The translations under genes and the position numbers were made by a program. From Flavobacteriales bacterium (lineage in GTDB: Bacteria; Bacteroidota; Bacteroidia; Flavobacteriales_F; PHOS-HE28): a stretch of 64,000 nucleotides of DNA. Shown here in pieces: positions 1 through 64,000 of this stretch; within the stretch, counting starts at the first letter, position 1, and each line of letters starts with the position of its first letter. The stretch is from assembly GCA_044224725.1 (NCBI GenBank), contig JBGAJW010000008.1, positions 26,136-90,135 of the forward strand. Direction: 5' to 3'. The notes below the pieces were generated by a model, which worked only from the letters and a program-made list of their open reading frames with translations, searched no databases and was not told the DNA's origin.

Positions 1-2037
1 GTCCTTCACGTTCTCCGCAAGGAACTTGTCGAGTTTGCCTTGGCTGAAGTGCCGCACGCGTTGCTTGAAAGCTTTCAGATCGGCGGGCGTGCGCTTCTGC
101 TCGAAGTACTCCAGTGGTGTCAAGTTCCCCTTGGCCTCGTTCACGTAGTACTCGCAGAGGGTCTTGTTCGTGAAGCTGTCATCCAAACTGCGGCTGTAGG
201 GGAGAATATGCTCCACATGGATCTCTTCCGTGAACAGCTTGTGCAGCGGGATGGTCTTGTCCGTGTAGGGTGAGATGCGTTCGCACTCCAGCCACAAGTG
301 GAACTTCTCGCGGTCCTTTCCGCTCACCGCTTCGGCGAAGCGTGCGAAGGCTTTCAGGTCCATGGCCGGGTTCAACTTGCTCAGATCGCTTTCTGAGTAC
401 TCCAGTTCGAGCCACAGCTCGAACTTCTTGATGTCGCTCATGCGTGGCGCGGCGATCAAGCCCTTCTTCTGGAGGAAGTCACGATACTCATCCCGCAACT
501 TCTCCTTGTCGCGTATGCTGTTGCGCATCTTCTCTCGCACGGCTTTCGGCTTCTTCAGCTCGCGGAGCAGTTCCACCCGCACCAGATCAGGCTTGCCGTG
601 CTCTTCGATCACAGCGTTCACCAGTCGTGCCGTTTCGTTCACGGTCATCTGCACCAGCGGATTCCGGATCGGGTCCATCTTGCTGGTATCCAGCTTGGCC
701 TTCAACACGCGGTCCGGGTTATCCAGTTCGTTCTGTGAGTGGTGGTATCCCGCCGCCACGCACGCCTCAGCGTAGTTGTAGCCGTCCACGAGGAATGGCA
801 GGATCTTCTGTGCGGCCTTGTGGCTGATGCTGCCATAGTCCAGTTCCAGGTTCACCTCCGCGAAGAGCTTGGCTTGCTCATCGTTCATGCCCAAGCCCTT
901 CTGCGCGTATTCCTCCAACCATTTCTCATCAGCAGCGAAGTAGAGCGTGTGCCAGAGCTTCAACCGTTTCTCAGGGTCTTGTTTCCAGTACCAGTCAGCG
1001 CCCACGGCGCCGATGATGCGTGCGACGGTGACGTTGCCAAGCAACTTTTCGCCGAAGTCATTGAACATCGCACTGGACTTCAGCCCAAGTAGTTCCTTCA
1101 TCTCCTTCTTGCCCATGCTGGCCGCACCACCGAGCTGGGCAGCCAGCGTGCCCCGCTCTTCGTTGGTCAGGTAGTCGTTCACACGCTCCCCGCTGGTCAC
1201 CTTGATGTCGTTCAGCCGTTGCCAAAGCCGGAACTCTTGGAAGAGTGGGTGGCTCTTGGCCATCACCCGCTTACTGGGTTCAAAGCGGCACTTGCTCACC
1301 AAGTGCTTTGCGCTCTTCAGTTTGCGTTGGAAGAAGATCACGCGGTCGCGTAGTTGCTTCTTCAGTTCCTCAGTGAGCACAGCAGGGTAGTAGCCGCTCT
1401 GTTCGGCCCAGATCAGGTCGAACTCTTTTTCATACAGCTCACGCCGCACGCGTTGGTGCTCGCGGATGCGTTCGCGCGGCTCATTCTCGTTGTGCCAGTT
1501 CGCAGGTTGGTTATCGAAGAGCGAAGCCAGGTACTCACCGGCCGTGCGGCAACCGATGGCATTCATCTTCTCTTCGAACGCGCTCATGCGGGCCTTCAGC
1601 CCCTTCAGTTCTTTCTCCTCGTCCCCGCCCTTGGCCGTTTCCTTTCGGTTGCTCTTGAACCCGCGCCGTTGGTTCATCAAAAAGAGGATGCGGCCGAGTT
1701 CTGTGAGTTCAAGCTTCCGGTCCAGGGCTTCCTTCCGTAGGCCATAGAGCTTCTTGGTGGGCAGGCTCACGGTCTTGTCGAACATCATTCCATGGGCTGT
1801 GAGGATCTTCTCCAACTCATCCCGGCGCTGTCGGTAGCGGTCGTATCCGCGTCTTATCCCACGCGCCATCCGCCGTGCCGCATTGCGACTTTCCTCGGTG
1901 CCGCTCTTCGCGTAACTGTCCTCCTTTACACCCACGGGGAAGATCCGCGACCCCATGCCGATGATCTTCTTTCCATCTTCAACAAGACACCAGCCAATGC
2001 TGTTGGTGCCGATATCCAACCCCAGGGTACGTGCCAT
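1..2037 (-). CDS. cas9: Type II-C CRISPR nuclease Cas9 (3' part runs off the window)
   Basis: Manual translation from ATG 2037 gives RuvC-I MARTLGLDIGTNSIGW, an Arg-rich bridge helix (RNAARRMARGIRRGYDRYRQRR), NQRRGFKSNRK, IFFQRKLKS...SHPLFQEFRLWQ, RuvC-II RNPLV...VRVELLRELK and HNH EHILPYSRSLDDSFTNKTLC...NEAKGNLTP. It is missing from the ORF track, consistent with a stop outside the window. Confidence 0.97.
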   Translation of the reverse strand, partial: MARTLGLDIGTNSIGWCLVEDGKKIIGMGSRIFPVGVKEDSYAKSGTEESRNAARRMARGIRRGYDRYRQRRDELEKILTAHGMMFDKTVSLPTKKLYGLRKEALDRKLELTELGRILFLMNQRRGFKSNRKETAKGGDEEKELKGLKARMSAFEEKMNAIGCRTAGEYLASLFDNQPANWHNENEPRERIREHQRVRRELYEKEFDLIWAEQSGYYPAVLTEELKKQLRDRVIFFQRKLKSAKHLVSKCRFEPSKRVMAKSHPLFQEFRLWQRLNDIKVTSGERVNDYLTNEERGTLAAQLGGAASMGKKEMKELLGLKSSAMFNDFGEKLLGNVTVARIIGAVGADWYWKQDPEKRLKLWHTLYFAADEKWLEEYAQKGLGMNDEQAKLFAEVNLELDYGSISHKAAQKILPFLVDGYNYAEACVAAGYHHSQNELDNPDRVLKAKLDTSKMDPIRNPLVQMTVNETARLVNAVIEEHGKPDLVRVELLRELKKPKAVREKMRNSIRDKEKLRDEYRDFLQKKGLIAAPRMSDIKKFELWLELEYSESDLSKLNPAMDLKAFARFAEAVSGKDREKFHLWLECERISPYTDKTIPLHKLFTEEIHVEHILPYSRSLDDSFTNKTLCEYYVNEAKGNLTPLEYFEQKRTPADLKAFKQRVRHFSQGKLDKFLAENVKD

Positions 2038-2070
2038 GCTGTTCGAGTTAAGTGGTTAGTGTATGTTGCC

Positions 2071-2078
2071 TACATTTG
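2071..2078 (+). promoter_or_regulatory. Bacteroidota sigma-A -7 element (TACATTTG) for the tracrRNA
   Basis: Perfect TAnnTTTG match directly before the tracrRNA-like sequence. Confidence 0.7.
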
Positions 2079-2081
2079 TGC

Positions 2082-2156
2082 CGAGAGCTTACCACGATAA
2101 AGACTATTCTACAGGTCTTTTGACCTCGGCCCCGGTTATTCCGGGGCCATTTTTTT
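2082..2156 (+). ncRNA. Putative tracrRNA
   Basis: Adjacent to and divergent from cas9. AGAGCTTACCACGATAAAGACTATTC resembles the Bacteroidota II-C anti-repeat/nexus pattern. It is followed by hairpin AGGTC-TTTT-GACCT and terminator GGCCCCGG-TTATT-CCGGGGCC-A-T7. Confidence 0.72.
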
Positions 2157-2364
2157 GTGGTCACAAAATAGAGAACGAAATGAGTTGGCAGGTCAGCTTC
2201 GTTCAGATCATCGCTCGGATGGTGCCGTTTGCCTTGTCTTCATTGGTCGCCTGCTTTGTTATCAGAAAGGCAAAGGCTTTATTGGGCCATTCGATCTCCA
2301 CAGTTGTCGGATCAATGTGTTGGAGCCTAAGTAGATTTAGCGCACCATCGTGTGTTTCTGTGCC

Positions 2365-2925
2365 ATGACCATCCCCTCCCTCCACAAACTCTTCACCTAC
2401 TACCGCGCCCTCGGCGAGAAGGCCATCGCCCAAGTGAAGGACGAGGACCTGCACCGCGTGCTCGGTGAGGACGGGACCCCGGATGTTCCTCCGGGGAACT
2501 CCATCGCCGTCATCATCCAACACATCGCCGGCAACGCGCGCTCGCGTTTTTCCGACTTCCTCACCAGCGATGGCGAAAAGCCCTGGCGCGATCGGGAAGG
2601 GGAGTTCACCGAAAAGCCTGCGACCCGCGAAGAGCTGATGGCCGATTGGGCCAGCGGGTGGGCCTGCCTCTTCACCGCCTTGGACGCGCTCACCGATGCG
2701 GACCTGGAGCGCATCGTACACATCCGCAATGAGGGCCACACGGTGCAGGAGGCTTTGCACCGGCAGCTGGCGCACTACGCGTACCACGTGGGCCAGCTGG
2801 TGGTGCTGGCCCGCGCCTTCGTCGGCTCGGCGTGGGTGTCCTTGAGCATCCCGCGCGGAAAGTCGCAGGCCTTCAATGCGGAGAAGTTCGCGGAGGAGAA
2901 GGGGAGGAGGCATTTCACGGGGTAG
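2365..2925 (+). CDS. DUF1572 / DinB-superfamily protein
   Basis: NSIAVIIQHIAGNARSRFSDFLTSDGEKPWRDREGEF and RQLAHYAYHVGQ motifs. Confidence 0.88.
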   Translation: MTIPSLHKLFTYYRALGEKAIAQVKDEDLHRVLGEDGTPDVPPGNSIAVIIQHIAGNARSRFSDFLTSDGEKPWRDREGEFTEKPATREELMADWASGWACLFTALDALTDADLERIVHIRNEGHTVQEALHRQLAHYAYHVGQLVVLARAFVGSAWVSLSIPRGKSQAFNAEKFAEEKGRRHFTG

Positions 2926-2934
2926 TTGGGGGGT

Positions 2935-3140
2935 GAGGTCCCGGATAGGCCCCTACGCGCTCGGCCACCGCCCGTGGCCTTCCGGGACGGAGTTTGATGT
3001 TGGCCCGGATAGGCCGCCCACGCGCAAGGCCCCCACTTGTTGGTCGGCACTACGGAGTGTTCCTTGGATCTGTCTTCGCTGCGCGAGGTCCCGGATAGGC
3101 CCCGCCCGCAAGCCCCCATCCGGTGGCCTTCCGGGACGGT
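2935..3140. repeat. Cluster of REP-like palindromic repeats (2 full, 1 partial)
   Basis: GAGGTCCCGGATAGGCCCC...GTGGCCTTCCGGGACGG at 2935 and 3085 (150-nt spacing); partial CCCGGATAGGCC copy near 3004. Confidence 0.8.
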
Positions 3141-3235
3141 TTTGTAAGGTGAACACCCCCGTGTGAGAAACGCACCCCCCGGCACAAGGAGGGCCCAAGG
3201 TGCGCCGTTACCTTCGGCGCTGCCCCCGTGTGCCC

Positions 3236-4261
3236 ATGTCCCGTGTCCGCTCGCTCCTGTTCTTGGTCCTCCGCCGAAGCCTTGGCATAGGCGGACTATT
3301 GCCATTGATCGCCGCTTCGCCGCTGTGGGCGCAAGTGGCCAACGCGGACTGCTCCAACGCGGCCACCCTCTGTGCGGATGCGCCCATCGCCGGCAACAAC
3401 ACCGGCGCGAACATCTGGCCGGGCTTCTGCACCACACCGGCCACGGCGAACGTGGTGTGGTTCACCTTCACCACCAACAGCCAGGGCGGCACGGTGGATG
3501 TGGACATCAGCGGCATTACCTGCCCGCCGCAAGTGGGCATGGACAATGAGCTGAGCGCCGTGGTCTTCAGCGGCGATGGCAACTGCACCCCGAACGCCTT
3601 CGTGTCCGTGGGGGATTGCCAGCACGACTCGCTGGACTTCACCCTGACCACCAACACCCTGCTGCCGAACACGCAATACTGGGTGGTGGTCGCGGGCGTC
3701 ATCGACAACGGCTCCACCATCGCCGCGCAATGCGACTTCACCATCGGCACCTCCGGCCCGGGCGCTGATATCGTGGGCGTGGACTTCTCCGCGGGCCCGG
3801 ATGTAACGCTGACCCAAGGTGGCAGCACACAGTTGCTCGCCACAGGCGGAACCACCTATGACTGGTCGCCCTTGTCGGGCCTCAGCGGCAACGGCATCGC
3901 CGATCCCTTCGCGCAGCCGGAAGAGAGCACGCTGTACACCGTGAGCACGGTGATCAACGGATGCACCTACACGGACGATGTCTTCATCGAGGTGAACCGC
4001 CCGATCTCGCCGCCCAACACCATCACCCCGAACGGCGATGGCATCAACGATACCTGGGACCTCTTCGGCATACAGGACTACCCGCAGGCCACCGTGAGCA
4101 TCTACGACCGCTGGGGCCAGCGCGTGTTCAACAGCGTGGGCTACAAGACGCCCTTCGACGGCAAAGGCCTGCCCACGGCCACCTACTACTGGATCATCCA
4201 GCTCAGCCAGTTGGACGGCGTGTCCGAGCCCTACACCGGTTTCCTCACGATCGTGAACTGA
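3236..4261 (+). CDS. Secreted protein with T9SS type B C-terminal domain (gliding-motility-associated CTD)
   Basis: Signal peptide ending LWA|Q; C-terminal PNTITPNGDGINDTW...IYDRWGQRVF...GFLTIVN; followed by porP. Confidence 0.88.
   Translation: MSRVRSLLFLVLRRSLGIGGLLPLIAASPLWAQVANADCSNAATLCADAPIAGNNTGANIWPGFCTTPATANVVWFTFTTNSQGGTVDVDISGITCPPQVGMDNELSAVVFSGDGNCTPNAFVSVGDCQHDSLDFTLTTNTLLPNTQYWVVVAGVIDNGSTIAAQCDFTIGTSGPGADIVGVDFSAGPDVTLTQGGSTQLLATGGTTYDWSPLSGLSGNGIADPFAQPEESTLYTVSTVINGCTYTDDVFIEVNRPISPPNTITPNGDGINDTWDLFGIQDYPQATVSIYDRWGQRVFNSVGYKTPFDGKGLPTATYYWIIQLSQLDGVSEPYTGFLTIVN
3266..3296 (+). repeat. 31-bp palindromic element in coding sequence, copy 1
   Basis: GTCCTCCGCCGAAGCCTTGGCATAGGCGGAC, encoding VLRRSLGIGG. 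Confidence 0.92.
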
Positions 4262-5256
4262 TGCGCGCACGCTTCCTGCTCCTGGTCCTCCGCCGAAGCC
4301 TTGGCATAGGCGGACCCCCGCGCCTGCCCCTGGCCCTACTCCTGCTCCTGCCCCTGGCCCCCGCGCGCGCCCAGCAGATCGCCCAATACACCCAGTACGT
4401 CTTCAACCAGTTCAGCGTGAACCCGGCGGTGGCGGGCAGCAAGGATTGTTTGGACGTACGCCTCGGCTTCCGCAAGCAATGGGTGGGTTTCCCCGGTGCG
4501 CCCACCACGGGCTGGGCCAGCTTGCACGGCGCCATCCGTGCCAAGGGAAAGCCCTTCGTGAAGAGCCGCCACGGCATAGGTGCGTTCATCGAAAGCGATG
4601 ATGCCGGGGTGATCGGCTACACGCACTTCTACCTGGCCTACGCCTACCACGTGGAAATGGCGAAGGACTATTACATGAGCATGGGCCTCTTCGCGGGCGT
4701 GAAGCAACAGAAGCTCGACCTGGGCGAGGTGAACGCGGTGAACCCGAACGATCCCCTGCTCGCCAGCGACGGCAGCGTGATCGTGTACCCCATGGTCTGG
4801 CCGGGCATCTGGTTGTACAGCAAGAACGGCTGGGCCGGCCTTTCCATGAACCAGGTGCTGGGCAACAAGGTGAAGGACATGGGCGAGAACACGCGCCTCA
4901 CCCGCCACTTCCTCGCCAGTGCCGGTCGGCGCTTCCGCCTCAACCGCACGCTGGCCGTGGTGCCCAGCACCATGTTGAAGCTCTCCCCGAAGTCGCCCCT
5001 CGCCATGGACCTCAACGTGTCCATCGAATACCGTCGCAAGCTCGGCCTCGGTATCTCCTACCGCAACCAGGACGCCGTCGCCTTCATGGTGAAGATCCCC
5101 TTCCTGAAGTACTTCACCCTCGGCTACAGCTATGACGTCACCACCAGCCGGCTCCGGAAGGCCAGCAGCAACACGCACGAAGTGATCCTCGCGATCTACC
5201 CGTGCGGCAACAACGACCCGGCCAAGAACATCGTGCGATGCCCCGTTTTCGAATGA
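4261..5256 (+). CDS. PorP/SprF family T9SS outer-membrane protein
   Basis: QQIAQYTQY...NPAVAG...RKQWVGFPGAPTT...GYSYD...THEV; ATG overlaps the upstream TGA. Confidence 0.92.
   Translation: MRARFLLLVLRRSLGIGGPPRLPLALLLLLPLAPARAQQIAQYTQYVFNQFSVNPAVAGSKDCLDVRLGFRKQWVGFPGAPTTGWASLHGAIRAKGKPFVKSRHGIGAFIESDDAGVIGYTHFYLAYAYHVEMAKDYYMSMGLFAGVKQQKLDLGEVNAVNPNDPLLASDGSVIVYPMVWPGIWLYSKNGWAGLSMNQVLGNKVKDMGENTRLTRHFLASAGRRFRLNRTLAVVPSTMLKLSPKSPLAMDLNVSIEYRRKLGLGISYRNQDAVAFMVKIPFLKYFTLGYSYDVTTSRLRKASSNTHEVILAIYPCGNNDPAKNIVRCPVFE
4285..4315 (+). repeat. 31-bp palindromic element in coding sequence, copy 2
   Basis: Identical to 3266-3296. Confidence 0.92.
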
Positions 5257-8200
5257 AGAAACAACGACCCCTCCACACCGCGGCGCTCCTCCTCCTGGTC
5301 CTCCGCCGCAGCCTCGGCATAGGCGGACTCCTGCTCTTCACGATGGCCGCCACCGCGCAAGACACCAAGTACTGGGTGGGCGGCAGCGGGGACTGGAGCG
5401 ATGCCGCGCACTGGGCGCTCAGTTCCCACGGTGCCGGTGGTGCCGGGGCACCGCGCGCGTCGGAGAGCGCTTGGATCATCGGCCAGGGCGACCGTACCGT
5501 ACATATCGACGGGAACGTCCGCTGCATGGACCTGGTCATCGATGCCACGCACGGCGCATTGGTCATCGATGGCCCCGCTTCGGCGAAACTGGAACTGGGC
5601 GGTGGTTTGCGTGCGGACGGCAACGTGGATTGGACCTTCCCCGGCGACATCGAATTCACCAACGACCACGGCGGAACGATCCAACTTTCCCCGCATGGCA
5701 TCGGTATCGCGAGCAACATCATCCTGAACGGCTCGGCGATCTGGGAGATGAGCAGTGCGCTCGTGCTCCGCGACAATGCCTCGCTCACGCTGAAGAAAGG
5801 AACGCTCCGGCTCTTCGATGGTGTGCTGCAGGCCGGTTCACTCCGCACCGAGGGCCGCGCACGCAAGCGCATCGAGGCGGGCAGCGCGTACGTGATCCTG
5901 GGCGCGTTGGACATCGATACGGAACGCACCGCGGTGGATGGGGGCAGTACCCTGCTCCTCGTGAACGGGCAGATCTCCGCGTGGGACGGTTCCATCCGTG
6001 ACGCCGAAGAATTCCGCGGCATCACCAATTGCGCTACGGGCGCGGGCCAAACGCCCTTCCAGGTGAACGCCTTCGTGACCACCAACTACAACGGCTTCGG
6101 TGTCACCTGCAACGGTGCCTGCAACGGTGCGGTGAACGTGACCGTCACCGGCGGCACGGGCAACTTCTCCATCCAATGGCAAGGCGGGCCCGGCGGTTCC
6201 GGTACTTCCCTGCCCTGGACGAACCTGTGCGCGGGGAACAAGCTGGTGATCGTGACCGATCTCGGCCAGAACGTCGGCTGCTTCGCCAACGCGCTGATCA
6301 CCCCGCCACCACCGCTGGGCGTGCTCTTCTTCGGCCTGAACCCGCCTACCTGCGCGGATGTATGCAACGGAACGGCCGTGACCTTCCCCGGTGGTGGCGC
6401 GGGCAGCGGCTACACCTACAACTGGAACAACAACACCGAGAACACCTCCAACCCCTCGCAGCTCTGCGCCGGCGTGAACACCTTGCAATTGCGGGATGCC
6501 AACAACTGCGTTTTCGATACCTCCTTCACCATCGACCTCCTGCCGGTGGCCGCCGTGCTCACCTTCACCGATGCCACCTGCTCGGGCGATTGTGACGGTA
6601 CGGCACATGTGGATGTGAGCGGGGGCACACCGAACTACACCTTCAACTGGGAACCGGGCTCACCCACCGGGGACGGCACGGCTGATGTCACCGGTCTCTG
6701 CCCCGGCGCTTACACGGTGCTCGTGGCCGATGCGAACAACTGTGATACCACGATCGCCTTCACCATCATCGCGCCGCCACCGATCGTGCCGAACCTCGTG
6801 TTCACCGATGCTACCTGCTTCACCAGTTGCGATGGCACCGCGAACGTGAACCCCACCGGAGCGGCCGGTCCGTTCTCCTTTGATTGGGCCCCGAACCCCG
6901 TGACCGGGGATGGCACCAACAGCGTGACCGGTCTGTGCTCCGGTGATTACACCGTGCTCATCACCGACCTGGCCACGGGATGCGATACGCTCGTTCCCTT
7001 CACCATCGGCTCCGCTCCGGCCATTGATGTGCAACTCACGGTAACGGACGCTACCTGCTCCGGGAATTGCGATGGTACGGCGGACATCGTCGTCAGCGGG
7101 GGAACACCCGGCTACACCATCCTCTGGGCTCCCGGCATCATCACGGGCCAAGGCACCCCCAACGCCACGCAACTCTGCCCCGGCGATTACACCGTGACCG
7201 TTACCGATGCCGCGGGCTGCGACACGACGTTGCAGTTCACCATCGCGCAGCCTCCGCCCATCCTGCCCAACGAGACCTTCACCGATGTGCGCTGCTTCGG
7301 CCAGTGCAACGGCACCATCGATCTGGCACCTACCGGCGGAACGGGAACCTACACCTATGTGTGGGCGCCGCCCCCGCCCGTGGGTGATGGCACCGCTTCC
7401 GCTTCCGCGCTCTGCGCGCAGGACTGGAGCATCACCGTAAGCGACGCGCTCGGTTGCGATACCACCGTCACCATCACCATCAGTGAACCACCCCAGTTGG
7501 CGGTAACGCCTTCGCAAACGAACATCAGTTGCGGCAGCAATTGCGACGGCACGGCCAGCGTGAACGTTTCCGGAGGTACGCCGGGCTACACCTATGACTG
7601 GTCCGGTTCCCCCGTGGGAGACGGCACGAACGCCGTGACGGACCTCTGTGCGGGCGTGTACACGGTACAGGTGCTGGACAGCGCTTTGTGCGAGGTGATC
7701 CAGACCTTCATCATCCAGGAGCCTTTGCCTATCGTGGTGGACGTGGCCACGGTGAACGCGACCTGCCCGAACTTCTGCAATGGAACGGCGGACGCGACGG
7801 TGACGGGCGGCAACGATCCGTACACCTATGTATGGTCGCCTGCTCCGGGCAGCGGCCAGAACACCCCGAACGTGACGGGTCTCTGCGCGCAGGATTATTC
7901 CCTCACGGTCACCGACTCGGTGAGCTGTGATACCACGATCACCTTCACCATCAGCGCCCCACTGCCGATCGATCCGCAGGATTCGGTAACGAACGTGACC
8001 TGCTTCGGCGCGTGCGATGGCAGCATCATCCTGGACCCGATCGGCGGCTTCGGCAACTTCACCTACACCTGGACGCCCCAGCCGCCCAACGGCCAAGGCA
8101 CGAACCAGGCGTTGAACCTCTGCGCGGGAACCTGGTCGGTCCTCATCGCCGACGGCGTCTGCGACACCACACTCGTTTTCGACATCACGGAGCCGGCACC

Positions 8201-11200
8201 ACTGGATGCGGGATTGGTGACCACGCCCGCCGGTTGTGACGGGGCCTGCGATGGCACGGCCACCAGCTCGGCCAGCGGCGGAACACCCGGCTACACCTAT
8301 GTATGGAGCCCTGCGCCCGGGGCCGGGCAAGGCACACCGGCAGCCACGCAACTATGCCCCGGCAACTACACGCTCACCATCACCGATGCGGCGGGGTGCG
8401 ACACGGTCATCGCCTTCACCATCACCACACCTCCGCCGATCATCCCGACCATTACCACCACGCTCGCCAGTTGCGGCGGCATCTGCGACGGCTCGGCCAC
8501 GGTCGGTTTCTCGGGCGGGTCGGGAACCATCGGCATCGTGTGGTCTCCTGAGCCGCAGACCGGGCAGGGCACCACCACGGCAACGGGATTCTGCGCCGGT
8601 GTCGGCAGCGTTACCCTCACGGACAGCATCGGTTGTGATACCACCGTGCAGTTCATCATCAACACCCCGAGCGGCATAGTCGCTGTGCCCACCATCGCTG
8701 ACGCTTCCTGCGCGGACCTCTGTGATGGTACCATCGATCTCTCGGTCACAGGCGGTGTGCCCGGCTACGACTTCACGTGGACGCCCGTGCCACCGATCGG
8801 TGCGGACTCCATCGTGGGCGGTTTGTGCGCGGGACAGTACACTGTGCAGATCGGCGATCAGGCCGGTTGCGATACCACCTTGGTCATCGACATCGGTGCC
8901 CCGGCCCCCATCCTGCCCAACGGCAGCTTCACCAATGAGACCTGCAACGGCCCCTGCGATGGTACTGCCAGCGTGAACCCCTCCGGCGGTTCAGGCAACT
9001 ATGCGTTCGCTTGGTCCCCAACGCCGGGAACGGATGACGGCAACGGCAACGTGACCGGCCTTTGCGCGGGTGATTGGAGCGTCACCATCACCGATGCCAG
9101 CGGATGCGACACGACATGGACCTTCACGGTCCTACCGGAACAACCCATCACGCCGAATCTGAGCTTGACGCATGCGACATGCTTCAACATCTGTGATGGC
9201 ACGGCGCACGTGTCCCCCACTGGCGGATCCGGTGGCTTCACCTATGCATGGAGCCCGAACCCGCCCGTCGGCCAAGGCACGGATTCCGTAAGCGGCCTCT
9301 GCCTGGGGCAATGGAGTGTAACGATCACCGATTCCGTGGGCTGCGATACCACGGTGAGCTTCATCATCTTCAAGCCTTCGCCGGTAACACCGAGCCTGGC
9401 CTTCGTGGCGGCGGATTGCACCGGGCCGTGCACGGGCGAAGCAGCGGCATTCCCTTCCGGCGGTACGCCCGGTTATGACTTCTTCTGGCAGCCCGCGCCC
9501 GGATCTGGCCAAGGCACCTTCTTCGTGGACGGATTGTGCGCCGGGACCACCTACTCGCTCACCGTCACGGATTCACTCGGTTGCGATACCACCGAATCGT
9601 TCACCATCCCGGACTTCACGCCCATCTCCCCGAACCTCGGTACAACTCCCGTTACCTGCGCGGGCGGTTGCGATGGTACCGCCACCCTCGGACCCACGGG
9701 CGGGGAGGGTCCTTACACCTTTGATTGGACGCCCGATCCCCCGGGCGGCGACGGTACGAACAGCGCCACCGGCCTATGCGCGGGGACCTATGACGTGACC
9801 ATCGCCGATGCCAACAGCTGCGACACCACGGTGAGCATCCTCATCACCTCGCCGCTCCCGATCGATCCTGCCCCCACGGTAACTCCCATCGCCTGCAACG
9901 GCGATTGCAACGGCGCCATCGGCCTGGCAACGACCGGTGGTACCGGCAACCTCGCGTACGCCTGGAGCCCTCAACCGCCCGTGGGGCAAGGCACCGCGAA
10001 CGTGGCCCAGCTCTGCCCCGGTGATTGGACGGTGACCATCTCGGATGACGCCGGATGCGACACCACATTGACCTTCACGCTCACCGATCCGCCCGTGCTC
10101 AGCACGCAGGCGGAAGTGGTGCAGAGCCAATGCCAGGCCTGCAACGGCGCGGTAACGCTGCATGCCACGGGCGGCGGTGGCGGCTACTTCTTCGCTTGGG
10201 GCCCGCCGATCAATGTGACCACGAGCGATTCGGTGCAGACCAACCTCTGCGCGGGCATCTACACCGTGATCGTCGGCGATGCGCTCGGCTGTGTTACGCA
10301 GATCGCGGTACCTGTCAGCGACAGCGATGGCGAGGATCTCACCATCACCAACGATACGGTGACCTGTCCCGCCGATTGCGACGGTACAGTGAGCGTGGAT
10401 TTCAACTGCTCGCTGCCCAACTGCACGATCGCCTGGTTCGATGGCTTGGGCACCAACCTGAACGCCAGCACGCCCTCCCTCAACGGTCTGTGCGCAGGTC
10501 TCTACCTGGTGCAGGTGACCAATGGCAATGGCTGCCAGCGCATCGATTCCGCGCTGGTCGTAGCGCCTGAGCCGATCGTCGCCCTCTTCGGCACCACACC
10601 GGTGAGCTGTGCCGGTTCGTGCGATGGGACAGCGACCGTCGGCATCTCCGGCGGTGTTGGACCCTACTCTGTATCATGGAGCCCGCAGCCGGGTGCCGGC
10701 CAGGGCACACCGAACGTCAGCGGCCTCTGCGCAGGAACCTATGATGTGACCATCACCGACAACAGCGGATGTTCCATTGTACAGAGCGTGCTCATCCTAG
10801 GACCGGCTCCCATCGATGCGAACGCCACCGTGCAGGACATCTCCTGCGCCGGTGCGTGTGATGTAAGCATTGTTCTCAATGCCCAAGGTGGTACCGGTAC
10901 GTTCACCTACCTCTGGAACCCGGCCCCCCCGAACGGCCAAGGAGGATCAAGTGCGACACAGCTCTGCGCGGGTGCCTACGGTGTGACCATCATCGATGCG
11001 AACGGCTGCGATACCACGCTCTCGTTCACGATCACGGAACCGCAGCCGCTGATATTGACGCCTTCTTCCACGCCCGCACACTGCCAGGTGTGCGATGGCA
11101 CGGGTGCGGTGCTGGTCTCCGGGGGAAGCGGTGCTCCGACGATCACCTGGTCGGATGCGGACGGAAACGTTGTCGGTACGGGACCTGCTCTTGTGGACCT

Positions 11201-14200
11201 GTGCGCGGGTATCTACACGGTGAACGTGCAGGACGCGAACGGGTGCTCCGCGCAGACCGTGGTGGTGATCAGTGATGCTACGGGTGAAACGCTGACCGTT
11301 GCGGATGGGCAGACCACCTGTTCGAACAATTGCGACGGCTCCGTCTCCGTGACCTTCACCTGCACGGATGGCCCATGCACGATCACCTGGTTCGACCAGA
11401 CCGGCCAGCAACTCGCGCAGAACTTTTTCGCGTTGGACAGCCTGTGCGTCGGTGACTACTATGTGCAGGTGGTGAACAACGCCGGTTGCACCGTGATCGA
11501 TACCGCCACCGTATCACCCTCGCAGCTATTGATCCCGAACCTCAGCACCACGCCGGTCACCTGTAACGGTGACTGCAATGGCACTGCGACCGTTGGCCCG
11601 ACGGGCGGCGTCGGACCATACACCTATGACTGGGCGCCCGATCCGGTCACCGGGGATGGAACACCGTCCGTGAGCGGCCTTTGTCCCGGCGTCTACACCC
11701 TGTTATTGGGCGATGCCAGCGGGTGCGATACCACGATCAACGTACTCATCACGGAGCCTTCACCGATCTCGGTCAATGGCCAGGTATCGGGTGTTTCCTG
11801 CAACGCGGCCTGCGATGGCGCTATCTCGCTCTCCGCGGTCGGCGGGTCCGGCGGCTTGTCGTTCACGTGGGATCCCACACCGCCGGTCGGGCAGGGCACC
11901 AGCGACGTGTCCGTTCTCTGCGCAGGGGATTGGACGGTGACGATCAGCGACAGCCTTGGTTGCGATACGGCCGTCACGTTCACCATCACGGAACCGCAAC
12001 CATTGACGGTCGCAACGACCAGCACCCTCAGCACCTGCGGCATATGCTCCGGCACCATGAGCGCGACGCCTTCTGGCGGAACGGCAGGATACTTCTACAG
12101 TTGGACGCAGAACGGTTCCATCTTCGGAACGGACAGCGCGTTGACCGATGTATGCGCCGGTCTCTATGAAGTGACCGTGACGGACGCGAACGGTTGCCAG
12201 GCGCAACAGACAGTGCCCGTGAGCGACAGCGACGGCGAAGTGCTCAACGCGACGAGCGATATCGTCACGTGCCCGGGTATCTGTGATGGTTCTGTCTCTG
12301 TCGCTTTCAATTGCTCTGCGCCCGGCTGCTCGATCACTTGGCTCGATGCCTTGGGGAACGACCTGGGGGAGACGGGCAACACGCTGGACACCCTCTGCCC
12401 CGGTACCTACTTCGTGCAGGTGATCAATGGGAACGGATGTCTCACCATCGATACCGCACTGGTCACGGAGCCGCAACCCATCCTGCCGAACCTCGGCACC
12501 ACGCAGCCCACCTGCGCGGGCGAATGCGACGGCACGGCGACGGTGGGCCCGACGGGCGGTGTAGGTCCGTACTCCTATGATTGGTCGCCTGACACGATCG
12601 CGGGGGACAGTACGAGCAGTGTGACCGGGCTGTGCGCGGGCAACTACGCGCTGCTCATCACGGACTCGGTCGGCTGCACGGCGAACGTCGATGTGCTCAT
12701 CATCTCGCCACTGCCCATTACGGCCAACGCGGCGATCACGGGGATCACCTGCAACGGCGCATGCGACGCGAGCATCAGTTTGGACGCTGCCGGTGGCACA
12801 GGACAATTGGCTTTCCTCTGGGCGCCCGATCCAGGCCCTGGTCAAGGCACGGACAGCGTCTTCGCGCTTTGTGCGGGCGACTGGAGCGTGACCATCTCGG
12901 ATGCCAACGGCTGCGACACGACCTATACGTTCAGCATCACCGATCCGCCGGTGCTGGTCGTCGATGTGAGCACGACGGACAACGTGTGCTTCGGCGATTG
13001 TGCCGGTGTTGCCACGGCGACCATATCCGGGGGTACCGCACCCTATGCGCTGTCTTGGACGACCTCGGATGGTACACCCATCGCCCAAGGGGATACGGCC
13101 ATCAGCGGCCTCTGCGCGGGTGACTATATCCTGCAGGTCGCCGATACGAACGGTTGCGTGTTGCCCACACCGTTCACCATCGGCGAGGGCGTGGCATTGC
13201 AAGCCGCACTGGCGTTCACCGGCGAAACGTGCAACGGACCCTGCGATGGCATCGCTTCCGTGGTGCCGGGCGGTGGTGCAGGAGGATATTCCATCACATG
13301 GACCGGTCCCGACGGTAGTGTTTTCGCTACGGACACCACGGATATCAGCGGCCTCTGCGCAGGCAACTGGAGCGTGACCATCATGGACTCCCTTGGATGT
13401 GACAGCGTATTCAACTTCACATTGCTGCCTTACACACCGATCGCGCCGAACGAGCAGGTATCGCAGGTCACCTGCAATGCCGCATGCGATGGGTCCGTGA
13501 CACTCGCGGCCACCGGCGGCATCGGTACGCTCTCGTTCACATGGACCCCGACGCCTCCGAACGTGGACACCAACGGTTCCGCGACGGGACTTTGCCCGGG
13601 TGATTGGAGCGTTACCATCACCGACGGTGTGGATTGCGACACAACGCTCAGCTTCACCATCACCGAGCCTCCGGCCATCACCATCGCGGTGGATACACTG
13701 GTGAACGCGAGCTGCAATACCGCATCTGACGGAGCGATCAGCACCACCATCGGGGGAGGCACACCCGGTCTGGACATTTCTTGGAGCGGACCGAACGGTT
13801 TCTCCGCGAACACCGACGACATCAGCGGGCTCGTTCCAGGGGACTATGCGGTGAACGTGCAGGACGCCAATGGTTGCAGCCTGCAGCAGACAGTGACCGT
13901 CGGTGCGCTCAGCACGGTGCTCGCGGAGGCGGGAAGCGATGTGACACAGTGCTTCGGCGCGTCGCTCATCCTGAACGGGGCTTCCAGCCAAGGTGCCGTG
14001 GACTATCTCTGGACGGATCCCCAAGGCACCACATTGGGCACGCAGCCCTTGCTGGACCTCGGCGTGCTGCAACCTGGAGCTTACACGTACATCCTCACGG
14101 TCACCGACACTCCATGCTCCGATGATGACACGGTCTTCGTGAACGTCCTGGCGCTGCCTTTCGCGGATGCGGGACCGGACCGTGACATCTTCGTGGATGG

Positions 14201-14663
14201 CACAGTGACGCTCGGTGGACAACCGAGCGGGCCGCCCGGAAGCACGTTCCAATGGTCGCCGGATTCGCTGGTCAGTGATGGATCGCTGGCGAACCCGATC
14301 ACGTCGCCAACGGAGACGACCTGGTTCATCCTCAGCGTCACAACGCCGAGCGGCTGCACCAGCTTGGATTCTACGCTCGTCACGGTAGTGCCCGAGATCA
14401 TCATCCCGTCGGGCTTCACTCCGAACGGGGACGGGTCGAACGAGACGTGGCAGATCGATTTCATCGACCGTTTCCCGGATTGTACCGTGGAGATCTACAA
14501 CCGCTGGGGCGAGCAGCTCTTCCGGAGCGTGGGTTACGGGGTGCCGTGGGACGGCAGGTACAGCGGCGGTCTGGTACCGGTCGGTACGTATTACTACGCC
14601 ATCGAGCTGAACGACGAACGATTCCCCGAACCCTACACCGGCCCGCTCACCGTGATCCGCTGA
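5253..14663 (+). CDS. Giant SprB-repeat adhesin with T9SS type B CTD (~3136 aa)
   Basis: Tens of ~80-aa repeats (TCxGxCDGTAxVxxxGGTxxYTYxW...GLCAGxYxVTITDAxGCDTT); N-terminal YWVGGSGDWSDAAHW; C-terminal PSGFTPNGDGSNETW...NRWGE...GPLTVIR. Confidence 0.9.
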   Translation: MKKQRPLHTAALLLLVLRRSLGIGGLLLFTMAATAQDTKYWVGGSGDWSDAAHWALSSHGAGGAGAPRASESAWIIGQGDRTVHIDGNVRCMDLVIDATHGALVIDGPASAKLELGGGLRADGNVDWTFPGDIEFTNDHGGTIQLSPHGIGIASNIILNGSAIWEMSSALVLRDNASLTLKKGTLRLFDGVLQAGSLRTEGRARKRIEAGSAYVILGALDIDTERTAVDGGSTLLLVNGQISAWDGSIRDAEEFRGITNCATGAGQTPFQVNAFVTTNYNGFGVTCNGACNGAVNVTVTGGTGNFSIQWQGGPGGSGTSLPWTNLCAGNKLVIVTDLGQNVGCFANALITPPPPLGVLFFGLNPPTCADVCNGTAVTFPGGGAGSGYTYNWNNNTENTSNPSQLCAGVNTLQLRDANNCVFDTSFTIDLLPVAAVLTFTDATCSGDCDGTAHVDVSGGTPNYTFNWEPGSPTGDGTADVTGLCPGAYTVLVADANNCDTTIAFTIIAPPPIVPNLVFTDATCFTSCDGTANVNPTGAAGPFSFDWAPNPVTGDGTNSVTGLCSGDYTVLITDLATGCDTLVPFTIGSAPAIDVQLTVTDATCSGNCDGTADIVVSGGTPGYTILWAPGIITGQGTPNATQLCPGDYTVTVTDAAGCDTTLQFTIAQPPPILPNETFTDVRCFGQCNGTIDLAPTGGTGTYTYVWAPPPPVGDGTASASALCAQDWSITVSDALGCDTTVTITISEPPQLAVTPSQTNISCGSNCDGTASVNVSGGTPGYTYDWSGSPVGDGTNAVTDLCAGVYTVQVLDSALCEVIQTFIIQEPLPIVVDVATVNATCPNFCNGTADATVTGGNDPYTYVWSPAPGSGQNTPNVTGLCAQDYSLTVTDSVSCDTTITFTISAPLPIDPQDSVTNVTCFGACDGSIILDPIGGFGNFTYTWTPQPPNGQGTNQALNLCAGTWSVLIADGVCDTTLVFDITEPAPLDAGLVTTPAGCDGACDGTATSSASGGTPGYTYVWSPAPGAGQGTPAATQLCPGNYTLTITDAAGCDTVIAFTITTPPPIIPTITTTLASCGGICDGSATVGFSGGSGTIGIVWSPEPQTGQGTTTATGFCAGVGSVTLTDSIGCDTTVQFIINTPSGIVAVPTIADASCADLCDGTIDLSVTGGVPGYDFTWTPVPPIGADSIVGGLCAGQYTVQIGDQAGCDTTLVIDIGAPAPILPNGSFTNETCNGPCDGTASVNPSGGSGNYAFAWSPTPGTDDGNGNVTGLCAGDWSVTITDASGCDTTWTFTVLPEQPITPNLSLTHATCFNICDGTAHVSPTGGSGGFTYAWSPNPPVGQGTDSVSGLCLGQWSVTITDSVGCDTTVSFIIFKPSPVTPSLAFVAADCTGPCTGEAAAFPSGGTPGYDFFWQPAPGSGQGTFFVDGLCAGTTYSLTVTDSLGCDTTESFTIPDFTPISPNLGTTPVTCAGGCDGTATLGPTGGEGPYTFDWTPDPPGGDGTNSATGLCAGTYDVTIADANSCDTTVSILITSPLPIDPAPTVTPIACNGDCNGAIGLATTGGTGNLAYAWSPQPPVGQGTANVAQLCPGDWTVTISDDAGCDTTLTFTLTDPPVLSTQAEVVQSQCQACNGAVTLHATGGGGGYFFAWGPPINVTTSDSVQTNLCAGIYTVIVGDALGCVTQIAVPVSDSDGEDLTITNDTVTCPADCDGTVSVDFNCSLPNCTIAWFDGLGTNLNASTPSLNGLCAGLYLVQVTNGNGCQRIDSALVVAPEPIVALFGTTPVSCAGSCDGTATVGISGGVGPYSVSWSPQPGAGQGTPNVSGLCAGTYDVTITDNSGCSIVQSVLILGPAPIDANATVQDISCAGACDVSIVLNAQGGTGTFTYLWNPAPPNGQGGSSATQLCAGAYGVTIIDANGCDTTLSFTITEPQPLILTPSSTPAHCQVCDGTGAVLVSGGSGAPTITWSDADGNVVGTGPALVDLCAGIYTVNVQDANGCSAQTVVVISDATGETLTVADGQTTCSNNCDGSVSVTFTCTDGPCTITWFDQTGQQLAQNFFALDSLCVGDYYVQVVNNAGCTVIDTATVSPSQLLIPNLSTTPVTCNGDCNGTATVGPTGGVGPYTYDWAPDPVTGDGTPSVSGLCPGVYTLLLGDASGCDTTINVLITEPSPISVNGQVSGVSCNAACDGAISLSAVGGSGGLSFTWDPTPPVGQGTSDVSVLCAGDWTVTISDSLGCDTAVTFTITEPQPLTVATTSTLSTCGICSGTMSATPSGGTAGYFYSWTQNGSIFGTDSALTDVCAGLYEVTVTDANGCQAQQTVPVSDSDGEVLNATSDIVTCPGICDGSVSVAFNCSAPGCSITWLDALGNDLGETGNTLDTLCPGTYFVQVINGNGCLTIDTALVTEPQPILPNLGTTQPTCAGECDGTATVGPTGGVGPYSYDWSPDTIAGDSTSSVTGLCAGNYALLITDSVGCTANVDVLIISPLPITANAAITGITCNGACDASISLDAAGGTGQLAFLWAPDPGPGQGTDSVFALCAGDWSVTISDANGCDTTYTFSITDPPVLVVDVSTTDNVCFGDCAGVATATISGGTAPYALSWTTSDGTPIAQGDTAISGLCAGDYILQVADTNGCVLPTPFTIGEGVALQAALAFTGETCNGPCDGIASVVPGGGAGGYSITWTGPDGSVFATDTTDISGLCAGNWSVTIMDSLGCDSVFNFTLLPYTPIAPNEQVSQVTCNAACDGSVTLAATGGIGTLSFTWTPTPPNVDTNGSATGLCPGDWSVTITDGVDCDTTLSFTITEPPAITIAVDTLVNASCNTASDGAISTTIGGGTPGLDISWSGPNGFSANTDDISGLVPGDYAVNVQDANGCSLQQTVTVGALSTVLAEAGSDVTQCFGASLILNGASSQGAVDYLWTDPQGTTLGTQPLLDLGVLQPGAYTYILTVTDTPCSDDDTVFVNVLALPFADAGPDRDIFVDGTVTLGGQPSGPPGSTFQWSPDSLVSDGSLANPITSPTETTWFILSVTTPSGCTSLDSTLVTVVPEIIIPSGFTPNGDGSNETWQIDFIDRFPDCTVEIYNRWGEQLFRSVGYGVPWDGRYSGGLVPVGTYYYAIELNDERFPEPYTGPLTVIR
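5298..5328 (+). repeat. 31-bp palindromic element in coding sequence, copy 3
   Basis: GTCCTCCGCCGCAGCCTCGGCATAGGCGGAC; two substitutions, both synonymous. Confidence 0.9.
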
Positions 14664-14667
14664 ACCC

Positions 14668-15621
14668 ATGAACACGCAACGCTTCCCCTTCTTCCTCTGC
14701 GCGGTGCTGCTCACCGGCCTGTCATGGGCGCAACAACTGCCGCAGCTCAGCCAGTACAACAGCCATGACTACCTGTATTGCCCCGCGGTGGCGGGCAGCA
14801 GGCCATGGTTCGAGATGCGCAGCGCCCACCGCAACCAGTGGGTGGGCATACAGGACGCTCCGCGAACCTTCATGCTCAGCGCCACCACGCCCATGGGCAG
14901 CAACATGGGTGTCGGAGGGTTCCTCTACACGGATCACGTCGGACCCACCCGCAGAACAGGTGCTCAAGTGAGCTATGCCTACCACCTGAGCCTCACGGAC
15001 AAGATCCGTTTGGGCATGGGCCTCTCGATCGGACTGCAACAGTTCCTGATCGATGGGTCGAAGATCACCTTCCACGACAACTTCGATCCCGTGATGGACA
15101 ACCAGCTGCGGGGAAGCACGGTGCCGGATGCGAGCTTCTCCCTGTATCTGTATCACGAGCGCTGGTGGGTCGGGGCCATGGCACCGCAGCTGTTGGAAAG
15201 CAAGATCTGGTTCTATGATGACGCCGACCAGACGCTCAGCACCCTCGCACGGCACTACTATGCGATGGGTGGGTATCGTTTGCCCTTGGGGGATGACTTC
15301 CGCTTGGAGCCTTCCTTTCTTGTGAAGTACGTGAGCCCGGTGCCCGCCAAGATCGACCTCACAGCCACCCTTCGCTACAAGGACCAGATCTGGTTGGGGG
15401 CCACCTACCGCACCAACGACGCGATCGCTGTAATGCTCGGATACTGGATGAAGAAGACCTTCCAGTTCGGGTACAGCTATGACATCACGACCACCAATCT
15501 GAACCGGTACAGCAACGGCACGCACGAGGTGATGCTGGCGATCACCTTCGGGAAGAAGCCGCCGGAGAAAGCACCGGAAGTAACGACCCCGGCTCCGGCC
15601 GCTGCACCGGTCGCGCCGTAG
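14668..15621 (+). CDS. PorP/SprF family T9SS outer-membrane protein
   Basis: QQLPQLSQY...PAVAG...RNQWVGIQDAPRT...GYSYDITT...GTHEV. Confidence 0.92.
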   Translation: MNTQRFPFFLCAVLLTGLSWAQQLPQLSQYNSHDYLYCPAVAGSRPWFEMRSAHRNQWVGIQDAPRTFMLSATTPMGSNMGVGGFLYTDHVGPTRRTGAQVSYAYHLSLTDKIRLGMGLSIGLQQFLIDGSKITFHDNFDPVMDNQLRGSTVPDASFSLYLYHERWWVGAMAPQLLESKIWFYDDADQTLSTLARHYYAMGGYRLPLGDDFRLEPSFLVKYVSPVPAKIDLTATLRYKDQIWLGATYRTNDAIAVMLGYWMKKTFQFGYSYDITTTNLNRYSNGTHEVMLAITFGKKPPEKAPEVTTPAPAAAPVAP

Positions 15622-15851
15622 GCCACACTTGTGGGGGATGTCGCGTCTAGTGACGCAGGGCGTCGCACACCGTCCTCAGGCGAGCGATGGGTATAGCACT
15701 TTTCATGGGGCCGAGCGAGAGAATGGTCGAACATCCACGCTTGTTCGTCGATGAGCCCGCGCCAACCGGCGAACGGCGAAGTGCGGCCATGACCGGGCGC
15801 GGGCTGCGAGCTACCTTGCACCGCCTCTTACCAGGGCTTGTTTTCCTCATC

Positions 15852-18800
15852 GTGCGCTCACGATCATCCTTCCTGAATGCGCTTCGGGCGGGCGTTCTGC
15901 CTGCCTTGGCGGCATTGATCGTTCCGGCGACGGCTCTGGGACAAACGTTCCTCATGGCGGACGGTGCACAGTGGGAGACCTGCACGGGAACCTTCTACGA
16001 TAGCGGTGGTGCCGCAGGCAACTACGGCAGCAATGAGAGCATGACGGCGACGCTCTGCCCGAGCGGGGGAGCCGGGTCCGGGCCGTTCACGAGCGTCACG
16101 TTCACAGTGTGGAGCGTAGGCTTGACCGATCTGCTTGATAACCTCGTGATCCATAACGGGGCGAGCGCATCGGACCCGGTACTCGCCACGGGCTCCTTGC
16201 TGAATTCCTTGCAGGGTCAGACCTTCACGTCGACGGATCCCAGTGGGTGCCTCACTTTCGTATGGACGAGCGACCTGCTGCTCAATGATGCAGGATGGGC
16301 CGCAGAGATCCACACCGGCCCTGATGCGGGTGGTAACGGTTCCGTCACGGTCTGCAGCAGCGCGGCGGATCTCGACCTGTTCGCCGTACTGAGCGGTTCA
16401 CCGGATGTGGGCGGCCAGTGGACCTTCGGTGGCAACCTCGTCAGCAATACGTTCAGCCCGGCCACTTCCCCGGGCGGCGTCTACACCTACACCGTGCCCG
16501 CTGTGGCCCCTTGTGTGGATGCGGTCGCCACGGTGACCGTTACCAAGGTCACGGCCGCCAACGCGGGATTCGATAATGCCATTGAGGTATGCAGTTCCGA
16601 GGCCGCTTTCAGCATGCGCTCCCGCCTGTTGGGCGCGCCGCAAGCCGGCGGAACGTGGACGCTTTCAGGCAACAGCCATGGGGACCAATTCAACCCGGCG
16701 ACCGATGTGGGCGGCGTTTACACCTACCTCGTCAGCGGCACCGCACCTTGTGCGGACGCCACGGCTCAACTCACCATCACGATGGTGGAGGCTCCGAGCG
16801 CGGGCACGAATGGCACGCTGAACGTGTGCTCCACCGCGTCCGCACAGGACCTCTTCGCCAGCCTCGTAGGATCGCCGGACGCTGGCGGTACGTGGACCAA
16901 ACCCGGCAATCTCCCCCACAGCGGGCAATTCATCCCCGGTACCGATCCGGCTGGTACGTATACCTATCGTGTTGCGGGGCAATCGCCCTGTGCGGACGCG
17001 ACGGCTACGGTTGCCGTTACGGTACAGACCGCCGTGGATCCCGGAACGAGCACGAGCACGTCCGTATGCTCCAATGGCGCGTCCGTGAACATCAAGACCC
17101 TGCTCGGAACGACCGCCACCGGAACGTGGTCTGGTCCCAGTACGGTCACCAGTAACCTGTACGATCCCGTCACGATGACGCCGGGTACCTACACCTTCTC
17201 GGTGGCCGCCACCGGGGTCTGTCCATCCGTTTCCGCTACGGTTGGTGTGACCGAGGTCCAAGCTCCGGATGCGGGGAACAATGGCACTCTTACGGTCTGC
17301 AGTTCCGGAGCGAACGTGGATCTCTTTACCCGGCTTGGAGGTGCCCCGAACAGTGGAGGTACGTGGACGACATCAGGAAACATTCCGTTCCCTACGGGAA
17401 TTTTCGTTCCCGGGACGAGCACAGCAGGCACGTATACCTACACCGTTGCGGGAACAGCTCCTTGCGCGAACGACCAAGCAACCGTGACCGTGACACAGGT
17501 GACCGCGCGCAATGCGGGGACCAACGGCACGCTCACCACATGCAGCAGCAGCGCCCCGACGGACATGTTCCCCCTGTTGGGCGGGGGGCCGCAGGCGGGC
17601 GGCACTTGGTACAAGCCTGTTCCTCCTGGCGGCGCGGTGGCCGGTTCTTTCTATAACCCGGCCCTGCCTGGTCTGCCTGCTGGCGTGTACACATATGTCC
17701 TCACCGGTACCGCGCCTTGTCCCAATGACTCGGCCACGGTCACGGTAGTGGAGAACCAAGCGCCGAACGCGGGAACCAATGGAACGCTCACGCTCTGCAA
17801 CACTGGCGCTACCGTCAACCTCATCAGTGCGCTGGGCGGTTCTCCCGGAGGAAGCGGCTCATGGCTCGATCCCTCGAACCAGCCTTTCCCGACGGGCCAG
17901 TTCAATCCCGCTACGGGCACGGCCGGTGCGTACAAATACATCATCACCGGTACCGCACCGTGCATCAACGACACGGGCTTCGTTACCGTTACCGTCCATC
18001 AGCAACCGAATGCCGGCTTCAGCGGGGACACTATCGTCTGCAGCGATGGGCCGGACTTTCCGTTGCTGTCCGTACTGAACGGTACGCCCGGTAGCGGCGG
18101 ACAATGGAGCCCGGGCAACGGGACCTATGATTGCGGGACCGGTCAGGCCGGAAGCTTCACCTATACCATCACAGCGACGGCACCATGCGTGAACGCATCA
18201 GCCGTGGCCACAGTGGCGGAGATCCAGCGCCCGAACGCCGGAGGCAACGGTTCGGTCACATTGTGCAGCACGGAACCCCCGCTCAACCTGTTCAGTCGCC
18301 TGACGGGCAGCCCCCAACCGGGCGGCACATGGACTCCGGGCGATCCTTCCGGGGTCTACACCCCGGGGACCAGCACCGCAGGCGTTTATACCTACACACT
18401 TCCTGGTGCCGCTCCGTGCGCCAACTCGACCGCCACGGTCACCGTCACGCAGAACCAGGCACCGGACCCCGGAACGGACGCGACCGTCACCATTTGCGCC
18501 GGCACCGGCATCCTTAACCTCTTCCCGGAACTGGGAGGCTCGCCCGATCCTGGTGGCACCTGGTCATCACTGGACAATATCGCTCCGGGCTCGATGACCA
18601 ACGGCCTGTTCACCTATACAGGCGTCGGGGCCGGCAACTACGACTTCCAGTACACAGTTGCCGCCAGCGGTGGTTGCCCCGGCGACTTCGCTGAAGTGCG
18701 GGTGACCATCACGGCCACCTTGGATGCCGGCACCAATGGAAACTGCAGCGTATGCAGGACGAATACGGCCTACAACCTCTTCAGCTGTCTGAACGGTACC

Positions 18801-21800
18801 CCACAACAAGGAGGCACATGGAAGCGGCTTCCGGCGGGTACCGTGGTGAGCCCTTTCTACAACGCATCCGTTGATGCGCCCGGCACCTACCAGTTCCGTT
18901 ATGTGCTGACGGGCTCTGTCGGATGCCAATCCGATTCATCGCTCGTTTCGATCACGGTCATAGCGGCACCTGAAGCCGGACCGGTCACGGCGAACGTCAC
19001 CTATTGCAGCAGTGGTGCGATAGCCGCTCTGATGGATAATCTGCCGGGAGCACAGTCCGGTGGCCAATGGAAGAAGCAAGGCCAGCCCGGAATTTCTACC
19101 GGCAACTACAACCCGCCGGGTACCGGTGCCTTCGACAGCCCAGGTCTTTTCTACTACATCGTTCCCGGCAATGCGCCTTGCGGTGCGGATACCGCGCGGC
19201 TCACTGTGAATGAGGTCGTGGCCCCGAACGCGGGAACGAGTGTCCCGCTCACGCGGTGTATCCTCAGTCCGGCGTTCAACATGACGCAACAGCTCGGCGG
19301 CTCCCCTGCGGCGAACGGCGTGTGGACCGCACCGGGTGGTGTGACCCATTCCTCCACCTTCGTTCCGGGAGTGGATCCCGGCGGAACATGGACCTATACG
19401 GTGCCGGGCACGGCGCCCTGCGCGAACGGCACCGCACAGCTCACCATCACCATCGCCGCGCAGCCGAACGCGGGATTGGACGGGACACTGAACATCTGCA
19501 GCAACGCCGCCGACTTTCCGTTGTCGAATGTGCTCAATGGTACACCTGGGACCGGTGGGACCTGGTATGATTCCACAGGAAGCGTAGTACCGAGCCAGTT
19601 CTTTTTCCCCGATCCAACTACCACAGGGGAGAACGTCTTCACCTACGTTGTTGCCGGCACTGCGCCCTGCGTGAACGATACCGCGGTGGCGACCATCTTC
19701 GAGAGCAAGGAGGCCGATGCGGGCATCACCAGCAGCGTTCAGCATTGCCCCACCAATGGTGCGCTCGATCTGTTTGACGTGCTCGGGGGCACTCCCGATC
19801 CGACCGGTTCATGGAGCAACGGATTCAACGGGACCTATGTGCCGGGGATCAATACGCCGGGCCCATACACATACACGGTAACGGGTGTGCCTCCATGTAC
19901 GAGCGCTAGTGCCACGGTGACCGTGGCGGAAGTGGTTCCGCCGTCAGCCGGCGTGAACACGAGCCTGTTGGTCTGCACCTCCGACGAGCCCTTCGGCTTG
20001 GCAGATGAACTGAACGGCGATCCCGATCCGGGAGGAACATGGTACTTGAGCGGACAGATCTCCCCTGTGTTCTTCAACCCCGGAACACGACCACCGGGTA
20101 CCTATGTTTTCTTGTACGTGGTGGACGGGGAGGGGACCTGCGTGGCTGATTCCGCGACCCTTACCATTACGCTCTTCCAAGAAGTGGATGCGGGCTGCAA
20201 CGGCACGCTCCAGCTGTGCAGCTCCAGTCCTTCGACCCCGCTTTTCCCTTCGTTGGGATGTACTCCGCAGACCGGAGGAACTTGGCGGCGGCCCGGCGGC
20301 CAATCGCACACGGGCATTTTCAATCCCGCCACGGATCCCGTTGGCTTCTATACGTATCGTCGCGCGGCCAATGGTGCCTGCCCTGCCGATAGCGCGACCG
20401 TGCTCGTTTCATTGGTGCAGCAGCCCAATGCGGGCGGGCCGGGCCAAGCCACGGCGTGCAGTGATCAGGCCCCCTTCCCGCTGATCAACTTCCTCTCCGG
20501 GAATCCGCAAACGGGAGGTACTTGGACAGACCCGCAGGGCGATCCGCACAGCGGCATCTACGTTCCCCAGTTCGATGGCCCCGGTATTTATACCTACACG
20601 TTGGCAGGGGTATCCCCGTGCTCCGGTTCTTCGGCGCAAGTGAACGTGATCGAGTACCAGCGCCCGTTCGCCGGCGAGGACGGGTTCAGGCAGGTATGCA
20701 GCGATGAGTCCGGCACGTTCCCGCTCATCACGGTGCTCACCGGCGGGCCGAACCCCTTGGGCACATGGTACGCTCCCGGTGGCGCGGCCTATCCGCAAGG
20801 CACGTTCGATCCAGGCGTGACGACCCCGGGCCAGTACACGTACGTTGTGCAAGGAAATGCCCCATGTCCGAACGATACGTCCAAAGTGACGGTCCTGCAG
20901 ACCACTGCCCCCGAAGCGGGGATCAGCACGGCCGTGCAGGTGTGCAACACCGCGGGCGGCCAATCCCTGAACGATCTTTTGGGCGGTGACCCGGACGCGG
21001 GAGGGACGTGGACGGATCCGGCAGGGCAGGCGCACAGCAGCACCTTCGATCCCGCCGTGGACCCGCCCGGCACCTACAAGTACCGGGTGGGCGGAGTGAG
21101 CCCATGCGGGAACGATTCCGCTACTGTTACCATCAGCTTGGTATCCGCCCCGAATGCCGGATCGGACGGTGCGCTCAGCGCGTGCATCAGTGAGAACAGT
21201 GTCACCCTTTTCGACGGGATCGGCGGCTCACCGCAACCCAATGGCACTTGGACGGGTGCGAACCAGGTGAACGGCATCTTCAACCCCACCCAGGTGGCCC
21301 CGGGCACCTATCCCTTCATCTACACGGTGAACGGCGGTGGCACGTGCGCGGCGGACCAGTCCACGGTGACCGTTACGGTAACGAACGCGCTGGACGCGGG
21401 AACTGCGGGCACGGGCGAAGTGTGCAGCGGAACGGAGGCCGACCTCTTCACCTTCCTCACGGGTGCGCCGCAGCTCGGCGGCATCTGGCGTGACATGGAC
21501 AATACGAACGCCGTGGATGATGAGGGCGTATTCGATGCCAGCATCGTAGGGGTCGGTCAGTACGGCTTCAGATACGTGCATGAGGGTACCGACAATTGCC
21601 CTGGGGATTCAGCGCTCGTGACCATAACCGTGATACCGGGACCTGATGCGGGTTCAAACAGTACCGTACCCCTTTGCAGCAGCGCCAACCAGCTGCAGCT
21701 CATCACCCTGTTGGGCGGATCCCCGGACACGGACGGACAGTGGTACGGCCCCACGTTCAATGCGGTCTCCGGCACCTTCGACCCGGCCACCGGTTCCGCC

Positions 21801-23891
21801 GGCATCTACACCTATGTGGCCCCGGGTGAGGGCGGGTGCGCGAACGATTCCGCCGAGGTGAACATCCTCCTCAATATCGCTCCGAACGCCGGGGGCAACG
21901 GATCGCTGACCATCTGTGCGGATGGTGATCCCACGGACCTCTTTCCGCTGCTGGCGGGTTCTCCCGATGCGACGGGATCATGGACCTGCTGTGGCGGTGT
22001 GAACCACAGCGGCATCTACATCCCTGCCGTGAACAATACCGGTGGCTACACCTATACGGTAACCGGCCAGGGCGCTTGCCCGAATGCGAGCGCGACGGTG
22101 TTCGTCACGGAACAGGCCGCCCCGAACGCCGGCGCATCAGACGTGATCACCGCCTGTTCGAGCGCTGTGCCTTTCAGTATGTTGGACGAATTGTCCGGAT
22201 CACCGCAGAATACAGGTGTCTGGACGGATCCTGACGGGCAGGTCCACAATGTGATCTTCGATCCCGCAGCCGATAGCTCTGGCGTGTACACCTATACCGT
22301 GAGCGGAGGCAGCGCGTGCGCCCCCGCGATCGCGACCCTCACGGTGGACCTGATCCATGTGCCGGACGCCGGCGCGGACAGTACGCTGGCGGCCTGCGCT
22401 ACGGAGACGGCCGTCGATCTTTTCGCCGCGTTGGGGCCGGAGGCCGATACCGGCGGCATCTGGACGGACATCACCGGTGTCGGCGCGGCATTGCAGGACG
22501 GGATCTTCGACGCATCGGCCGTGGGTATCGGCACCTTCCTGTTCGGTTACAACCTGCCCGGAAATGGTCCGTGCCTCGGCGATAACGCCACCCTGACCGT
22601 GGAAGTCGGTGCGGGCCTGGATCCAGGCATTGGCGGAACGGATACGATCTGCGGCGGCAACAGCGCCTATAACATGTTCGGATCTCTCAGCGGCACTCCG
22701 AACCATGACGGTGTATGGACCTCCGGTTCGGTTCCGGGTGTCCTGACGGACAGCCTGCTCAATGCGTCCCTGCTGCCACCCGGCGGACCGTATCCGTTCA
22801 GCTATACCGTGACCGATCCCGGCTGCGGTGAAGCATCGAGCGTGGTGAGCCTTTACATCTCAGCTTATCCTGACCCCGGGGCCGATACGACGATCACCGT
22901 ATGCAGTACGGCGAACCCCTTCGGTCTGTTCAACCTGCTCGGCGGGAGCCCGGATGCTGGCGGCACTTGGACGACCTTGAACGGTGTGGCGGTGAGTCCC
23001 AGCTTCAACCCAGGAACGGACGACAGCGGCAGTTTCCGTTACAACCTGCCGGGTAGCGCTCCCTGCAACGACACGAGCGCGGTGATCACCATCACGGTGA
23101 ATGACCCGCCCAACGCCGGGGCGGATGCCACATTGCTCGAGTGCAACTCCGGCAGTTTGAACCTGAACACCGCGCTCTTGCCCGATGCCCAGCCCGGTGG
23201 CTCATGGATCGACAATGGCAATACAGGGCAGCTGGCCGGGCCCATCCTCAACCTCGGTGGACTCGCAGCGGGTCCGCACCCCTTCACGTACCTCCTGGTC
23301 GTTCCGTCCTGCGGCACGGACATGGCCTCCTATCTGCTCACCGCAGTGGAAGCCGTGCGAGTGACGGATACCGTGCTCACCTGCAATGAGGATGACCGGA
23401 CCTACACGGTCTCCGTCACCATTGAGGGCGGGGATCCAATGACCTATAGCGTGACCGGTCTGGATGGAACGATGACCATAGAGTCCCCGTACATCTTCAC
23501 GAGTTCGCCGATCCTCACCAGCCAATCCTTCAGCATCATCGTTACCGACACGAACGATTGCGGACCGCGCGTGGTGGAAGGCATCACACCGTGTGATTTC
23601 GAGGAACCCGTATTCGTTCCCGAGTCCTTCACGCCGAACGGGGACGGGGCCAATGACGTGTTCGTGATCCCAGGCATCGAGGGATTCCCCGGAAATACCA
23701 TCGACATCTTCAATCGCTGGGGCAGTGAGGTTTACAGCGCCGCCGGTTACAACAACAGGACCGTTGTCTGGAACGGTACAGCGGATAACGCGCTGCTGTC
23801 CGGTGATCTGCCCACGGGCACGTACTACTACGTGCTGGAACTGGGCAATGGGATCGAACCGCTCAAGGGTTTCGTGTATCTGAACCGATGA
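15852..23891 (+). CDS. Giant Cys-containing repeat surface protein with N-terminal CUB-like domain and T9SS type B CTD (~2680 aa)
   Basis: GTG at 15852 gives a clean signal peptide (ATALG|Q); in-frame ATGs at 15687 and 15789 are alternatives. CTGTFYDSGG...YGSNE domain, many PNAGxNGxLxxC...GGTW...YTYTVxGxxPC repeats, and C-terminal PESFTPNGDGAND...KGFVYLNR. Confidence 0.88.
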   Translation: MRSRSSFLNALRAGVLPALAALIVPATALGQTFLMADGAQWETCTGTFYDSGGAAGNYGSNESMTATLCPSGGAGSGPFTSVTFTVWSVGLTDLLDNLVIHNGASASDPVLATGSLLNSLQGQTFTSTDPSGCLTFVWTSDLLLNDAGWAAEIHTGPDAGGNGSVTVCSSAADLDLFAVLSGSPDVGGQWTFGGNLVSNTFSPATSPGGVYTYTVPAVAPCVDAVATVTVTKVTAANAGFDNAIEVCSSEAAFSMRSRLLGAPQAGGTWTLSGNSHGDQFNPATDVGGVYTYLVSGTAPCADATAQLTITMVEAPSAGTNGTLNVCSTASAQDLFASLVGSPDAGGTWTKPGNLPHSGQFIPGTDPAGTYTYRVAGQSPCADATATVAVTVQTAVDPGTSTSTSVCSNGASVNIKTLLGTTATGTWSGPSTVTSNLYDPVTMTPGTYTFSVAATGVCPSVSATVGVTEVQAPDAGNNGTLTVCSSGANVDLFTRLGGAPNSGGTWTTSGNIPFPTGIFVPGTSTAGTYTYTVAGTAPCANDQATVTVTQVTARNAGTNGTLTTCSSSAPTDMFPLLGGGPQAGGTWYKPVPPGGAVAGSFYNPALPGLPAGVYTYVLTGTAPCPNDSATVTVVENQAPNAGTNGTLTLCNTGATVNLISALGGSPGGSGSWLDPSNQPFPTGQFNPATGTAGAYKYIITGTAPCINDTGFVTVTVHQQPNAGFSGDTIVCSDGPDFPLLSVLNGTPGSGGQWSPGNGTYDCGTGQAGSFTYTITATAPCVNASAVATVAEIQRPNAGGNGSVTLCSTEPPLNLFSRLTGSPQPGGTWTPGDPSGVYTPGTSTAGVYTYTLPGAAPCANSTATVTVTQNQAPDPGTDATVTICAGTGILNLFPELGGSPDPGGTWSSLDNIAPGSMTNGLFTYTGVGAGNYDFQYTVAASGGCPGDFAEVRVTITATLDAGTNGNCSVCRTNTAYNLFSCLNGTPQQGGTWKRLPAGTVVSPFYNASVDAPGTYQFRYVLTGSVGCQSDSSLVSITVIAAPEAGPVTANVTYCSSGAIAALMDNLPGAQSGGQWKKQGQPGISTGNYNPPGTGAFDSPGLFYYIVPGNAPCGADTARLTVNEVVAPNAGTSVPLTRCILSPAFNMTQQLGGSPAANGVWTAPGGVTHSSTFVPGVDPGGTWTYTVPGTAPCANGTAQLTITIAAQPNAGLDGTLNICSNAADFPLSNVLNGTPGTGGTWYDSTGSVVPSQFFFPDPTTTGENVFTYVVAGTAPCVNDTAVATIFESKEADAGITSSVQHCPTNGALDLFDVLGGTPDPTGSWSNGFNGTYVPGINTPGPYTYTVTGVPPCTSASATVTVAEVVPPSAGVNTSLLVCTSDEPFGLADELNGDPDPGGTWYLSGQISPVFFNPGTRPPGTYVFLYVVDGEGTCVADSATLTITLFQEVDAGCNGTLQLCSSSPSTPLFPSLGCTPQTGGTWRRPGGQSHTGIFNPATDPVGFYTYRRAANGACPADSATVLVSLVQQPNAGGPGQATACSDQAPFPLINFLSGNPQTGGTWTDPQGDPHSGIYVPQFDGPGIYTYTLAGVSPCSGSSAQVNVIEYQRPFAGEDGFRQVCSDESGTFPLITVLTGGPNPLGTWYAPGGAAYPQGTFDPGVTTPGQYTYVVQGNAPCPNDTSKVTVLQTTAPEAGISTAVQVCNTAGGQSLNDLLGGDPDAGGTWTDPAGQAHSSTFDPAVDPPGTYKYRVGGVSPCGNDSATVTISLVSAPNAGSDGALSACISENSVTLFDGIGGSPQPNGTWTGANQVNGIFNPTQVAPGTYPFIYTVNGGGTCAADQSTVTVTVTNALDAGTAGTGEVCSGTEADLFTFLTGAPQLGGIWRDMDNTNAVDDEGVFDASIVGVGQYGFRYVHEGTDNCPGDSALVTITVIPGPDAGSNSTVPLCSSANQLQLITLLGGSPDTDGQWYGPTFNAVSGTFDPATGSAGIYTYVAPGEGGCANDSAEVNILLNIAPNAGGNGSLTICADGDPTDLFPLLAGSPDATGSWTCCGGVNHSGIYIPAVNNTGGYTYTVTGQGACPNASATVFVTEQAAPNAGASDVITACSSAVPFSMLDELSGSPQNTGVWTDPDGQVHNVIFDPAADSSGVYTYTVSGGSACAPAIATLTVDLIHVPDAGADSTLAACATETAVDLFAALGPEADTGGIWTDITGVGAALQDGIFDASAVGIGTFLFGYNLPGNGPCLGDNATLTVEVGAGLDPGIGGTDTICGGNSAYNMFGSLSGTPNHDGVWTSGSVPGVLTDSLLNASLLPPGGPYPFSYTVTDPGCGEASSVVSLYISAYPDPGADTTITVCSTANPFGLFNLLGGSPDAGGTWTTLNGVAVSPSFNPGTDDSGSFRYNLPGSAPCNDTSAVITITVNDPPNAGADATLLECNSGSLNLNTALLPDAQPGGSWIDNGNTGQLAGPILNLGGLAAGPHPFTYLLVVPSCGTDMASYLLTAVEAVRVTDTVLTCNEDDRTYTVSVTIEGGDPMTYSVTGLDGTMTIESPYIFTSSPILTSQSFSIIVTDTNDCGPRVVEGITPCDFEEPVFVPESFTPNGDGANDVFVIPGIEGFPGNTIDIFNRWGSEVYSAAGYNNRTVVWNGTADNALLSGDLPTGTYYYVLELGNGIEPLKGFVYLNR

Positions 23892-24847
23892 GGACCAAGA
23901 GCGGATATCAGCTGACAGGCCATGGGTGGTGGAACTCCATCGTCCACGGCGTTATGCTTTCCATCGGGATCCTGTCGACTTCAGGATCGATCGCCCAGCA
24001 GGACCCGATGTACAGCCAGTACATGTTCAACACGCTGGCTTACAACCCGGCCTATGCGGGCAGTGCTGACGTGCTCACCGCGATGGCCTTGAGCCGCCAC
24101 CAGTGGGTGGGCTTCGCGGGCGCGCCTTCGACGCAAACACTTTCCGTCCACTCCCCATTGCCGGGGCAGACGCTTTCGCTCGGCGGCACATTGATCCATG
24201 ACGTGACCGGTCCCGCCAAACAGAGCAGCGCGTTCATCGACGCGGCCTACCGCATCCGCACGGGCACCGATACGCGGTTGTCTTTCGGCCTGAAGGGAGG
24301 GATCAATTTCTTCCAAGCGGACATCGGTTCGCTCAGCACCGTGGACTATGATCCGAGTAATGCCAGCATCAGCGGCAAGGTGCTGCCGAACATCGGCTTC
24401 GGCCTGTTCTGGCATTCGCCGAGGTACTATGTGGGCCTCAGCGCGCCCAAGCTTTTGGAGAATACGATCGGCGCGGACGGCGGGGTGGTGACCAACCGCG
24501 AATTCCGGCATTATTTCCTCATGGGCGGCTACGTGATGGACCTGAACCGTGACCTGAAATTCAAGCCGTCCGTGATGATGCGCGTGGTGCAGGGCGCGCC
24601 GATGTCCGTGGATCTGAACGCGAACTTCCTGCTGCGTGACAAGGTGTGGTTCGGCGGCATGTACCGGTTGGGCAGTGGCCTCGGTTTCATGGCGCAATAC
24701 CGCTTCAATGAGCAACTGCGCGGAGGCTACGCCTTCGACCTCACCACCACGCGCATCGGTGCCTACAACGCGGGTACGCATGAGATCATGGTCTCGTACG
24801 ATCTCCGCTTCACCCAGGGCCGCACCATCTCACCACGATACTTCTGA
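23888..24847 (+). CDS. PorP/SprF family T9SS outer-membrane protein
   Basis: QQDPMYSQYMFN...NPAYAG...RHQWVGFAGAPST...GTHEI...SPRYF. Confidence 0.93.
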   Translation: MRTKSGYQLTGHGWWNSIVHGVMLSIGILSTSGSIAQQDPMYSQYMFNTLAYNPAYAGSADVLTAMALSRHQWVGFAGAPSTQTLSVHSPLPGQTLSLGGTLIHDVTGPAKQSSAFIDAAYRIRTGTDTRLSFGLKGGINFFQADIGSLSTVDYDPSNASISGKVLPNIGFGLFWHSPRYYVGLSAPKLLENTIGADGGVVTNREFRHYFLMGGYVMDLNRDLKFKPSVMMRVVQGAPMSVDLNANFLLRDKVWFGGMYRLGSGLGFMAQYRFNEQLRGGYAFDLTTTRIGAYNAGTHEIMVSYDLRFTQGRTISPRYF

Positions 24848-27054
24848 TGCGGGCGGTCACGCGGCATACCCTGTTACTCGCGTTGTTCGCGTTGGCCCTC
24901 GTGGGACAGGCGCAGCACGGCGGGGACCCGGACGCGCACACGCGCATCGCCGATCACCACTACCAACGCATGGCCTATGCGCCCGCTGCCGAGGAATACC
25001 GCTTGGCCGCAGAGCTCGGCGCTACGAACGAACATGTCGCCAAACGCCTGGCCGATTGCTATATGAAGCTCGGGGACACGGAGCACGCCGAAGCGCAGTA
25101 CGCCCAAGTGGTGAAGTACCTCAACGTGCAGCCGATCGACTACTACAACTATGCACAGGCGCTGAAGGGCAATGCGAAGTACGCAGAGGCCGAGACCTGG
25201 ATGGACAAATACCTCTCCATCGCCCAGCCCGAAGGGCAGTCTCCGCACAGCAACATCAGCGACTTCGCGAAGAAGTTCACCTATGGCATGGACCGTTTCA
25301 CGGTGCGGGGCGTATCGGTGAATACCCCGTTCTGCGACATGGCCGCCACGTGGAACGGTACACAGGGCGTGATCTTCAGCAGCAGCCGCAATGAGCGCAC
25401 CGGCATCCAGCGCCGTGCCGCATGGAACGACCAGCCCTTCCTCGACCTGTACACGGCCGATCGACAGCCGGGCGGGGACCTCATCAATGCGCGGCTGCTT
25501 GCCGGTGATGTGAACGGCCCGTTGCATGAAGGCCCCGCTGTGTGCGATGCTTCCGGTAATGCATTGTGGTACACGCGCAACAGTGCCGTTCGCGGCAAGA
25601 GCGGCGTGATCCAGTTGAGCATCCTGCGCGCCAGCAGGATCGGCAACGAATGGCGCGGGGCGGAACCGTTCATCCTGAACAACCCGGAGACTTCCACGGG
25701 ACATCCGGCCATCTCAGCCGATGGACGCACGCTCATGTTCGTGAGCGATATGCCTGGCGGCCATGGCGGTACGGACATCTACGTGTGCAAGGACCAGGGC
25801 GGCAGATGGGGAGAACCCGTCAACCTCGGACCGGCCGTGAACAGCATGGGCAATGAGGCGTTCCCCTTCCTCGGCGCCGATGGCACCTTGTATTTCTCGA
25901 GTACGGGTCTGCCAGGGCTCGGCGGTCTTGACGTCTTCGCTGCACAGCGCGGAGAGGAAGGCTCGTATTCAGTGGCCATCAACCTGGGGGCCCCGGTGAA
26001 CGGACCAAAGGACGACTTCGCCTTCATCATCGATGCGGCCGGCAAGAACGGCTACTTCACCAGCAACCGGCCGGGCGGGGCGGGAGATGATGATATCTAT
26101 ACTTTCCAGATGCACACACCGCTGGAGCAGCGCTACCTGTGTACCGGAACGGTCATTGATGACGATACGGGCCTTCCACTGATCGAAGTGGAAGTGACCC
26201 TGGTGGACGACAAGGGTGCCGTGCTGGAGACCAAGCAGACCGACATCAACGGCAAGTACTCTTTCCCTGTGGAGAAGAACAAAGAGTACCGCGTGACGGC
26301 CCGCATGAAAGGCCGTTTCGACGGGGAACAGCACCTGAGCACGGAGAACATCGAGAAACAGCAGATCCTCGCGCGCGATATCCATCTGGTGCCCGATGCG
26401 GGCATCTGGCTGCGCGGAGCGGTGCGCTACAAGGACCGCCTCGGTTTCATGGAAGGCGTGAACGTGAGCCTGGTGAACCTCGGCAGCTTCTACACCGAGA
26501 CGCGCATGACCGGCCCAGGCGGCGATTTCAGCTTCCGCCTGCAGGCGAACGAGGAGTTCGAAGTGCTCGTGGAAAGCAAGGGTTTCTACAGCATGAGCGT
26601 GCCGGTGAAGACCACCGGCATGACGCGCGGGGTCATCGACCTGAACGAAGCAACGGAACTCAGCCTGGAACCCATCGAGATCGGCAAGCCGGTGCGATTG
26701 AAATACCAGAAGTGGGCCCAAGGCAGCAGCACCCTTGATCCGGTGGCCAAGACCGAGCTTGATGCCTTGGCCGAGCGCCTTCAGGTGAACCCGCAGCTCA
26801 TGGTGGAGATCGGTGTGCACAGCGATGCCCGTGGCGATGCGTCCGAGGAACTGAAGCTCACCCAGAAGCGGGCCGACGCCATCATCGCGCACCTCAAGGT
26901 GAAGGGCATCACACGGGAGCGCCTTACGGCGAAGGGCTATGGCATGACCCGCTTGCTGAACAATTGCGGGCCCGGTGTCACATGCTCCGAGGCGGAGCAC
27001 GCCGAGAACCGTCGCGTGGAGTACACGGTCACGAGCATCCTCGATCCGAAGTAG
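24847..27054 (+). CDS. PorE-like OmpA family protein (TPR + PD40 + carboxypeptidase-regulatory-like + OmpA_C)
   Basis: TPR start, PD40 motifs (HPAISADGRTLMFVSDMPGG, NLGPAVNS, FTSNRPGG), and OmpA_C (HSDARG...KGYG...NRRVE). Confidence 0.9.
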   Translation: MRAVTRHTLLLALFALALVGQAQHGGDPDAHTRIADHHYQRMAYAPAAEEYRLAAELGATNEHVAKRLADCYMKLGDTEHAEAQYAQVVKYLNVQPIDYYNYAQALKGNAKYAEAETWMDKYLSIAQPEGQSPHSNISDFAKKFTYGMDRFTVRGVSVNTPFCDMAATWNGTQGVIFSSSRNERTGIQRRAAWNDQPFLDLYTADRQPGGDLINARLLAGDVNGPLHEGPAVCDASGNALWYTRNSAVRGKSGVIQLSILRASRIGNEWRGAEPFILNNPETSTGHPAISADGRTLMFVSDMPGGHGGTDIYVCKDQGGRWGEPVNLGPAVNSMGNEAFPFLGADGTLYFSSTGLPGLGGLDVFAAQRGEEGSYSVAINLGAPVNGPKDDFAFIIDAAGKNGYFTSNRPGGAGDDDIYTFQMHTPLEQRYLCTGTVIDDDTGLPLIEVEVTLVDDKGAVLETKQTDINGKYSFPVEKNKEYRVTARMKGRFDGEQHLSTENIEKQQILARDIHLVPDAGIWLRGAVRYKDRLGFMEGVNVSLVNLGSFYTETRMTGPGGDFSFRLQANEEFEVLVESKGFYSMSVPVKTTGMTRGVIDLNEATELSLEPIEIGKPVRLKYQKWAQGSSTLDPVAKTELDALAERLQVNPQLMVEIGVHSDARGDASEELKLTQKRADAIIAHLKVKGITRERLTAKGYGMTRLLNNCGPGVTCSEAEHAENRRVEYTVTSILDPK

Positions 27055-27057
27055 CGG

Positions 27058-27696
27058 TCACGGTCTTCCCGAAGGCAGCGGGGCGAAGCGATATCCTTCC
27101 TTCATCAGTCTTTCCACAACGACGGGCATGGAGGCACGCATCCGTTCTGCGCATTTCACGCTGTCATGGAATACGATGATGCTGCCGGGGCGCACCTGTC
27201 GAAGTACCTCGTCGATCCGTGACCTGTCCGTGTACCGGTCCTCGAAGTCATACGCCAGCACATCCCACATCACGACCTGGAAGCGCTTGCGCAATGCGGC
27301 CAATTGGCGGTTCGTGATCCGGCCGTAAGGTGGGCGGAACAAACCCGTCGCGGTCAGTTCTTGGCAGGCCAGAACGTTGCGGAAGTAGCTGCGCGGTGTC
27401 GTACTCCACCCGCTGGGATGGTCCCAGGTATGGTTGCCCACCACATGTCCTTCGGCTTTCAACCGCGCGAAGAGATCAGGATGGGCCGCGATGTTCTTCC
27501 CGATGCAGAAGAAGGTCGCCTTCACACCGAAGTGCTGGAGCGTGTCGAGCACCCACGGCGTCACCTCCGGGACGGGGCCATCATCGAACGTGAGGTAGAC
27601 CACCTTCGGTCCATCAGTGACGTCCACGCGCCAGAGCATGCGCCCGTCGAGCCGCAACAACCGGCCTACCGCATCCGTGATCGCGCGGGGCCACAT
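27058..27696 (-). CDS. Polysaccharide deacetylase (CE4/NodB)
   Basis: YLTFDDGP, NHTWDH, FRPPYG and IIVFHD motifs. Confidence 0.93.
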   Translation of the reverse strand: MWPRAITDAVGRLLRLDGRMLWRVDVTDGPKVVYLTFDDGPVPEVTPWVLDTLQHFGVKATFFCIGKNIAAHPDLFARLKAEGHVVGNHTWDHPSGWSTTPRSYFRNVLACQELTATGLFRPPYGRITNRQLAALRKRFQVVMWDVLAYDFEDRYTDRSRIDEVLRQVRPGSIIVFHDSVKCAERMRASMPVVVERLMKEGYRFAPLPSGRP

Positions 27697-27712
27697 GGTC
27701 CGGACAGCAAGC

Positions 27713-30700
27713 TCAGAACGTCACGGAGCTGTGGTTGCGGTACGCCGCCAGTTCCTTCAGCTTCGCTTCGTACAGTTTCTCGACTTCCGCGTAACGGGCT
27801 TCCAGTCGGTCACCGAGGCCTTTCTGCTTGTGGATCATCGCCGTGGCCTGCACCATGCGCTCCATGACCATGCTGGTGAGTTCCATGTCACGCTCCACCT
27901 TGTCCACGAACTTGGGTTCGAGGCTCAGGAAGTGCGTCATGTTCTCGTCCATGATCTCGAAGAGCCGCTCGGTGATCGCGTTCGCGCTGGCCGTGTCACC
28001 CACCTTGTAGTAGGCTTCGATGATCGGCAGCATGATGCGGTCGTACGGCACGTTGCGCTCCGGCATCTTCTCCATGGTGAGATCGAGCACCGCCTTCGCC
28101 TCCTTCTTGCGGCCTTCATCAGCGAGCGCGTCAGCGAGCGTGGCCAGTTGCAGGCGCAAGTTGGTGGTCATACGCAGGACGTTCTCGTCCAGGTACATGG
28201 GTCCTTCGGTCTCCATGTTGCCCCACTTGAACTTCTCCATCACGTTCTTCAGCATGATGTCGGTACCGACCGTGCCGTAGGTGTTGGGGTTCTGTTGCTT
28301 GGCGTAGATCGGGACGAGGCGATAGGCCAAGCCTTCCAAGCGGAAGTAGTTCTGCATGTTCACGTAGCTGTCCGGCCCTGTGGTCACCGCAAAGCAGATC
28401 GGGCGCTTCCAGTCGTTGTTCGCTACCAGGTCCAGCACCATGAAGTGGTTCTTCAGCAGGTATTGTTTCTTTCCGAGGCTCCACTTCATCTCAGGCACCC
28501 AGTCCGCCGTGTCCTTTGCCGTGAGCATTCCCTTCGGACCGAAAACGAACGCACTGTCCACCGGCACCTTGAAGGTCTGCGTAGGGATGTACGCGTCCTT
28601 GGTGGTGCGCGAGAAGAGGTTCTGCATGTTCTTGTCATCGAGCGCGAAGGCCATCGCCTTCTTCAGGTCCATGCCCGCACCCTTGTCCTTGGCGTACAGG
28701 GCCACCACATCGCGCGTGCCCTGACGGTATTTCTCAGGGCCCATGCTGAATGGCACGGGCTCACTGTCGTAGGCTTTACGGCGCATCTGGTCGATGTACC
28801 AATCGGTGTTCAGCAGGCTCAGGTTCACCACGCGCACATCGGTACGGATGCCTTCCACTTCCTGGGCGTACCAGAGGGGGAAGGTGTCGTTGTCCCCGTT
28901 CGTGAAGAGGATCGCCTGCTCCGGGCAGCTCTGCAGGTAGTCGGAGGCCAGATCGCGTGCGGGTGTGCGCGTGCTGCGGTCGTGGTCATCCCATCCGTCC
29001 GCGACCATCACAGCGGGGATCACCAGGCCGATCAACGTGGCCAGGATGCCGGGCAGCTTGTCGTCCTTCATCCCGCGCATCAGGTACATCAGCCCCATGG
29101 CCGCACCGGTGAGGCCGCCCATGTAGAACAGGCACAGGGACACCGCGTGATCGTCCTTCGTTATCGTTTCCACCACGTATTTCAAGAGGCCGACGCCGAT
29201 CGCGCCGCCCGCTCCATAAGCGATGTCCTGCCACTTCAACGTACGCGCCGCATCGAACAGGGCATATACGCCCAGGCCGATCCACATGGCGAAGGCGTAG
29301 AAGGAACCCACGTACGCGTAGTCCCGTTCGCGGGGCTGGAGCGGCGTCTGGTTCAGGTAGATCACGATGGCCAGGCCGGTGAAGAAGAACAGCAGCATCA
29401 CGATCGTCCAGTCCCGGATGTTCTTCACCAGCTGGTACACCAGGCCGATGAGGCCGAGGATCATCGGCAACAGGAAGAATTTGTTCATCCCCTTGTTGCC
29501 CGTCATGCTCGGAGGAAGCTGGTCCTGGTTGCCGAGCCGTTCCTGGTCGATGAACTTCAGGCCCGTGTACCAATTGCCTTCCAGGATGCCGCTTCCGGTG
29601 CTCTGGATATCGTTCTGGCGGCCGGCGAAATTCCAGAGGAAGTACCGCCAGTACATGTGGTTCACCTGGTAGCTGAAGAAGAACCGCATGTTCTCCATCT
29701 GCGTGGGCTTGTAGATGATCGTGGGCTTGTTCTCACGGTCGGTCCAACGGATGGGCACGCCCTTGAAGTCGCTCCAGTCCTTGTACTGCTGCACATGGCT
29801 CGCTTGGCTGCTGTACATGCGCGGGAAGAGCATGGTGAACTGCGGCTCGTAGATCGGCTCCGAGCCTTCGCGCTTGTCCGTGATGATGTACTCGTTCTCG
29901 ATGGACAGTTCGGGTTTGCCTTCCACGAAGTGATCGGCGCTCCAGCCGTCGTAGAAGAGCTTCTCCACGCGGCCGCCTTTCATCACTTTGTAGGTGGCGG
30001 TGTAGACCGGGGAGCCGTCACCGCGCTCATCGCTCATCTCGCTGTCCCAGAACTGGCCGATCAGCAAGGGCCGGTCGCCGTACTGCTCGCGGTTCAGGTA
30101 GCTCACCAGGTTGAACACGTTCTCCGGGTTGTTCTCGTCGATGGGCGGGTTCGCCAAGCTGCGGATCACCGTCATGGCGTAGGTGCTGTAGCCCAAGAGG
30201 ATCACGGCCACGCCCAGGATGATGGTGTTCAGGATCACCTTGCCGTTTCGCTGCGTCCACATCAAGCCCCAAACAGTGAGGCCCACTACCAGCGCACCGT
30301 ACACGAGGTTGCCCGTGTTGAAGGGCAGACCGAAGTCGTTCACGAAACGCAGTTCGAACCAGCCCGCCACCTTGGCCACGCCGGGGATGATCACCGCCTG
30401 GATCGCGCCCAGGATCACGGCGCTGATGACCAACGAGTACACCACGCCCTTGGTGGTGGTCTTGTACTTCTTGAAGTAGTACACCAGCGCAATGGCCGGG
30501 ATGCACAGCAGGCCCAAGAGCTGCACGCCGATGCTCAGGCCAATGAGGTAGCAGATGAGGATGAGCCAGCGCGTGTTGTGCGCTTCATGCGCCTCGCTCT
30601 CCCACTTCAGGATGGCCCAGAAGGTGATGGCCGTGAAGAAGGACGACATGGAGTACACCTCCGCTTCCACCGCGCTGAACCAGAACGAATCGCTCCACGT

Positions 30701-31090
30701 GTAGGCCAAGGCGCCCACGATGCCGCTGCCGAGCACGGCGATGAGCTGGCCGGTGGTCAGTTCGTCATCCGAATCCCGCGTGGCAAGCTTCTTCGCCATG
30801 TGCGTGATGCTCCAGAACAGGAAGAGGATCGAGAACGAGGCACTGAGCGCGCTGAGGATGTTGATGGCCACCGGCACATGCTCCGTGCTTACGAAGGCAC
30901 TGGCGATGCGCCCCAGGATCATGAACAGCGGTGCTCCCGGAGGGTGGCCCACCTGCAGCTTGTTGGCCGTGGCCAAGAACTCTCCGCAATCCCAGAAGCT
31001 GGCCGTGGGTTCTATCGTGGAAACGTAGGTCCAGGTCGCCACCATGAAAACGAGCCAGCCGGTGACGATGTTCAACTTCTTGAAGTCCAT
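27713..31090 (-). CDS. DUF2723 multi-pass membrane protein (GT-C-like)
   Basis: EPTASFWDCGEF...VGHPPGAP, FWFSAVEAEVY, PRERDYAY and FTNGDNDTFPLWY motifs; start set at the MDFKK ATG. Confidence 0.9.
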   Translation of the reverse strand: MDFKKLNIVTGWLVFMVATWTYVSTIEPTASFWDCGEFLATANKLQVGHPPGAPLFMILGRIASAFVSTEHVPVAINILSALSASFSILFLFWSITHMAKKLATRDSDDELTTGQLIAVLGSGIVGALAYTWSDSFWFSAVEAEVYSMSSFFTAITFWAILKWESEAHEAHNTRWLILICYLIGLSIGVQLLGLLCIPAIALVYYFKKYKTTTKGVVYSLVISAVILGAIQAVIIPGVAKVAGWFELRFVNDFGLPFNTGNLVYGALVVGLTVWGLMWTQRNGKVILNTIILGVAVILLGYSTYAMTVIRSLANPPIDENNPENVFNLVSYLNREQYGDRPLLIGQFWDSEMSDERGDGSPVYTATYKVMKGGRVEKLFYDGWSADHFVEGKPELSIENEYIITDKREGSEPIYEPQFTMLFPRMYSSQASHVQQYKDWSDFKGVPIRWTDRENKPTIIYKPTQMENMRFFFSYQVNHMYWRYFLWNFAGRQNDIQSTGSGILEGNWYTGLKFIDQERLGNQDQLPPSMTGNKGMNKFFLLPMILGLIGLVYQLVKNIRDWTIVMLLFFFTGLAIVIYLNQTPLQPRERDYAYVGSFYAFAMWIGLGVYALFDAARTLKWQDIAYGAGGAIGVGLLKYVVETITKDDHAVSLCLFYMGGLTGAAMGLMYLMRGMKDDKLPGILATLIGLVIPAVMVADGWDDHDRSTRTPARDLASDYLQSCPEQAILFTNGDNDTFPLWYAQEVEGIRTDVRVVNLSLLNTDWYIDQMRRKAYDSEPVPFSMGPEKYRQGTRDVVALYAKDKGAGMDLKKAMAFALDDKNMQNLFSRTTKDAYIPTQTFKVPVDSAFVFGPKGMLTAKDTADWVPEMKWSLGKKQYLLKNHFMVLDLVANNDWKRPICFAVTTGPDSYVNMQNYFRLEGLAYRLVPIYAKQQNPNTYGTVGTDIMLKNVMEKFKWGNMETEGPMYLDENVLRMTTNLRLQLATLADALADEGRKKEAKAVLDLTMEKMPERNVPYDRIMLPIIEAYYKVGDTASANAITERLFEIMDENMTHFLSLEPKFVDKVERDMELTSMVMERMVQATAMIHKQKGLGDRLEARYAEVEKLYEAKLKELAAYRNHSSVTF

Positions 31091-31223
31091 GCGGTAAGGT
31101 GGGTGTTCCCGCACGCGGCGGGGGTCGGCGAAAGTACCCAAAGTCCCTTGCCGCTTGAGGAGACCGACCGAAGGTGTTCAGGAACTTTCTACTTTCGCCG
31201 CGCTTTTCCACGGAAAGGCGGAA

Positions 31224-31299
31224 TGACCGATGGTGTAACTGGCAACACGTCTGATTTTGGTTCAGAAGAGTCCAGGTTCGAGCCCTGGTCGGTCAACCA
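31224..31299 (+). tRNA. tRNA-Gln(TTG), CCA encoded
   Basis: TGACCGA/TCGGTCA acceptor stem, anticodon arm TCTGA-TTTTGGT-TCAGA, T-loop GGTTCGAGCC, 3' ACCA. Confidence 0.96.
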
Positions 31300-31301
31300 C
31301 A

Positions 31302-31329
31302 GAAAAGCCCCGCATCCGCGGGGCTTTTC
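31302..31329. terminator. Bidirectional intrinsic terminator
   Basis: GAAAAGCCCCGC-ATCC-GCGGGGCTTTTC between the tRNA and a convergent gene. Confidence 0.85.
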
Positions 31330-31417
31330 GCTTCTGGACCGTGGCAACTGCTCAGGCTGGTGCGGTTGGGACGCCGATGGGCACAATGCCAGCAGCCCCC
31401 TCGACCCCAGGTTGGGC

Positions 31418-32005
31418 CTACTTCATCTTCACCCTTTCCATCAGCAGGAACATATCGACGTGGTTGTATGCCTCCATCTCGCGGGAGGTCTCCGGGAACA
31501 CGCACTTGGTCGGCTCCAGGTTGTTGCCTTCCACGTCCGTCAGGGTCGTGTATTCGAGGAGGAGATTCCGGGGCGGGAAGAAGTAGTGGAAGTCGTTGCG
31601 CACCGCGTAGCTGAACGTGCAGTGGTTGTCCAGCCATTTCAGCTCGTGCCGGACAGCCACGGTGTTATGCTGCGCATCGAAGTAGTGATACGTCGCCTCC
31701 TTCACCCCATGCACGCGTTCGGCCTTGTAGGTAACCGCACCGGTCACGCGGTGCAGGGAATCCACCATCAGCTCGATGAACTCCACGCAGCCCGGCGGCA
31801 TGGCTGAACCCCGTTCGACCGGCTCCGCTTGCCCTTCAGGCGTCATGCGCGCATAGGAGGCCATGATGGGCGAACGGTCCACCAGCATCATGTACTGGTC
31901 GATGTTGGCCACCACCGATGCCGTGTCGATCGGGCCGGTTCCCTGCGCCGTCGTGCGCGAAGAACAGATGAAGAGGAGAGCTAGTGGGAGGAGGGTTCGA
32001 TGCAT
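31418..32005 (-). CDS. Hypothetical exported protein
   Basis: Signal peptide ending TTA|Q; no recognised family. Confidence 0.7.
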   Translation of the reverse strand: MHRTLLPLALLFICSSRTTAQGTGPIDTASVVANIDQYMMLVDRSPIMASYARMTPEGQAEPVERGSAMPPGCVEFIELMVDSLHRVTGAVTYKAERVHGVKEATYHYFDAQHNTVAVRHELKWLDNHCTFSYAVRNDFHYFFPPRNLLLEYTTLTDVEGNNLEPTKCVFPETSREMEAYNHVDMFLLMERVKMK

Positions 32006-32084
32006 CGGCCGGAAGGTAGAACGCCGCTACGCAACGACCGGACCGATCGATGGTCACCGACGGGTTGCGACCTTCGCTGCGGAA

Positions 32085-33170
32085 ATGAACGGACCTGTTC
32101 ACGCGACCTATTACGGGGACGATGCCTCCCGGCCCCATGACGCCACGGTGGAATGGCGCTCAGCGGATGCCATCGAGGTGCGCTTGGCCGATCGCACGGA
32201 CACGTGGAACCTGCGTGCGCCTGGATTGACCTGGGAGATCAGTGCCGGATCCCTGCGCATCGCTTATGGTGTTCCGCCACATACGCTCATCATCAAGGAT
32301 GCGGCCACCGTGGCCGCTTGGACCGCGTACTTCAAAGCGCACCGCATCCGGAAGAACAAGGAGGGCGGGGTGCCTTGGATCCTCACCATCCCCATGATGC
32401 TGCCCTTGGGTTTCATCGCCCTTTGCGCTGCCGCGTATTTCTGGTTGTTGCCGTACGTGAGTGAACGCATGGCCATGGCGCTTCCGCCGGAAACCGACAC
32501 GCAGCTCGGCGATGCGATGTACCAACAGACCGCTACAACGCTCGCGATCGATGAAGCGCGCTCGGCGACGTTGCAAGCATTCGGCGACAAGCTCAGCATC
32601 GCCCCGACCTTCAAGCTGAAATTGCATCTGGTGAAGGATGACCAGATCAACGCCTTCGCCATGCCGGGCGGGCACATCGTGGTGTACACGGGCATCCTGG
32701 ACAAGATGAAGGAACCAGGAGAACTGGTGGCGCTGCTCGCGCACGAAGGCACACACGTGGAGAAGCGGCACAGCACACGTGCCATCGCGCGCGACCTTTC
32801 GGGGAGTCTCTTCCTGTCCTTGCTGCTCGGTGATGTCGGCGACCTGGTTGGCACAGTTGCGAGAAAAGGGGATGAGCTCAAGGGCCTGAGCTACTCGCGC
32901 GATCTGGAGACCGAAGCCGACACCATCGGCATCCGCTGCATGCACGCGAACGGTGTGGACCCGCAAGGCATGGTGAAGCTGTTGGAACTCTTGGAGCGCG
33001 AAGCCGAGGACATGCCCGAAGGGGCTTCGTTCTTGAGCTCACATCCGCTTACGAAGGACCGGCTCTCCACGGCGAAAGCCAAAGCAGCTGAGTTCAGTGA
33101 GGTCACGGCCATTCCGACCGGTCTGGACAGCCTGTTCCAAGCGTTGACACAGCGCCGATCCTCAGACTGA
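32085..33170 (+). CDS. M48 family zinc metallopeptidase
   Basis: [14 protein letters not shown] (HExxH), [16 protein letters not shown]; one TM segment. Confidence 0.9.
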
Positions 33171-34931
33171 CCGGATCCCCAGCTCCTTCAACTGCACGTC
33201 GTCGATCCGGCTCGGCGCATCGATCATCACATCGCGGCCCGCGTTGTTCTTCGGGAAGGCGATGAACTCGCGGATGTCGCTGCGGCCACCGAACAAGCTT
33301 ACCCAGCGATCGAAACCGAAGGCCGCACCGCCGTGCGGAGGTGCTCCGTATTCGAAGGCATCCAAGAGGAAACCGAACTTGTAACGTGCGTCCTCATCGG
33401 TGAAGCCCAGCACGCGGAACATCGCTTCCTGCATGGCGCGGTCGTGGATGCGGATGCTTCCGCCGCCGATCTCCGTGCCGTTGATCACCAGGTCGTAGGC
33501 GTTCGCTTTCACCGCGCCGGGGTCGCTCTCCAAAAGATGCGCGTGCTCCGGTATCGGCGACGTGAACGGATGGTGCATCGCATGCCAACGACCGCTTTCC
33601 TCGTCTTTCTCCAGCAGCGGGAAATCGACCACCCACAAGGGCTTGAAGGTCCAGGGATCGCGAAGGCCGAGCTGCTCGCCCATGTGCAGGCGCAGTTCGT
33701 TCAGTGCCTTGCGTGTCTTGTCCGCTTTGCCGGCCATGATGCATAGCAAGTCGCCTTGCTTCATGCCGAAGTGCGCGGCCCATTGCTGCAGTTGCTCCGG
33801 CGTGTAGAACTTGTCCACGGTGCTCTTCAGCCCTTCCTCCGTCCATTTCACGAAGACGATGCCGGTGGCCCCGATCTGTGGGCGCTTCACGAAGTCGATA
33901 AGCGCATCGGTCTGCTTACGGCTCCATCCGGCGCAGCCGTCGGCATTGATCCCGACGACCAGCTCAGCATCATCAAAGACCTTGAATCCCACCCCCACCA
34001 AACCTCCCCCGACGGGGGAGGCTTCCTGAGCATTTTTCAATTCGTGGAACTTCATGCCGAAACGCAGATCCGGCTTGTCGCAGCCATAGTCGCGCATGGC
34101 CTCGTCGTAGCTCATCCGCAGGAAGGGATCGTGGAACTCCTTGCCCAGGATAGCCTTGAACAGGTGCTTCGCCATGCCCTCGAACGCTTGCAGGATGTCC
34201 TCGCGTTCCACGAAGGCCATTTCGCAGTCGATCTGCGTGAACTCCGGCTGGCGGTCAGCCCGCAGATCCTCGTCGCGGAAGCATTTCACGATCTGGAAGT
34301 AGCGGTCGAAGCCGGCCACCATCAGGAGCTGCTTGAAGGTCTGCGGGCTTTGTGGTAGCGCGTAGAACTCGCCTTGGTTCATGCGGCTCGGCACTACGAA
34401 GTCGCGAGCGCCTTCCGGCGTGCTCTTGATCATCACGGGTGTTTCTACCTCCAGGAAATTCTGCGAGCTGAGGTAGTTGCGTACTTCGATCGCCATGCGG
34501 TGGCGCAGCTCCAATCCCTTGCGCACGTTGTTGCGGCGCAGGTCCAGGTAGCGGTACTTCATGCGCAGCTCGTCGCCGCCGTCCGTTTCGTCCTCGATGG
34601 TGAAGGGCGGCGTCTTAGCGTTGTTCAGCACCTTCAGTTCCGAGCAGAAGATCTCCACGTCGCCCGTGGGCATGTTGGCGTTCTTGCTCTGGCGCTCGAT
34701 CACCTTCCCGGTGACCTGCACCACGAACTCACGACCGAGCGTCCGGGCCGTTTCGCGCATCGTGGCGTCGCTGTCCGTGTTGAATGTCAGCTGCGTGATG
34801 CCGTAGCGGTCGCGCAGGTCCACGAAGGTCATGCCGCCCAGATCACGGGTGCGCTGGACCCAGCCGGCGAGAGTCACGGTCTTCGAAATGTCGGAAAGGC
34901 GGAGCTCGCCACAAGTATGCGTACGGAACAT
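33162..34931 (-). CDS. aspS: Aspartate--tRNA ligase
   Basis: [49 protein letters not shown]. Confidence 0.98.
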
Positions 34932-35082
34932 GGAATGTCGAAGATTTTTCTGTCTACGCCGAGGCTTGGGCGAAGGGCGGCGAAGATACCTGAGGCGCCT
35001 TGGACCGTCCCTGAGCCAACTATCCGTCCACTGTCAGGCAGCGCCCAGTGGGACCTTCGCATCTTGCAGAAAAGAAAGCCCT

Positions 35083-35841
35083 ATGAGGAAGACACTACCC
35101 ATCGCGCTATTCGCCGCATGCCTGAATGTATCCGAAGCCTCGGCCTGCGATTGCTTCGGTAACGACAGCTATTGCGCCACACTGGATCCCTCCTGGTTCG
35201 TGAATCCGGTCTCCACCGTGCTCGCCGTGAAGCTGACGGACTACTACTACGGCATCACCGTGAAAGTGGTGCAGGTGATCGGGGGCCAACAATTGCCTAA
35301 CGATACGCTCACCGTGTGGGGTGACAATGGCGCGCTCTGCCGCATCTATCTGAACGGATTCGCTATCGGTGATACGGTGGTGTTCGGGTTGAACGAGTGC
35401 GATCTCTGGGGCAATTCCATCACCGCCGGATTCCCCCCGGATCTGGAACAACCGGGCGACTATCAAGTGAGTGTGTGCGGGGTGTACTGGTTGAATTATG
35501 ACAACGGACTGGTCACCGGTCCGATCACGAGCGCTACAGTGCAGAGCATGACCCTCGGGGAGTTCACGGAGGTGGTCGCATCCTGCTCACAAGCGAACGG
35601 TATTCCGCTGCACGGTGCTTCCGAAAGGTTGATCGTGCGCTATGAGGACGGCGGGCCATGGCTCCAGCTCCAGAACCCCGGCCAGGCTTGGTTGACGGTG
35701 CGCGATATGGCAGGCCGCGACATATTGCGGCGTTCATGGGGCGGATCGTCTTTCCCGCTGACGGGCCTCGCACCCGGGACCTATGCCGTACTCGTTGTGC
35801 AAGGTCCAGTGGTCACCAGCCGCAAGGTCATCATGCCCTGA
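35083..35841 (+). CDS. Secreted protein with N-terminal CxC and probable T9SS type A CTD
   Basis: Signal peptide ASA|CDC; C-terminal DMAGR...GLAPGTYAV...RKVIMP. Confidence 0.72.
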   Translation: MRKTLPIALFAACLNVSEASACDCFGNDSYCATLDPSWFVNPVSTVLAVKLTDYYYGITVKVVQVIGGQQLPNDTLTVWGDNGALCRIYLNGFAIGDTVVFGLNECDLWGNSITAGFPPDLEQPGDYQVSVCGVYWLNYDNGLVTGPITSATVQSMTLGEFTEVVASCSQANGIPLHGASERLIVRYEDGGPWLQLQNPGQAWLTVRDMAGRDILRRSWGGSSFPLTGLAPGTYAVLVVQGPVVTSRKVIMP

Positions 35842-35845
35842 ACAA

Positions 35846-35871
35846 GAAAGGGTGCCATGCGGCACCCTTTC
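35846..35871. terminator. Bidirectional intrinsic terminator
   Basis: GAAAGGGTGCC-ATGC-GGCACCCTTTC between convergent genes. Confidence 0.8.
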
Positions 35872-35890
35872 CCGTTCATATCGGTCCCGC

Positions 35891-36298
35891 TCACGGTGTT
35901 ACCGTCAGCGCGATGGTCTTGGTGGTGATGTTGCCGTCGCGGTCGAGCACAGAGAACGTATACCGCTCCAAACCCGCTTGGGCCCGCGTGATGAGCTGGA
36001 AGTCGTACTCGAAATGTTCGTTGCCGGCGAGCGACACGTCCTGTAGGCTCACCGATGGATCAGTGTCGTAGGTGCGCGTAATGTTCAAGGAGATCAGCGG
36101 ATCTTCCGTCTTGTCGATCACGGCCCCGATCTTCAGCGTGTCCTGTTGCGCCACCGTGTCGTTCACGGCCACGTAGCCACTGCCCGTCTTGAAGGTGAGT
36201 GACGGATGCACGCGCGGGTCGGTTTCCTTCTTGCACGAAGCGGCCATCAGGACGATCGCGCAGATGGCGGATAAGAGGATCGGCTTCTTCATGTCCAT
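35891..36298 (-). CDS. Hypothetical lipoprotein
   Basis: MKKPILL...MAASC lipobox followed by KKE. Confidence 0.8.
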   Translation of the reverse strand: MDMKKPILLSAICAIVLMAASCKKETDPRVHPSLTFKTGSGYVAVNDTVAQQDTLKIGAVIDKTEDPLISLNITRTYDTDPSVSLQDVSLAGNEHFEYDFQLITRAQAGLERYTFSVLDRDGNITTKTIALTVTP

Positions 36299-36325
36299 GT
36301 ACGTTCGCTCGCCGTTGGCATCCGA

Positions 36326-36928
36326 TCAGTTCCCTCCCAGTGAAAGCAGGTAGGCCACGCGCAGGCCGATGTAGGACTTGGCTTCCGCTTCCTCACCTTC
36401 CTCTTCGGCCTCAGCTTCGGGCAGGATCATGTTGTAGCGCAGGCCGATGTCGAACTTTTCCAGTTGGTAACCCGCTCCGACCGCCCAGCTCAAGTTGGTG
36501 GCCGTATGGCTCTCGCCGTCGAAGTGCACCGTGACACCGTTCACCGTTTCGTCAAAGTCCTTGAAGCTCTCGCTGAACGCGTGGATGCCCACTTGCGCAT
36601 GCCCGTAAAGACCGTTCTGGCTTTCCTGGAAGAAATACTTCAGACCAAGTTGGGCGGGGATCATGGATGCGCTGCTCAGCACCTCCTTGAAGTCGCTCTT
36701 CGCTTGCGGCAGGAGGTAGCTCACGTGCAGCGTCAGGGCCAGCTTGTCGCCGACGGGCAGTTCGAATCCGGCGGTGGGGCCTACCAAAAAGGTGTATTCC
36801 TTGCTCAACGGATCGAGCGGAAGTCCGAGGTCGGCCCCGAGCGAGATCTGGTTCGATTGGGCCATTAGGCCGAGCGTGCCGCAAAGCGCGGCGGCGAGGG
36901 TGATGTTCCGTGTTTTCATGTTGTTCAT
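36326..36928 (-). CDS. Outer-membrane beta-barrel protein
   Basis: Signal peptide MA|Q; amphipathic strands (IPAQLGLKYFF, GAGYQ, IGLRVAY). Confidence 0.8.
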   Translation of the reverse strand: MNNMKTRNITLAAALCGTLGLMAQSNQISLGADLGLPLDPLSKEYTFLVGPTAGFELPVGDKLALTLHVSYLLPQAKSDFKEVLSSASMIPAQLGLKYFFQESQNGLYGHAQVGIHAFSESFKDFDETVNGVTVHFDGESHTATNLSWAVGAGYQLEKFDIGLRYNMILPEAEAEEEGEEAEAKSYIGLRVAYLLSLGGN

Positions 36929-37003
36929 TCCCGGCGAAGGCCGGTTCTTTTTTGGTTGTTGTTCGCTGTTCTTGTTGTTGGGACGACGTGAACGTCGCCC
37001 TTG

Positions 37004-39202
37004 TCAGAATCCGAGTTTCAGGGAAAGACTGACGTTCCTTCCGATGTCGTAGAGCCCGAACGCCTTGAAGCGGGAGAGGTGGTCCACGTACTTCTCATCG
37101 GTGACGTTGTTGCAGACCACGACCATCTCCAAGGGGTCCTTGTTCCATTTGACACTTGTCCCGATCGACGCGTTCACCAGGGTGTAGGCCGGTGTCCGCG
37201 TTTCGAATTGCGCCGGGCTGTCCTGTGCGAACACGTTGCTCACACCGAGCTTCAGCCATGCGTGCGTCTTGGGGGTGAACTTCAGATCGGCCCGCAGCCG
37301 ATCGGCCGGGATGAAGGGCAGTGGTGTCCCGTCGCCCTTGTCGGCCTTGAGGTGGCTGTACGCGATCGTCGCATCCAACCACTTGATCACCTTGGGGTGG
37401 AAGTCGATCGTGGCCTCGCCGCCTTGGAGGGTCGCGTCCGTTTGCACGAAGCGGTAAATGTGCAGGCCCAGCGTGTCCGTTCCGGTCGGTGTCAGGTAGA
37501 TGTAGTCCGCGAACGCGTTGCGATAGACCGACATACCGAGTTCGATCTGCTCCGCCCATTCGTAGGTGAAGCCGAGTTCAGCATTCAGGTTGCGCTCCAC
37601 ACCGAGGTCCGGATCACCGAGCTCCCAGCGCCGTGTGCCTTCGTGCAGGCCGCTGCTGCCGAGTTCCGCCAGGTTGCCGCTGCGGTATCCACTGCTCACG
37701 TTGGCCTTGATGTTGAGTTCCTCGATGGGGTCCCACGCGAGGCCCAGGCTTCCGTTGAGCGCCGACCATCTCTTGTTGAAGGGCAGGTTCAGGTCCAGCG
37801 TGCGGATGGCGTCGATGCTCCGCAGATCGAAGCGCACACCGCCTTCGAACGTGATGTTCCCGGTACGTTGCTTCGTGTAGCTGAACACCGATCCTTCGAG
37901 CGTCGTCGCATCGGGTACGATGATGCGCGCGCCCACGTTCGTGTTGGTCTGGTAGAGGAAGGACGCGCCGTTGGTCCATGATCCGTTCTGGCCCATGCGC
38001 GCTGTAGCCTGCGCGACTAGCGATGCGCTGTTGAGCAGCATGTCCAAACTGATCTTGTTGCCGCCTTCCTGCTCCTGCCGCTTGTTGCTGGTCCAGCCCG
38101 CGTTCAGTTTCCATTTCAGCTTATTGCCATAGAAGGTGTTCTCACTGGTGAACACGCCGAGCAGGACGGTGTGGTGCGGTCCGCCGAACGCACGGCTGGG
38201 GCGCTCGTCTTGCACATCGCTCGCAAGGGAATCGAACACGAAACCGAATTGGCTCATGGACGCCATGAGGCTGTTGGCGCTTACCCACCGTTTGTGCTGC
38301 CAGCCGACCGCGGCCTTCGCCGTGTAGCTCGCGAAGCGGGAGTTGATCACCCGCGCATCGCCCGCGCTGCTGAAGTCGCCGTGACTGTCCGCACCGGCAC
38401 GGATGCGCCACCACTTCTTCGCGTCGCTCTTGCGGATGCCGTATCCCGCCGAAAGTCCCCGCGTGTTGCTGAAGAGCTGGAGACGCAGGTCCTGTTGCAT
38501 CGAATCGATCGGTGCCGGTTTCTCATCGATCACGTTCACCACGCCGCCGATGGCATCGCTTCCATACTGCAATGCGGCCGCGCCTTTGATCACCTCCACG
38601 CGCTCCACGCCGTCCGTGCTGAGCCCAAGGCCATGCTCATCCTGCCACTGCTGGTTGTCGAAGCGCTGACCTTGCGTGATCACCTGCACCCGATTGCCGT
38701 AAAGCCCGCGGATCACCGGCTTGCTGATGCCCACGCCCGTGGTCAATTGCGTCACACCTGGTATCCGCGCTACCGCATCGCTCACGCTCAAGGCCCCGTT
38801 CTCGCGCATCTCCTTCGCGCTCATCACGTCCACTTTGCGGCTCGTCTCCCGCGGTGCGTTCATCTGCATGCCCACGATGTCCACTTCTTCCAGTTCCATC
38901 TGGCTGGGCCGCAACCTCACATCCACCGTGATCGCCTGATCGCTGACCGTGATATCGCGGAACTGGCTCTCGAAGCCGAGGCGCGTGAATTGGACAACGA
39001 AGGTCCCCCGGTGTGAAGAAGACAGATGGAAAGCTCCCGTACTGTCGGTAAGTGTGCCCGTACGCAGTTCTGGCACGTACACCGAAACGTGCGGCACGGC
39101 AAGGCCTGAAACGGCATCCGTGATGGACCCGCTGATGACGGCTTGTGAGTGGCACCACAGGGGCACCAGCCACAGCCCGATATGAACGGCTTTCCGCAGC
39201 AC
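37004..39202 (-). CDS. TonB-dependent receptor (probably metal uptake)
   Basis: CarboxypepD-like N-terminus; plug (PGV...ISKPVIRGL...QQWQDEHG...EVIKGAAALQYGSDAIGGV); C-terminal F. Confidence 0.92.
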   Translation of the reverse strand: MLRKAVHIGLWLVPLWCHSQAVISGSITDAVSGLAVPHVSVYVPELRTGTLTDSTGAFHLSSSHRGTFVVQFTRLGFESQFRDITVSDQAITVDVRLRPSQMELEEVDIVGMQMNAPRETSRKVDVMSAKEMRENGALSVSDAVARIPGVTQLTTGVGISKPVIRGLYGNRVQVITQGQRFDNQQWQDEHGLGLSTDGVERVEVIKGAAALQYGSDAIGGVVNVIDEKPAPIDSMQQDLRLQLFSNTRGLSAGYGIRKSDAKKWWRIRAGADSHGDFSSAGDARVINSRFASYTAKAAVGWQHKRWVSANSLMASMSQFGFVFDSLASDVQDERPSRAFGGPHHTVLLGVFTSENTFYGNKLKWKLNAGWTSNKRQEQEGGNKISLDMLLNSASLVAQATARMGQNGSWTNGASFLYQTNTNVGARIIVPDATTLEGSVFSYTKQRTGNITFEGGVRFDLRSIDAIRTLDLNLPFNKRWSALNGSLGLAWDPIEELNIKANVSSGYRSGNLAELGSSGLHEGTRRWELGDPDLGVERNLNAELGFTYEWAEQIELGMSVYRNAFADYIYLTPTGTDTLGLHIYRFVQTDATLQGGEATIDFHPKVIKWLDATIAYSHLKADKGDGTPLPFIPADRLRADLKFTPKTHAWLKLGVSNVFAQDSPAQFETRTPAYTLVNASIGTSVKWNKDPLEMVVVCNNVTDEKYVDHLSRFKAFGLYDIGRNVSLSLKLGF

Positions 39203-39276
39203 GTTCGAAGGGGTTGATATAAAAGGAGGGGGAACAGGGCACCGCAGAAGGCGATGCGATCGCGCCGGAGCGCGCG

Positions 39277-39813
39277 CTAGGCTGCGGGCGGCCTGAGCGG
39301 CACCCGGTCGAAACCGGCGAGCAGGTCGGCACGGTCCAGCGCGGCGAACACCTCCACATCCGATGCGTCCTGTTCAATGGGTGATACCCCGCACGGAACG
39401 AAGAGGCCAGTTATCAGTTTGAACAGCACTTGCGTGCCGCCGTTCGCCGAGCGATGCTTGTGCCGGAACGGATCGAGCATGTGTGCGCAGTGTACGAGCG
39501 TGTCCTCATCCCCGTCGGGCAGACATGAGAAGGTCACAATATTCCCGTCCGTCCGCGTGTCTACCACGTCATACAGATGATCGTTATAGGAGAATTCATC
39601 CTCTTCTTCCCACGCGAATCCGTGATCGGCTACTTCGCCCCCCACAAGGGTGAACGACAGATGGGCCAGTCGGTCCATATCGTAAGCGCCGGCCTGCACC
39701 ATGGCCTTCATCTCGCGGCGCTCCATCCACCGCAATGCCAGCTGGGCCGGGTATATCCCGACGATCGTGAAGGCGAAGAACAGGAAGAGCCCTACACCCG
39801 TCGCTTGCCGCAT
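39277..39813 (-). CDS. Hypothetical membrane-anchored protein upstream of the TonB receptor
   Basis: N-terminal TM; WEEEDEFSYNDHLYDVV...CLPDGDE; His cluster; ends LRPPAA. Confidence 0.75.
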   Translation of the reverse strand: MRQATGVGLFLFFAFTIVGIYPAQLALRWMERREMKAMVQAGAYDMDRLAHLSFTLVGGEVADHGFAWEEEDEFSYNDHLYDVVDTRTDGNIVTFSCLPDGDEDTLVHCAHMLDPFRHKHRSANGGTQVLFKLITGLFVPCGVSPIEQDASDVEVFAALDRADLLAGFDRVPLRPPAA

Positions 39814-39983
39814 CGGGGCGAAGGTAGCGGAGCCGTGGACAAGGCCCGTCATCCTGGGTTTGGATCGGATGCCCATCCAGCTATACCGCCGACCGTCGGT
39901 TCTCCTTTTACCCGCTTCGCAAGAAGACCTCCACCCGCGCCTGTCGACCGTTTCGGACAGTTCCTTGATGTCGTTGAAGCGCT

Positions 39984-41804
39984 CTATTTCGCCACGACCC
40001 CGTCCTTCTCCAACTCCAGGACGATACCTGCCGCATTCATGTTCTGCGGGTCCATTGCCGACGCTCTTTTGTAGTTGGCCAGCGCCTCCCGCTTATCGCC
40101 GAGCTTCAGGCAGGCTTCGGCGTAGCTGTCGTACACGTTCGCGCTTTGCGGATACAGCTTCATGTTCACATAGAGCAGGTCGCGCGCTTGTTGCAGTTCG
40201 CCAGAATTCAGCAGCTCGTATCCGGTGGTGTTCAAGACCTGCTCGTTCACGGCCATTTCATCGGGCTGGGCGGCGCGCAACTTCTCGTACGCCTTCAAAG
40301 CCGCTTCGCGATCACCGCTTTTGATGAACTCGAACGGAACGTGCTCATCGTCCTTCATACGCTCGAGCGTGAAGAACGGATCATCCTTCGAAGGGCCGGA
40401 CACGATCAGGCCCATGTTCCCGTCAGGTTGTTTTTCGAATTTCCGGGTACGGTCATCCGTGCGGCAAACGAACCTTCCGTCGCCGATGTGAACGAGTTCG
40501 GTGGGTGATTCGCGGAGCGGTTCGCGGTACAGCTTGCCGTTGCGGAGCGCGATGGTGACACTGTTGTCGGCGCCACCACGATAGCGACCCGTCAACTGCT
40601 TCATGGCTGCATCGTCCATGGGTACCGGCTTGTGCGGTGTGGACACACCCGGCCAGTCGTAGGCACGCATGACCGAGCGCACCACTTCACCCATGAAGTC
40701 CGGTTGGTTGGCGTTGATGAGGATCACCACGCCTTTGCCGCTCTCCACATGTCCGATGATCTCGCCGCAGAAGCCCTCGTTCCAGCCGCCGTGTTCGAAG
40801 TAGCGCGCACCGTGCAGATCGATAAGCGAGAAGCCCACGCCGCCGTGCGGGTCCACGAAAGGTTCCACCATCTGCTTGGCCGTGGAGCGCATGAGCACTT
40901 TGCCACTATCCGAGGCCATGGTCTTCTGCATGTCGATGACGAAGCGTGCAAGGTCGGTCGCGGTGGTCCAAAGCCCGTCGGGTGCGATCTCCGGATACAC
41001 GTGCCACTTGCCCTGGGTCATGGTGCCATCAGGCACGTAGCCTGTGGCGGCGTTGTTGGTCCAGGCCGCAGGAAGCGGCTGCTCGTACGTGCTGTGCGTC
41101 ATGCCCAGCGGCTTCAGCACGAGGTCGTGCATGTGTTGCGGTACCGTTCCACCTTTCGCATCGAGCATGAGCTGTGCGGCTATGCAGTAGCCTCCGCCGG
41201 AATAGCGCCACGCACTGCCGGGCACTTGGTCCACCTCCACGGGCGGAGAGTTCGCAGGCGCTTCACCGTTCAGTATCTGCACCAACGAAGGGAGCGGCGC
41301 GCCGGGCAAGTAGCCTTCGAAACCATGAACGGTGGTGCCGGCAACATGCCCGAGCAGGCGCTGGAGCGTCACTTTCTCCGTTGTCGTGAACTCGTTCTCC
41401 GGCACTTTCCAGCTCGTGAGGCGGTCGTTCACGTTCTCGTCCAACTTCAACGCACCTTCTTCTACCAGCTTCAGCATGGCCATGGTGAACACCGGTTTGC
41501 TGATCGATGCGGCCTGGAACAAGGTGCTGTCCGTAACAGGTTGTTGTGTCATGGTGTCCATCACGCCGTAGCTCTTCACCCAGGCGATCTTGAAACTGTC
41601 GATCACCGCGATGCTCACGCCATGAACGCCGTAGTGCTTCATCCGTTCTTCAATGGTCCACGCACTGTCGCCTGCTATGAACACCGGGTTGCAGAGGCCG
41701 GTCTCCACATGCCTTCGCATGAACGCGGTGGGATCATCGGTGCGCGTGGGGGTGTGGCAGGCGGCGATGAAAGCGAAGAGGGGAAGCAGGTGTTTTGCGC
41801 GCAT
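39984..41804 (-). CDS. Serine hydrolase (class C beta-lactamase-like) lipoprotein with C-terminal TPR
   Basis: FQAASISK (SxxK), YSGGGY and HGG motifs; TPR YPQSANVYDSYAEA. Confidence 0.9.
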   Translation of the reverse strand: MRAKHLLPLFAFIAACHTPTRTDDPTAFMRRHVETGLCNPVFIAGDSAWTIEERMKHYGVHGVSIAVIDSFKIAWVKSYGVMDTMTQQPVTDSTLFQAASISKPVFTMAMLKLVEEGALKLDENVNDRLTSWKVPENEFTTTEKVTLQRLLGHVAGTTVHGFEGYLPGAPLPSLVQILNGEAPANSPPVEVDQVPGSAWRYSGGGYCIAAQLMLDAKGGTVPQHMHDLVLKPLGMTHSTYEQPLPAAWTNNAATGYVPDGTMTQGKWHVYPEIAPDGLWTTATDLARFVIDMQKTMASDSGKVLMRSTAKQMVEPFVDPHGGVGFSLIDLHGARYFEHGGWNEGFCGEIIGHVESGKGVVILINANQPDFMGEVVRSVMRAYDWPGVSTPHKPVPMDDAAMKQLTGRYRGGADNSVTIALRNGKLYREPLRESPTELVHIGDGRFVCRTDDRTRKFEKQPDGNMGLIVSGPSKDDPFFTLERMKDDEHVPFEFIKSGDREAALKAYEKLRAAQPDEMAVNEQVLNTTGYELLNSGELQQARDLLYVNMKLYPQSANVYDSYAEACLKLGDKREALANYKRASAMDPQNMNAAGIVLELEKDGVVAK

Positions 41805-41904
41805 GTGTCCGGTGGGGTGGTTGCAAAGGTGGTCCGCAACGACCTATCTCCATTGTCAGTAAGTGATCTGGTCACACGCGTTCACCACGTGTGCACATTG
41901 AAAT

Positions 41905-42042
41905 GACGAAGGGCGCCCAGTGGACGCCCTTCGCATGTCGCGCAGATCCAGTCCTACAACGTCCCCCGGGTTCTTCTGCTCCTTCCCGCTGAGCAGCGGG
42001 ACGATCGCCGCAAAGAGCGACTTGCGGTTGCGCCTGCCGAAG
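41905..42042 (-). repeat. Degenerate hppD 3'-end copy A plus downstream hairpin
   Basis: Reads FGRRNRKSLFAAI-VPLLSGK-EQKN..GTL* (one frameshift), against HppD FGKGNFKALFEAIEREQENRGTL*. Confidence 0.85.
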
Positions 42043-42103
42043 AGATACTGCGGCCTATCATTATTGTATAGGATGCGCATCGGCACTGTTCGGCCTTTGG
42101 CGA

Positions 42104-42868
42104 TCACGGTGCATCCGGATGGGCCACGTTCCAATCGCGCACGGCTGCTGGATAGTTGGCCGAATACCCGTGATGGGCACTGAAGAGGTGCGGCACATGC
42201 GGCAGTTCGGTAACGCGCCGGATCGCTTCTGTGGCCTTGGCGTGGTCCATATCGAAGAACGCCACCGAAGGCCCGACCTTTCCCTCCTTCAGGCTCAGAA
42301 TGTCGCCCGTGAACAGGTACTTGTCGTTCACTTGGAAACACATGGAACCGCTCGTGTGCCCGGGCGTAAGGATGCAGGCCACCTTCAGCCCGCCGATCGT
42401 CAGGAGCTGTCCGTCGTTCAGCAGCGTGTAGTCGTTCCTGGGCACGCTGTTGCTGTAGAACGGAACTTTCTGCTGCTTGCCCGTCAACATGTCCTCTTCC
42501 TCCCTGGCGAGGTAGATGGTCGCACGTCGGAACAACGGCAACGCGGCCACGTGGTCCATGTCGGTATGGGTCAACAGCACCGCTTCCACCTGCTCGGGAT
42601 CCACACCGAGCTTGCTCAGTTCGTTCTGGACAACGGACAGGTCCTTGCCGGCATCGATGGCGATGTACCGATCGCTATCGCCGACGAGGTACATGTTCAC
42701 GAACTCGTCCTTGATGGCGTAGACCTGGTCCACAACGAGTCCCGTAGGAGCGGGCGTCATCACCGAGGTTTCAGCACTGAAGCGGTGCATGAACCACCAT
42801 ACCACAAAGGCTATCATCGCGAGCAGCGCGCCTGCGATCATGAGCGCGAGTTTCCAACGTTTTCCCAT
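42104..42868 (-). CDS. MBL-fold metallo-hydrolase
   Basis: THTDMDH, TPGHTSGS, LFTGD and SAHH motifs; N-terminal TM. Confidence 0.9.
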   Translation of the reverse strand: MGKRWKLALMIAGALLAMIAFVVWWFMHRFSAETSVMTPAPTGLVVDQVYAIKDEFVNMYLVGDSDRYIAIDAGKDLSVVQNELSKLGVDPEQVEAVLLTHTDMDHVAALPLFRRATIYLAREEEDMLTGKQQKVPFYSNSVPRNDYTLLNDGQLLTIGGLKVACILTPGHTSGSMCFQVNDKYLFTGDILSLKEGKVGPSVAFFDMDHAKATEAIRRVTELPHVPHLFSAHHGYSANYPAAVRDWNVAHPDAP

Positions 42869-42940
42869 GGCGTTTCGTCCTATTTCGGGGCGCAAAACTC
42901 CAGTTGCCTTTGCGGGACGACGATAACGATCGATAAGAAA

Positions 42941-43519
42941 TCAATGCGCAGCGATGCGCCTCCGTATCCGGCTCAACGACACTGGCGTTACGCCGATGAA
43001 TGAGGCGATATGGTGCTGGGGAACGCGTTGAATGAGGTCGGGACGCTCTTTGAGCAGGTCGCGATAGCGTTCTTCCGGGCTGTTCAACAGGTACGAGGTG
43101 AACAGGTCGTGCAGGACCACGAAGCGTTGCTCGATGGACTTGCGGACGAACTCGTTCATCTTCGGGAATACGTGGTACAGCTTCTCCAGCGCCGCGTAAG
43201 AAAGGGCGAGCACCTGAGTGTCCTCCAAGGCTTCCATGGCGATCAGGGAGGGCTTTCGCGAAATGAAGCTGTCATAGGTGCCCGCGAACATGTGCTCCGT
43301 GAAGAAGTAGGTCGTGCGCTCCACACCATCCTTCGTGTAGAACAGCCGCAGGCAACCACTCTCCACGAAATACACCGCGTTCGCCACTTTCCCTGCCGGG
43401 TGGACCAAGGACCGCTTCTTGAAGACCTTTTGCTCGAAGTAGCCCAATACCAGGTCCAGCTCCGCATCGCTGAAGCCGGTGATGTGCTTGAGCGTAGAGA
43501 ACGTTGGGTCGGCGCGCAT
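42941..43519 (-). CDS. Crp/Fnr family transcriptional regulator
   Basis: cNMP domain (YFVESGCLR) and SPEERY...HIASFIGVTPVSLSRIR HTH. Confidence 0.92.
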   Translation of the reverse strand: MRADPTFSTLKHITGFSDAELDLVLGYFEQKVFKKRSLVHPAGKVANAVYFVESGCLRLFYTKDGVERTTYFFTEHMFAGTYDSFISRKPSLIAMEALEDTQVLALSYAALEKLYHVFPKMNEFVRKSIEQRFVVLHDLFTSYLLNSPEERYRDLLKERPDLIQRVPQHHIASFIGVTPVSLSRIRRRIAAH

Positions 43520-43558
43520 GTTAATTGGGAACGGCTCGGCCAAGTTCGCATTCGGAAC

Positions 43559-43688
43559 GACGAAGGGCGCCCAATGGACGCCCTTCGCATGTCGCACAGA
43601 TCCAGTCCTACAACGTCCCCCGGTTCTTCTGCTCCTTCCCGCTGAGCAGCGGAACGATCGCCTCGAACAGCGACTTGAAGTTGCCTTG
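43559..43688 (-). repeat. Degenerate hppD 3'-end copy B plus downstream hairpin
   Basis: In frame QGNFKSLFEAI-VPLLSGK-EQKNRGTL*; the ~50 nt after the stop are nearly identical to copy A. Confidence 0.9.
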
Positions 43689-43691
43689 TGC

Positions 43692-43895
43692 CTAGAACAA
43701 AGCGACTTCGCCTGCTACGATGGCATCCCACGGTATTTGTTCGATCCCCGGCGAAAGCACACGCCGTTCCGCGGCCGTGTTCACGACCCACCCGCGCTCC
43801 AGCCCGAGATCGCTCATAGACTACCGCTGGAAGCGCTTTTCGGGCAGCCTTTGCAGGTGACGCACGCCTTGTAGATCTGAAGTTAGACTTCAAAT
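43692..43895 (-). pseudogene. Probable remnant of the C-terminus of an AAA+ ATPase/DUF4143 PD-(D/E)XK protein
   Basis: FEV* followed by frameshifted RFQR*SMSDLGLERGWVVNTAAERRVLSPGIEQIPW. This resembles DUF4143 tails from memory and is unverified. Confidence 0.45.
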
Positions 43896-43917
43896 ACACA
43901 AGGCTACCTAGAGCCCA

Positions 43918-44031
43918 TTACAGCGCCCCGCTGTTCTCCTGCTCCCTCCCGCTGAACAGCGGGACGATCGCCACGAACAGTGCCTTGAAGTTGACTCCCG
44001 ATGGATCCGCACGAAGTCGCTTGCCGAAGCT
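43918..44031 (-). repeat. Degenerate hppD 3'-end copy C
   Basis: SFGK + short insertion + NFKALFVAI-VPLFSGR-EQENSGAL*. Confidence 0.88.
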
Positions 44032-44186
44032 CACTTCTCCTTGCGCGCCTTCTTGACGGACTTCTTCAATTCGGACTTAAGACCCAATTGTCGAAGGTCT
44101 GAGATAGGGTCCGCCGCTTGTTCATCAAGCTCCTTCTTGGATAGGCCCTTGACGTTCTTGTACGTGACGTGAATACTCCGGGACAT
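44031..44186 (-). CDS. Small basic hypothetical protein (51 aa)
   Basis: ATG 7 nt after the hppD stop; the stop abuts copy C; MSRSIHVTYK...KKARKEK. Confidence 0.5.
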   Translation of the reverse strand: MSRSIHVTYKNVKGLSKKELDEQAADPISDLRQLGLKSELKKSVKKARKEK

Positions 44187-44193
44187 CGCTCGA

Positions 44194-45339
44194 TCACAGC
44201 GTCCCCCGGTTCTCCTGCTCCCGCTCGATCGCCTCGAACAGCGCCTTGAAGTTGCCCTTGCCGAAGCTCTTCGCGCCCTTGCGTTGGATGATCTCGAAGA
44301 ACATCGTGGGGCGGTCGAGCACGGGTTTGGTGAAGAGTTGCAGCAGGTAGCCCTCGTCATCGCGGTCCACCAGAACGCCGTGCTCTTTCAGCACCGCGAG
44401 ATCCTCGTCGATCTCGCCCACGCGTGACATCACATCATCGTAGTAGCTGGGTGGCACGTAGAGGAACTCTACGCCGCGGTCCTTCAACGCGCTCACCGTT
44501 TCGATGATGTTGTTGGTGGCCACCGCGATGTGCTGCACACCGGCGCCGTTGTAGAACTCGATGTACTCCTCGATCTGGCTCTTCTTCTTGCCCTCGGCCG
44601 GCTCGTTGATCGGGAACTTGATGCGGCCGTTGCCGTTGCTCATCACCTTGCTCATCAGCGCGGTGTACTCGGTACTGATGTCCTTGTCGTCGAAGCTCAC
44701 CAGCTGCGCGAAGCCCATCACGCGGGCGTAGAAATCCACCCACGTGTTCATCTCGCCCCAGCCCACGTTGCCCACCATGTGGTCGATGAACTTCAGGCCC
44801 GTGGGCGACGGGTTGTAGTGGCTCTTCCACGCCTTGTAGCCCGGCATGAAGGGACCCTTGTATTCGTTCCGCTCCACGAAGATGTGCACCGTCTCCCCGT
44901 AGGTGTGGATGCCGCTGCGCACCACGTAGCCGTGCTCATCCTCTTCGCGCACCGGCTCCATGAAGCTCTTCGCGCCACGCTTGGTCGTTTCCTCCCACGC
45001 TTTCTTGGCATCCGGCACCCACAGGGCGATCACCTTCACGCCATCACCGTGCTTGGCCAGATGCGCGTTGATCGGGCTGTCCGGCGTCATCGGCGTGGTG
45101 AGCACCAGGCGGATCTTGTCCTGCTGCAGCACGTAGCTGGTGCGGTCCTTCACGCCCGTCTCCAGGCCGGCGTATGCGACGCTCTGGAAGCCCCAGGCGG
45201 TCTTGTAGTAGTGCGCGCTCTGCTTGGCGTTGCCGACATATAGTTCAACGTAGTCGGTACCCCAAAGCGGCAGGAAATCCTGCGCATCAGCCATGATCTT
45301 CTCGAGGCTGTAGTCGACGTCTTTCAAACCAGTGGACAT
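44194..45339 (-). CDS. hppD: 4-hydroxyphenylpyruvate dioxygenase
   Basis: IDHMVGNV, FPINEP, GVQHIA, LLQLFT, FFEIIQR...FGKGNFKALFEAIE. Confidence 0.97.
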   Translation of the reverse strand: MSTGLKDVDYSLEKIMADAQDFLPLWGTDYVELYVGNAKQSAHYYKTAWGFQSVAYAGLETGVKDRTSYVLQQDKIRLVLTTPMTPDSPINAHLAKHGDGVKVIALWVPDAKKAWEETTKRGAKSFMEPVREEDEHGYVVRSGIHTYGETVHIFVERNEYKGPFMPGYKAWKSHYNPSPTGLKFIDHMVGNVGWGEMNTWVDFYARVMGFAQLVSFDDKDISTEYTALMSKVMSNGNGRIKFPINEPAEGKKKSQIEEYIEFYNGAGVQHIAVATNNIIETVSALKDRGVEFLYVPPSYYDDVMSRVGEIDEDLAVLKEHGVLVDRDDEGYLLQLFTKPVLDRPTMFFEIIQRKGAKSFGKGNFKALFEAIEREQENRGTL

Positions 45340-45364
45340 GGTCGTTCAGGTTTATGGTGAAGGC

Positions 45365-46522
45365 TCACTCGAGCCAGCTCTTGTAATACTTGCCGTCGTC
45401 GATCTTCATACACTCCTCAGTGACCATGAGTGGCTTGAAGGTGTCGACCATCACGGCCAGTTCGTCCGTTGCTTTCTTTCCGATGCTGCGCTCCATGGCA
45501 CCGGGGTGTGGCCCGTGCGGGATGCCGGCGGGGTGCAAGCTGATATGGCCCGGACCGATGTCGTTGCGGCTCATGAAGTCGCCGGCCACGTAGTACAGCA
45601 CCTCGTCGCTGTCGATGTTGCTGTGGTTGTAGGGTGCGGGGATCGCCTGCGGATGGTAGTCGTACAAACGCGGAACGAAGCTGCACACCACGAAAGCATC
45701 CGTCTCGAAGGTCTGGTGGATCGGCGGCGGCAGGTGCACGCGACCGGTGATCGGCTCGAAGTCGTGGATGCTGAAGGCGTACGGGTAGTTGTAGCCGTCC
45801 CAGCCCACCACATCGAACGGGTGCGAGGCATACACGAACTCGTGCAACAGGCCTTGCTTCTTCACCTTGATCACAAAGCTGCCCTTCTCATCGTGCGTTT
45901 CCAGCTTCTTCGGGCGGCGGATGTCGCGCTCGCAGAACGGCGAGTGCTCCAGCAATTGCCCGAACCAGTTGCGGTAGCGCTTCGGCGTGTACATCGGCCG
46001 ATGACTTTCCACGATGAAGAGGCGGTTGTCCGCGTCCTTGAATTCCATCGTGTAGATCATCCCGCGCGGGATCATCAGGTAGTCGCCGTAGCTGAAATCG
46101 ATGTTGCCGAGGAAGGTGCGCAGTGTGCCGCTGCCCTTGTGGGCGAAGATCATCTCATCGCAGTCGGCGTTCTTGTAGAAGTAGTCCACGCTCTTCGCTT
46201 GCGGCGCAGCGAGCACGATGGCGCAGTCGCTGTTCACGAGCATGGTCTTGCGCGCGGCCAAGTGGTCCTTCTCGGGCTTGGTCTTGAAGCCATGCAAGCG
46301 CAATGAGCGCATGTTCTTCTCCACTGCGATCTTGGGCGAAACATCCTTCGCTTTCCGCAGCTCCTTCACCATCGTGGGCCGATGTGTGTGGTAGCTGAGC
46401 GTGCTCATGCCATCAAAGCCCACCGTGCCGAAGAGCTGCTCATAGAAGAAGCGGTCCTTGCCGTTCTTGAAGACGGTGTGCCGCTTGTGCGGGATCTTGC
46501 CGAGGGTGTGGTAGATGGGCAT
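45365..46522 (-). CDS. hmgA: Homogentisate 1,2-dioxygenase
   Basis: YKNADCDE, VVGWDG, PYNHSNIDSDEV, HPAGIPHGP, LAVMVDT; adjacent to hppD. Confidence 0.93.
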   Translation of the reverse strand: MPIYHTLGKIPHKRHTVFKNGKDRFFYEQLFGTVGFDGMSTLSYHTHRPTMVKELRKAKDVSPKIAVEKNMRSLRLHGFKTKPEKDHLAARKTMLVNSDCAIVLAAPQAKSVDYFYKNADCDEMIFAHKGSGTLRTFLGNIDFSYGDYLMIPRGMIYTMEFKDADNRLFIVESHRPMYTPKRYRNWFGQLLEHSPFCERDIRRPKKLETHDEKGSFVIKVKKQGLLHEFVYASHPFDVVGWDGYNYPYAFSIHDFEPITGRVHLPPPIHQTFETDAFVVCSFVPRLYDYHPQAIPAPYNHSNIDSDEVLYYVAGDFMSRNDIGPGHISLHPAGIPHGPHPGAMERSIGKKATDELAVMVDTFKPLMVTEECMKIDDGKYYKSWLE

Positions 46523-46531
46523 GGGTTCAGT

Positions 46532-47671
46532 TCACTGTGGAGCGCGAATTTTCGCGGCCGTACCGATCGCACCGCTGATCGTTGTCAGCTCGGGATGGAG
46601 CGTGCCGGTCGAACGCAGGAGTTCTTCCTCCTCGCGGATGCGCTGGCGCAAGCCCTCGGGATCGCTGATGGCCTTGGTCTTCGTGCTTCGGGTGCTGCGG
46701 CCTTTGCGCCAGGCTCGTTGCACTTCTTCGGGAAGCAGGTGGATCTCCCGGCAACCCGGGGAGCAGCATTCGGCATATTTCTCCGCGCAGGAGTCGCACT
46801 GTACGAGCAGCATGTTGCAGGTCACCTCTTGGCAGTTGCTGATACGGTCGCTCTTTGTGCCGCATTGCATGCAGGTGCTCACCACGTCGTCGGTGATGCG
46901 CTCCGCGAGGCGCTCATCGAACACGAAGTTCTGGCCTTTGTACTTGCTCGCCAGTCCTTGCGCTTTTATCTGCCGCGCGTAGTCGATGATGCCGCCGTGC
47001 AATTGGCCCACGTTCGCAAAGCCTTCATGCTTCAGGTAGGCGCTGGCCTTCTCGCAACGGATGCCTCCGGTGCAGTAGAGCAGCACCTCAGCGTCCTTCT
47101 TCTCCTTCATCGCCTCCTTCACCTCTTCGATCGCGCCACGGAACGTATCCGCTTTCGGCAAGTACGCGCCTTCGAAGTAGCCGATCGCGCTCTCGTAGTT
47201 GTTGCGCATGTCGATCACCAGCGCGCCTTCTTCCATCTTCTGATTGAAAGCCGCAGCATCGAGGTGCGTTCCGACGTTCGTCACGTCGAAGGCATCATCG
47301 GCCAAACCATCCGCCACGATCTTCTTCTTCACCTTGATCGCCAGCTTCAGGAAGCTCTTGCCATCATCCTCCACCGCGATCTTCCATGGCACGTTCCTGA
47401 AGGCCTCACGCGCATCGAGCGCGGCGCGGAACACGGCCAGGTTCGAGGTCGGCAAGCTCACCTGGGCGTTGATGCCCTCTTGGGAGATGTAGATGCGGCC
47501 TAGAACACCCAAGGATTCCCACTCGGCGTACAGCTCATGGCGCAGATCCACCACTTGGGCCAGCCGCACATAGCGATAGAAGGAAAGGGTGGTGCGTGGC
47601 ACGCCCTCGCGCTCCAGACGGGCACGGAGGATATCCGGGCTCAGGAGGTTGCGGAGGCGGTGGGTTTCCAC
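46532..47671 (-). CDS. trhO: Rhodanese-domain tRNA uridine(34) hydroxylase (TrhO/YceA)
   Basis: GRIYISQEGINAQ, DMRNNYE, YCTGGIRCEKAS, GGII.Y, FVFDER. Confidence 0.9.
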   Translation of the reverse strand: METHRLRNLLSPDILRARLEREGVPRTTLSFYRYVRLAQVVDLRHELYAEWESLGVLGRIYISQEGINAQVSLPTSNLAVFRAALDAREAFRNVPWKIAVEDDGKSFLKLAIKVKKKIVADGLADDAFDVTNVGTHLDAAAFNQKMEEGALVIDMRNNYESAIGYFEGAYLPKADTFRGAIEEVKEAMKEKKDAEVLLYCTGGIRCEKASAYLKHEGFANVGQLHGGIIDYARQIKAQGLASKYKGQNFVFDERLAERITDDVVSTCMQCGTKSDRISNCQEVTCNMLLVQCDSCAEKYAECCSPGCREIHLLPEEVQRAWRKGRSTRSTKTKAISDPEGLRQRIREEEELLRSTGTLHPELTTISGAIGTAAKIRAPQ

Positions 47672-47759
47672 GTCGCGAAAGTACGGCAGGCCCGCTGGCT
47701 GCGCGGCCGCGAATAGATTTGGCGCTCGCCTTCGCCCTGTCGGCTTCGGCGGTCAAAGC

Positions 47760-48767
47760 ATGACCAACCGCACCTCCGCGTCCGCTACGGCGGGCAATAG
47801 GAAGATCCTCGTCATCGGCTCCTCCGGCCAGATCGGCACCGAGCTCGTTGAGGGCCTGCGCGCCCGCTTCGGCAATGAGAACGTCGTCGCCTCCGACATC
47901 AAGGAACCCCAAGCCAAACAGGACGGCCCCTTCGCCATGGTGGACGCCATGGACCGCCGGGGTATCGAGCGCATCCTCGACAAGCACGGCATTACCGAGG
48001 TGTACCTGCTCGCGGCCCTGCTGAGTGCTACGGCGGAGAAGGACCCCGCCTTCGCGTGGAAGCTGAACATGGAGAGCCTGCTGATCGTGCTGGAGCTGGC
48101 GCGGGAAGGCAAGTTGAAGAAGGTGTACTGGCCCAGCAGCATCGCGGTGTTCGGTCCCACCACACCGAAGGACATGACCCCGCAGCGCACGGTGACGGAG
48201 CCGACCACGGTGTATGGCATCAGCAAATTGGCCGGTGAAGGGTGGTGCCAGTACTACCACCAGCGCTACGGTGTGGATGTGCGCAGCATCCGCTATCCGG
48301 GTCTCATCGGCTGGAAAAGCGCCCCGGGTGGCGGAACAACGGACTATGCGGTACACATCTTCCACGAAGCCATCAAGAGCGGCGCATACACCAGCTTCCT
48401 CGGCCCGAAGAGCACCTTGCCGATGATGTACATGCCCGACGCCATCCGGGCCACGATCGACCTGATGGAAGCACCCGTCGAGAAGGTGAAAGTGCGTACG
48501 AGCTACAACTTGGCCGGCATGAGCTTCGACCCCGAACAGATCGCGGCGGAAGTCGAACGCCATGTGCCCGGACTGAAGATGAGCTATGCACCGGACCAGC
48601 GTCAGGCCTACGCCGATTCCTGGCCGCGAAGCATCGACGATTCCGCCGCGCGCGCGGATTGGGGCTGGAAGCCACAGTTCGACCTGAAGGCGATGGTGGA
48701 CGACATGATGGTCCATCTGAAGCCGATGATTGAGCGGGCTGATGGGGCTGGCGTGCGCAACCCGTGA
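47760..48767 (+). CDS. NAD-dependent epimerase/dehydratase (L-threonine 3-dehydrogenase, SDR type)
   Basis: GSSGQIG, PSSIAVFG, YGISK, PGGGTTDYA, LPMMYMPD. Confidence 0.9.
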   Translation: MTNRTSASATAGNRKILVIGSSGQIGTELVEGLRARFGNENVVASDIKEPQAKQDGPFAMVDAMDRRGIERILDKHGITEVYLLAALLSATAEKDPAFAWKLNMESLLIVLELAREGKLKKVYWPSSIAVFGPTTPKDMTPQRTVTEPTTVYGISKLAGEGWCQYYHQRYGVDVRSIRYPGLIGWKSAPGGGTTDYAVHIFHEAIKSGAYTSFLGPKSTLPMMYMPDAIRATIDLMEAPVEKVKVRTSYNLAGMSFDPEQIAAEVERHVPGLKMSYAPDQRQAYADSWPRSIDDSAARADWGWKPQFDLKAMVDDMMVHLKPMIERADGAGVRNP

Positions 48768-48809
48768 CCGGACTTTTGCGTTTCGCGGGTGCGATCACGC
48801 ACGTCTTCC

Positions 48810-49715
48810 ATGAACTCCCGCTGGAACGCCCTGCTTCCCGTTTGCTTCCTCCTGTTGCTTTCCTTGGGCCAAGCCGCCCGTGCCCAGGCCAATCGTGGGC
48901 AAGTCGATACACTGAACGTACTCGACGAGATGGGACGCAAGCAGGGCTGGTGGCGTATCACCGCACCGAAAGAGGACAAGCCTGGCTACACGGACGGCCA
49001 GTTGATCGAGGAAGGGCGCTACAACAACAGCAAGCGCACGGGCCTTTGGAAGCGCTATTGGCCCAGTGGCAAGCTGATGAGCGAGATCAACTACCGCATG
49101 GGCCGTCCCACCGGTGAGTACACCACCTATTACCCCGACGGCAAGACCGAGGAGAAAGGCACTTGGGACCTGGACCGCAACACGGGCATTTTCAAGCGCT
49201 GGCATCCCAATGGACAGCTCGCGCAGGACTTCCTCTTCAACGATTACGGCGTGCGCAACGGCGTGCAGAAGTACTACCACGAGAACGGCCAGCTCGAAGT
49301 GGAGGTGAACATCAAGGAGGGCAAGGAGGACGGCACATTGAAGCGCTACTACGCCAACGGGGACCTTCAACAGGTGGCCGAGTTCAATGGAGGGGTCATC
49401 AACGCTTCCAACAGCAAATACATCAAGCCGGTCCATAAGGTGGAAGCGCCCAAGCCCGACGCTACCGCCAAGCCCGCACCCGAGCGCAAGGCGGAAGAGG
49501 TGACCAACGCCGTGGCCTTCCGGGAGAACGGCTTCAACACGCTCTATGACCGCCAACTCCGGCTCTCACAACAGGGCGAGTTCAAGTCGGGCAAGCTCTG
49601 GAACGGCAAGTACTACCGATACAACGGGGCGGGTGAACTGTACCGCATCGAGGTGTACCAGGATGGCCGCTTCGCCGGTACCGCGGTGATCACGGAGGAG
49701 GATAAGGCGCACTGA
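48810..49715 (+). CDS. MORN-variant repeat protein (YwqK-like), exported
   Basis: Repeated GxWxxYYxNGxL motifs; signal peptide ARA|Q. Confidence 0.85.
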   Translation: MNSRWNALLPVCFLLLLSLGQAARAQANRGQVDTLNVLDEMGRKQGWWRITAPKEDKPGYTDGQLIEEGRYNNSKRTGLWKRYWPSGKLMSEINYRMGRPTGEYTTYYPDGKTEEKGTWDLDRNTGIFKRWHPNGQLAQDFLFNDYGVRNGVQKYYHENGQLEVEVNIKEGKEDGTLKRYYANGDLQQVAEFNGGVINASNSKYIKPVHKVEAPKPDATAKPAPERKAEEVTNAVAFRENGFNTLYDRQLRLSQQGEFKSGKLWNGKYYRYNGAGELYRIEVYQDGRFAGTAVITEEDKAH

Positions 49716-49718
49716 TCC

Positions 49719-51255
<1,537 letters not shown>

Positions 51256-51272
51256 ACCTCAGTCAACTGAAT

Positions 51273-51306
51273 TGAAGAAGCCCCGGCGTGAGTCGGGGCT
51301 TCTTCA
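51273..51306. terminator. Bidirectional intrinsic terminator
   Basis: TGAAGAAGCCCCG...CGGGGCTTCTTCA between convergent genes. Confidence 0.85.
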
Positions 51307-51323
51307 TTACGGATCGGCTGAAC

Positions 51324-52391
51324 TCAATGCAGTATGACGAAGCGTCCGGTGCGCATCCCTTTGCTACCGACAACGCTGAACGAATACATACCGGACATCC
51401 AAGCGCGCACGTCGAATTCCGCTTGGACGGCAGATGAACGCTCGGAATCGACCTCGCGGCCAAGCTCGTCCACGACCCTGATCATCGCGTTGGTCTCATC
51501 AGCCGAAAGAGGAATGAATACCCGATCGCTCGCGGGTACCGGGAATGGGAGGGTGGTGTTGGCCCTCGGCGATGTGAGCTCACTGACCACCGTCGTGAAG
51601 CCGCCATCCGCCATCACGGAACGCGCCTGGTAGATCTCGCCTTGGTATTCGCTCACGAAAGCCACGACCTCACAATTCGCGATGTCCCATGCCTCCGGGA
51701 CCATGTACGTGTAGGTGCGGGACACGAGTGTCCCTTGCGTCGTTGCGGTCACCTCATCTCCCCAGAGGTCGGTGATGTACGCTCGAAGGATGTTGTTGTG
51801 GTCGTACGCGGCTTGCGCACCGTTGATATAGTCCTGCTGGTAGCCGATCAGGTGGTTCTCCTTCAGCAAGACGCTGATGCGATCGTTACCGCCGGGGCCG
51901 TCCCCGGTATAGAAGAGCTCGACATCGACCGTGAGCGTGCGCGGGCCTGGTTCGAAGGTGCTAGCGAGTCCAATGTTCACCGGTGACGGCAGCGCCAATG
52001 CACTATTGATGGCGTTCGCCCACGCACTGGTGCTTACGACCACGTTGCCGGAGACCGGGATGCGATCGATCGCCCCTCGCGGTTGCGAATTCACCCCGTA
52101 GAACGACCAGAGTCCGCTGGCCCACTGGTTCTGGAAGTCGGGTTGGTCGCCGCTGGGGATCGCCAACCCGCCGCCATGCACTTCCACCGCGACAAAGCGC
52201 GATGGGTACTGTTGAGCCCAAGAAGCGGACAGCGCGTGCGCGGCCGGGCAATTTCCGCAGTTCACGGCGGAGTACTCTTCCAGCAGCACGGTGCGACTTT
52301 GGGGTTGGTCACTCACCAAGGTCTGGGCATGAAGGGGGAAGGCCAAGAGCAAAAAGGGGAGCATTGCGCACTTCATGGACAAGGTTTTCAT
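51324..52391 (-). CDS. Omp28-related thioredoxin-like protein with T9SS type A CTD
   Basis: VLLEEYSAVNCGNCP, YDHNNILR; CTD FPVPA...GMYS...RFVILH. Confidence 0.88.
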   Translation of the reverse strand: MKTLSMKCAMLPFLLLAFPLHAQTLVSDQPQSRTVLLEEYSAVNCGNCPAAHALSASWAQQYPSRFVAVEVHGGGLAIPSGDQPDFQNQWASGLWSFYGVNSQPRGAIDRIPVSGNVVVSTSAWANAINSALALPSPVNIGLASTFEPGPRTLTVDVELFYTGDGPGGNDRISVLLKENHLIGYQQDYINGAQAAYDHNNILRAYITDLWGDEVTATTQGTLVSRTYTYMVPEAWDIANCEVVAFVSEYQGEIYQARSVMADGGFTTVVSELTSPRANTTLPFPVPASDRVFIPLSADETNAMIRVVDELGREVDSERSSAVQAEFDVRAWMSGMYSFSVVGSKGMRTGRFVILH

Positions 52392-52523
52392 GCCGCGAAG
52401 GAAGCGTGATCATGCCGCTGGACTTGTCGCGGCACAGACGTTCCCGCAGGATCCCGATCCATGGGGTATCAAGGTTGAACCGCTTGTCCCCAACCGGTAG
52501 TTTCGTGGCCCTTCCCCCCCGAC

Positions 52524-55500
52524 ATGTCCCGTATCATCTCCTTCTCCCTCGTCGCTCTGCTGTCAGCATCCTCCCTTTTCGCCCAGAAGCGAACGGGGGC
52601 ATTGCCAGCGACCGTCAGGGAAGGTCTGCTTTCCGAAAACTACCTGCCCGAGGACCTCGCCGATCTGGTCGTGCAGGACGACTACCGCACCGACCACAAC
52701 GGCTTGCGCCACCTGTTCCTGCGTCAGCGCTGGCAAGGCATCGAGGTATGGAACGGGGACATCGCCGTTCACGTTGGTTCGGGCGGGGAGGTGGTGAAGG
52801 TGAACAACGGCACATGGAGCCGTATGGCGAAACGGGTGAATGCAACGACCCCGATGATCACTGCGGAAGATGCGATGACCGCTGTGCTGCGGGTCAACGG
52901 GATCACGGACACACCAGTATCAGTCGGCTACAATGCGGCTGAGCAGGAATACGTGTTCACAGGCACCGCATTCAGCGACGAACCGGTACGGGTGAAGCTC
53001 TTCTTCCAACCGGTGGGCGACAAGTTGCGGCTCGCTTGGAACGTGAGCCACTACACCCCGGATGGCACGCACTGGTGGAACGTGCGTATCGACGCGCTCA
53101 CCGGACAGGAACTGGACCGCAACGACTGGGTGGTCAGTTGTGGAGCGGACCATGCGCATGGGGAAGAGGCCGCACCCGCGCCTGCCGCACCGGACGACTA
53201 CAACGTGCTGCCCTGGCCGGTGGAAAGTCCGATCCACGGTTCACGGGCACTCCGCAACGCTCCCTGGACCGATGGCGGTATCGCCTCGCCCTACGGTTGG
53301 CACGATACCAATGGTGTGGCCGGTGCCGAATACACCACCACGCGCGGCAACAACGTGCTCGCCGTTGAAGATGCCGACAATAACAACACGCCCGGCTACG
53401 GCCCCACCAGCGCCACGCTCGATTTCGATTTTCCGCTGAACCTCACCCTTGCGCCTTCCGGCTACCAGGACGCCGCCATCACCAACCTGTTCTACTGGAA
53501 CAACCTGATGCACGACGTGTGGTACCAGTACGGGTTCGATGAGCCGGCCGGGAATTTCCAGAGCAACAACTACGGCCGAGGTGGGGCGGGGAACGACTTC
53601 GTGAACGCCGATGCGCAGGACGGCAGCGGGACCGACAACGCCAACTTCGGGACGCCACCGGACGGCAGCAGCCCGCGCATGCAGATGTACCGCTGGACCT
53701 ACACCACACCGAATCGCGACAGCGATCTGGACAACGGGGTCATCGCGCACGAGTACACCCACGGCATAAGCAATCGCTTGGTGGGAGGACCGTCGAATAC
53801 CAGTTGCTTGGGCAATGCCGAGCAGATGGGCGAGGGTTGGAGCGATTACTTCGGTCTGATGATGACGATGGAGGCGGGCGACCTCGGCACGGATGCGCGC
53901 GGTATCGGTACGTACGTGATCGGCCAACCGGTCACCGGTGGCGGCATCCGCCCGGCTCCGTACAGCACGGACTTCGGAGTGAACAGCTACACCTACGCCA
54001 ATACGAACAGCGGCGTGAGCCAGCCGCATGGCATCGGTTTCGTGTGGTGTACGATGCTCTGGGAAATGACCTGGGAACTGATCAACGTCTATGGTTTCGA
54101 CCCGGACATCTACAACGGCACCGGCGGCAACAACATCGCCATGCAACTGGTGGTCGATGGTTTGAAGCTCACACCGTGCAACCCCGGTTTCGTGGATGGT
54201 CGCGATGCCATACTTGCTGCTGATGTCGCCAACAACGCCGGGGCGAACCAGGCGTACATCTGGGCCGCCTTCGCACGGCGTGGCCTCGGGGTGAGCGCAA
54301 ACCAAGGATCCTCCAACAGCCGCAGCGACCAGACCGAGGCCTTCAACACGCCCGTTGCCAATGACATCGCCATCGCGACCATCGTGGAACCGGTCGCCGA
54401 TCTGCTCTTCGAATGCAGCAGTACGCCGTTCACCGTCCGCGCTTCGGTCCGGAATGATGGCCAACTTCCCCAGTCCAACTTCCCGGTGAGCTACCAGCTC
54501 GATGCGGGTACGATCATCACCGAGACCTTCCTCGGAACGCTCACCAGCGGGCAGTCAACGGTCCACACGTTCGCAACGCCGCTCACCGTTTCGGGCGTGG
54601 GGAACCACACATTGGTGGTATCGGCGGCACTCGCCGGGGATGGCTATGCGCCGAACAACAGCAAGAGCACCGTGCTGAACGTGAACAGTGGGACCCCGGC
54701 CGGGATGCCGTTCGCCGAAGGGGTGAATGCCGGTGTCGTCGCGCCAACGGGTTGGACCTTGCAGAATCCCGACAACGCCACCACATGGACCGTATACAAC
54801 GCGGCGAACGGTCCAGCATGTGCCGCCTCGAACGCATGGCGGATCGACAACTACTCCTACAACGCGCCGGGCCAAGTGGACCGCCTGGTCACGCCGATGA
54901 TCGATCTGGGCGGCAACGCGGATGTACACCTGCATTTCGACCACAGCTACGCGCCCTATTCGTCGAGCTACAATGATGCCCTGCGCGTAGAGGTCAGTGA
55001 CAACTGTGGCGCGAGCTGGACGCAGATCTTTTATGCCGTCGGTTCAGGATTGGCCACCACGGCGGCCACCACATCGGGATATGTGCCGTCCAACTGCTCG
55101 CAATGGCTGGCGCACGATATCAACCTCAGCGCCTACGATGGTCGGACGATCCTGTTGCGTTTCACCAACGTGAATGACTACGGCAACTACCTCTACTTGG
55201 ACAATGTGTCGCTCACCCAGAACGGCCTGAAGCTCGCCGTGAAGCTCATGCTCGAGGGGCCATACGAGAGTGCCACGAACCGGATGCGCGATGACCTGCG
55301 GGCCGCTGCGCTCATTCCGACAACGGAGCCGTACACAGCGCTCGGCTTCACGCAAGCCAGCGACGGCGGCGGCGAGACATTGATGCCTTCCGCGCTCACG
55401 ACCACCGGTGACAACGCGATCGTGGACTGGGTGCTTGTTGAGCTCCGCGACGCCTTGACGCCGACAACGATCGTGGCCACCCGCGCCGCTTTGCTGCAAC

Positions 55501-55970
55501 GCGACGGGGATGTGGTGGACATCAACGGTTATTCGACGATCGCACTGCTCGCGCCATCCGGTGATAGCTACCACCTGGCCGTGCGTCACCGCAACCACCT
55601 CGGGGCGATGCTCGGGGTGCCCACGGGCCTCAGTACGAACCTGCTCACGGGCGTGGATCTCACTGACCCGCTGCTGCCCACCTACGGCACGGATGCCCGC
55701 AAGACCATCGGCGGAACCGCCGTTCTATGGACCGGAAACGCGTTGCGCGATGCCCAAGTGAAGTACACAGGCAGCTCGAACGACCGTGATCCCATCCTTG
55801 TAACCGTGGGAAGCACGACGCCCAATAACACCATCAACGGCTACTTGGACACGGATACCAACCTGGATGGCACGGTGAAGTATACCGGCAGCGGGAATGA
55901 CCGCGATCCGATCCTCATCGGCGTGGGCAGCACAACTCCCAACAACGTGCGCGTGGAGCAGCTTCCGTGA
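52524..55970 (+). CDS. M36 (fungalysin) metallopeptidase with accessory C-terminal domains
   Basis: FTP/PepSY-like propeptide; NLFYWNNLMHD, AHEYTHGISNRL, MGEGWSD and AFARRGLG motifs. Confidence 0.93.
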   Translation: MSRIISFSLVALLSASSLFAQKRTGALPATVREGLLSENYLPEDLADLVVQDDYRTDHNGLRHLFLRQRWQGIEVWNGDIAVHVGSGGEVVKVNNGTWSRMAKRVNATTPMITAEDAMTAVLRVNGITDTPVSVGYNAAEQEYVFTGTAFSDEPVRVKLFFQPVGDKLRLAWNVSHYTPDGTHWWNVRIDALTGQELDRNDWVVSCGADHAHGEEAAPAPAAPDDYNVLPWPVESPIHGSRALRNAPWTDGGIASPYGWHDTNGVAGAEYTTTRGNNVLAVEDADNNNTPGYGPTSATLDFDFPLNLTLAPSGYQDAAITNLFYWNNLMHDVWYQYGFDEPAGNFQSNNYGRGGAGNDFVNADAQDGSGTDNANFGTPPDGSSPRMQMYRWTYTTPNRDSDLDNGVIAHEYTHGISNRLVGGPSNTSCLGNAEQMGEGWSDYFGLMMTMEAGDLGTDARGIGTYVIGQPVTGGGIRPAPYSTDFGVNSYTYANTNSGVSQPHGIGFVWCTMLWEMTWELINVYGFDPDIYNGTGGNNIAMQLVVDGLKLTPCNPGFVDGRDAILAADVANNAGANQAYIWAAFARRGLGVSANQGSSNSRSDQTEAFNTPVANDIAIATIVEPVADLLFECSSTPFTVRASVRNDGQLPQSNFPVSYQLDAGTIITETFLGTLTSGQSTVHTFATPLTVSGVGNHTLVVSAALAGDGYAPNNSKSTVLNVNSGTPAGMPFAEGVNAGVVAPTGWTLQNPDNATTWTVYNAANGPACAASNAWRIDNYSYNAPGQVDRLVTPMIDLGGNADVHLHFDHSYAPYSSSYNDALRVEVSDNCGASWTQIFYAVGSGLATTAATTSGYVPSNCSQWLAHDINLSAYDGRTILLRFTNVNDYGNYLYLDNVSLTQNGLKLAVKLMLEGPYESATNRMRDDLRAAALIPTTEPYTALGFTQASDGGGETLMPSALTTTGDNAIVDWVLVELRDALTPTTIVATRAALLQRDGDVVDINGYSTIALLAPSGDSYHLAVRHRNHLGAMLGVPTGLSTNLLTGVDLTDPLLPTYGTDARKTIGGTAVLWTGNALRDAQVKYTGSSNDRDPILVTVGSTTPNNTINGYLDTDTNLDGTVKYTGSGNDRDPILIGVGSTTPNNVRVEQLP

Positions 55971-55984
55971 TCGTTGCGTCACCC

Positions 55985-56020
55985 AATGAAGAACCCCGCT
56001 GGAAGGCGGGGTTCTTCATT
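55985..56020. terminator. Bidirectional intrinsic terminator
   Basis: AATGAAGAACCCCGC...GCGGGGTTCTTCATT. Confidence 0.88.
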
Positions 56021-56035
56021 CACGGGATGGCTTGT

Positions 56036-56446
56036 TCAGCAGAACTCCTCGAAGGCCATCGTCAAATGGTCCCCGATCATCTGCGCGGTGCGGCCCTCGA
56101 TGTGGTGGCGCTCCACGAAATGCACCAGCTTGCCGTCCTTGAACAGCGCGATGCTCGGGCTGCTGGGCGGGTAGGGCAGGAAGTGCTGCCGTGCACGGAT
56201 CACCGCATCGGTGTCCACGCCGGCGAACACGGTAACCAGCTTGTCCGGGCGCTTGGTGCCGGTGAGCGAATGCTTCACGCCGGGGCGCATGGCACCGGCG
56301 GCGCAACCGCAAACGCTGTTCACCACGCACATGACCGTGCCCGGTGAGGCCAGCACCTTGTCCACTTGTTCAGGGGTCTTCAGTTCCTCGAAACCGACGT
56401 TCACGAGGTCGGCCGCCATCGGGGCGACGAGTTCAGGGGGATACAT
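56036..56446 (-). CDS. BrxA/BrxB (YphP) family bacilliredoxin
   Basis: MYPPELVAPM, NSVCGCAAG, TVFAGVD, PPSSPSIALFK, ERHHIEG. Confidence 0.93.
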   Translation of the reverse strand: MYPPELVAPMAADLVNVGFEELKTPEQVDKVLASPGTVMCVVNSVCGCAAGAMRPGVKHSLTGTKRPDKLVTVFAGVDTDAVIRARQHFLPYPPSSPSIALFKDGKLVHFVERHHIEGRTAQMIGDHLTMAFEEFC

Positions 56447-56573
56447 GGTCGTTGGTTGGTGGTCGTTTGTTGTTGGTGCCAGCATGCACTACAACCACGG
56501 GGCAAAAGTACGGAGGTCATGGGCGGTCGGCTTCAACTGCCTTAATCCCGGTGACGATGCCCGTCACTTCCGA

Positions 56574-57500
56574 TCAGCGTTGAACACAGAACAAGGTCCT
56601 TGCCCGATACAGCCCGGCTTGGGCACGCACGGTGTACACACCAGGTACAAGGTCATGGATATCAAGCTGCTGGTTCGCGGAGGAGAGCATGGTCCCCTGT
56701 CGCACCACGGCACCACGCCCGTCAAGGACATCGAAGTTTCCAGAGGGCATTGGTGTGCTGCCCCAGTTCAATGTGATTCGGTCCGAAGCTGGAACGGGAA
56801 AGACGCTTAGGCTCTCGGCAGTGTTCTCCTCAACGCCACCGCCGCAAATGCTGACCCCAGCGCGGATGTTGTCGATCATCCAACCGTCGCGACCGTCCAC
56901 GTTGGCCTGTGACCTGAAAACGAAGCGCAGCCGCATTTCAGGTTCGTACCAGCGGGCGTCCGTCTCCTCATGTCCAGCGAAGACCCCCATGCACGGTGAT
57001 TCCAGCCATACCTCCTGCCATGCGGAGGACGTGTCGGACCAAGCGTAACCGCTTCCATCACTGTACATGCCCATGCCGTCCACGAACGCACCTTCATCCC
57101 AGTTGGTGCCATAGCGCACCCATTGGGAGGCCCAAGGGATGTACACCTCGACCCATGCAGTGTCTGTTTGCGACATGTCCAAGCGTTGCTGGAAGAGCAC
57201 GCTTCGACCGAGGAAGTTGAGGTCTGTGCTGATCAGGGTGAACTCCGCGTAACACGTGGTGCTGTCAGGGTAAGGCAGGAGGGTGTCCGTCACCAAGGCC
57301 CTGCCAGGGGAGTATGCGCTGGTGAATTCCTGTTTGGAAGGCATGCCGACCTGCCAACATCCTTCAGGGTACACGCTGTCCAATTGAAGGTTGTCGCTAG
57401 CATCATCGAAGAACATGTGCAGTGAATCTCCCGGAGCTTGGGCGAGCATTTGGGCCGACATGGACAAGAGTGCGATGGAAAGGGTAGCGGTTGTTCTCAT
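56574..57500 (-). CDS. T9SS type A CTD secreted protein
   Basis: Signal peptide; DGWMIDNI; CTD VFPVPASD...LVPGVYTV. Confidence 0.82.
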   Translation of the reverse strand: MRTTATLSIALLSMSAQMLAQAPGDSLHMFFDDASDNLQLDSVYPEGCWQVGMPSKQEFTSAYSPGRALVTDTLLPYPDSTTCYAEFTLISTDLNFLGRSVLFQQRLDMSQTDTAWVEVYIPWASQWVRYGTNWDEGAFVDGMGMYSDGSGYAWSDTSSAWQEVWLESPCMGVFAGHEETDARWYEPEMRLRFVFRSQANVDGRDGWMIDNIRAGVSICGGGVEENTAESLSVFPVPASDRITLNWGSTPMPSGNFDVLDGRGAVVRQGTMLSSANQQLDIHDLVPGVYTVRAQAGLYRARTLFCVQR

Positions 57501-57546
57501 GTGAGCGGTTTTGAAGAGAAGACCCGCCCAACGATGATACCGCTGC

Positions 57547-57996
57547 CTACAATGCGCGCTTCTTCCGGAAGAAGGCCTTCATCAGGTCCGCGCAGGGAGG
57601 CTCCAGAATGCCCCCGGTCACTTGGGTCTTCGTGTGCAGCAATGCACCACCGAACCTGCGGTAGCCTGCCTTTTCATCGAAGGCACCGAAGACGATGCGG
57701 CCCATGTGCGCCCAGTTGAGCGCTCCCGCGCACATCACGCAGGGCTCGAGCGTGACGTACAGCGTGCATTCGTGCAGGTACTTGCCGCCGAGGTTCTCCG
57801 CTGCCGCCGTGATGGCTTGCATTTCGGCGTGCGCGGTCACGTCGTTCAGCCGTTCGGTGAGGTTGTACCCGCGCGCGATCACCTGTTCGCGGCAAACGAT
57901 CACACAACCGACCGGGATCTCATCATCCGCGAAGGCGCGCTCCGCCTCGCGCAAGGCCATGCGCATGAAATGCTCGTCGTCCACCGCGCCGATCAC
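57547..57996 (-). CDS. tadA: tRNA-specific adenosine deaminase / nucleoside deaminase
   Basis: AHAE and EPCVMC zinc motifs; the GTG start overlaps the upstream TGA. Confidence 0.85.
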   Translation of the reverse strand: MIGAVDDEHFMRMALREAERAFADDEIPVGCVIVCREQVIARGYNLTERLNDVTAHAEMQAITAAAENLGGKYLHECTLYVTLEPCVMCAGALNWAHMGRIVFGAFDEKAGYRRFGGALLHTKTQVTGGILEPPCADLMKAFFRKKRAL

Positions 57997-59570
57997 TGGA
58001 GCAGCAAGGGGCTTCGGTAAACTACCCGTCCGGTGCGATCGCGCACTTCCGCCAGAACGCTCCCACGAGCGAGGTCCCCGACCGGCATGGTGTTCCCGCC
58101 GGACAGCAACCGTCGCCGGAGCAATTCGCGCCCCTGCATATCGAGCAGGCGCAATTCGGCACCCTCGCGGTCCACGCTCACGTTCAGTACTTCGCTCGCG
58201 GGAGAGGGTGAAATGCTCACCGTCGCACGGATGGTATTCTCCGCCAAGCCGATGGTGGAACTGTAATCGCAATCGAGGTAGTGCGCCTGGTGCGGGCTGT
58301 CGTCGATCACCATGTTCGTATCGCTCGGGAACCCGTAAGTGTACGCCATGAAGAACAGCATCATTTCATCCGTTGTGGATTCGCCGAGCGTGACCCATTG
58401 CGGCGGATCGTTCGGATTGTCCTCGTTGTTCGAGGTGTTGTCGTAGGTGGCTTCCCCGTACAACCAGCTTCCGCCCGGGAGGAAGATCGGATGGCGGAAC
58501 TCGTACATGCCCTGCCAATGGAAGTCCCAGTCCAGATCGATGAGCGGGATGGTGTCCTGCGCGGGGGTCACCGCATAACTCTTCATGTGCTTGCAGAGCA
58601 GGTGCGCATGCGGGCCTATCGCCACGATCGTTGCCGGAAAGATCGCCGGTATCTGGTATTCCTCGTGGAAGGTCAGCACTTGGTCCGGCGGTATGCTCAA
58701 GAAGGGCTCCACGATCGAGACAAGATGCTCGAGCGGCGAGGAGATGTCGAGGTTGCGGACGAAGGTCGCCGGGTCGTAGAGGAAATTCACGCGCGTGCTG
58801 TCCAGCGATCCATCGCTGCCCAGCGGATAGTGCAGCTGGATCACGATGTCCGCACCGGCGAAGAGTTTGATGCCCATGCCCTCGGGCGCGGTGTAGGAGG
58901 TGGCACCAGGCACCCACACGCCGATGAGCTTCGCATCGGAGACACCGATGCCGCCGAAACTCGTATAGCCCGGATCGGGGTCGGCGTCATCCAGCGCCTG
59001 CGCCTGACCGGTCGTATCCTGGTACACGAGTACATGATGTACGGCGGAACTGTTGCCGGGGATCACCTCGAACCGCTTGATCCATTTGTCCACCGTGGTT
59101 CCCGATGGCAGCACGAAGGCGCGGTAGAGGTCATCGCTCAGCGACGGGATGGTGTAGTCCGCCATCTTCACGGAAAGGTCGGGAGCAGGAATGCTCCATT
59201 CCGTGGCATACACCGGTGCGGGTGGTGCAGTGCCAAGGTCGCCGGAAGGCCCATCGGCGTTGGCCCAAGCCGCGATGATGTCGATCTCCGCCTGGGTGAG
59301 GACGCGTTCATGCGCGAGGCTGCGGTACTCCGGGTGCGGCGGCCACGGCGGCATCACCCGGGCCTCGGTGTAGTCGCGGATGTCACCACGGTGCGCGTGC
59401 GCTTCGTCATAACTCGTCAGGTCAAGGACCTCACCGCTGATGCCGCCCGGATGATGGCAGCTTGTGCAGTGGCTGAAAAAAACGCAGGCCACATCATCGG
59501 CCCAGGTGGGTGCTTGCGCGCTCGCCATCGCGGGGAGCAGAAGAAGGCAGGGCAGCAGTTTCCGCATCAT
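57993..59570 (-). CDS. Secreted copper type II (PHM/DBH-like) monooxygenase fused to a c-type heme domain, T9SS CTD
   Basis: CTSCH heme motif and MPPW; VHH, LHYP, PHAH and DEMM copper ligands; type A CTD. Confidence 0.8.
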   Translation of the reverse strand: MMRKLLPCLLLLPAMASAQAPTWADDVACVFFSHCTSCHHPGGISGEVLDLTSYDEAHAHRGDIRDYTEARVMPPWPPHPEYRSLAHERVLTQAEIDIIAAWANADGPSGDLGTAPPAPVYATEWSIPAPDLSVKMADYTIPSLSDDLYRAFVLPSGTTVDKWIKRFEVIPGNSSAVHHVLVYQDTTGQAQALDDADPDPGYTSFGGIGVSDAKLIGVWVPGATSYTAPEGMGIKLFAGADIVIQLHYPLGSDGSLDSTRVNFLYDPATFVRNLDISSPLEHLVSIVEPFLSIPPDQVLTFHEEYQIPAIFPATIVAIGPHAHLLCKHMKSYAVTPAQDTIPLIDLDWDFHWQGMYEFRHPIFLPGGSWLYGEATYDNTSNNEDNPNDPPQWVTLGESTTDEMMLFFMAYTYGFPSDTNMVIDDSPHQAHYLDCDYSSTIGLAENTIRATVSISPSPASEVLNVSVDREGAELRLLDMQGRELLRRRLLSGGNTMPVGDLARGSVLAEVRDRTGRVVYRSPLLLQ

Positions 59571-59641
59571 GCGCTGGTTGTTCTGGATGGAAAGGTTGGA
59601 CCGCGACAGGGTTGCGAAATTCGATCGGTATGACCCCGCCA

Positions 59642-61420
59642 TCACGCCATCGTTACGGACCCGGAGGCTTCGTTTGCGGGCTCGTTCTCCAACAGGCCTT
59701 CAACGCCCGCCTTGATGTCCTTCACGTTCAACTGCAACGACTTGCGGCCTTGCCAGAGGTTCTCCTCCAGCACGTACAGGATGCTGAAGGGCTCGCCCGA
59801 CTTCACGGTCTCGAAGTGCTTCCCCAAGCGGAAACCGATGGCATCGAAGCGCTTGTTCGGTTTTCCCGGCGGATGCACCATGAGCTTCAAATGGTCCTCG
59901 CCCACGATGCGCGCGCTGCCGCTGTCCACCACGCCGCGCGAGAGGAACACGGGCCGCATGTTCCGGGGCCCGAACGGTGCCATGTGCTGCACGTCGCGCA
60001 CCAAGCGGTCGTTGATGAGGTCCAGGCCGATCTCCAGGTCGATCTCTTCCACGGGTATGCGCATCTCGGCGGGCATGCGCTCGCGCACCACGCGCTCGAA
60101 GCGTTCACGGAAGGCTTCCACGTTCTCCACCGGCATGCTGAGGCCTGCCGCGTACATGTGCCCACCGAACTGGTCCAGCAGGTCCGCGCACGCGGCGATC
60201 GCCTCATGCACGTCGAAGCCCTTCACACTGCGCGCGCTCCCGCTGGCCTTGCCGTTGCTCTCGGTGAGTACAACGGTGGGCCGGTAGTGCGTTTCGATCA
60301 GGCGGCTGGCCACGATCCCCACCACGCCCTTGTGCCAGTCCTTGTTGAAGACCACCGTGGTCCACGCGTCCCGCAGATGGTCTTCGGTCCCGAACATCTC
60401 CAGGGCTTGCCTCGTGATCTCCTTGTCCAGGTCTTGCCGGTGGCTGTTGTTCTTGTCTATGCGCAGACCGATCTGCTCGGCCTGCGACAGGTCATGGCTC
60501 AACAGCAGTTCCACCGCTTGTTGGCCGTGCTCGATGCGCCCCGCCGCGTTGATGCGCGGACCGATGACGAAGACCAGGTCGGTGATCGTGAGCTCGCGCT
60601 TGAAGTTCGTCATGCCGAGCATGGCCTGCACACCGGGGCGCACGGGTCCTTTGTTCAGGCGCTTCAACCCGAAATGCGAGAGCACCCGGTTCTCCCCGTT
60701 CACTGGTACGATATCGCAGGCGGTGCTGATGGCCACCAGGTCCAGTAGCGGTTCCAGTTCGCTGAAAGCGATACCGTTGTGCTGTGCCAGCGCCTGCATG
60801 AGCTTGAAGCCGATGCCGCAGCCGCTCAGTTCCTTGAACGGATAGGGGCAGTCCGGCCGCTTGGGGTCCAGCACGGCCACCGCTTCGGGGATCGTTCCGC
60901 CCGGCAGGTGGTGGTCGCAGATGATGAAGTCGATGCCCTTTTCGGCGGCGTACGCCACCTTGTCGACGCTCTTGATGCCGCAGTCCAAGGCGATGATCAG
61001 TGTGACGCCGTCCGCCTCCGCGCGATCGATACCGAGCGTGCTGATGCCGTAGCCTTCCGCGTAGCGGTCAGGTATGTAGCTCACCAGGTCGCCCGTGAAG
61101 CGCGACAGGAAACCGAACACCAGTGCCACGCTCGTGGTGCCGTCCACATCGTAGTCCCCGTAGACCATGATCCGCTCTCCTTCGCCCAGTGCGCGCTCGA
61201 TGCGCTCCACGGCCTTGTCCATGTCCTTCATCAGGAAGGGGTCGTGGAGCTGGTCGAAGTGCGGCCGGAAGAATGCCGCAGCCTCGGTGGGAGTGGTGAT
61301 GCCCCGCTGTGCTAGCAATCGCGCCAGTTCGATCGGGCAGCGGTCGCTGACCAATGCCTGTACCTGTTCGGCAGGCGGGTCAGCCTTCAACTTCCAACGT
61401 TTGCTCGTACCCGTGGTCAT
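59642..61420 (-). CDS. recJ: ssDNA exonuclease RecJ
   Basis: GDYDVDG, LDCG, CDHH, PRINAAGR, GSARS, APFGP. Confidence 0.97.
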   Translation of the reverse strand: MTTGTSKRWKLKADPPAEQVQALVSDRCPIELARLLAQRGITTPTEAAAFFRPHFDQLHDPFLMKDMDKAVERIERALGEGERIMVYGDYDVDGTTSVALVFGFLSRFTGDLVSYIPDRYAEGYGISTLGIDRAEADGVTLIIALDCGIKSVDKVAYAAEKGIDFIICDHHLPGGTIPEAVAVLDPKRPDCPYPFKELSGCGIGFKLMQALAQHNGIAFSELEPLLDLVAISTACDIVPVNGENRVLSHFGLKRLNKGPVRPGVQAMLGMTNFKRELTITDLVFVIGPRINAAGRIEHGQQAVELLLSHDLSQAEQIGLRIDKNNSHRQDLDKEITRQALEMFGTEDHLRDAWTTVVFNKDWHKGVVGIVASRLIETHYRPTVVLTESNGKASGSARSVKGFDVHEAIAACADLLDQFGGHMYAAGLSMPVENVEAFRERFERVVRERMPAEMRIPVEEIDLEIGLDLINDRLVRDVQHMAPFGPRNMRPVFLSRGVVDSGSARIVGEDHLKLMVHPPGKPNKRFDAIGFRLGKHFETVKSGEPFSILYVLEENLWQGRKSLQLNVKDIKAGVEGLLENEPANEASGSVTMA

Positions 61421-61474
61421 GTGCCGAAGGTACTCAGCGGGGTCGATCGGCCTGCATCCGGCGGAACGACACGC

Positions 61475-62353
61475 CTAGTCGGCTTTGAGCAGTTTCTTCG
61501 CTTCTTCCAAGTCTTGCTTGGCCTTGGCGGACGGTACCGGGATCGTCGGGTCCATCGCTTCGAGCTGGGCGCGCACCAGGTCTCCCACGATGGCGCGCGA
61601 CTCCCATTGTTCGTCCGCCGGTACCACGAACCAGGGCGCATGCGGCGCGGCTGTGGCACGCACCGCGTCCTCATAGGCCTTCATGTATCCATCGAAATGC
61701 TCGCGTTCCTTCACGTCACCGAGGCTGAACTTCCAGTTCTTCTTCGGGTCATTGATGCGCTCGATGAACCGCTTCTTCTGCTCCTTCTTCCCCATGTGGA
61801 GGAAGAACTTCATGATGACGGTGCCGTTCCGGGCCAAGTGCTCCTCCCACGCACGGATAGCCGCGTACCGGCGCTCCCAGAACGCGGCGTCCGCGTCCTT
61901 CGGTGAAGCGATGCCCGGCAGGCGCTGCCCGAGCAGGTATTCGGGATGCACCTTCACCACGAGCACCTCCTCGTAATGGCTGCGGTTGTGGACACCGACC
62001 ATTCCACGGGCGGGAACGGCTTTCATGTGCCGCCAGAGGAAGTCGTGCGCGAGTTCCTCGCCGCTCGGTTGTTTGAAGCTCATGACTGTGCAACCCTGCG
62101 GGTTCACGCCGCTGAGCACATGATCGATGCAACTGTCCTTCCCCGCCGCGTCCATCGCCTGGAAAATGAGCAAGAGCGATCGGCTGCCTTCGGCGTACAG
62201 GCGTTCTTGCAGTTCAATGATGCGTGCGCGGTCTTCCTCGAGCAGTTTCTTCAGCGCGTCCTTGCCGAGGTGCTCTTTCAGTTCAGTGGGGTGATCGGCG
62301 AGATGGAATTCCCGTCCGTCGGTGATCGTGAAGTCGGATGGCTGGAAGGGCAT
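61475..62353 (-). CDS. ppk2: Polyphosphate kinase 2 family protein (class III-like)
   Basis: QAMDAAGKD, HDFLWR, NRSHYEEVL, KFFLH, APWFVVPAD. Confidence 0.93.
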   Translation of the reverse strand: MPFQPSDFTITDGREFHLADHPTELKEHLGKDALKKLLEEDRARIIELQERLYAEGSRSLLLIFQAMDAAGKDSCIDHVLSGVNPQGCTVMSFKQPSGEELAHDFLWRHMKAVPARGMVGVHNRSHYEEVLVVKVHPEYLLGQRLPGIASPKDADAAFWERRYAAIRAWEEHLARNGTVIMKFFLHMGKKEQKKRFIERINDPKKNWKFSLGDVKEREHFDGYMKAYEDAVRATAAPHAPWFVVPADEQWESRAIVGDLVRAQLEAMDPTIPVPSAKAKQDLEEAKKLLKAD

Positions 62354-62395
62354 GGTCGAGGATATCGCGCAAGGTTAGCGCATCGCTATGAAGCC

Positions 62396-62428
62396 GAACG
62401 CCCGGCCTCCATCGGAGACCGGGCGTTC
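62396..62428. terminator. Hairpin/terminator after the Omp28-like gene
   Basis: GAACGCCCGG...CCGGGCGTTC. Confidence 0.6.
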
Positions 62429-62444
62429 GTTGTGGAGGTCCTGA

Positions 62445-64000
62445 TCAGCGCAGCACCTCGAAAACGCGGGCGGCACCGACGCCGTTCGTTCCGCGGGCAC
62501 GGACACTGTACACGCCGTTGTTCAGGCCGGATACGTCCAGCGAAGCGAGAGCGGCGTTGTTGCCGATGCCCTGGCTGAGTACCAAACGGCCGGAAGCGTC
62601 GATCACCTCCAGCACAGAAGCGTTCTCCACGCCCGTCACGTTGATGTTGAGCACGTCGCAGGCCGGTGATGGATACGGTTGGCCGAGGTTGGCCATCGCC
62701 GCATCGAATTCTTCAACGCCCACTGCGCCGTAGAACCAGTCATGGCTCAACTGCACCATTTGGCGGGCCACGTCGGGTTCGTTCATCTGCTCGGGACCTA
62801 CGCCGAAGTACACCAGCTTGTATGCGGCGGTCTGCGCCCGGAGCCCACCGATACCGTTGTCATTGTAGTGGATGATCCCCACCGCCGGTGCGATCGGCGT
62901 GATATGATCAGGGTAGATGTTGGCCGCGAAGACATCATTGATCGTTCCATCCGCCACCGTGCCGAAGACCGCATCCCCATCGTCGAATGTCACGTCGGTG
63001 GTCGCCGAGGAGCCGTCATCCACGAAGTCGGCCAGCAGGTAGTCCGTGTAGAAGGCCTGTGTGGCCGCGGTACCGTAGCTTCCGGTGGCACCGCTCTGGT
63101 CCCAGCCGATGTCCTGGCCGGCGATCATCAGGTTGCCGCCATTGTCCATGAAGTTGGCCAGTGCGCTCGCCACTTCATCCGTATAGCTGGGGAAGGTCCA
63201 ACTGATATTCAGGTAGAGGTTGTTCACGTCGACCAAGGCGTTCGCGTCCGCGAATTCGACGAAGTCCGCACGCGTAGTGAAGCCTTTGGCGGGTTCCGAC
63301 CAGAGACCTTCCCAGTAGATCGTTTCATGCGCCTCGGCCTGCGGGTTGGTGACGATGAGGTCATGCACACCACTGATCACATGGAACGGTTGCACCATTA
63401 TCGGTGCCCCGGGTGCGCTCGCGCTCGCGATGCGCAGCTCGTAATGGCTGATGCCCGCGTTCGTGTTCGGCGTGATGTTCACCGCCACGTCCAACTGCGC
63501 CGCGTTCGCTACTTGTACCGTGAACGGATCGGTGTGTGCGCTGCCGTTCACGGTGAAGGACTTCTCCCAACCGAACGGGGCGTATGTATCCACCAGTGAG
63601 ACCACGAAATCCTGGTCACTGCCCATGGCGTTGACGAAGCCGTTGGAGTAGCCCGTAGCTGCTCCATTGGTACCTGGACGATAGGGTTGGGGATCCCCGC
63701 TGAGCGTACCGATCACGAGCGTGGTGCCGCCCACGGCGGCCACTTCACGCGCTTGGTAGATGTCCGTCTGGTATTCGCCCACGAAGGCCACCACTTTGCA
63801 GTTGCCGATCACCCACTCCTCGGGTACCGTGTAGGTGTACGTGCGCTCGACCAGCTCACCGGTTCCGGGGGATCCGATGTCCTCACCCCAGGTATCCGTG
63901 ATCACGTCCCGCAGCACCGCGATGTGATCGTAGTTCTGGTGCGTTCCGTTGGTATAGTCCGCCTGATAGCCGATGATGTGGTCCTCCTTCAGCACGACGC
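62445..64000 (-). CDS. Omp28-related protein with T9SS type A CTD (5' end outside window)
   Basis: NYDHIAVLRDVITDTWG is paralogous to 51324-52391; CTD YPSPA...LNNGVYSV. Confidence 0.85.
   Translation of the reverse strand, partial: VVLKEDHIIGYQADYTNGTHQNYDHIAVLRDVITDTWGEDIGSPGTGELVERTYTYTVPEEWVIGNCKVVAFVGEYQTDIYQAREVAAVGGTTLVIGTLSGDPQPYRPGTNGAATGYSNGFVNAMGSDQDFVVSLVDTYAPFGWEKSFTVNGSAHTDPFTVQVANAAQLDVAVNITPNTNAGISHYELRIASASAPGAPIMVQPFHVISGVHDLIVTNPQAEAHETIYWEGLWSEPAKGFTTRADFVEFADANALVDVNNLYLNISWTFPSYTDEVASALANFMDNGGNLMIAGQDIGWDQSGATGSYGTAATQAFYTDYLLADFVDDGSSATTDVTFDDGDAVFGTVADGTINDVFAANIYPDHITPIAPAVGIIHYNDNGIGGLRAQTAAYKLVYFGVGPEQMNEPDVARQMVQLSHDWFYGAVGVEEFDAAMANLGQPYPSPACDVLNINVTGVENASVLEVIDASGRLVLSQGIGNNAALASLDVSGLNNGVYSVRARGTNGVGAARVFEVLR

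Follow-up and report, generated by a model that had tools for sequence, protein, structure and literature searches.

A small, probably mobile REP-like hairpin in the signal peptides of three adjacent T9SS genes of a Flavobacteriales bacterium

RESULTS

Three consecutive genes carry the same palindrome in frame

We analysed a stretch of 64,000 nucleotides (the window) from the genome of an uncultured sludge Flavobacteriales bacterium (G000), in which the signal peptides of three consecutive T9SS genes contain the same short palindrome. These palindromes are insertions and belong to a dispersed hairpin family, members of which are tolerated in frame in other genes as well, with a bias in reading frame. 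The three repeats are probably copies of a very small REP-like mobile hairpin that survives where the peptide it encodes is harmless. The first of two alternatives in an earlier note, made from the sequence alone, was that a mobile palindrome finds shelter in signal peptides that are cleaved off; empty sites, the dispersed family and clean in-frame insertions elsewhere are all consistent with it.

The first gene (3236..4261, + strand) encodes a secreted protein with the CHU_C domain of T9SS C-terminal sorting (Pfam PF13585, E 2.2e-22), and its orthologues were found in 61/61 genomes of the genus. The second (4261..5256, + strand) encodes a PorP/SprF outer-membrane protein (PF11751, E 1.5e-68), and its start overlaps the stop of the first (TGATG). 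The third, a giant SprB-repeat adhesin (5253..14663, + strand, by its ORF limits; PF13573, E 5.3e-64 for the first 1000 residues), similarly has a start that overlaps the stop of the second (ATGA).

From a search of the window with the 31-mer GTCCTCCGCCGAAGCCTTGGCATAGGCGGAC, we observed exact matches at 3266-3296 and 4285-4315, and a match with two mismatches at 5298-5328, while 100 dinucleotide shuffles gave none. Counted from the ATGs at 3236, 4261 and 5253, the copies begin after 30, 24 and 45 nt, and each is translated in frame as VLRRSLGIGG. The description in the earlier note of one palindrome in one frame, 24-45 nt after three successive starts, was therefore accurate. Both changes in copy 3 (CGA>CGC and CTT>CTC) are synonymous and, as had been noted, unpaired, one falling in the internal loop and the other in the apical loop of the fold. 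The unit had been taken as 31 bp; the alignment gaps (33, 33 and 30 nt) put it at 30-33 nt. Copy 1 (3263..3295, + strand; TTG, GTCC and a 26-nt hairpin with stems at 3270-3275 and 3290-3295) is a 33-nt gap against the 87%-identical related locus L096, and is read as L-VLRRSLGIGG within the signal peptide of gene 1. Copy 2 (4282..4314, + strand; CTG, GTCC and hairpin) lies in the PorP/SprF signal peptide, again as a 33-nt gap against L096, and copy 3 (5295..5327, + strand) adds about 30 nt to the signal peptide of the adhesin compared to L095/L096 and G075.

The fold of the copies is no more stable than that of shuffles (z -0.9 to -1.3). Downstream of the RR pair, the most hydrophobic 9-residue window of the predicted signal peptides has a Kyte-Doolittle mean of 2.2-3.0. 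The twin-arginine (Tat) signal motif is S/T-R-R-x-F-L-K ahead of a hydrophobic core; the sequence here, LRRSLGIG with a hydrophobic run before it, does not match this motif. PorP is an outer-membrane barrel for which the Sec route is expected.

Only one further clear family copy was found in the window, ATCCGTC GAAGCCTTGGCGAA GGCGGAT at 49843..49880 (+ strand; G000:C116:75978-76015). It is intergenic, ∼24 nt upstream of a same-strand ATG, and therefore the later genes of the T9SS locus are without the element, as the earlier note had stated.

The insertion sites are empty in relatives

No insert was present at any of the three N-termini in 24 same-genus orthologous loci, nor at these sites in the 13 metagenome relatives examined (13 of 80 kept). 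These 37 loci include L096, whose PorP is 92% identical; in the DNA alignment with it, the flanks of the three gaps and the start/stop overlaps are conserved. The alignment of orthologues that had been proposed thus revealed empty sites in every relative examined.

Most copies of the family sit just outside coding regions, beside start codons, and the element is followed after 3 nt by an in-frame TTG in gene 1 and after 15 nt by an ATG in gene 3. The real starts could accordingly lie downstream, which would make the elements untranslated leader or intercistronic hairpins. We consider this very improbable. The residues upstream of the element (MSRVRS.., MRAR.., MKKQRP..) match the orthologous N-termini, and the relative with 92% PorP identity has the same TGATG and ATGA overlaps; the true starts thus lie upstream of the element. 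Moreover, the part of gene 2 from the element to mature PorP is free of ATG, GTG and TTG, and initiation further downstream in genes 1 and 3 would cost their products the charged n-region or the whole signal peptide. For the second PorP (at 14668) the PF11751 match begins at residue 21, vs residue 36 for gene 2.

Contigs from independent runs break at the 31-mer, as might be seen if the three copies were an assembly artefact of a repeated k-mer; however, such breaks are the expected effect of a repeated 31-mer on unitigs. Contigs of other studies cross copy 1 (run X16) and copy 3 (run X12) with unique flanks, 14 sludge, wastewater or bioreactor DNA runs contain at least 92% of the sampled words of the allele with all three copies, and all three reading frames remain open, which makes an artefact extremely improbable. 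Empty alleles were not seen in contigs from public runs. In X12, one sludge population, G>A at 5311 in copy 3 changes Ser to Asn and also breaks the upper stem. RNA cover in the public-run contigs was too thin for RNA ends.

The repeats belong to a dispersed hairpin family

The 26-nt core of the family consists of a 6-bp lower stem, a 3x3 GNA/GAA internal loop, a 2-4-bp upper stem and a small loop. Ahead of the core is a short 5' tail, which has the form of a CYTG tag in other phyla. G000 has 46 structured copies, vs 2 in the reversed genome, and about 50 in total. The genome search proposed in the earlier note hence yielded a dispersed hairpin family, but the ATA form of the three repeats was found neither elsewhere in G000 nor in 40 relatives. 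Compensated changes occur in both stems, whose cells comprise 158 Watson-Crick, 30 G.T and 8 A.C pairs (strand-neutral set, n=49), and the GAAGC..GCGAA strand folds better than its complement in 39/48 copies. The tails in G000 are GCTTTG, GGTTC and TGGTCC. The 101-kb contig with the window holds 8 of the 81 model hits, and 56 of the 99 other genus genomes have 1-11 hits each.

Of 48 G000 copies, 25 are separated by ≤13 nt from an opposite-strand start codon, and for 23 of these the distance is ≤6 nt (typically 2-6 nt). A regulon of these start-adjacent copies was considered and rejected: judged from their N-termini, and under the names that we presume for them, the 25 host genes seem to be housekeeping genes with no relation to one another. 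A conserved leader was rejected as well; the valS hairpin is present in G000, G016 and G073, and at least 25 of 30 genus loci are without it. Alternative folds (GCCTT-GGCG-AAGGC or CGCCGA-AGCC-TTGGCG) received no support from the variable upper stems. No Rfam covariance model overlapped any copy, at E up to 1 for the window or 5 for ten copy-bearing loci. Same-strand copies also occur between and ahead of tRNA genes.

The family extends far beyond the genus. Exact 24-mers of the ATA form were found in 38 stretches and those of the GAA form in at least 120, from many phyla, and near-identical copies with the 5' CYTG tag in more than 150. Over 163 copies, the tag is C in 66%, Y in 83%, T in 62% and G in 77%, and a Y-R closing pair comes next. 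Between 9 and 27 copies were counted in each of five genomes from different phyla or classes, and in one observed arrangement the hairpin is nested inside another REP. As ATA is a cross-phylum subtype, we dropped the idea that it is a local Glu-to-Ile adaptation. Searches of the literature for the core sequence, its complement and the encoded peptides found none of them in the papers covered. Counts of long open frames across phyla were too noisy in GC-rich genomes for a frame statistic, and only individual AT-rich cases were convincing.

Clean in-frame insertions occur in other genes

A SufS-like gene of G006 has a 33-nt insert (FAFAKASAERG) relative to the empty site in G000, the two proteins being 86% identical in amino acids, and this filled/empty pair shows no target duplication. 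In G000 itself a fourth signal peptide, that of a lipoprotein, is hit (MFRKR[PSTAAALAKAV]TLSLV.. vs MLRKLSTLSLV.. in G005), and the insert was found in 0/14 orthologues. Among the congeners, 7 of the best 20 hits are inside coding sequence, six read as SA[F/S]AKASA and one as PAEASAKAG. The empty SufS site contains CTTG, and the flanks in the window are CTTG, CCTG and CCTG, also with no target duplication visible; from these flanks the exact insertion boundaries and any target motif are ambiguous.

Search for a mobilising partner

We looked for an enzyme linked to the hairpin. G000 gave four Y1 transposase hits, none bracketed by the hairpin; the best of them has another palindrome, GACCCCGAAGGGGTC, on its flanks. 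A search of five further genomes found no Y1 gene at a distance of ≤5 kb from any hairpin, and a genome with 27 hairpins lacked Y1 hits entirely. We therefore rejected a RAYT/Y1 transposase as the partner. Clustering of 1134 ORFs, all located ≤800 nt from one of 118 loci, gave no family that spanned more than 4 loci; since no protein family recurs beside these loci, small GIY-YIG nucleases were also rejected. Plasmids and phages as carriers gave no match below E 0.1. A substrate of HUH enzymes (IS200/IS605, IS91 or rolling-circle Rep) is a hairpin beside a conserved tetranucleotide at which cleavage occurs. Of these features, the CYTG tag is present and CTTG occurs in the empty SufS site, and no cognate enzyme was found. 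CTTG is linked to nick sites of the IS91/phiX174 type.

DISCUSSION

We propose that the hairpin inserted into the 5' ends of the three adjacent genes after the split from relatives with ∼92% identical PorP. A unit of 30-33 nt would not shift the reading frame and is free of stops in most frames, and the genes may have survived for these reasons. The RR pair could act as a charged n-region, SLGIGG together with the old downstream part could form the hydrophobic core of a Sec signal, and removal of this signal on export would leave the mature proteins unaltered. A private 5' tail (YTG-GTCC) and the ATA loop are common to all three, and therefore one founder probably spread. Three insertions of one rare subtype in three adjacent genes are hard to obtain by random transposition, and local copying would be needed; the founder may have spread over 1-2 kb, either through re-insertion at short range or through ectopic conversion involving the Leu-codon-rich signal sequences. 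As for the enzyme, a hairpin with an adjacent tetranucleotide is the type of substrate of HUH-type single-strand DNA endonucleases, one of which might mobilise it.

In a variant of this reading, differing solely in how the copies spread, a single insertion was followed by nothing but gene conversion, homologous or ectopic, between the three neighbouring signal-peptide regions, and transposition played no further part. The private tail and ATA loop, not seen in other G000 copies, would fit such conversion, as would the similar Leu-codon runs of the upstream flanks (CTCCTG, TTCTTG) and the 1 kb between copies. The downstream flanks, on the other hand, are unrelated, leaving the homology one-sided; the ATA subtype in other phyla allows a lost or external master copy; and the family demonstrably inserts by itself elsewhere. 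We regard conversion alone as possible, though not the likelier course. The second alternative of the earlier note was that of a co-opted element: the sense hairpin would act in the operon mRNA, as a processing, stabilising or ribosome-pausing site for each cistron, or VLRRSLGIGG would tune T9SS targeting. The identical peptide in three copies with only synonymous differences agrees with it, and the better-folding strand is the transcribed one here, unlike in most gene-associated copies. In three other lineages (G075, L097 and L105), independent palindromes, different and larger, occupy this position of the PorP gene in frame, and selection for a hairpin at this junction could be the reason; the same-strand copies at tRNA genes point in the same direction, and an RNA-library contig spanning copy 1 does so weakly, as DNA carry-over may account for it. 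Against these stand the absence of the insert from 37/37 related loci, the 92% relative included, the X12 substitution in the upper stem, the ordinary fold energies and the lack of the element in other T9SS genes of the locus; selection on the copies is not measurable because just two substitutions exist. The feature is species-specific, the proposal gained no positive support, and we judge co-option unlikely.

With a similarly low expectation, we suggest that the hairpin is a structure-constrained nucleic-acid module (GNA/GAA loop, covarying stems, CYTG tag), hardly changed between Patescibacteria and Acidobacteriota and recognised by a widespread host or mobile enzyme. If so, it would be among the smallest self-propagating units known, codon-neutral by length, and the sense copies at the three T9SS cistron starts and between tRNA genes would be active RNA or ssDNA sites shaping operon expression.

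With a mobile hairpin as the preferred origin, the locus is a clean, dated example of genes absorbing selfish DNA, all three sites being empty in the relative with 92% PorP identity. It indicates where such DNA survives, namely in cleaved signal peptides, disordered linkers and protein ends, using only two or three of the six reading frames. The inserts lengthen signal peptides and can mislead predictors of start codons and signal peptides. Of wider interest is the same 26-nt core with its CYTG tag in very distant phyla with no linked gene.

Among known systems, the REP elements of the GTAG and CGTC superfamilies are closest. As described by Di Nocera, De Gregorio and Rocco (2013; PMC3733652), they are dispersed stem-loops of 20-40 bp with an unpaired terminal tetranucleotide in many phyla, forming subfamilies with compensated stems and frequent G.T pairs; some are intragenic, many of these N-terminal, and those of the CGTC type have no linked transposase. 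The present hairpin shares these traits as a short dispersed stem-loop with compensated stems and G.T pairs, present in many phyla and sometimes intragenic, and like the CGTC type it is without a linked transposase. Compared with REPs as described there, its tag is CYTG instead of GTAG or CGTC, its GNA/GAA internal loop is conserved, its copy number is low (about 50 in G000), and its core recurs almost letter for letter across phyla; unlike the GTAG type, it brackets no RAYT (Y1 transposase) gene in G000 and has none beside it in the five further genomes, and most G000 copies lie just upstream of start codons, whereas REPs are mainly downstream of genes, between ORFs that are convergent or co-directional. 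The 'GCGG/CCGC type loops' of Bradyrhizobium REPs mentioned in the same source may be this hairpin nested in another REP.

Rickettsia palindromic elements, to which the earlier note had compared the repeats, enter conserved protein genes in frame and do not destroy them (Ogata et al. 2000, cited by Delihas 2007, PMC2229807). The likeness holds for this behaviour and not for membership, since RPE-1 is about 100-150 bp and Rickettsia-specific according to that source, while the present unit, of 30-33 nt, is found mostly outside genes, in Flavobacteriales and in many other phyla. The Yersinia YPAL/RU-2 MITE, which at locus YPO1552 forms part of a predicted signal peptide, is likewise a small mobile palindromic repeat translated within a signal peptide; as outlined in PMC2229807, it measures 168 bp, is bounded by terminal inverted repeats with a duplicated target, and gives rise to a new gene. 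Our hairpin is shorter than any MITE listed and shows no duplication at the SufS pair, and, in contrast to YPAL/RU-2, it interrupts signal peptides that already existed.

Insertion of a hairpin into three T9SS signal peptides

The same 31-mer was found in three consecutive T9SS genes, exactly at 3266–3296 and 4285–4315 and with two mismatches at 5298–5328; no match was obtained in 100 dinucleotide shuffles. According to Pfam, the hosts encode a CHU_C (T9SS sorting domain) protein (gene 1, 3236–4261), PorP/SprF (gene 2, 4261–5256) and a SprB-repeat protein (gene 3, 5253–14663). The repeat follows the ATG by 30, 24 and 45 nt, respectively, and reads VLRRSLGIGG in all three. Both differences in copy 3 are synonymous, one lying in the internal loop and the other in the apical loop. 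The earlier note had described this much from inspection (a shared repeat in one frame, 24–45 nt after the start, with silent changes at unpaired positions), and all of it was borne out. The 51-nt segments carrying the copies have predicted folding energies of −15.7 to −17.9 kcal/mol, no better than those of shuffles (z −0.9 to −1.3). The Pfam PorP match begins at residue 36 in gene 2 but already at residue 21 in the locus's second PorP, which fits a gene 2 N-terminus that is ∼10–15 residues too long.

Alignment of orthologues in search of empty sites, as the earlier note had proposed, gave a uniform result. Gene 1 has orthologues in 61/61 genus genomes, and the insert was absent at all three N-termini from the 24 foreign same-genus loci fetched, where ordinary signal peptides of ∼20–25 residues are found. 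It was also absent from the 13 best of the 80 loci kept from a metagenome scan. PorP is 92% identical in two of the metagenome loci, L095 and L096. Nucleotide alignment against L096 left gaps of 33, 33 and ∼30 nt, the remaining sequence being alignable, and the TGATG and ATGA stop/start overlaps are kept there.

The note had also considered that the true starts might lie downstream of the element. The residues preceding the insert (MSRVRS.., MRAR.. and MKKQRP..) agree with the N-termini of the orthologues, gene 2 has no alternative start from the element to the mature sequence, and initiation at the downstream candidates of genes 1 and 3 would give those proteins at best a poor signal peptide. 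It follows that the element is translated. Judged from these alignments, the three copies are insertions and the start codons lie upstream of them. A hydrophobic window persists after the RR pair (Kyte–Doolittle mean 2.2–3.0 over 9 residues), and RR might act as the n-region, with SLGIGG and the old sequence forming the h-region.

A hairpin family in the same genome

Looser searches revealed that the three copies belong to a wider hairpin family in this genome (G000). Read in order, its members have a lower stem whose end is CC/GG, then G(A/T/C)A, an upper stem starting with GC, a small loop, then GC and G(N)A, and finally the return of the lower stem. With a structural pattern, 46 copies were matched in G000 vs 2 in the reversed genome. 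A covariance model trained on 23 copies gave 81 hits at E < 10, many of them new and 8 of them on the 101-kb contig of the window. Compensated variants were observed in the lower stem (TCCGCC/GGCGGA, AACGCC/GGCGTT, CCCGCC/GGCGGG and TTCGCC/GGCGAA) and in the upper stem (GCTC-GTA-GAGC and GCGC-ACAA-GCGC). The pairing statistic from one set of copies is partly circular, because part of that set was picked for pairing; a strand-neutral set of 49 copies had 158 Watson–Crick, 30 G.T and 8 A.C stem cells. Of the two strands, the one carrying GAAGC..GCGAA has the more stable fold in 39 of 48 copies (−13.45 vs −11.17 kcal/mol for the complement).

For 25 of 48 G000 copies, the start codon of an opposite-strand gene lies ≤13 nt from the 5′ side (≤6 nt in 23 of them), usually arranged as CAT-GCTTTG-stem, and same-strand copies lie 3–44 nt upstream of starts. 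A Bacteroidetes-type −7 box, TAnnTT(T/C)G, occurs 8–55 nt further upstream in 10 of the 25 start-adjacent copies, the expectation being 0.009 per 80 nt, so those copies sit in short leaders. Their host genes are presumably unrelated housekeeping genes. The valS hairpin is present in G000 and in the congeners G016 and G073. At the remaining valS loci compared (genus upstream regions L065–L094), the −7 box TAnnTT(T/C)G stands just 7–17 nt before the ATG in most species, making the valS mRNA near leaderless.

Immediately upstream at valS, 7-nt tandem repeats form runs in several species of the genus. G000 has two valS regions (contigs C125 and C22), 89–94% identical in DNA, their first 120 encoded residues being 99% identical, with homology stopping exactly at the valS ATG; probably two related organisms are mixed in the bin, or this is a duplicated region. 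One copy (L041:139–176; G000:C7:57983–58020) exactly occupies the spacer of two tRNA genes on the same strand, and another (L036) lies 15 nt ahead of a tRNA gene.

Other in-frame insertions

A fourth in-frame signal-peptide copy was found 15 kb upstream of the window (G000:C116:11502–11539), in a 526-residue lipoprotein (P0001) that begins MFRKR[PSTAAALAKAV]TLSLVALLFVIGC. The G005 orthologue is empty (MLRKLSTLSLVALLFV), and none of 14 orthologues has the insert. The reading frame of this copy (TAAALAKAV) differs from that of RRSLG-I-GG. Two further G000 copies lengthen the N-terminus of a protein that we take to be Gmd-like and the C-terminus of another protein. The SufS-like gene of the congener G006 carries a clean 33-nt insert (FAFAKASAERG); the G000 site (86% amino-acid identity) is empty, GAC being directly followed by AAG, and this filled/empty pair shows no target duplication. 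Two G017 genes encode SA[F/S]AKASAD within Lys-rich linkers, and alignment of one of these genes with G000 shows a 9-residue gap.

Elsewhere in the genus, the 20 best model hits divide into 7 within coding sequence, 7 beside a start codon and 6 otherwise intergenic. Six of the coding hits are in frame SA[F/S]AKASA and one in PAEASAKAG. Only Ala-rich frames were observed, plus RRSLG-I-GG in signal peptides, and the Pro/Arg/Trp frames were seen in no clear coding copy.

Distribution across phyla

An exact search with one genome per species returned 38 stretches of the ATA form, the core subtype of the window's three copies, from Patescibacteria, Acidobacteriota, Alphaproteobacteria, Chloroflexota, Planctomycetota, Verrucomicrobiota, Bacteroidota and others. 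The GAA form gave at least 120, cultured Bradyrhizobium among them; a rough chance expectation for random sequence is well under one. The flanks were outside the search pattern, yet they are conserved: the consensus of 163 copies has C-Y-T-G as its 5′ tag, then Y pairing with R after the stem. Some copies are back-to-back inverted pairs. In Bradyrhizobium and another alphaproteobacterium (L302, L318 and L287), the hairpin is nested in a CGTC-type REP (GTCATTGCGAGCG..), which indicates that it also inserts into other repeats. One opposite-orientation copy in Vicinamibacterales (L262) encodes PAFAKATAG at the end of the signal peptide of a TonB-receptor-like protein; here a signal peptide of a distant phylum has taken up the insert.

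In each of five genomes, drawn from different phyla or classes, the model gave 9–27 hits; a 1-Mb Patescibacteria genome among them has 17. No Y1 transposase was near the hairpins in these five, one of which has no Y1 at all, and no neighbouring protein family recurs beside hairpin loci. The plasmid and phage collections and Rfam gave no match. On G000 contig C123, a RAYT-like Y1 transposase gene is ringed by copies of a different palindrome, GACCCCGAAGGGGTC (L054:1339–1451 and 1995–2060).

Origin of the three copies and comparison with known repeats

The three copies share a YTG-GTCC tail and the ATA form, neither of which occurs in other G000 copies or in 40 relatives; from this sequence signature, they most likely descend from one founder that spread locally. 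In nature the allele is stable, 14 DNA runs containing at least 92% of its words. One population carries G>A at 5311, which changes Ser to Asn and also breaks the upper stem, and this argues against tight constraint. In three other lineages (G075, L097 and L105), different and much larger palindromes of ∼140 nt occupy the corresponding 5′ position of PorP in frame, just after codon 5–6, with no alternative start after them. In the G075 locus (L010:2468–2700) the palindrome is ∼140 nt, and a 230-nt stretch there has a folding energy of −108.8 kcal/mol. The junction is therefore either prone to insertion as a hot spot or a site at which a hairpin is of use, and these palindromes are the main support for the rival reading of a co-opted function. 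Our main reading is a REP-like mobile hairpin, tolerated where its peptide is harmless.

The three-copy finding is real and in the main explained. The hairpin sequence and its encoded peptides were not found in the literature text searched; figures or supplements of PMC3733652 might already list the hairpin. The hairpin resembles intragenic REPs (PMC3733652) and Rickettsia palindromic elements (PMC2229807) in behaviour, and it differs from the REP superfamilies described in the former by lacking their defining tags and a transposase link. The Rickettsia parallel drawn by the earlier note holds for behaviour but not for membership. The hairpin is far smaller than RPEs and MITEs.

Follow-up and report, generated by a model that had tools for sequence, protein, structure and literature searches.

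Introduction

The textbook scar of integrative elements at tRNA genes and some protein genes is a displaced copy of the gene's 3' end, in direct orientation and downstream of the intact gene, and tandem genomic islands leave direct partial 3' ends that are older with distance from the intact target. C-terminal displacement in Rhs loci was reportedly described by Jackson 2009, and homology-facilitated illegitimate recombination is said to have been observed in transformable bacteria by de Vries and Wackernagel 2002, Prudhomme 2002 and Meier and Wackernagel 2003. The sections of Kirchberger 2017 (PMC5361080) drawn on here propose a 3'-displacement logic together with homology-facilitated illegitimate recombination for T6SS effector-immunity arrays and Rhs loci. 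According to those sections, in Rhs, CDI and T6SS effector-immunity loci new 3' parts and their linked genes arrive via recombination in the conserved upstream part of the gene, while the old 3' part moves downstream along with the genes linked to it, so that repetition yields 'orphan' arrays; the gene is a polymorphic toxin, and its displaced variable tip and immunity gene are kept by selection. The portion of Oliveira, Touchon and Rocha 2017 (PMC5635113) used here describes many hotspots of horizontal gene transfer that are free of mobile elements and that recombine at flanking core genes.

Here we analyse an array of this general kind behind hppD, the gene for 4-hydroxyphenylpyruvate dioxygenase, in an uncultured sludge Flavobacteriales bacterium whose genome is a 4.96-Mb metagenome bin of 126 contigs (the window is the whole stretch of 64,000 nucleotides that was analysed; positions are counted from its first letter). 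Unlike in Rhs and CDI loci, the anchors are housekeeping genes (hppD, groEL, sucD), the new end codes for the same sequence as the old one, displaced ends have no use and are decaying, and the cargo can be any accessory gene. HppD has a canonical end and is not a toxin with a variable tip, and the cargo in the window comprises regulators and hydrolases. With homology-facilitated illegitimate recombination the formation proposed for the array would share one homologous anchor, one illegitimate joint of a few bases and no mobile-element functions. Laboratory products of that process mostly delete recipient DNA beside the anchor, whereas here the joint would lie inside the end of the anchor gene, leaving a piece duplicated. 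The fixed interval between hppD and aspS, with its rapid turnover, absence of an integrase and signs of recombination in the flank, also resembles the mobile-element-free hotspots; the model in the portion of that work used here, double homologous recombination in both flanks, is scarless, whereas in the hppD array the displaced gene end would be a scar that records each event and the order of events.

Integron arrays and integrase-less attC clusters resemble the window in its short, mostly single-gene units, their single orientation and a repeat with hairpin potential. The hppD array differs in that no IntI-type tyrosine recombinase was found, the repeats are the end of a neighbouring gene and vary in length, the unit is a repeat plus its downstream gene, and many genes are involved; moreover, although all cargo in the window is oriented like hppD, three relatives (G003, G013, G024) and C18 of the host genome have cargo on the opposite strand. 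From tandem islands the array is set apart by the absence of integrases and of a fixed crossover point, its tiny cargo and its many target genes. A diversity-generating retroelement pairs a variable repeat at a gene's 3' end with a template repeat farther downstream, and a reverse transcriptase gene adjoins the repeats, whereas no reverse-transcriptase domain was found in the cargo here and the copies differ by indels too, not by substitutions alone. Overall, the array resembles a fossil record in which repeated gains of genes through recombination with relatives are preserved, rather than an integron-like machine.

Results

Five gene units lie behind hppD on the minus strand, separated by copies C, B and A of its tail and by a probable copy D, and the ORFs and copy positions confirmed the gene order that had been predicted. 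The anchor (44194..45339) is intact and encodes 381 aa; its orthologues are 95% identical in relatives, its database matches are named 4-hydroxyphenylpyruvate dioxygenase, and its final ~75 nt are referred to here as the resident tail, T. The first cargo gene, orf51 (44031..44186), encodes 51 aa without a Pfam family, begins 8 nt past the hppD stop, and has its last codons and stop inside the start of copy C (43918..44033; in frame, TAA stop). Copy C is followed by what homology to relatives indicates is the remnant of an AAA_14/DUF4143 ATPase gene (43655..43917), composed of a palindromic leader and the final ~40 codons; its 41-aa ORF (43692-43817) stops 6 nt before copy B, and cargo stops thus do lie at or near copies C and B, as had been claimed. 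Copy B (43559..43690), which has a TAG stop, a 22-nt spacer and a 13-bp hairpin (43561-43587), precedes a gene for a crp-like regulator with a cNMP_binding domain (42941..43519; likely ATG at 43519, mechanical ORF start at 43597) and one for a metallo-beta-lactamase-fold (MBL-fold) hydrolase with a Lactamase_B domain (42104..42868; likely ATG at 42868, longer ORF form reaching 42895).

Copy A (41905..42050), with its spacer and hairpin (41907-41933), separates the crp-MBL pair from a serine hydrolase gene of 606 aa (39984..41804; PF00144 Beta-lactamase family plus TPR). Between the latter and the next gene lies what is probably a fourth tail copy, the very decayed copy D (39890..39972), which nhmmer reported at E 3.5 only and which was aligned by eye; by that alignment it carries ~27 extra nt, and its position matches the place where one relative (G008) has its resident hppD end beside a hyp199 homologue. 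What would be the oldest unit of the array (37004..39876) consists of hyp199 (39277-39876), which belongs to no family, and a gene (37004-39202) putatively named TonB-dependent-receptor-like from a reading of its sequence.

In blastn searches against the whole 4.96-Mb genome, copies A and B were 92% identical over 130 nt (E 4e-48), B and C 85% over 78 nt (E 3e-18), and A and C 80% over 76 nt (E 9e-12); with the resident tail, B was 76% identical over 76 nt (E 3e-10) and C 73% over 77 nt (E 5e-7). No further hppD-tail copies were detected by blastn on any of the 126 contigs. A and B also share the predicted stretch past the stop (96% over 68 nt), including the 13-bp G+C-rich hairpin, which a simple terminator scan did not call because its T run is weak and which is also found 3' of the hppD stop in relatives.

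The claim that A, B and C re-encode the HppD tail held only in part: the copies are real, but they are not plain ones, as all three carry a 15-nt insertion that is absent from the resident tail, creates an 8-2-8 palindrome and forms a 7-8-bp hairpin (the extra nucleotides of copy D fall at the same position). An extra C shifts the frame of copy A, while B and C keep both frame and stop. Copy C has a further 24-nt insertion near its 5' end, in common with the orf51-linked copies of two relatives (G003 and G005), which are without the 15-nt insertion; it is mosaic, its 5' part being orf51-linked and its 3' part resembling B.

Same-genus relatives carry displaced hppD tails with different cargo, and the comparison called for in the original prediction thus did reveal variable cargo between tail copies. 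Across 19 loci of 18 genus genomes (E<0.05), 16/16 displaced tails lay downstream of hppD on the same strand; minus-strand tail matches occurred only at E>=1.9, and two matches inside aspS (G006, G017) were dropped. No displaced tail was found in 72 loci of other lineages. The hppD-aspS interval varies from 0.6 to ~10 kb among relatives and most cargo clusters behind hppD are singletons, which supports the proposed gene-gain hotspot with cargo turnover. Most copies measure ~75-95 nt, those in four loci (L051, L053-L055) ~50-60 nt, and the longest 183 nt (G003) and 243 nt (G024), so that 5' limits range from ~50 to 243 nt before the stop. The distance from the end of a cargo ORF to the following tail copy is only 0-140 nt, none of the joints showed an obviously truncated gene, and no sequence was found in common between different cargos.

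Four of the five window units of tail plus downstream genes match DNA that lies directly behind an intact hppD elsewhere. For T plus orf51, copies of orf51 that are 76-80% identical stand directly behind hppD in G020, G005 and G003, and the DNA matches L052. For copy C plus the ATPase remnant, L051 has, immediately behind hppD, an intact gene of 389 aa to whose 3' end the remnant is homologous, and there is a further match in L055; in G069 the same tail-plus-ATPase unit stands behind a different cargo of 311 aa, with the leader and an intact start of the gene after the corresponding tail copy. The copy B hairpin with crp and MBL matches, at 93% identity, a 1666-nt contig of sequencing run X17 from a related organism, which begins in the last 36 nt of hppD and has crp and MBL directly behind the hppD hairpin. 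In that relative the crp-MBL cassette is followed by a tail copy and orf51, whereas in the window orf51 and the ATPase remnant precede it. Contig and window agree at the MBL-to-tail joint and in the 5' half of copy A but not in the spacer and the tail upstream of the hairpin. For copy D plus hyp199 and the receptor-like gene, homologues in G008 stand directly after hppD, 77 nt past its stop. No resident match was found for copy A plus the serine hydrolase.

Similar matches were seen for copies in relatives. In G011a, 2350 nt from the copy at 5806 onward resemble the resident tail and sigma-factor genes of G009, and 606 nt from the copy at 5108 onward resemble the resident tail and downstream DNA of G011b; the copy in L053 continues like the resident arrangement of G013. 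In these alignments the conserved unit is mostly a tail plus what lies downstream of it, rather than a cargo plus the site that follows.

A scan for similar 3'-end duplications at other genes, another suggestion of the original prediction, found eleven repeat pairs at 9 loci in which one copy spans a gene's stop and the other lies in non-genic DNA. Displaced ends also stand behind groEL, sucD and six other genes, the loci of the scan including groEL, sucD-like, aldehyde-DH-like and LOG-like genes. The second copy was downstream at all 9 loci and on the same strand, as were the 16 hppD copies and the displaced sucD ends, which were found in 5 of the 39 genus genomes with a match. Inspection by eye revealed no motif that the borders at the various genes have in common.

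The array was predicted to have no integrase nearby, and none was found: PF00589 had no match near the array, and its five matches in the genome all lie off contig C116, which holds the array, with only three of them full-length genes. None of 40 cargo proteins, taken from the hppD arrays of 11 genomes and from 8 other loci, has a recombinase, transposase or reverse-transcriptase domain. Ku was not found in the genome; ComEC and DprA are present, as they are in most control genomes, and competence genes are therefore of no help in judging displacement.

Discussion

Taken together, these results make it rather probable that the array is a stack built at a recombination hotspot through sequential displacement of the 3' end by DNA from congeners. 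Donor DNA from another member of the genus would enter the cell carrying the end of hppD and the donor's downstream genes, and would be joined on the left by homologous recombination inside hppD and on the right by an illegitimate joint at microhomology, some 50-250 nt short of the stop codon of the recipient's hppD. The outcome would be an hppD with a new intact end and new downstream genes, while the recipient's old end, hairpin and downstream genes would be pushed farther away, there to decay. Repetition of such events would build a stack with the newest unit beside hppD and the oldest farthest from it, and neither a dedicated recombinase nor an hppD-specific site would be needed. Copies could later serve as homology patches for ordinary recombination and gene conversion, by which units would be reshuffled or deleted. 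The proposal that the tail is a recombination substrate would accordingly survive in one respect and not in another: given the mosaic copy C and the different cassette order in the run X17 relative, it probably does provide homology for later recombination, but its role as a site-specific target is not supported.

Both expected crossovers have candidate traces. At one joint in G011a, the single case in which both parental forms can be aligned, the switch falls on a shared GAT, an overlap whose 3 nt make it weak. On the left side, the hppD genes of G000 and G003 are 78-80% identical at positions 841-1020 and 98% identical in the last sliding window, a jump that fits a crossover inside hppD, although the mosaic nature of hppD in all the relatives makes this signal noisy.

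Some features sit less easily with displacement. Random illegitimate joints would not predict that cargo ORFs end so close to the next copy, a pattern that might stem from selection for functional cargo combined with a bias towards deletions. The conserved unit of the crp-MBL cassette looks like hairpin, cargo and 5' half of a tail, a form that would need extra recombination among copies or a circular intermediate.

The latter is central to a second explanation, in which a cassette between two tails loops out and, through one crossover, integrates at any tail copy of its own or a different genome; in this way arrays would grow and reshuffle, and illegitimate events would only found new cassettes. 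Every cargo does lie between direct repeats of the tail, or of tail plus hairpin, and the mosaic copy C as well as the differing places of the crp-MBL cassette with an unchanged MBL-tail joint would be natural consequences. A 474-nt contig of run X15 even links the end of MBL without mismatch to the start of crp by way of a hybrid A/B tail, the product expected from a circle or a tandem copy; however, this joint falls on 31 shared letters at a depth of 3.7 in contigs built from 31-letter words, and the assembly may have taken a false route across the repeat. Moreover, copies that are 73-92% alike with short runs of identity are poor RecA substrates, Campbell insertion should favour long duplications whereas most here are below 130 nt, and circles give no reason why units should match the resident arrangements found in other genomes. 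We therefore regard circles as a possible but unlikely source of the array.

A further objection to sequential displacement comes from the 15-nt insertion. A, B and C all carry it and each is supposed to have once been a resident tail, yet no intact hppD with it was found in 131 genus genomes, and in a ranking of 8000 scored proteins the best 120 include no intact HppD with the five inserted residues. The palindrome belongs to a family present in at least four species (G000, G012, G069, G114), with a degenerate form in G009, always in displaced copies at cassette borders; 2 of 16 stem columns are variable, as against both loop columns and 35 of 70 in the rest of the tail. Displacement leaves this conserved palindromic insertion unexplained.

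Such a pattern is what one might expect if a recombinase encoded elsewhere recognised palindrome-bearing tails as attC-like sites and moved single cassettes, and the uniformly oriented window cargo, ending right at the next copy, and the small hairpin-like insertions in displaced copies at two other loci would point the same way. Those insertions, however, are unrelated in sequence, the palindrome is missing from most displaced tails in relatives and was not found elsewhere in the genome, and no recombinase was found in or beside any array (none among the 40 cargo proteins), the three full-length PF00589 genes being on other contigs. The originally proposed integron-like, site-specific system at the hppD tail is further weakened by the scars at other genes, the varying 5' limits, the opposite-strand cargo and the conserved unit of tail plus downstream DNA, and we consider a recombinase of this kind improbable.

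Less probable still is that the array preserves the remains of a number of classical integrative elements that each brought an integrase and an attP mimicking the hppD end, inserted in tandem and then lost their mobility genes. The direct displaced 3' ends downstream of an intact gene would be their familiar scar, and the displaced groEL copy keeps its stop codon, a short spacer and a downstream flank that is seen in several relatives. No integrase or remnant of one occurs in the 40 cargo proteins, though, cassettes are as small as 160 bp, copy limits vary, no sequence unites the cargos, and with at least 9 target genes in one genome as many lost integrases would be required.

An assembly artefact of the metagenome bin has a negligible probability. 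The bin does show signs of two strains across its 126 contigs, and the genome contains exact 140-nt tandem repeats typical of an assembler, two ComEC copies and a second, partial copy of an aldehyde dehydrogenase gene. In 14 runs from at least 7 studies, however, the share of the array's sampled words that is present is 0.9 or higher, run X4 has contigs that cover the array with no mismatch, and displaced tails are also present in relatives whose assemblies number 4-10 contigs and on contigs longer than a megabase (G012, G009, L053, L054), which together rule out an artefact for practical purposes; the copies are also 8-27% different and therefore not collapsed or duplicated words.

Programmed variation of the HppD C-terminal helix, in which silent copies would be recombined into the gene, had been suggested as swappable helices, with B and C in frame and with a stop; an insertion of 15 nt, or 5 codons, would also fit. 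This reading is close to refuted by the frameshift in A, the decay of D, the direct orientation of the repeats (crossing-over between them would cause a permanent loss of cargo), the like scars behind groEL and sucD, and the failure to find a matching HppD.

Returning to sequential displacement, groEL counts against it in one respect: both copies have a common, lineage-specific hairpin loop, from which it appears that the groEL donor was a very close strain or that the duplication was local. Scars of this sort extend beyond short 3' tails, as eight further repeat pairs involve gene 5' ends and the displaced fragment of a mutase-like gene on C82 amounts to 262 aa.

An array of hppD 3' ends lies downstream of hppD

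The intact hppD gene (44194-45339, minus strand) anchors an array of five units that lie downstream of it, all on the same strand, and are partitioned by partial, directly repeated copies of the hppD 3' end. Unit 1 holds orf51 and is followed by copy C (43918-44033); unit 2 holds a gene remnant and is followed by copy B (43559-43690); unit 3, with a cNMP-binding regulator (crp) and an MBL-fold hydrolase, both named from profile families, is followed by copy A (41905-42050); and unit 4, with a serine hydrolase of the PF00144 family, is followed by a probable copy D (39890-39972), which is strongly decayed and was recognized from a weak profile match and an alignment read by eye. Unit 5, comprising hyp199 and a large putative outer-membrane receptor gene, has no copy after it. 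The array of gene ends described in the original prediction thus exists: in blastn searches of the 4.96-Mb genome, A and B were 92% identical over 130 nt (E = 4e-48), and B matched the resident tail (i.e., the end of the intact gene) at E = 3e-10, the similarity among the three being far above chance for a genome of this size. A dispersed repeat family was rejected, as A, B, C and the resident tail gave no copy outside the hppD locus on the 126 contigs.

Past the stop codon, A and B include a spacer and then a G+C-rich hairpin of 13 bp, and the same hairpin stands immediately 3' of the hppD stop in several relatives; A and B are thus entire former gene ends, more than coding tails. Since a terminator scan did not call these hairpins, we treat them as hairpins native to the 3' region of hppD and not as proven terminators. 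Both orf51 and the ATPase remnant of unit 2 terminate inside the next tail copy, and cargo ORFs stop 0-140 nt ahead of the next copy.

The array is real DNA. At least 0.9 of the sampled words of 41500-44700 were present in 14 public sequencing runs from at least seven sludge or wastewater studies, and in one such run contigs span this stretch with zero mismatches. Displaced tails were also found in relatives assembled into few or megabase contigs (G012, G009, L053 and L054).

Displaced tails mark a gene-gain hotspot in related genomes

Among 19 hppD loci of 18 genus genomes, we found 16 displaced tails at E<0.05 in 10 genomes (excluding two matches inside aspS), all 16 downstream of hppD and on its strand. 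Five of six additional genus-level loci (L051-L055) carry one as well, as do G069 and G114. The distance from hppD to aspS, the next conserved gene, varies between 0.6 kb and about 10 kb, and the cargo clusters at the locus are mostly singletons; together with the displaced tails in relatives, this bears out the proposal that the locus is a hotspot of gene gain. By comparison, 72 hppD loci of other Bacteroidota (L057-L128, among which some bins could still fall within the same broad genus) yielded zero same-strand downstream copies, the only matches being chance ones of at most 33 nt and one inverted match of 146 nt.

Displaced tails match arrangements behind intact hppD genes

The decisive observation is that a displaced tail remains joined to its own downstream DNA, the pair matching an arrangement that stands behind an intact hppD elsewhere. 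The resident tail with orf51 recurs behind intact hppD in G003, G005, G020 and L052; C with the gene remnant recurs in L051 and L055, in which the remnant's counterpart is an intact AAA_14/DUF4143 ATPase gene; B's hairpin with crp and the MBL hydrolase recurs behind hppD in a related organism of run X17, on a contig (93% identity with the window) that begins within the final 36 nt of hppD; and D with hyp199 and the receptor gene recurs in G008. For A with the serine hydrolase, no matching arrangement behind an intact hppD was found. In G069, the tail-plus-ATPase unit seen in C is preceded by a different cargo of 311 aa, and the tail-plus-downstream pattern recurs among relatives, namely in G011a compared with G009 and G011b, and in L053 compared with G013.

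The sole joint with both parental forms alignable has a shared GAT at the switch point. In a sliding-window comparison with G003, the identity of hppD is 78-80% before rising to 98% over the final 125 nt, which would fit a crossover inside hppD for the newest unit; because hppD is mosaic among all relatives, this left-crossover signal is suggestive, and for G003 only.

The same scars occur at other genes

The genome scan called for by the original prediction did uncover similar 3'-end duplications. A search for local direct repeats (length 45-300 nt, identity of 74% or more, spacing of up to 15 kb) returned 221 pairs, whose genic and non-genic labels are approximate because the ORF caller was crude: it was trained on long ORFs of the same genome and missed a foreign-looking ATPase gene behind groEL. 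In 11 pairs at 9 loci, one copy spans a gene stop and the other is non-genic, and in all 11 the second copy lies downstream; the genes concerned include groEL and sucD-like, aldehyde-dehydrogenase-like, mutase-like and LOG-like genes. These five and three other targets make up loci L129-L136, on contigs C119 (30997-34129), C96 (53371-57109), C100 (12452-14676), C82 (13510-23329), C64 (28662-32390), C18 (9565-11283 and 24459-32381) and C106 (63-1301). Displaced sucD ends were found in 5 of the 39 genus genomes with a match, and in the aldehyde dehydrogenase search the matches listed were dominated by paralogues, among which small fragments are not resolvable. Scars are frequent in one uncultured wastewater Flavobacteriales genus (at hppD, sucD, groEL and other genes), and the pattern is not that of a machine directed at hppD. 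This raises the question of what makes illegitimate joints frequent, or well tolerated, in the lineage.

Mostly single genes in the same orientation lie between intact gene and displaced copy in L129-L136, such as the AAA_16 ATPase gene that follows groEL and the DUF433/DUF5615 pair that follows the dehydrogenase gene. We also considered groEL as a genus-wide hotspot and rejected it, a displaced end being present in 1 of 38 genomes with a match, that under study. The groEL 3' region of some species carries a hairpin-bearing insert of 35-60 nt between stop and hairpin that others lack; in the genome under study, the resident copy has it and the displaced copy does not (L129 3139-3230, compared with L139 and L162).

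Eight further pairs lie at gene starts, one of them being the hppD A/B pair, mislabelled. Here the mirror image was seen, with copies of a gene's 5' end displaced upstream of the intact gene: contigs C82 (5288-5488 / 13495-13691), C61 (10435-11540), C81 (2405-7886), C118 (87678-92176) and C109 (116553-117007).

A proposed sequential 3'-end displacement and competing explanations

The observations on the units, the copies and the other genes fit a sequential displacement of 3' ends. Congener DNA would recombine by homology inside the conserved gene, and the incoming DNA would be joined illegitimately slightly upstream of the recipient's stop; the gene would thereby gain a new end followed by new genes, and its former end and former neighbours would be shifted outward. 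How the DNA enters, and how the illegitimate joint is made, are inferred. Ku was not found in the genome; ComEC and DprA are present, and since the same is true of 10-11 of 14 control genomes, they give no verdict on competence. If displacement is correct, gene gain free of mobile elements would leave a readable, ordered record in natural genomes, each layer preserving a former gene end together with its downstream genes of that time, and the order of acquisition and the kind of donor could be read and compared between species. Displaced gene ends can serve as a simple marker for mobile-element-free hotspots in metagenome bins. Such one-ended recombination has so far been known mainly from laboratory transformation and toxin loci. 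The same logic has been put forward for T6SS effector-immunity arrays and for Rhs loci, with homology-facilitated illegitimate recombination as the suggested mechanism (PMC5361080), and hotspots that lack mobile elements and show recombination in flanking core genes are described as widespread (PMC5635113). Unlike in these systems, the anchors here are housekeeping genes, and the displaced ends are useless and decaying.

The main rival is that cassettes move as circular intermediates. Copy C has two insertions: one of 24 nt is also present in the orf51-linked copies of G003 and G005, and the 15-nt palindromic one, which those copies lack, is common to A, B and C. Moreover, a relative present in runs X17 and X4 has a cassette order that differs from that of the window: hppD is immediately followed by crp-MBL, then by a tail copy without the 15-nt insertion, and then by at least 95 nt resembling the resident tail and orf51 start of the window. 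The mosaic copy and the changed order indicate crossing-over or conversion among the copies, or else circular intermediates. When we looked for circles and collapsed alleles in four public runs, using contigs built from 31-letter words, the only joint that goes back, in run X15, fell on a 31-letter repeat at a depth of 3.7 and gives no verdict on a circle, and joints of 41935/41938 to 44194/44196 had only 27-31 letters on one side, their source being relatives that share the hairpin.

A second alternative, which we regard as improbable, is that displaced tails in which the palindrome is followed by the 13-bp hairpin function as recombination sites in a novel cassette system that has no integrase: a host enzyme, recognising structure and not sequence, would excise single-gene cassettes and insert them at copies of housekeeping-gene ends. 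It is kept alive by the palindrome, by hairpin-like insertions at other genes and by where the cargo ORFs end. The palindrome (consensus TCCCGYTG-NN-CAGCGGGA) forms one family in A, B, C, G012, G069 and G114, is degenerate in G009, and was seen in displaced copies only; its stems vary in 2 of 16 columns, compared with 35 of 70 in the remaining tail. Displaced copies at two other genes carry small hairpin-like insertions of unrelated sequence, which would be the enzyme's footprints were such a system real. These insertions, the 15-nt insertion itself and the ending of cargo ORFs at the next copy are unexplained. The palindrome was rejected as a dispersed element or uptake signal: its full form is confined to hppD copies, its halves occur 184 and 210 times, about as expected from composition (about 150), and the most frequent 10-mers, with no more than about 117 copies, resemble coding bias.

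The integron-like system of the original prediction is not supported. Recombinase, transposase and reverse-transcriptase domains were found in none of 40 cargo proteins, which comprise regulators, hydrolases, dehydrogenases, ATPases, a Fic protein, the DUF433/DUF5615 pair and secreted proteins; the hppD copies begin at varying points, about 50 to 243 nt upstream of the stop; and the same scars occur at other genes. The three full-length tyrosine recombinase genes of the genome all lie on contigs other than the array's. A common mobile-element end was rejected, as a blastn comparison of 14 cargo segments with one another produced a single weak match, inside one locus; Rfam at gathering score gave no match in six of the other loci. 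Its alternative, a swapping of C-terminal helices, is likewise not supported. The five inserted residues are absent from every intact HppD inspected: a pattern search of 131 genus genomes returned none (3-mismatch matches lay in other contexts), and none was present among the best 120 of 8000 scored proteins, which is weak evidence.

Further repeats and insertions

Several features of the assembly bear mention. Exact 140-nt tandem duplications, on contigs C14 (6875-7154), C21 (7510-7789), C58 (1613-1892), C69 (3260-3539) and C88 (21809-22088), look like artefacts of an assembler using 141-letter words. The genome has two equally good ComEC genes (C19:1107-1907 and C61:1636-2439) and a second, partial aldehyde dehydrogenase gene copy, 95% identical (C52:3-569), and measures 4.96 Mb compared with 3-4.5 Mb in relatives; the bin may contain parts of two strains. 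Non-genic direct-repeat arrays (65-265 nt, spaced 0.6-8 kb) on C57 (9996-26375), C121 (3953-10042) and C30 (33607-38990) may be additional stacks.

In the window, an imperfect 37-nt palindrome (CCTTGT..TTGAAGT..ACTTCA..ACAAGG, 43870-43905) lies upstream of the ATPase cassette and is kept in G069 (L170, ~1610-1650); it may be an operator of the ATPase gene. Between hmgA and hppD, four relatives carry small toxin-antitoxin-like genes that the window lacks (L032 of G007, L034 of G020, L038 of G003 and L039 of G024; labels, PIN-like and HepT/MNT-like, from gene starts read by eye), so the upstream side of hppD is variable too. Lastly, a hairpin of ~26 nt (TCCGCC...GGCGGA) is inserted, with a new stop, just ahead of the hppD tail end in L040 (G011a 5806-5932), L045 (G018), L039 (G024 5676-5747), L034 (G020) and L170 (G069); with the final ~25 nt of the tail duplicated as well, it is a miniature of the displacement pattern.
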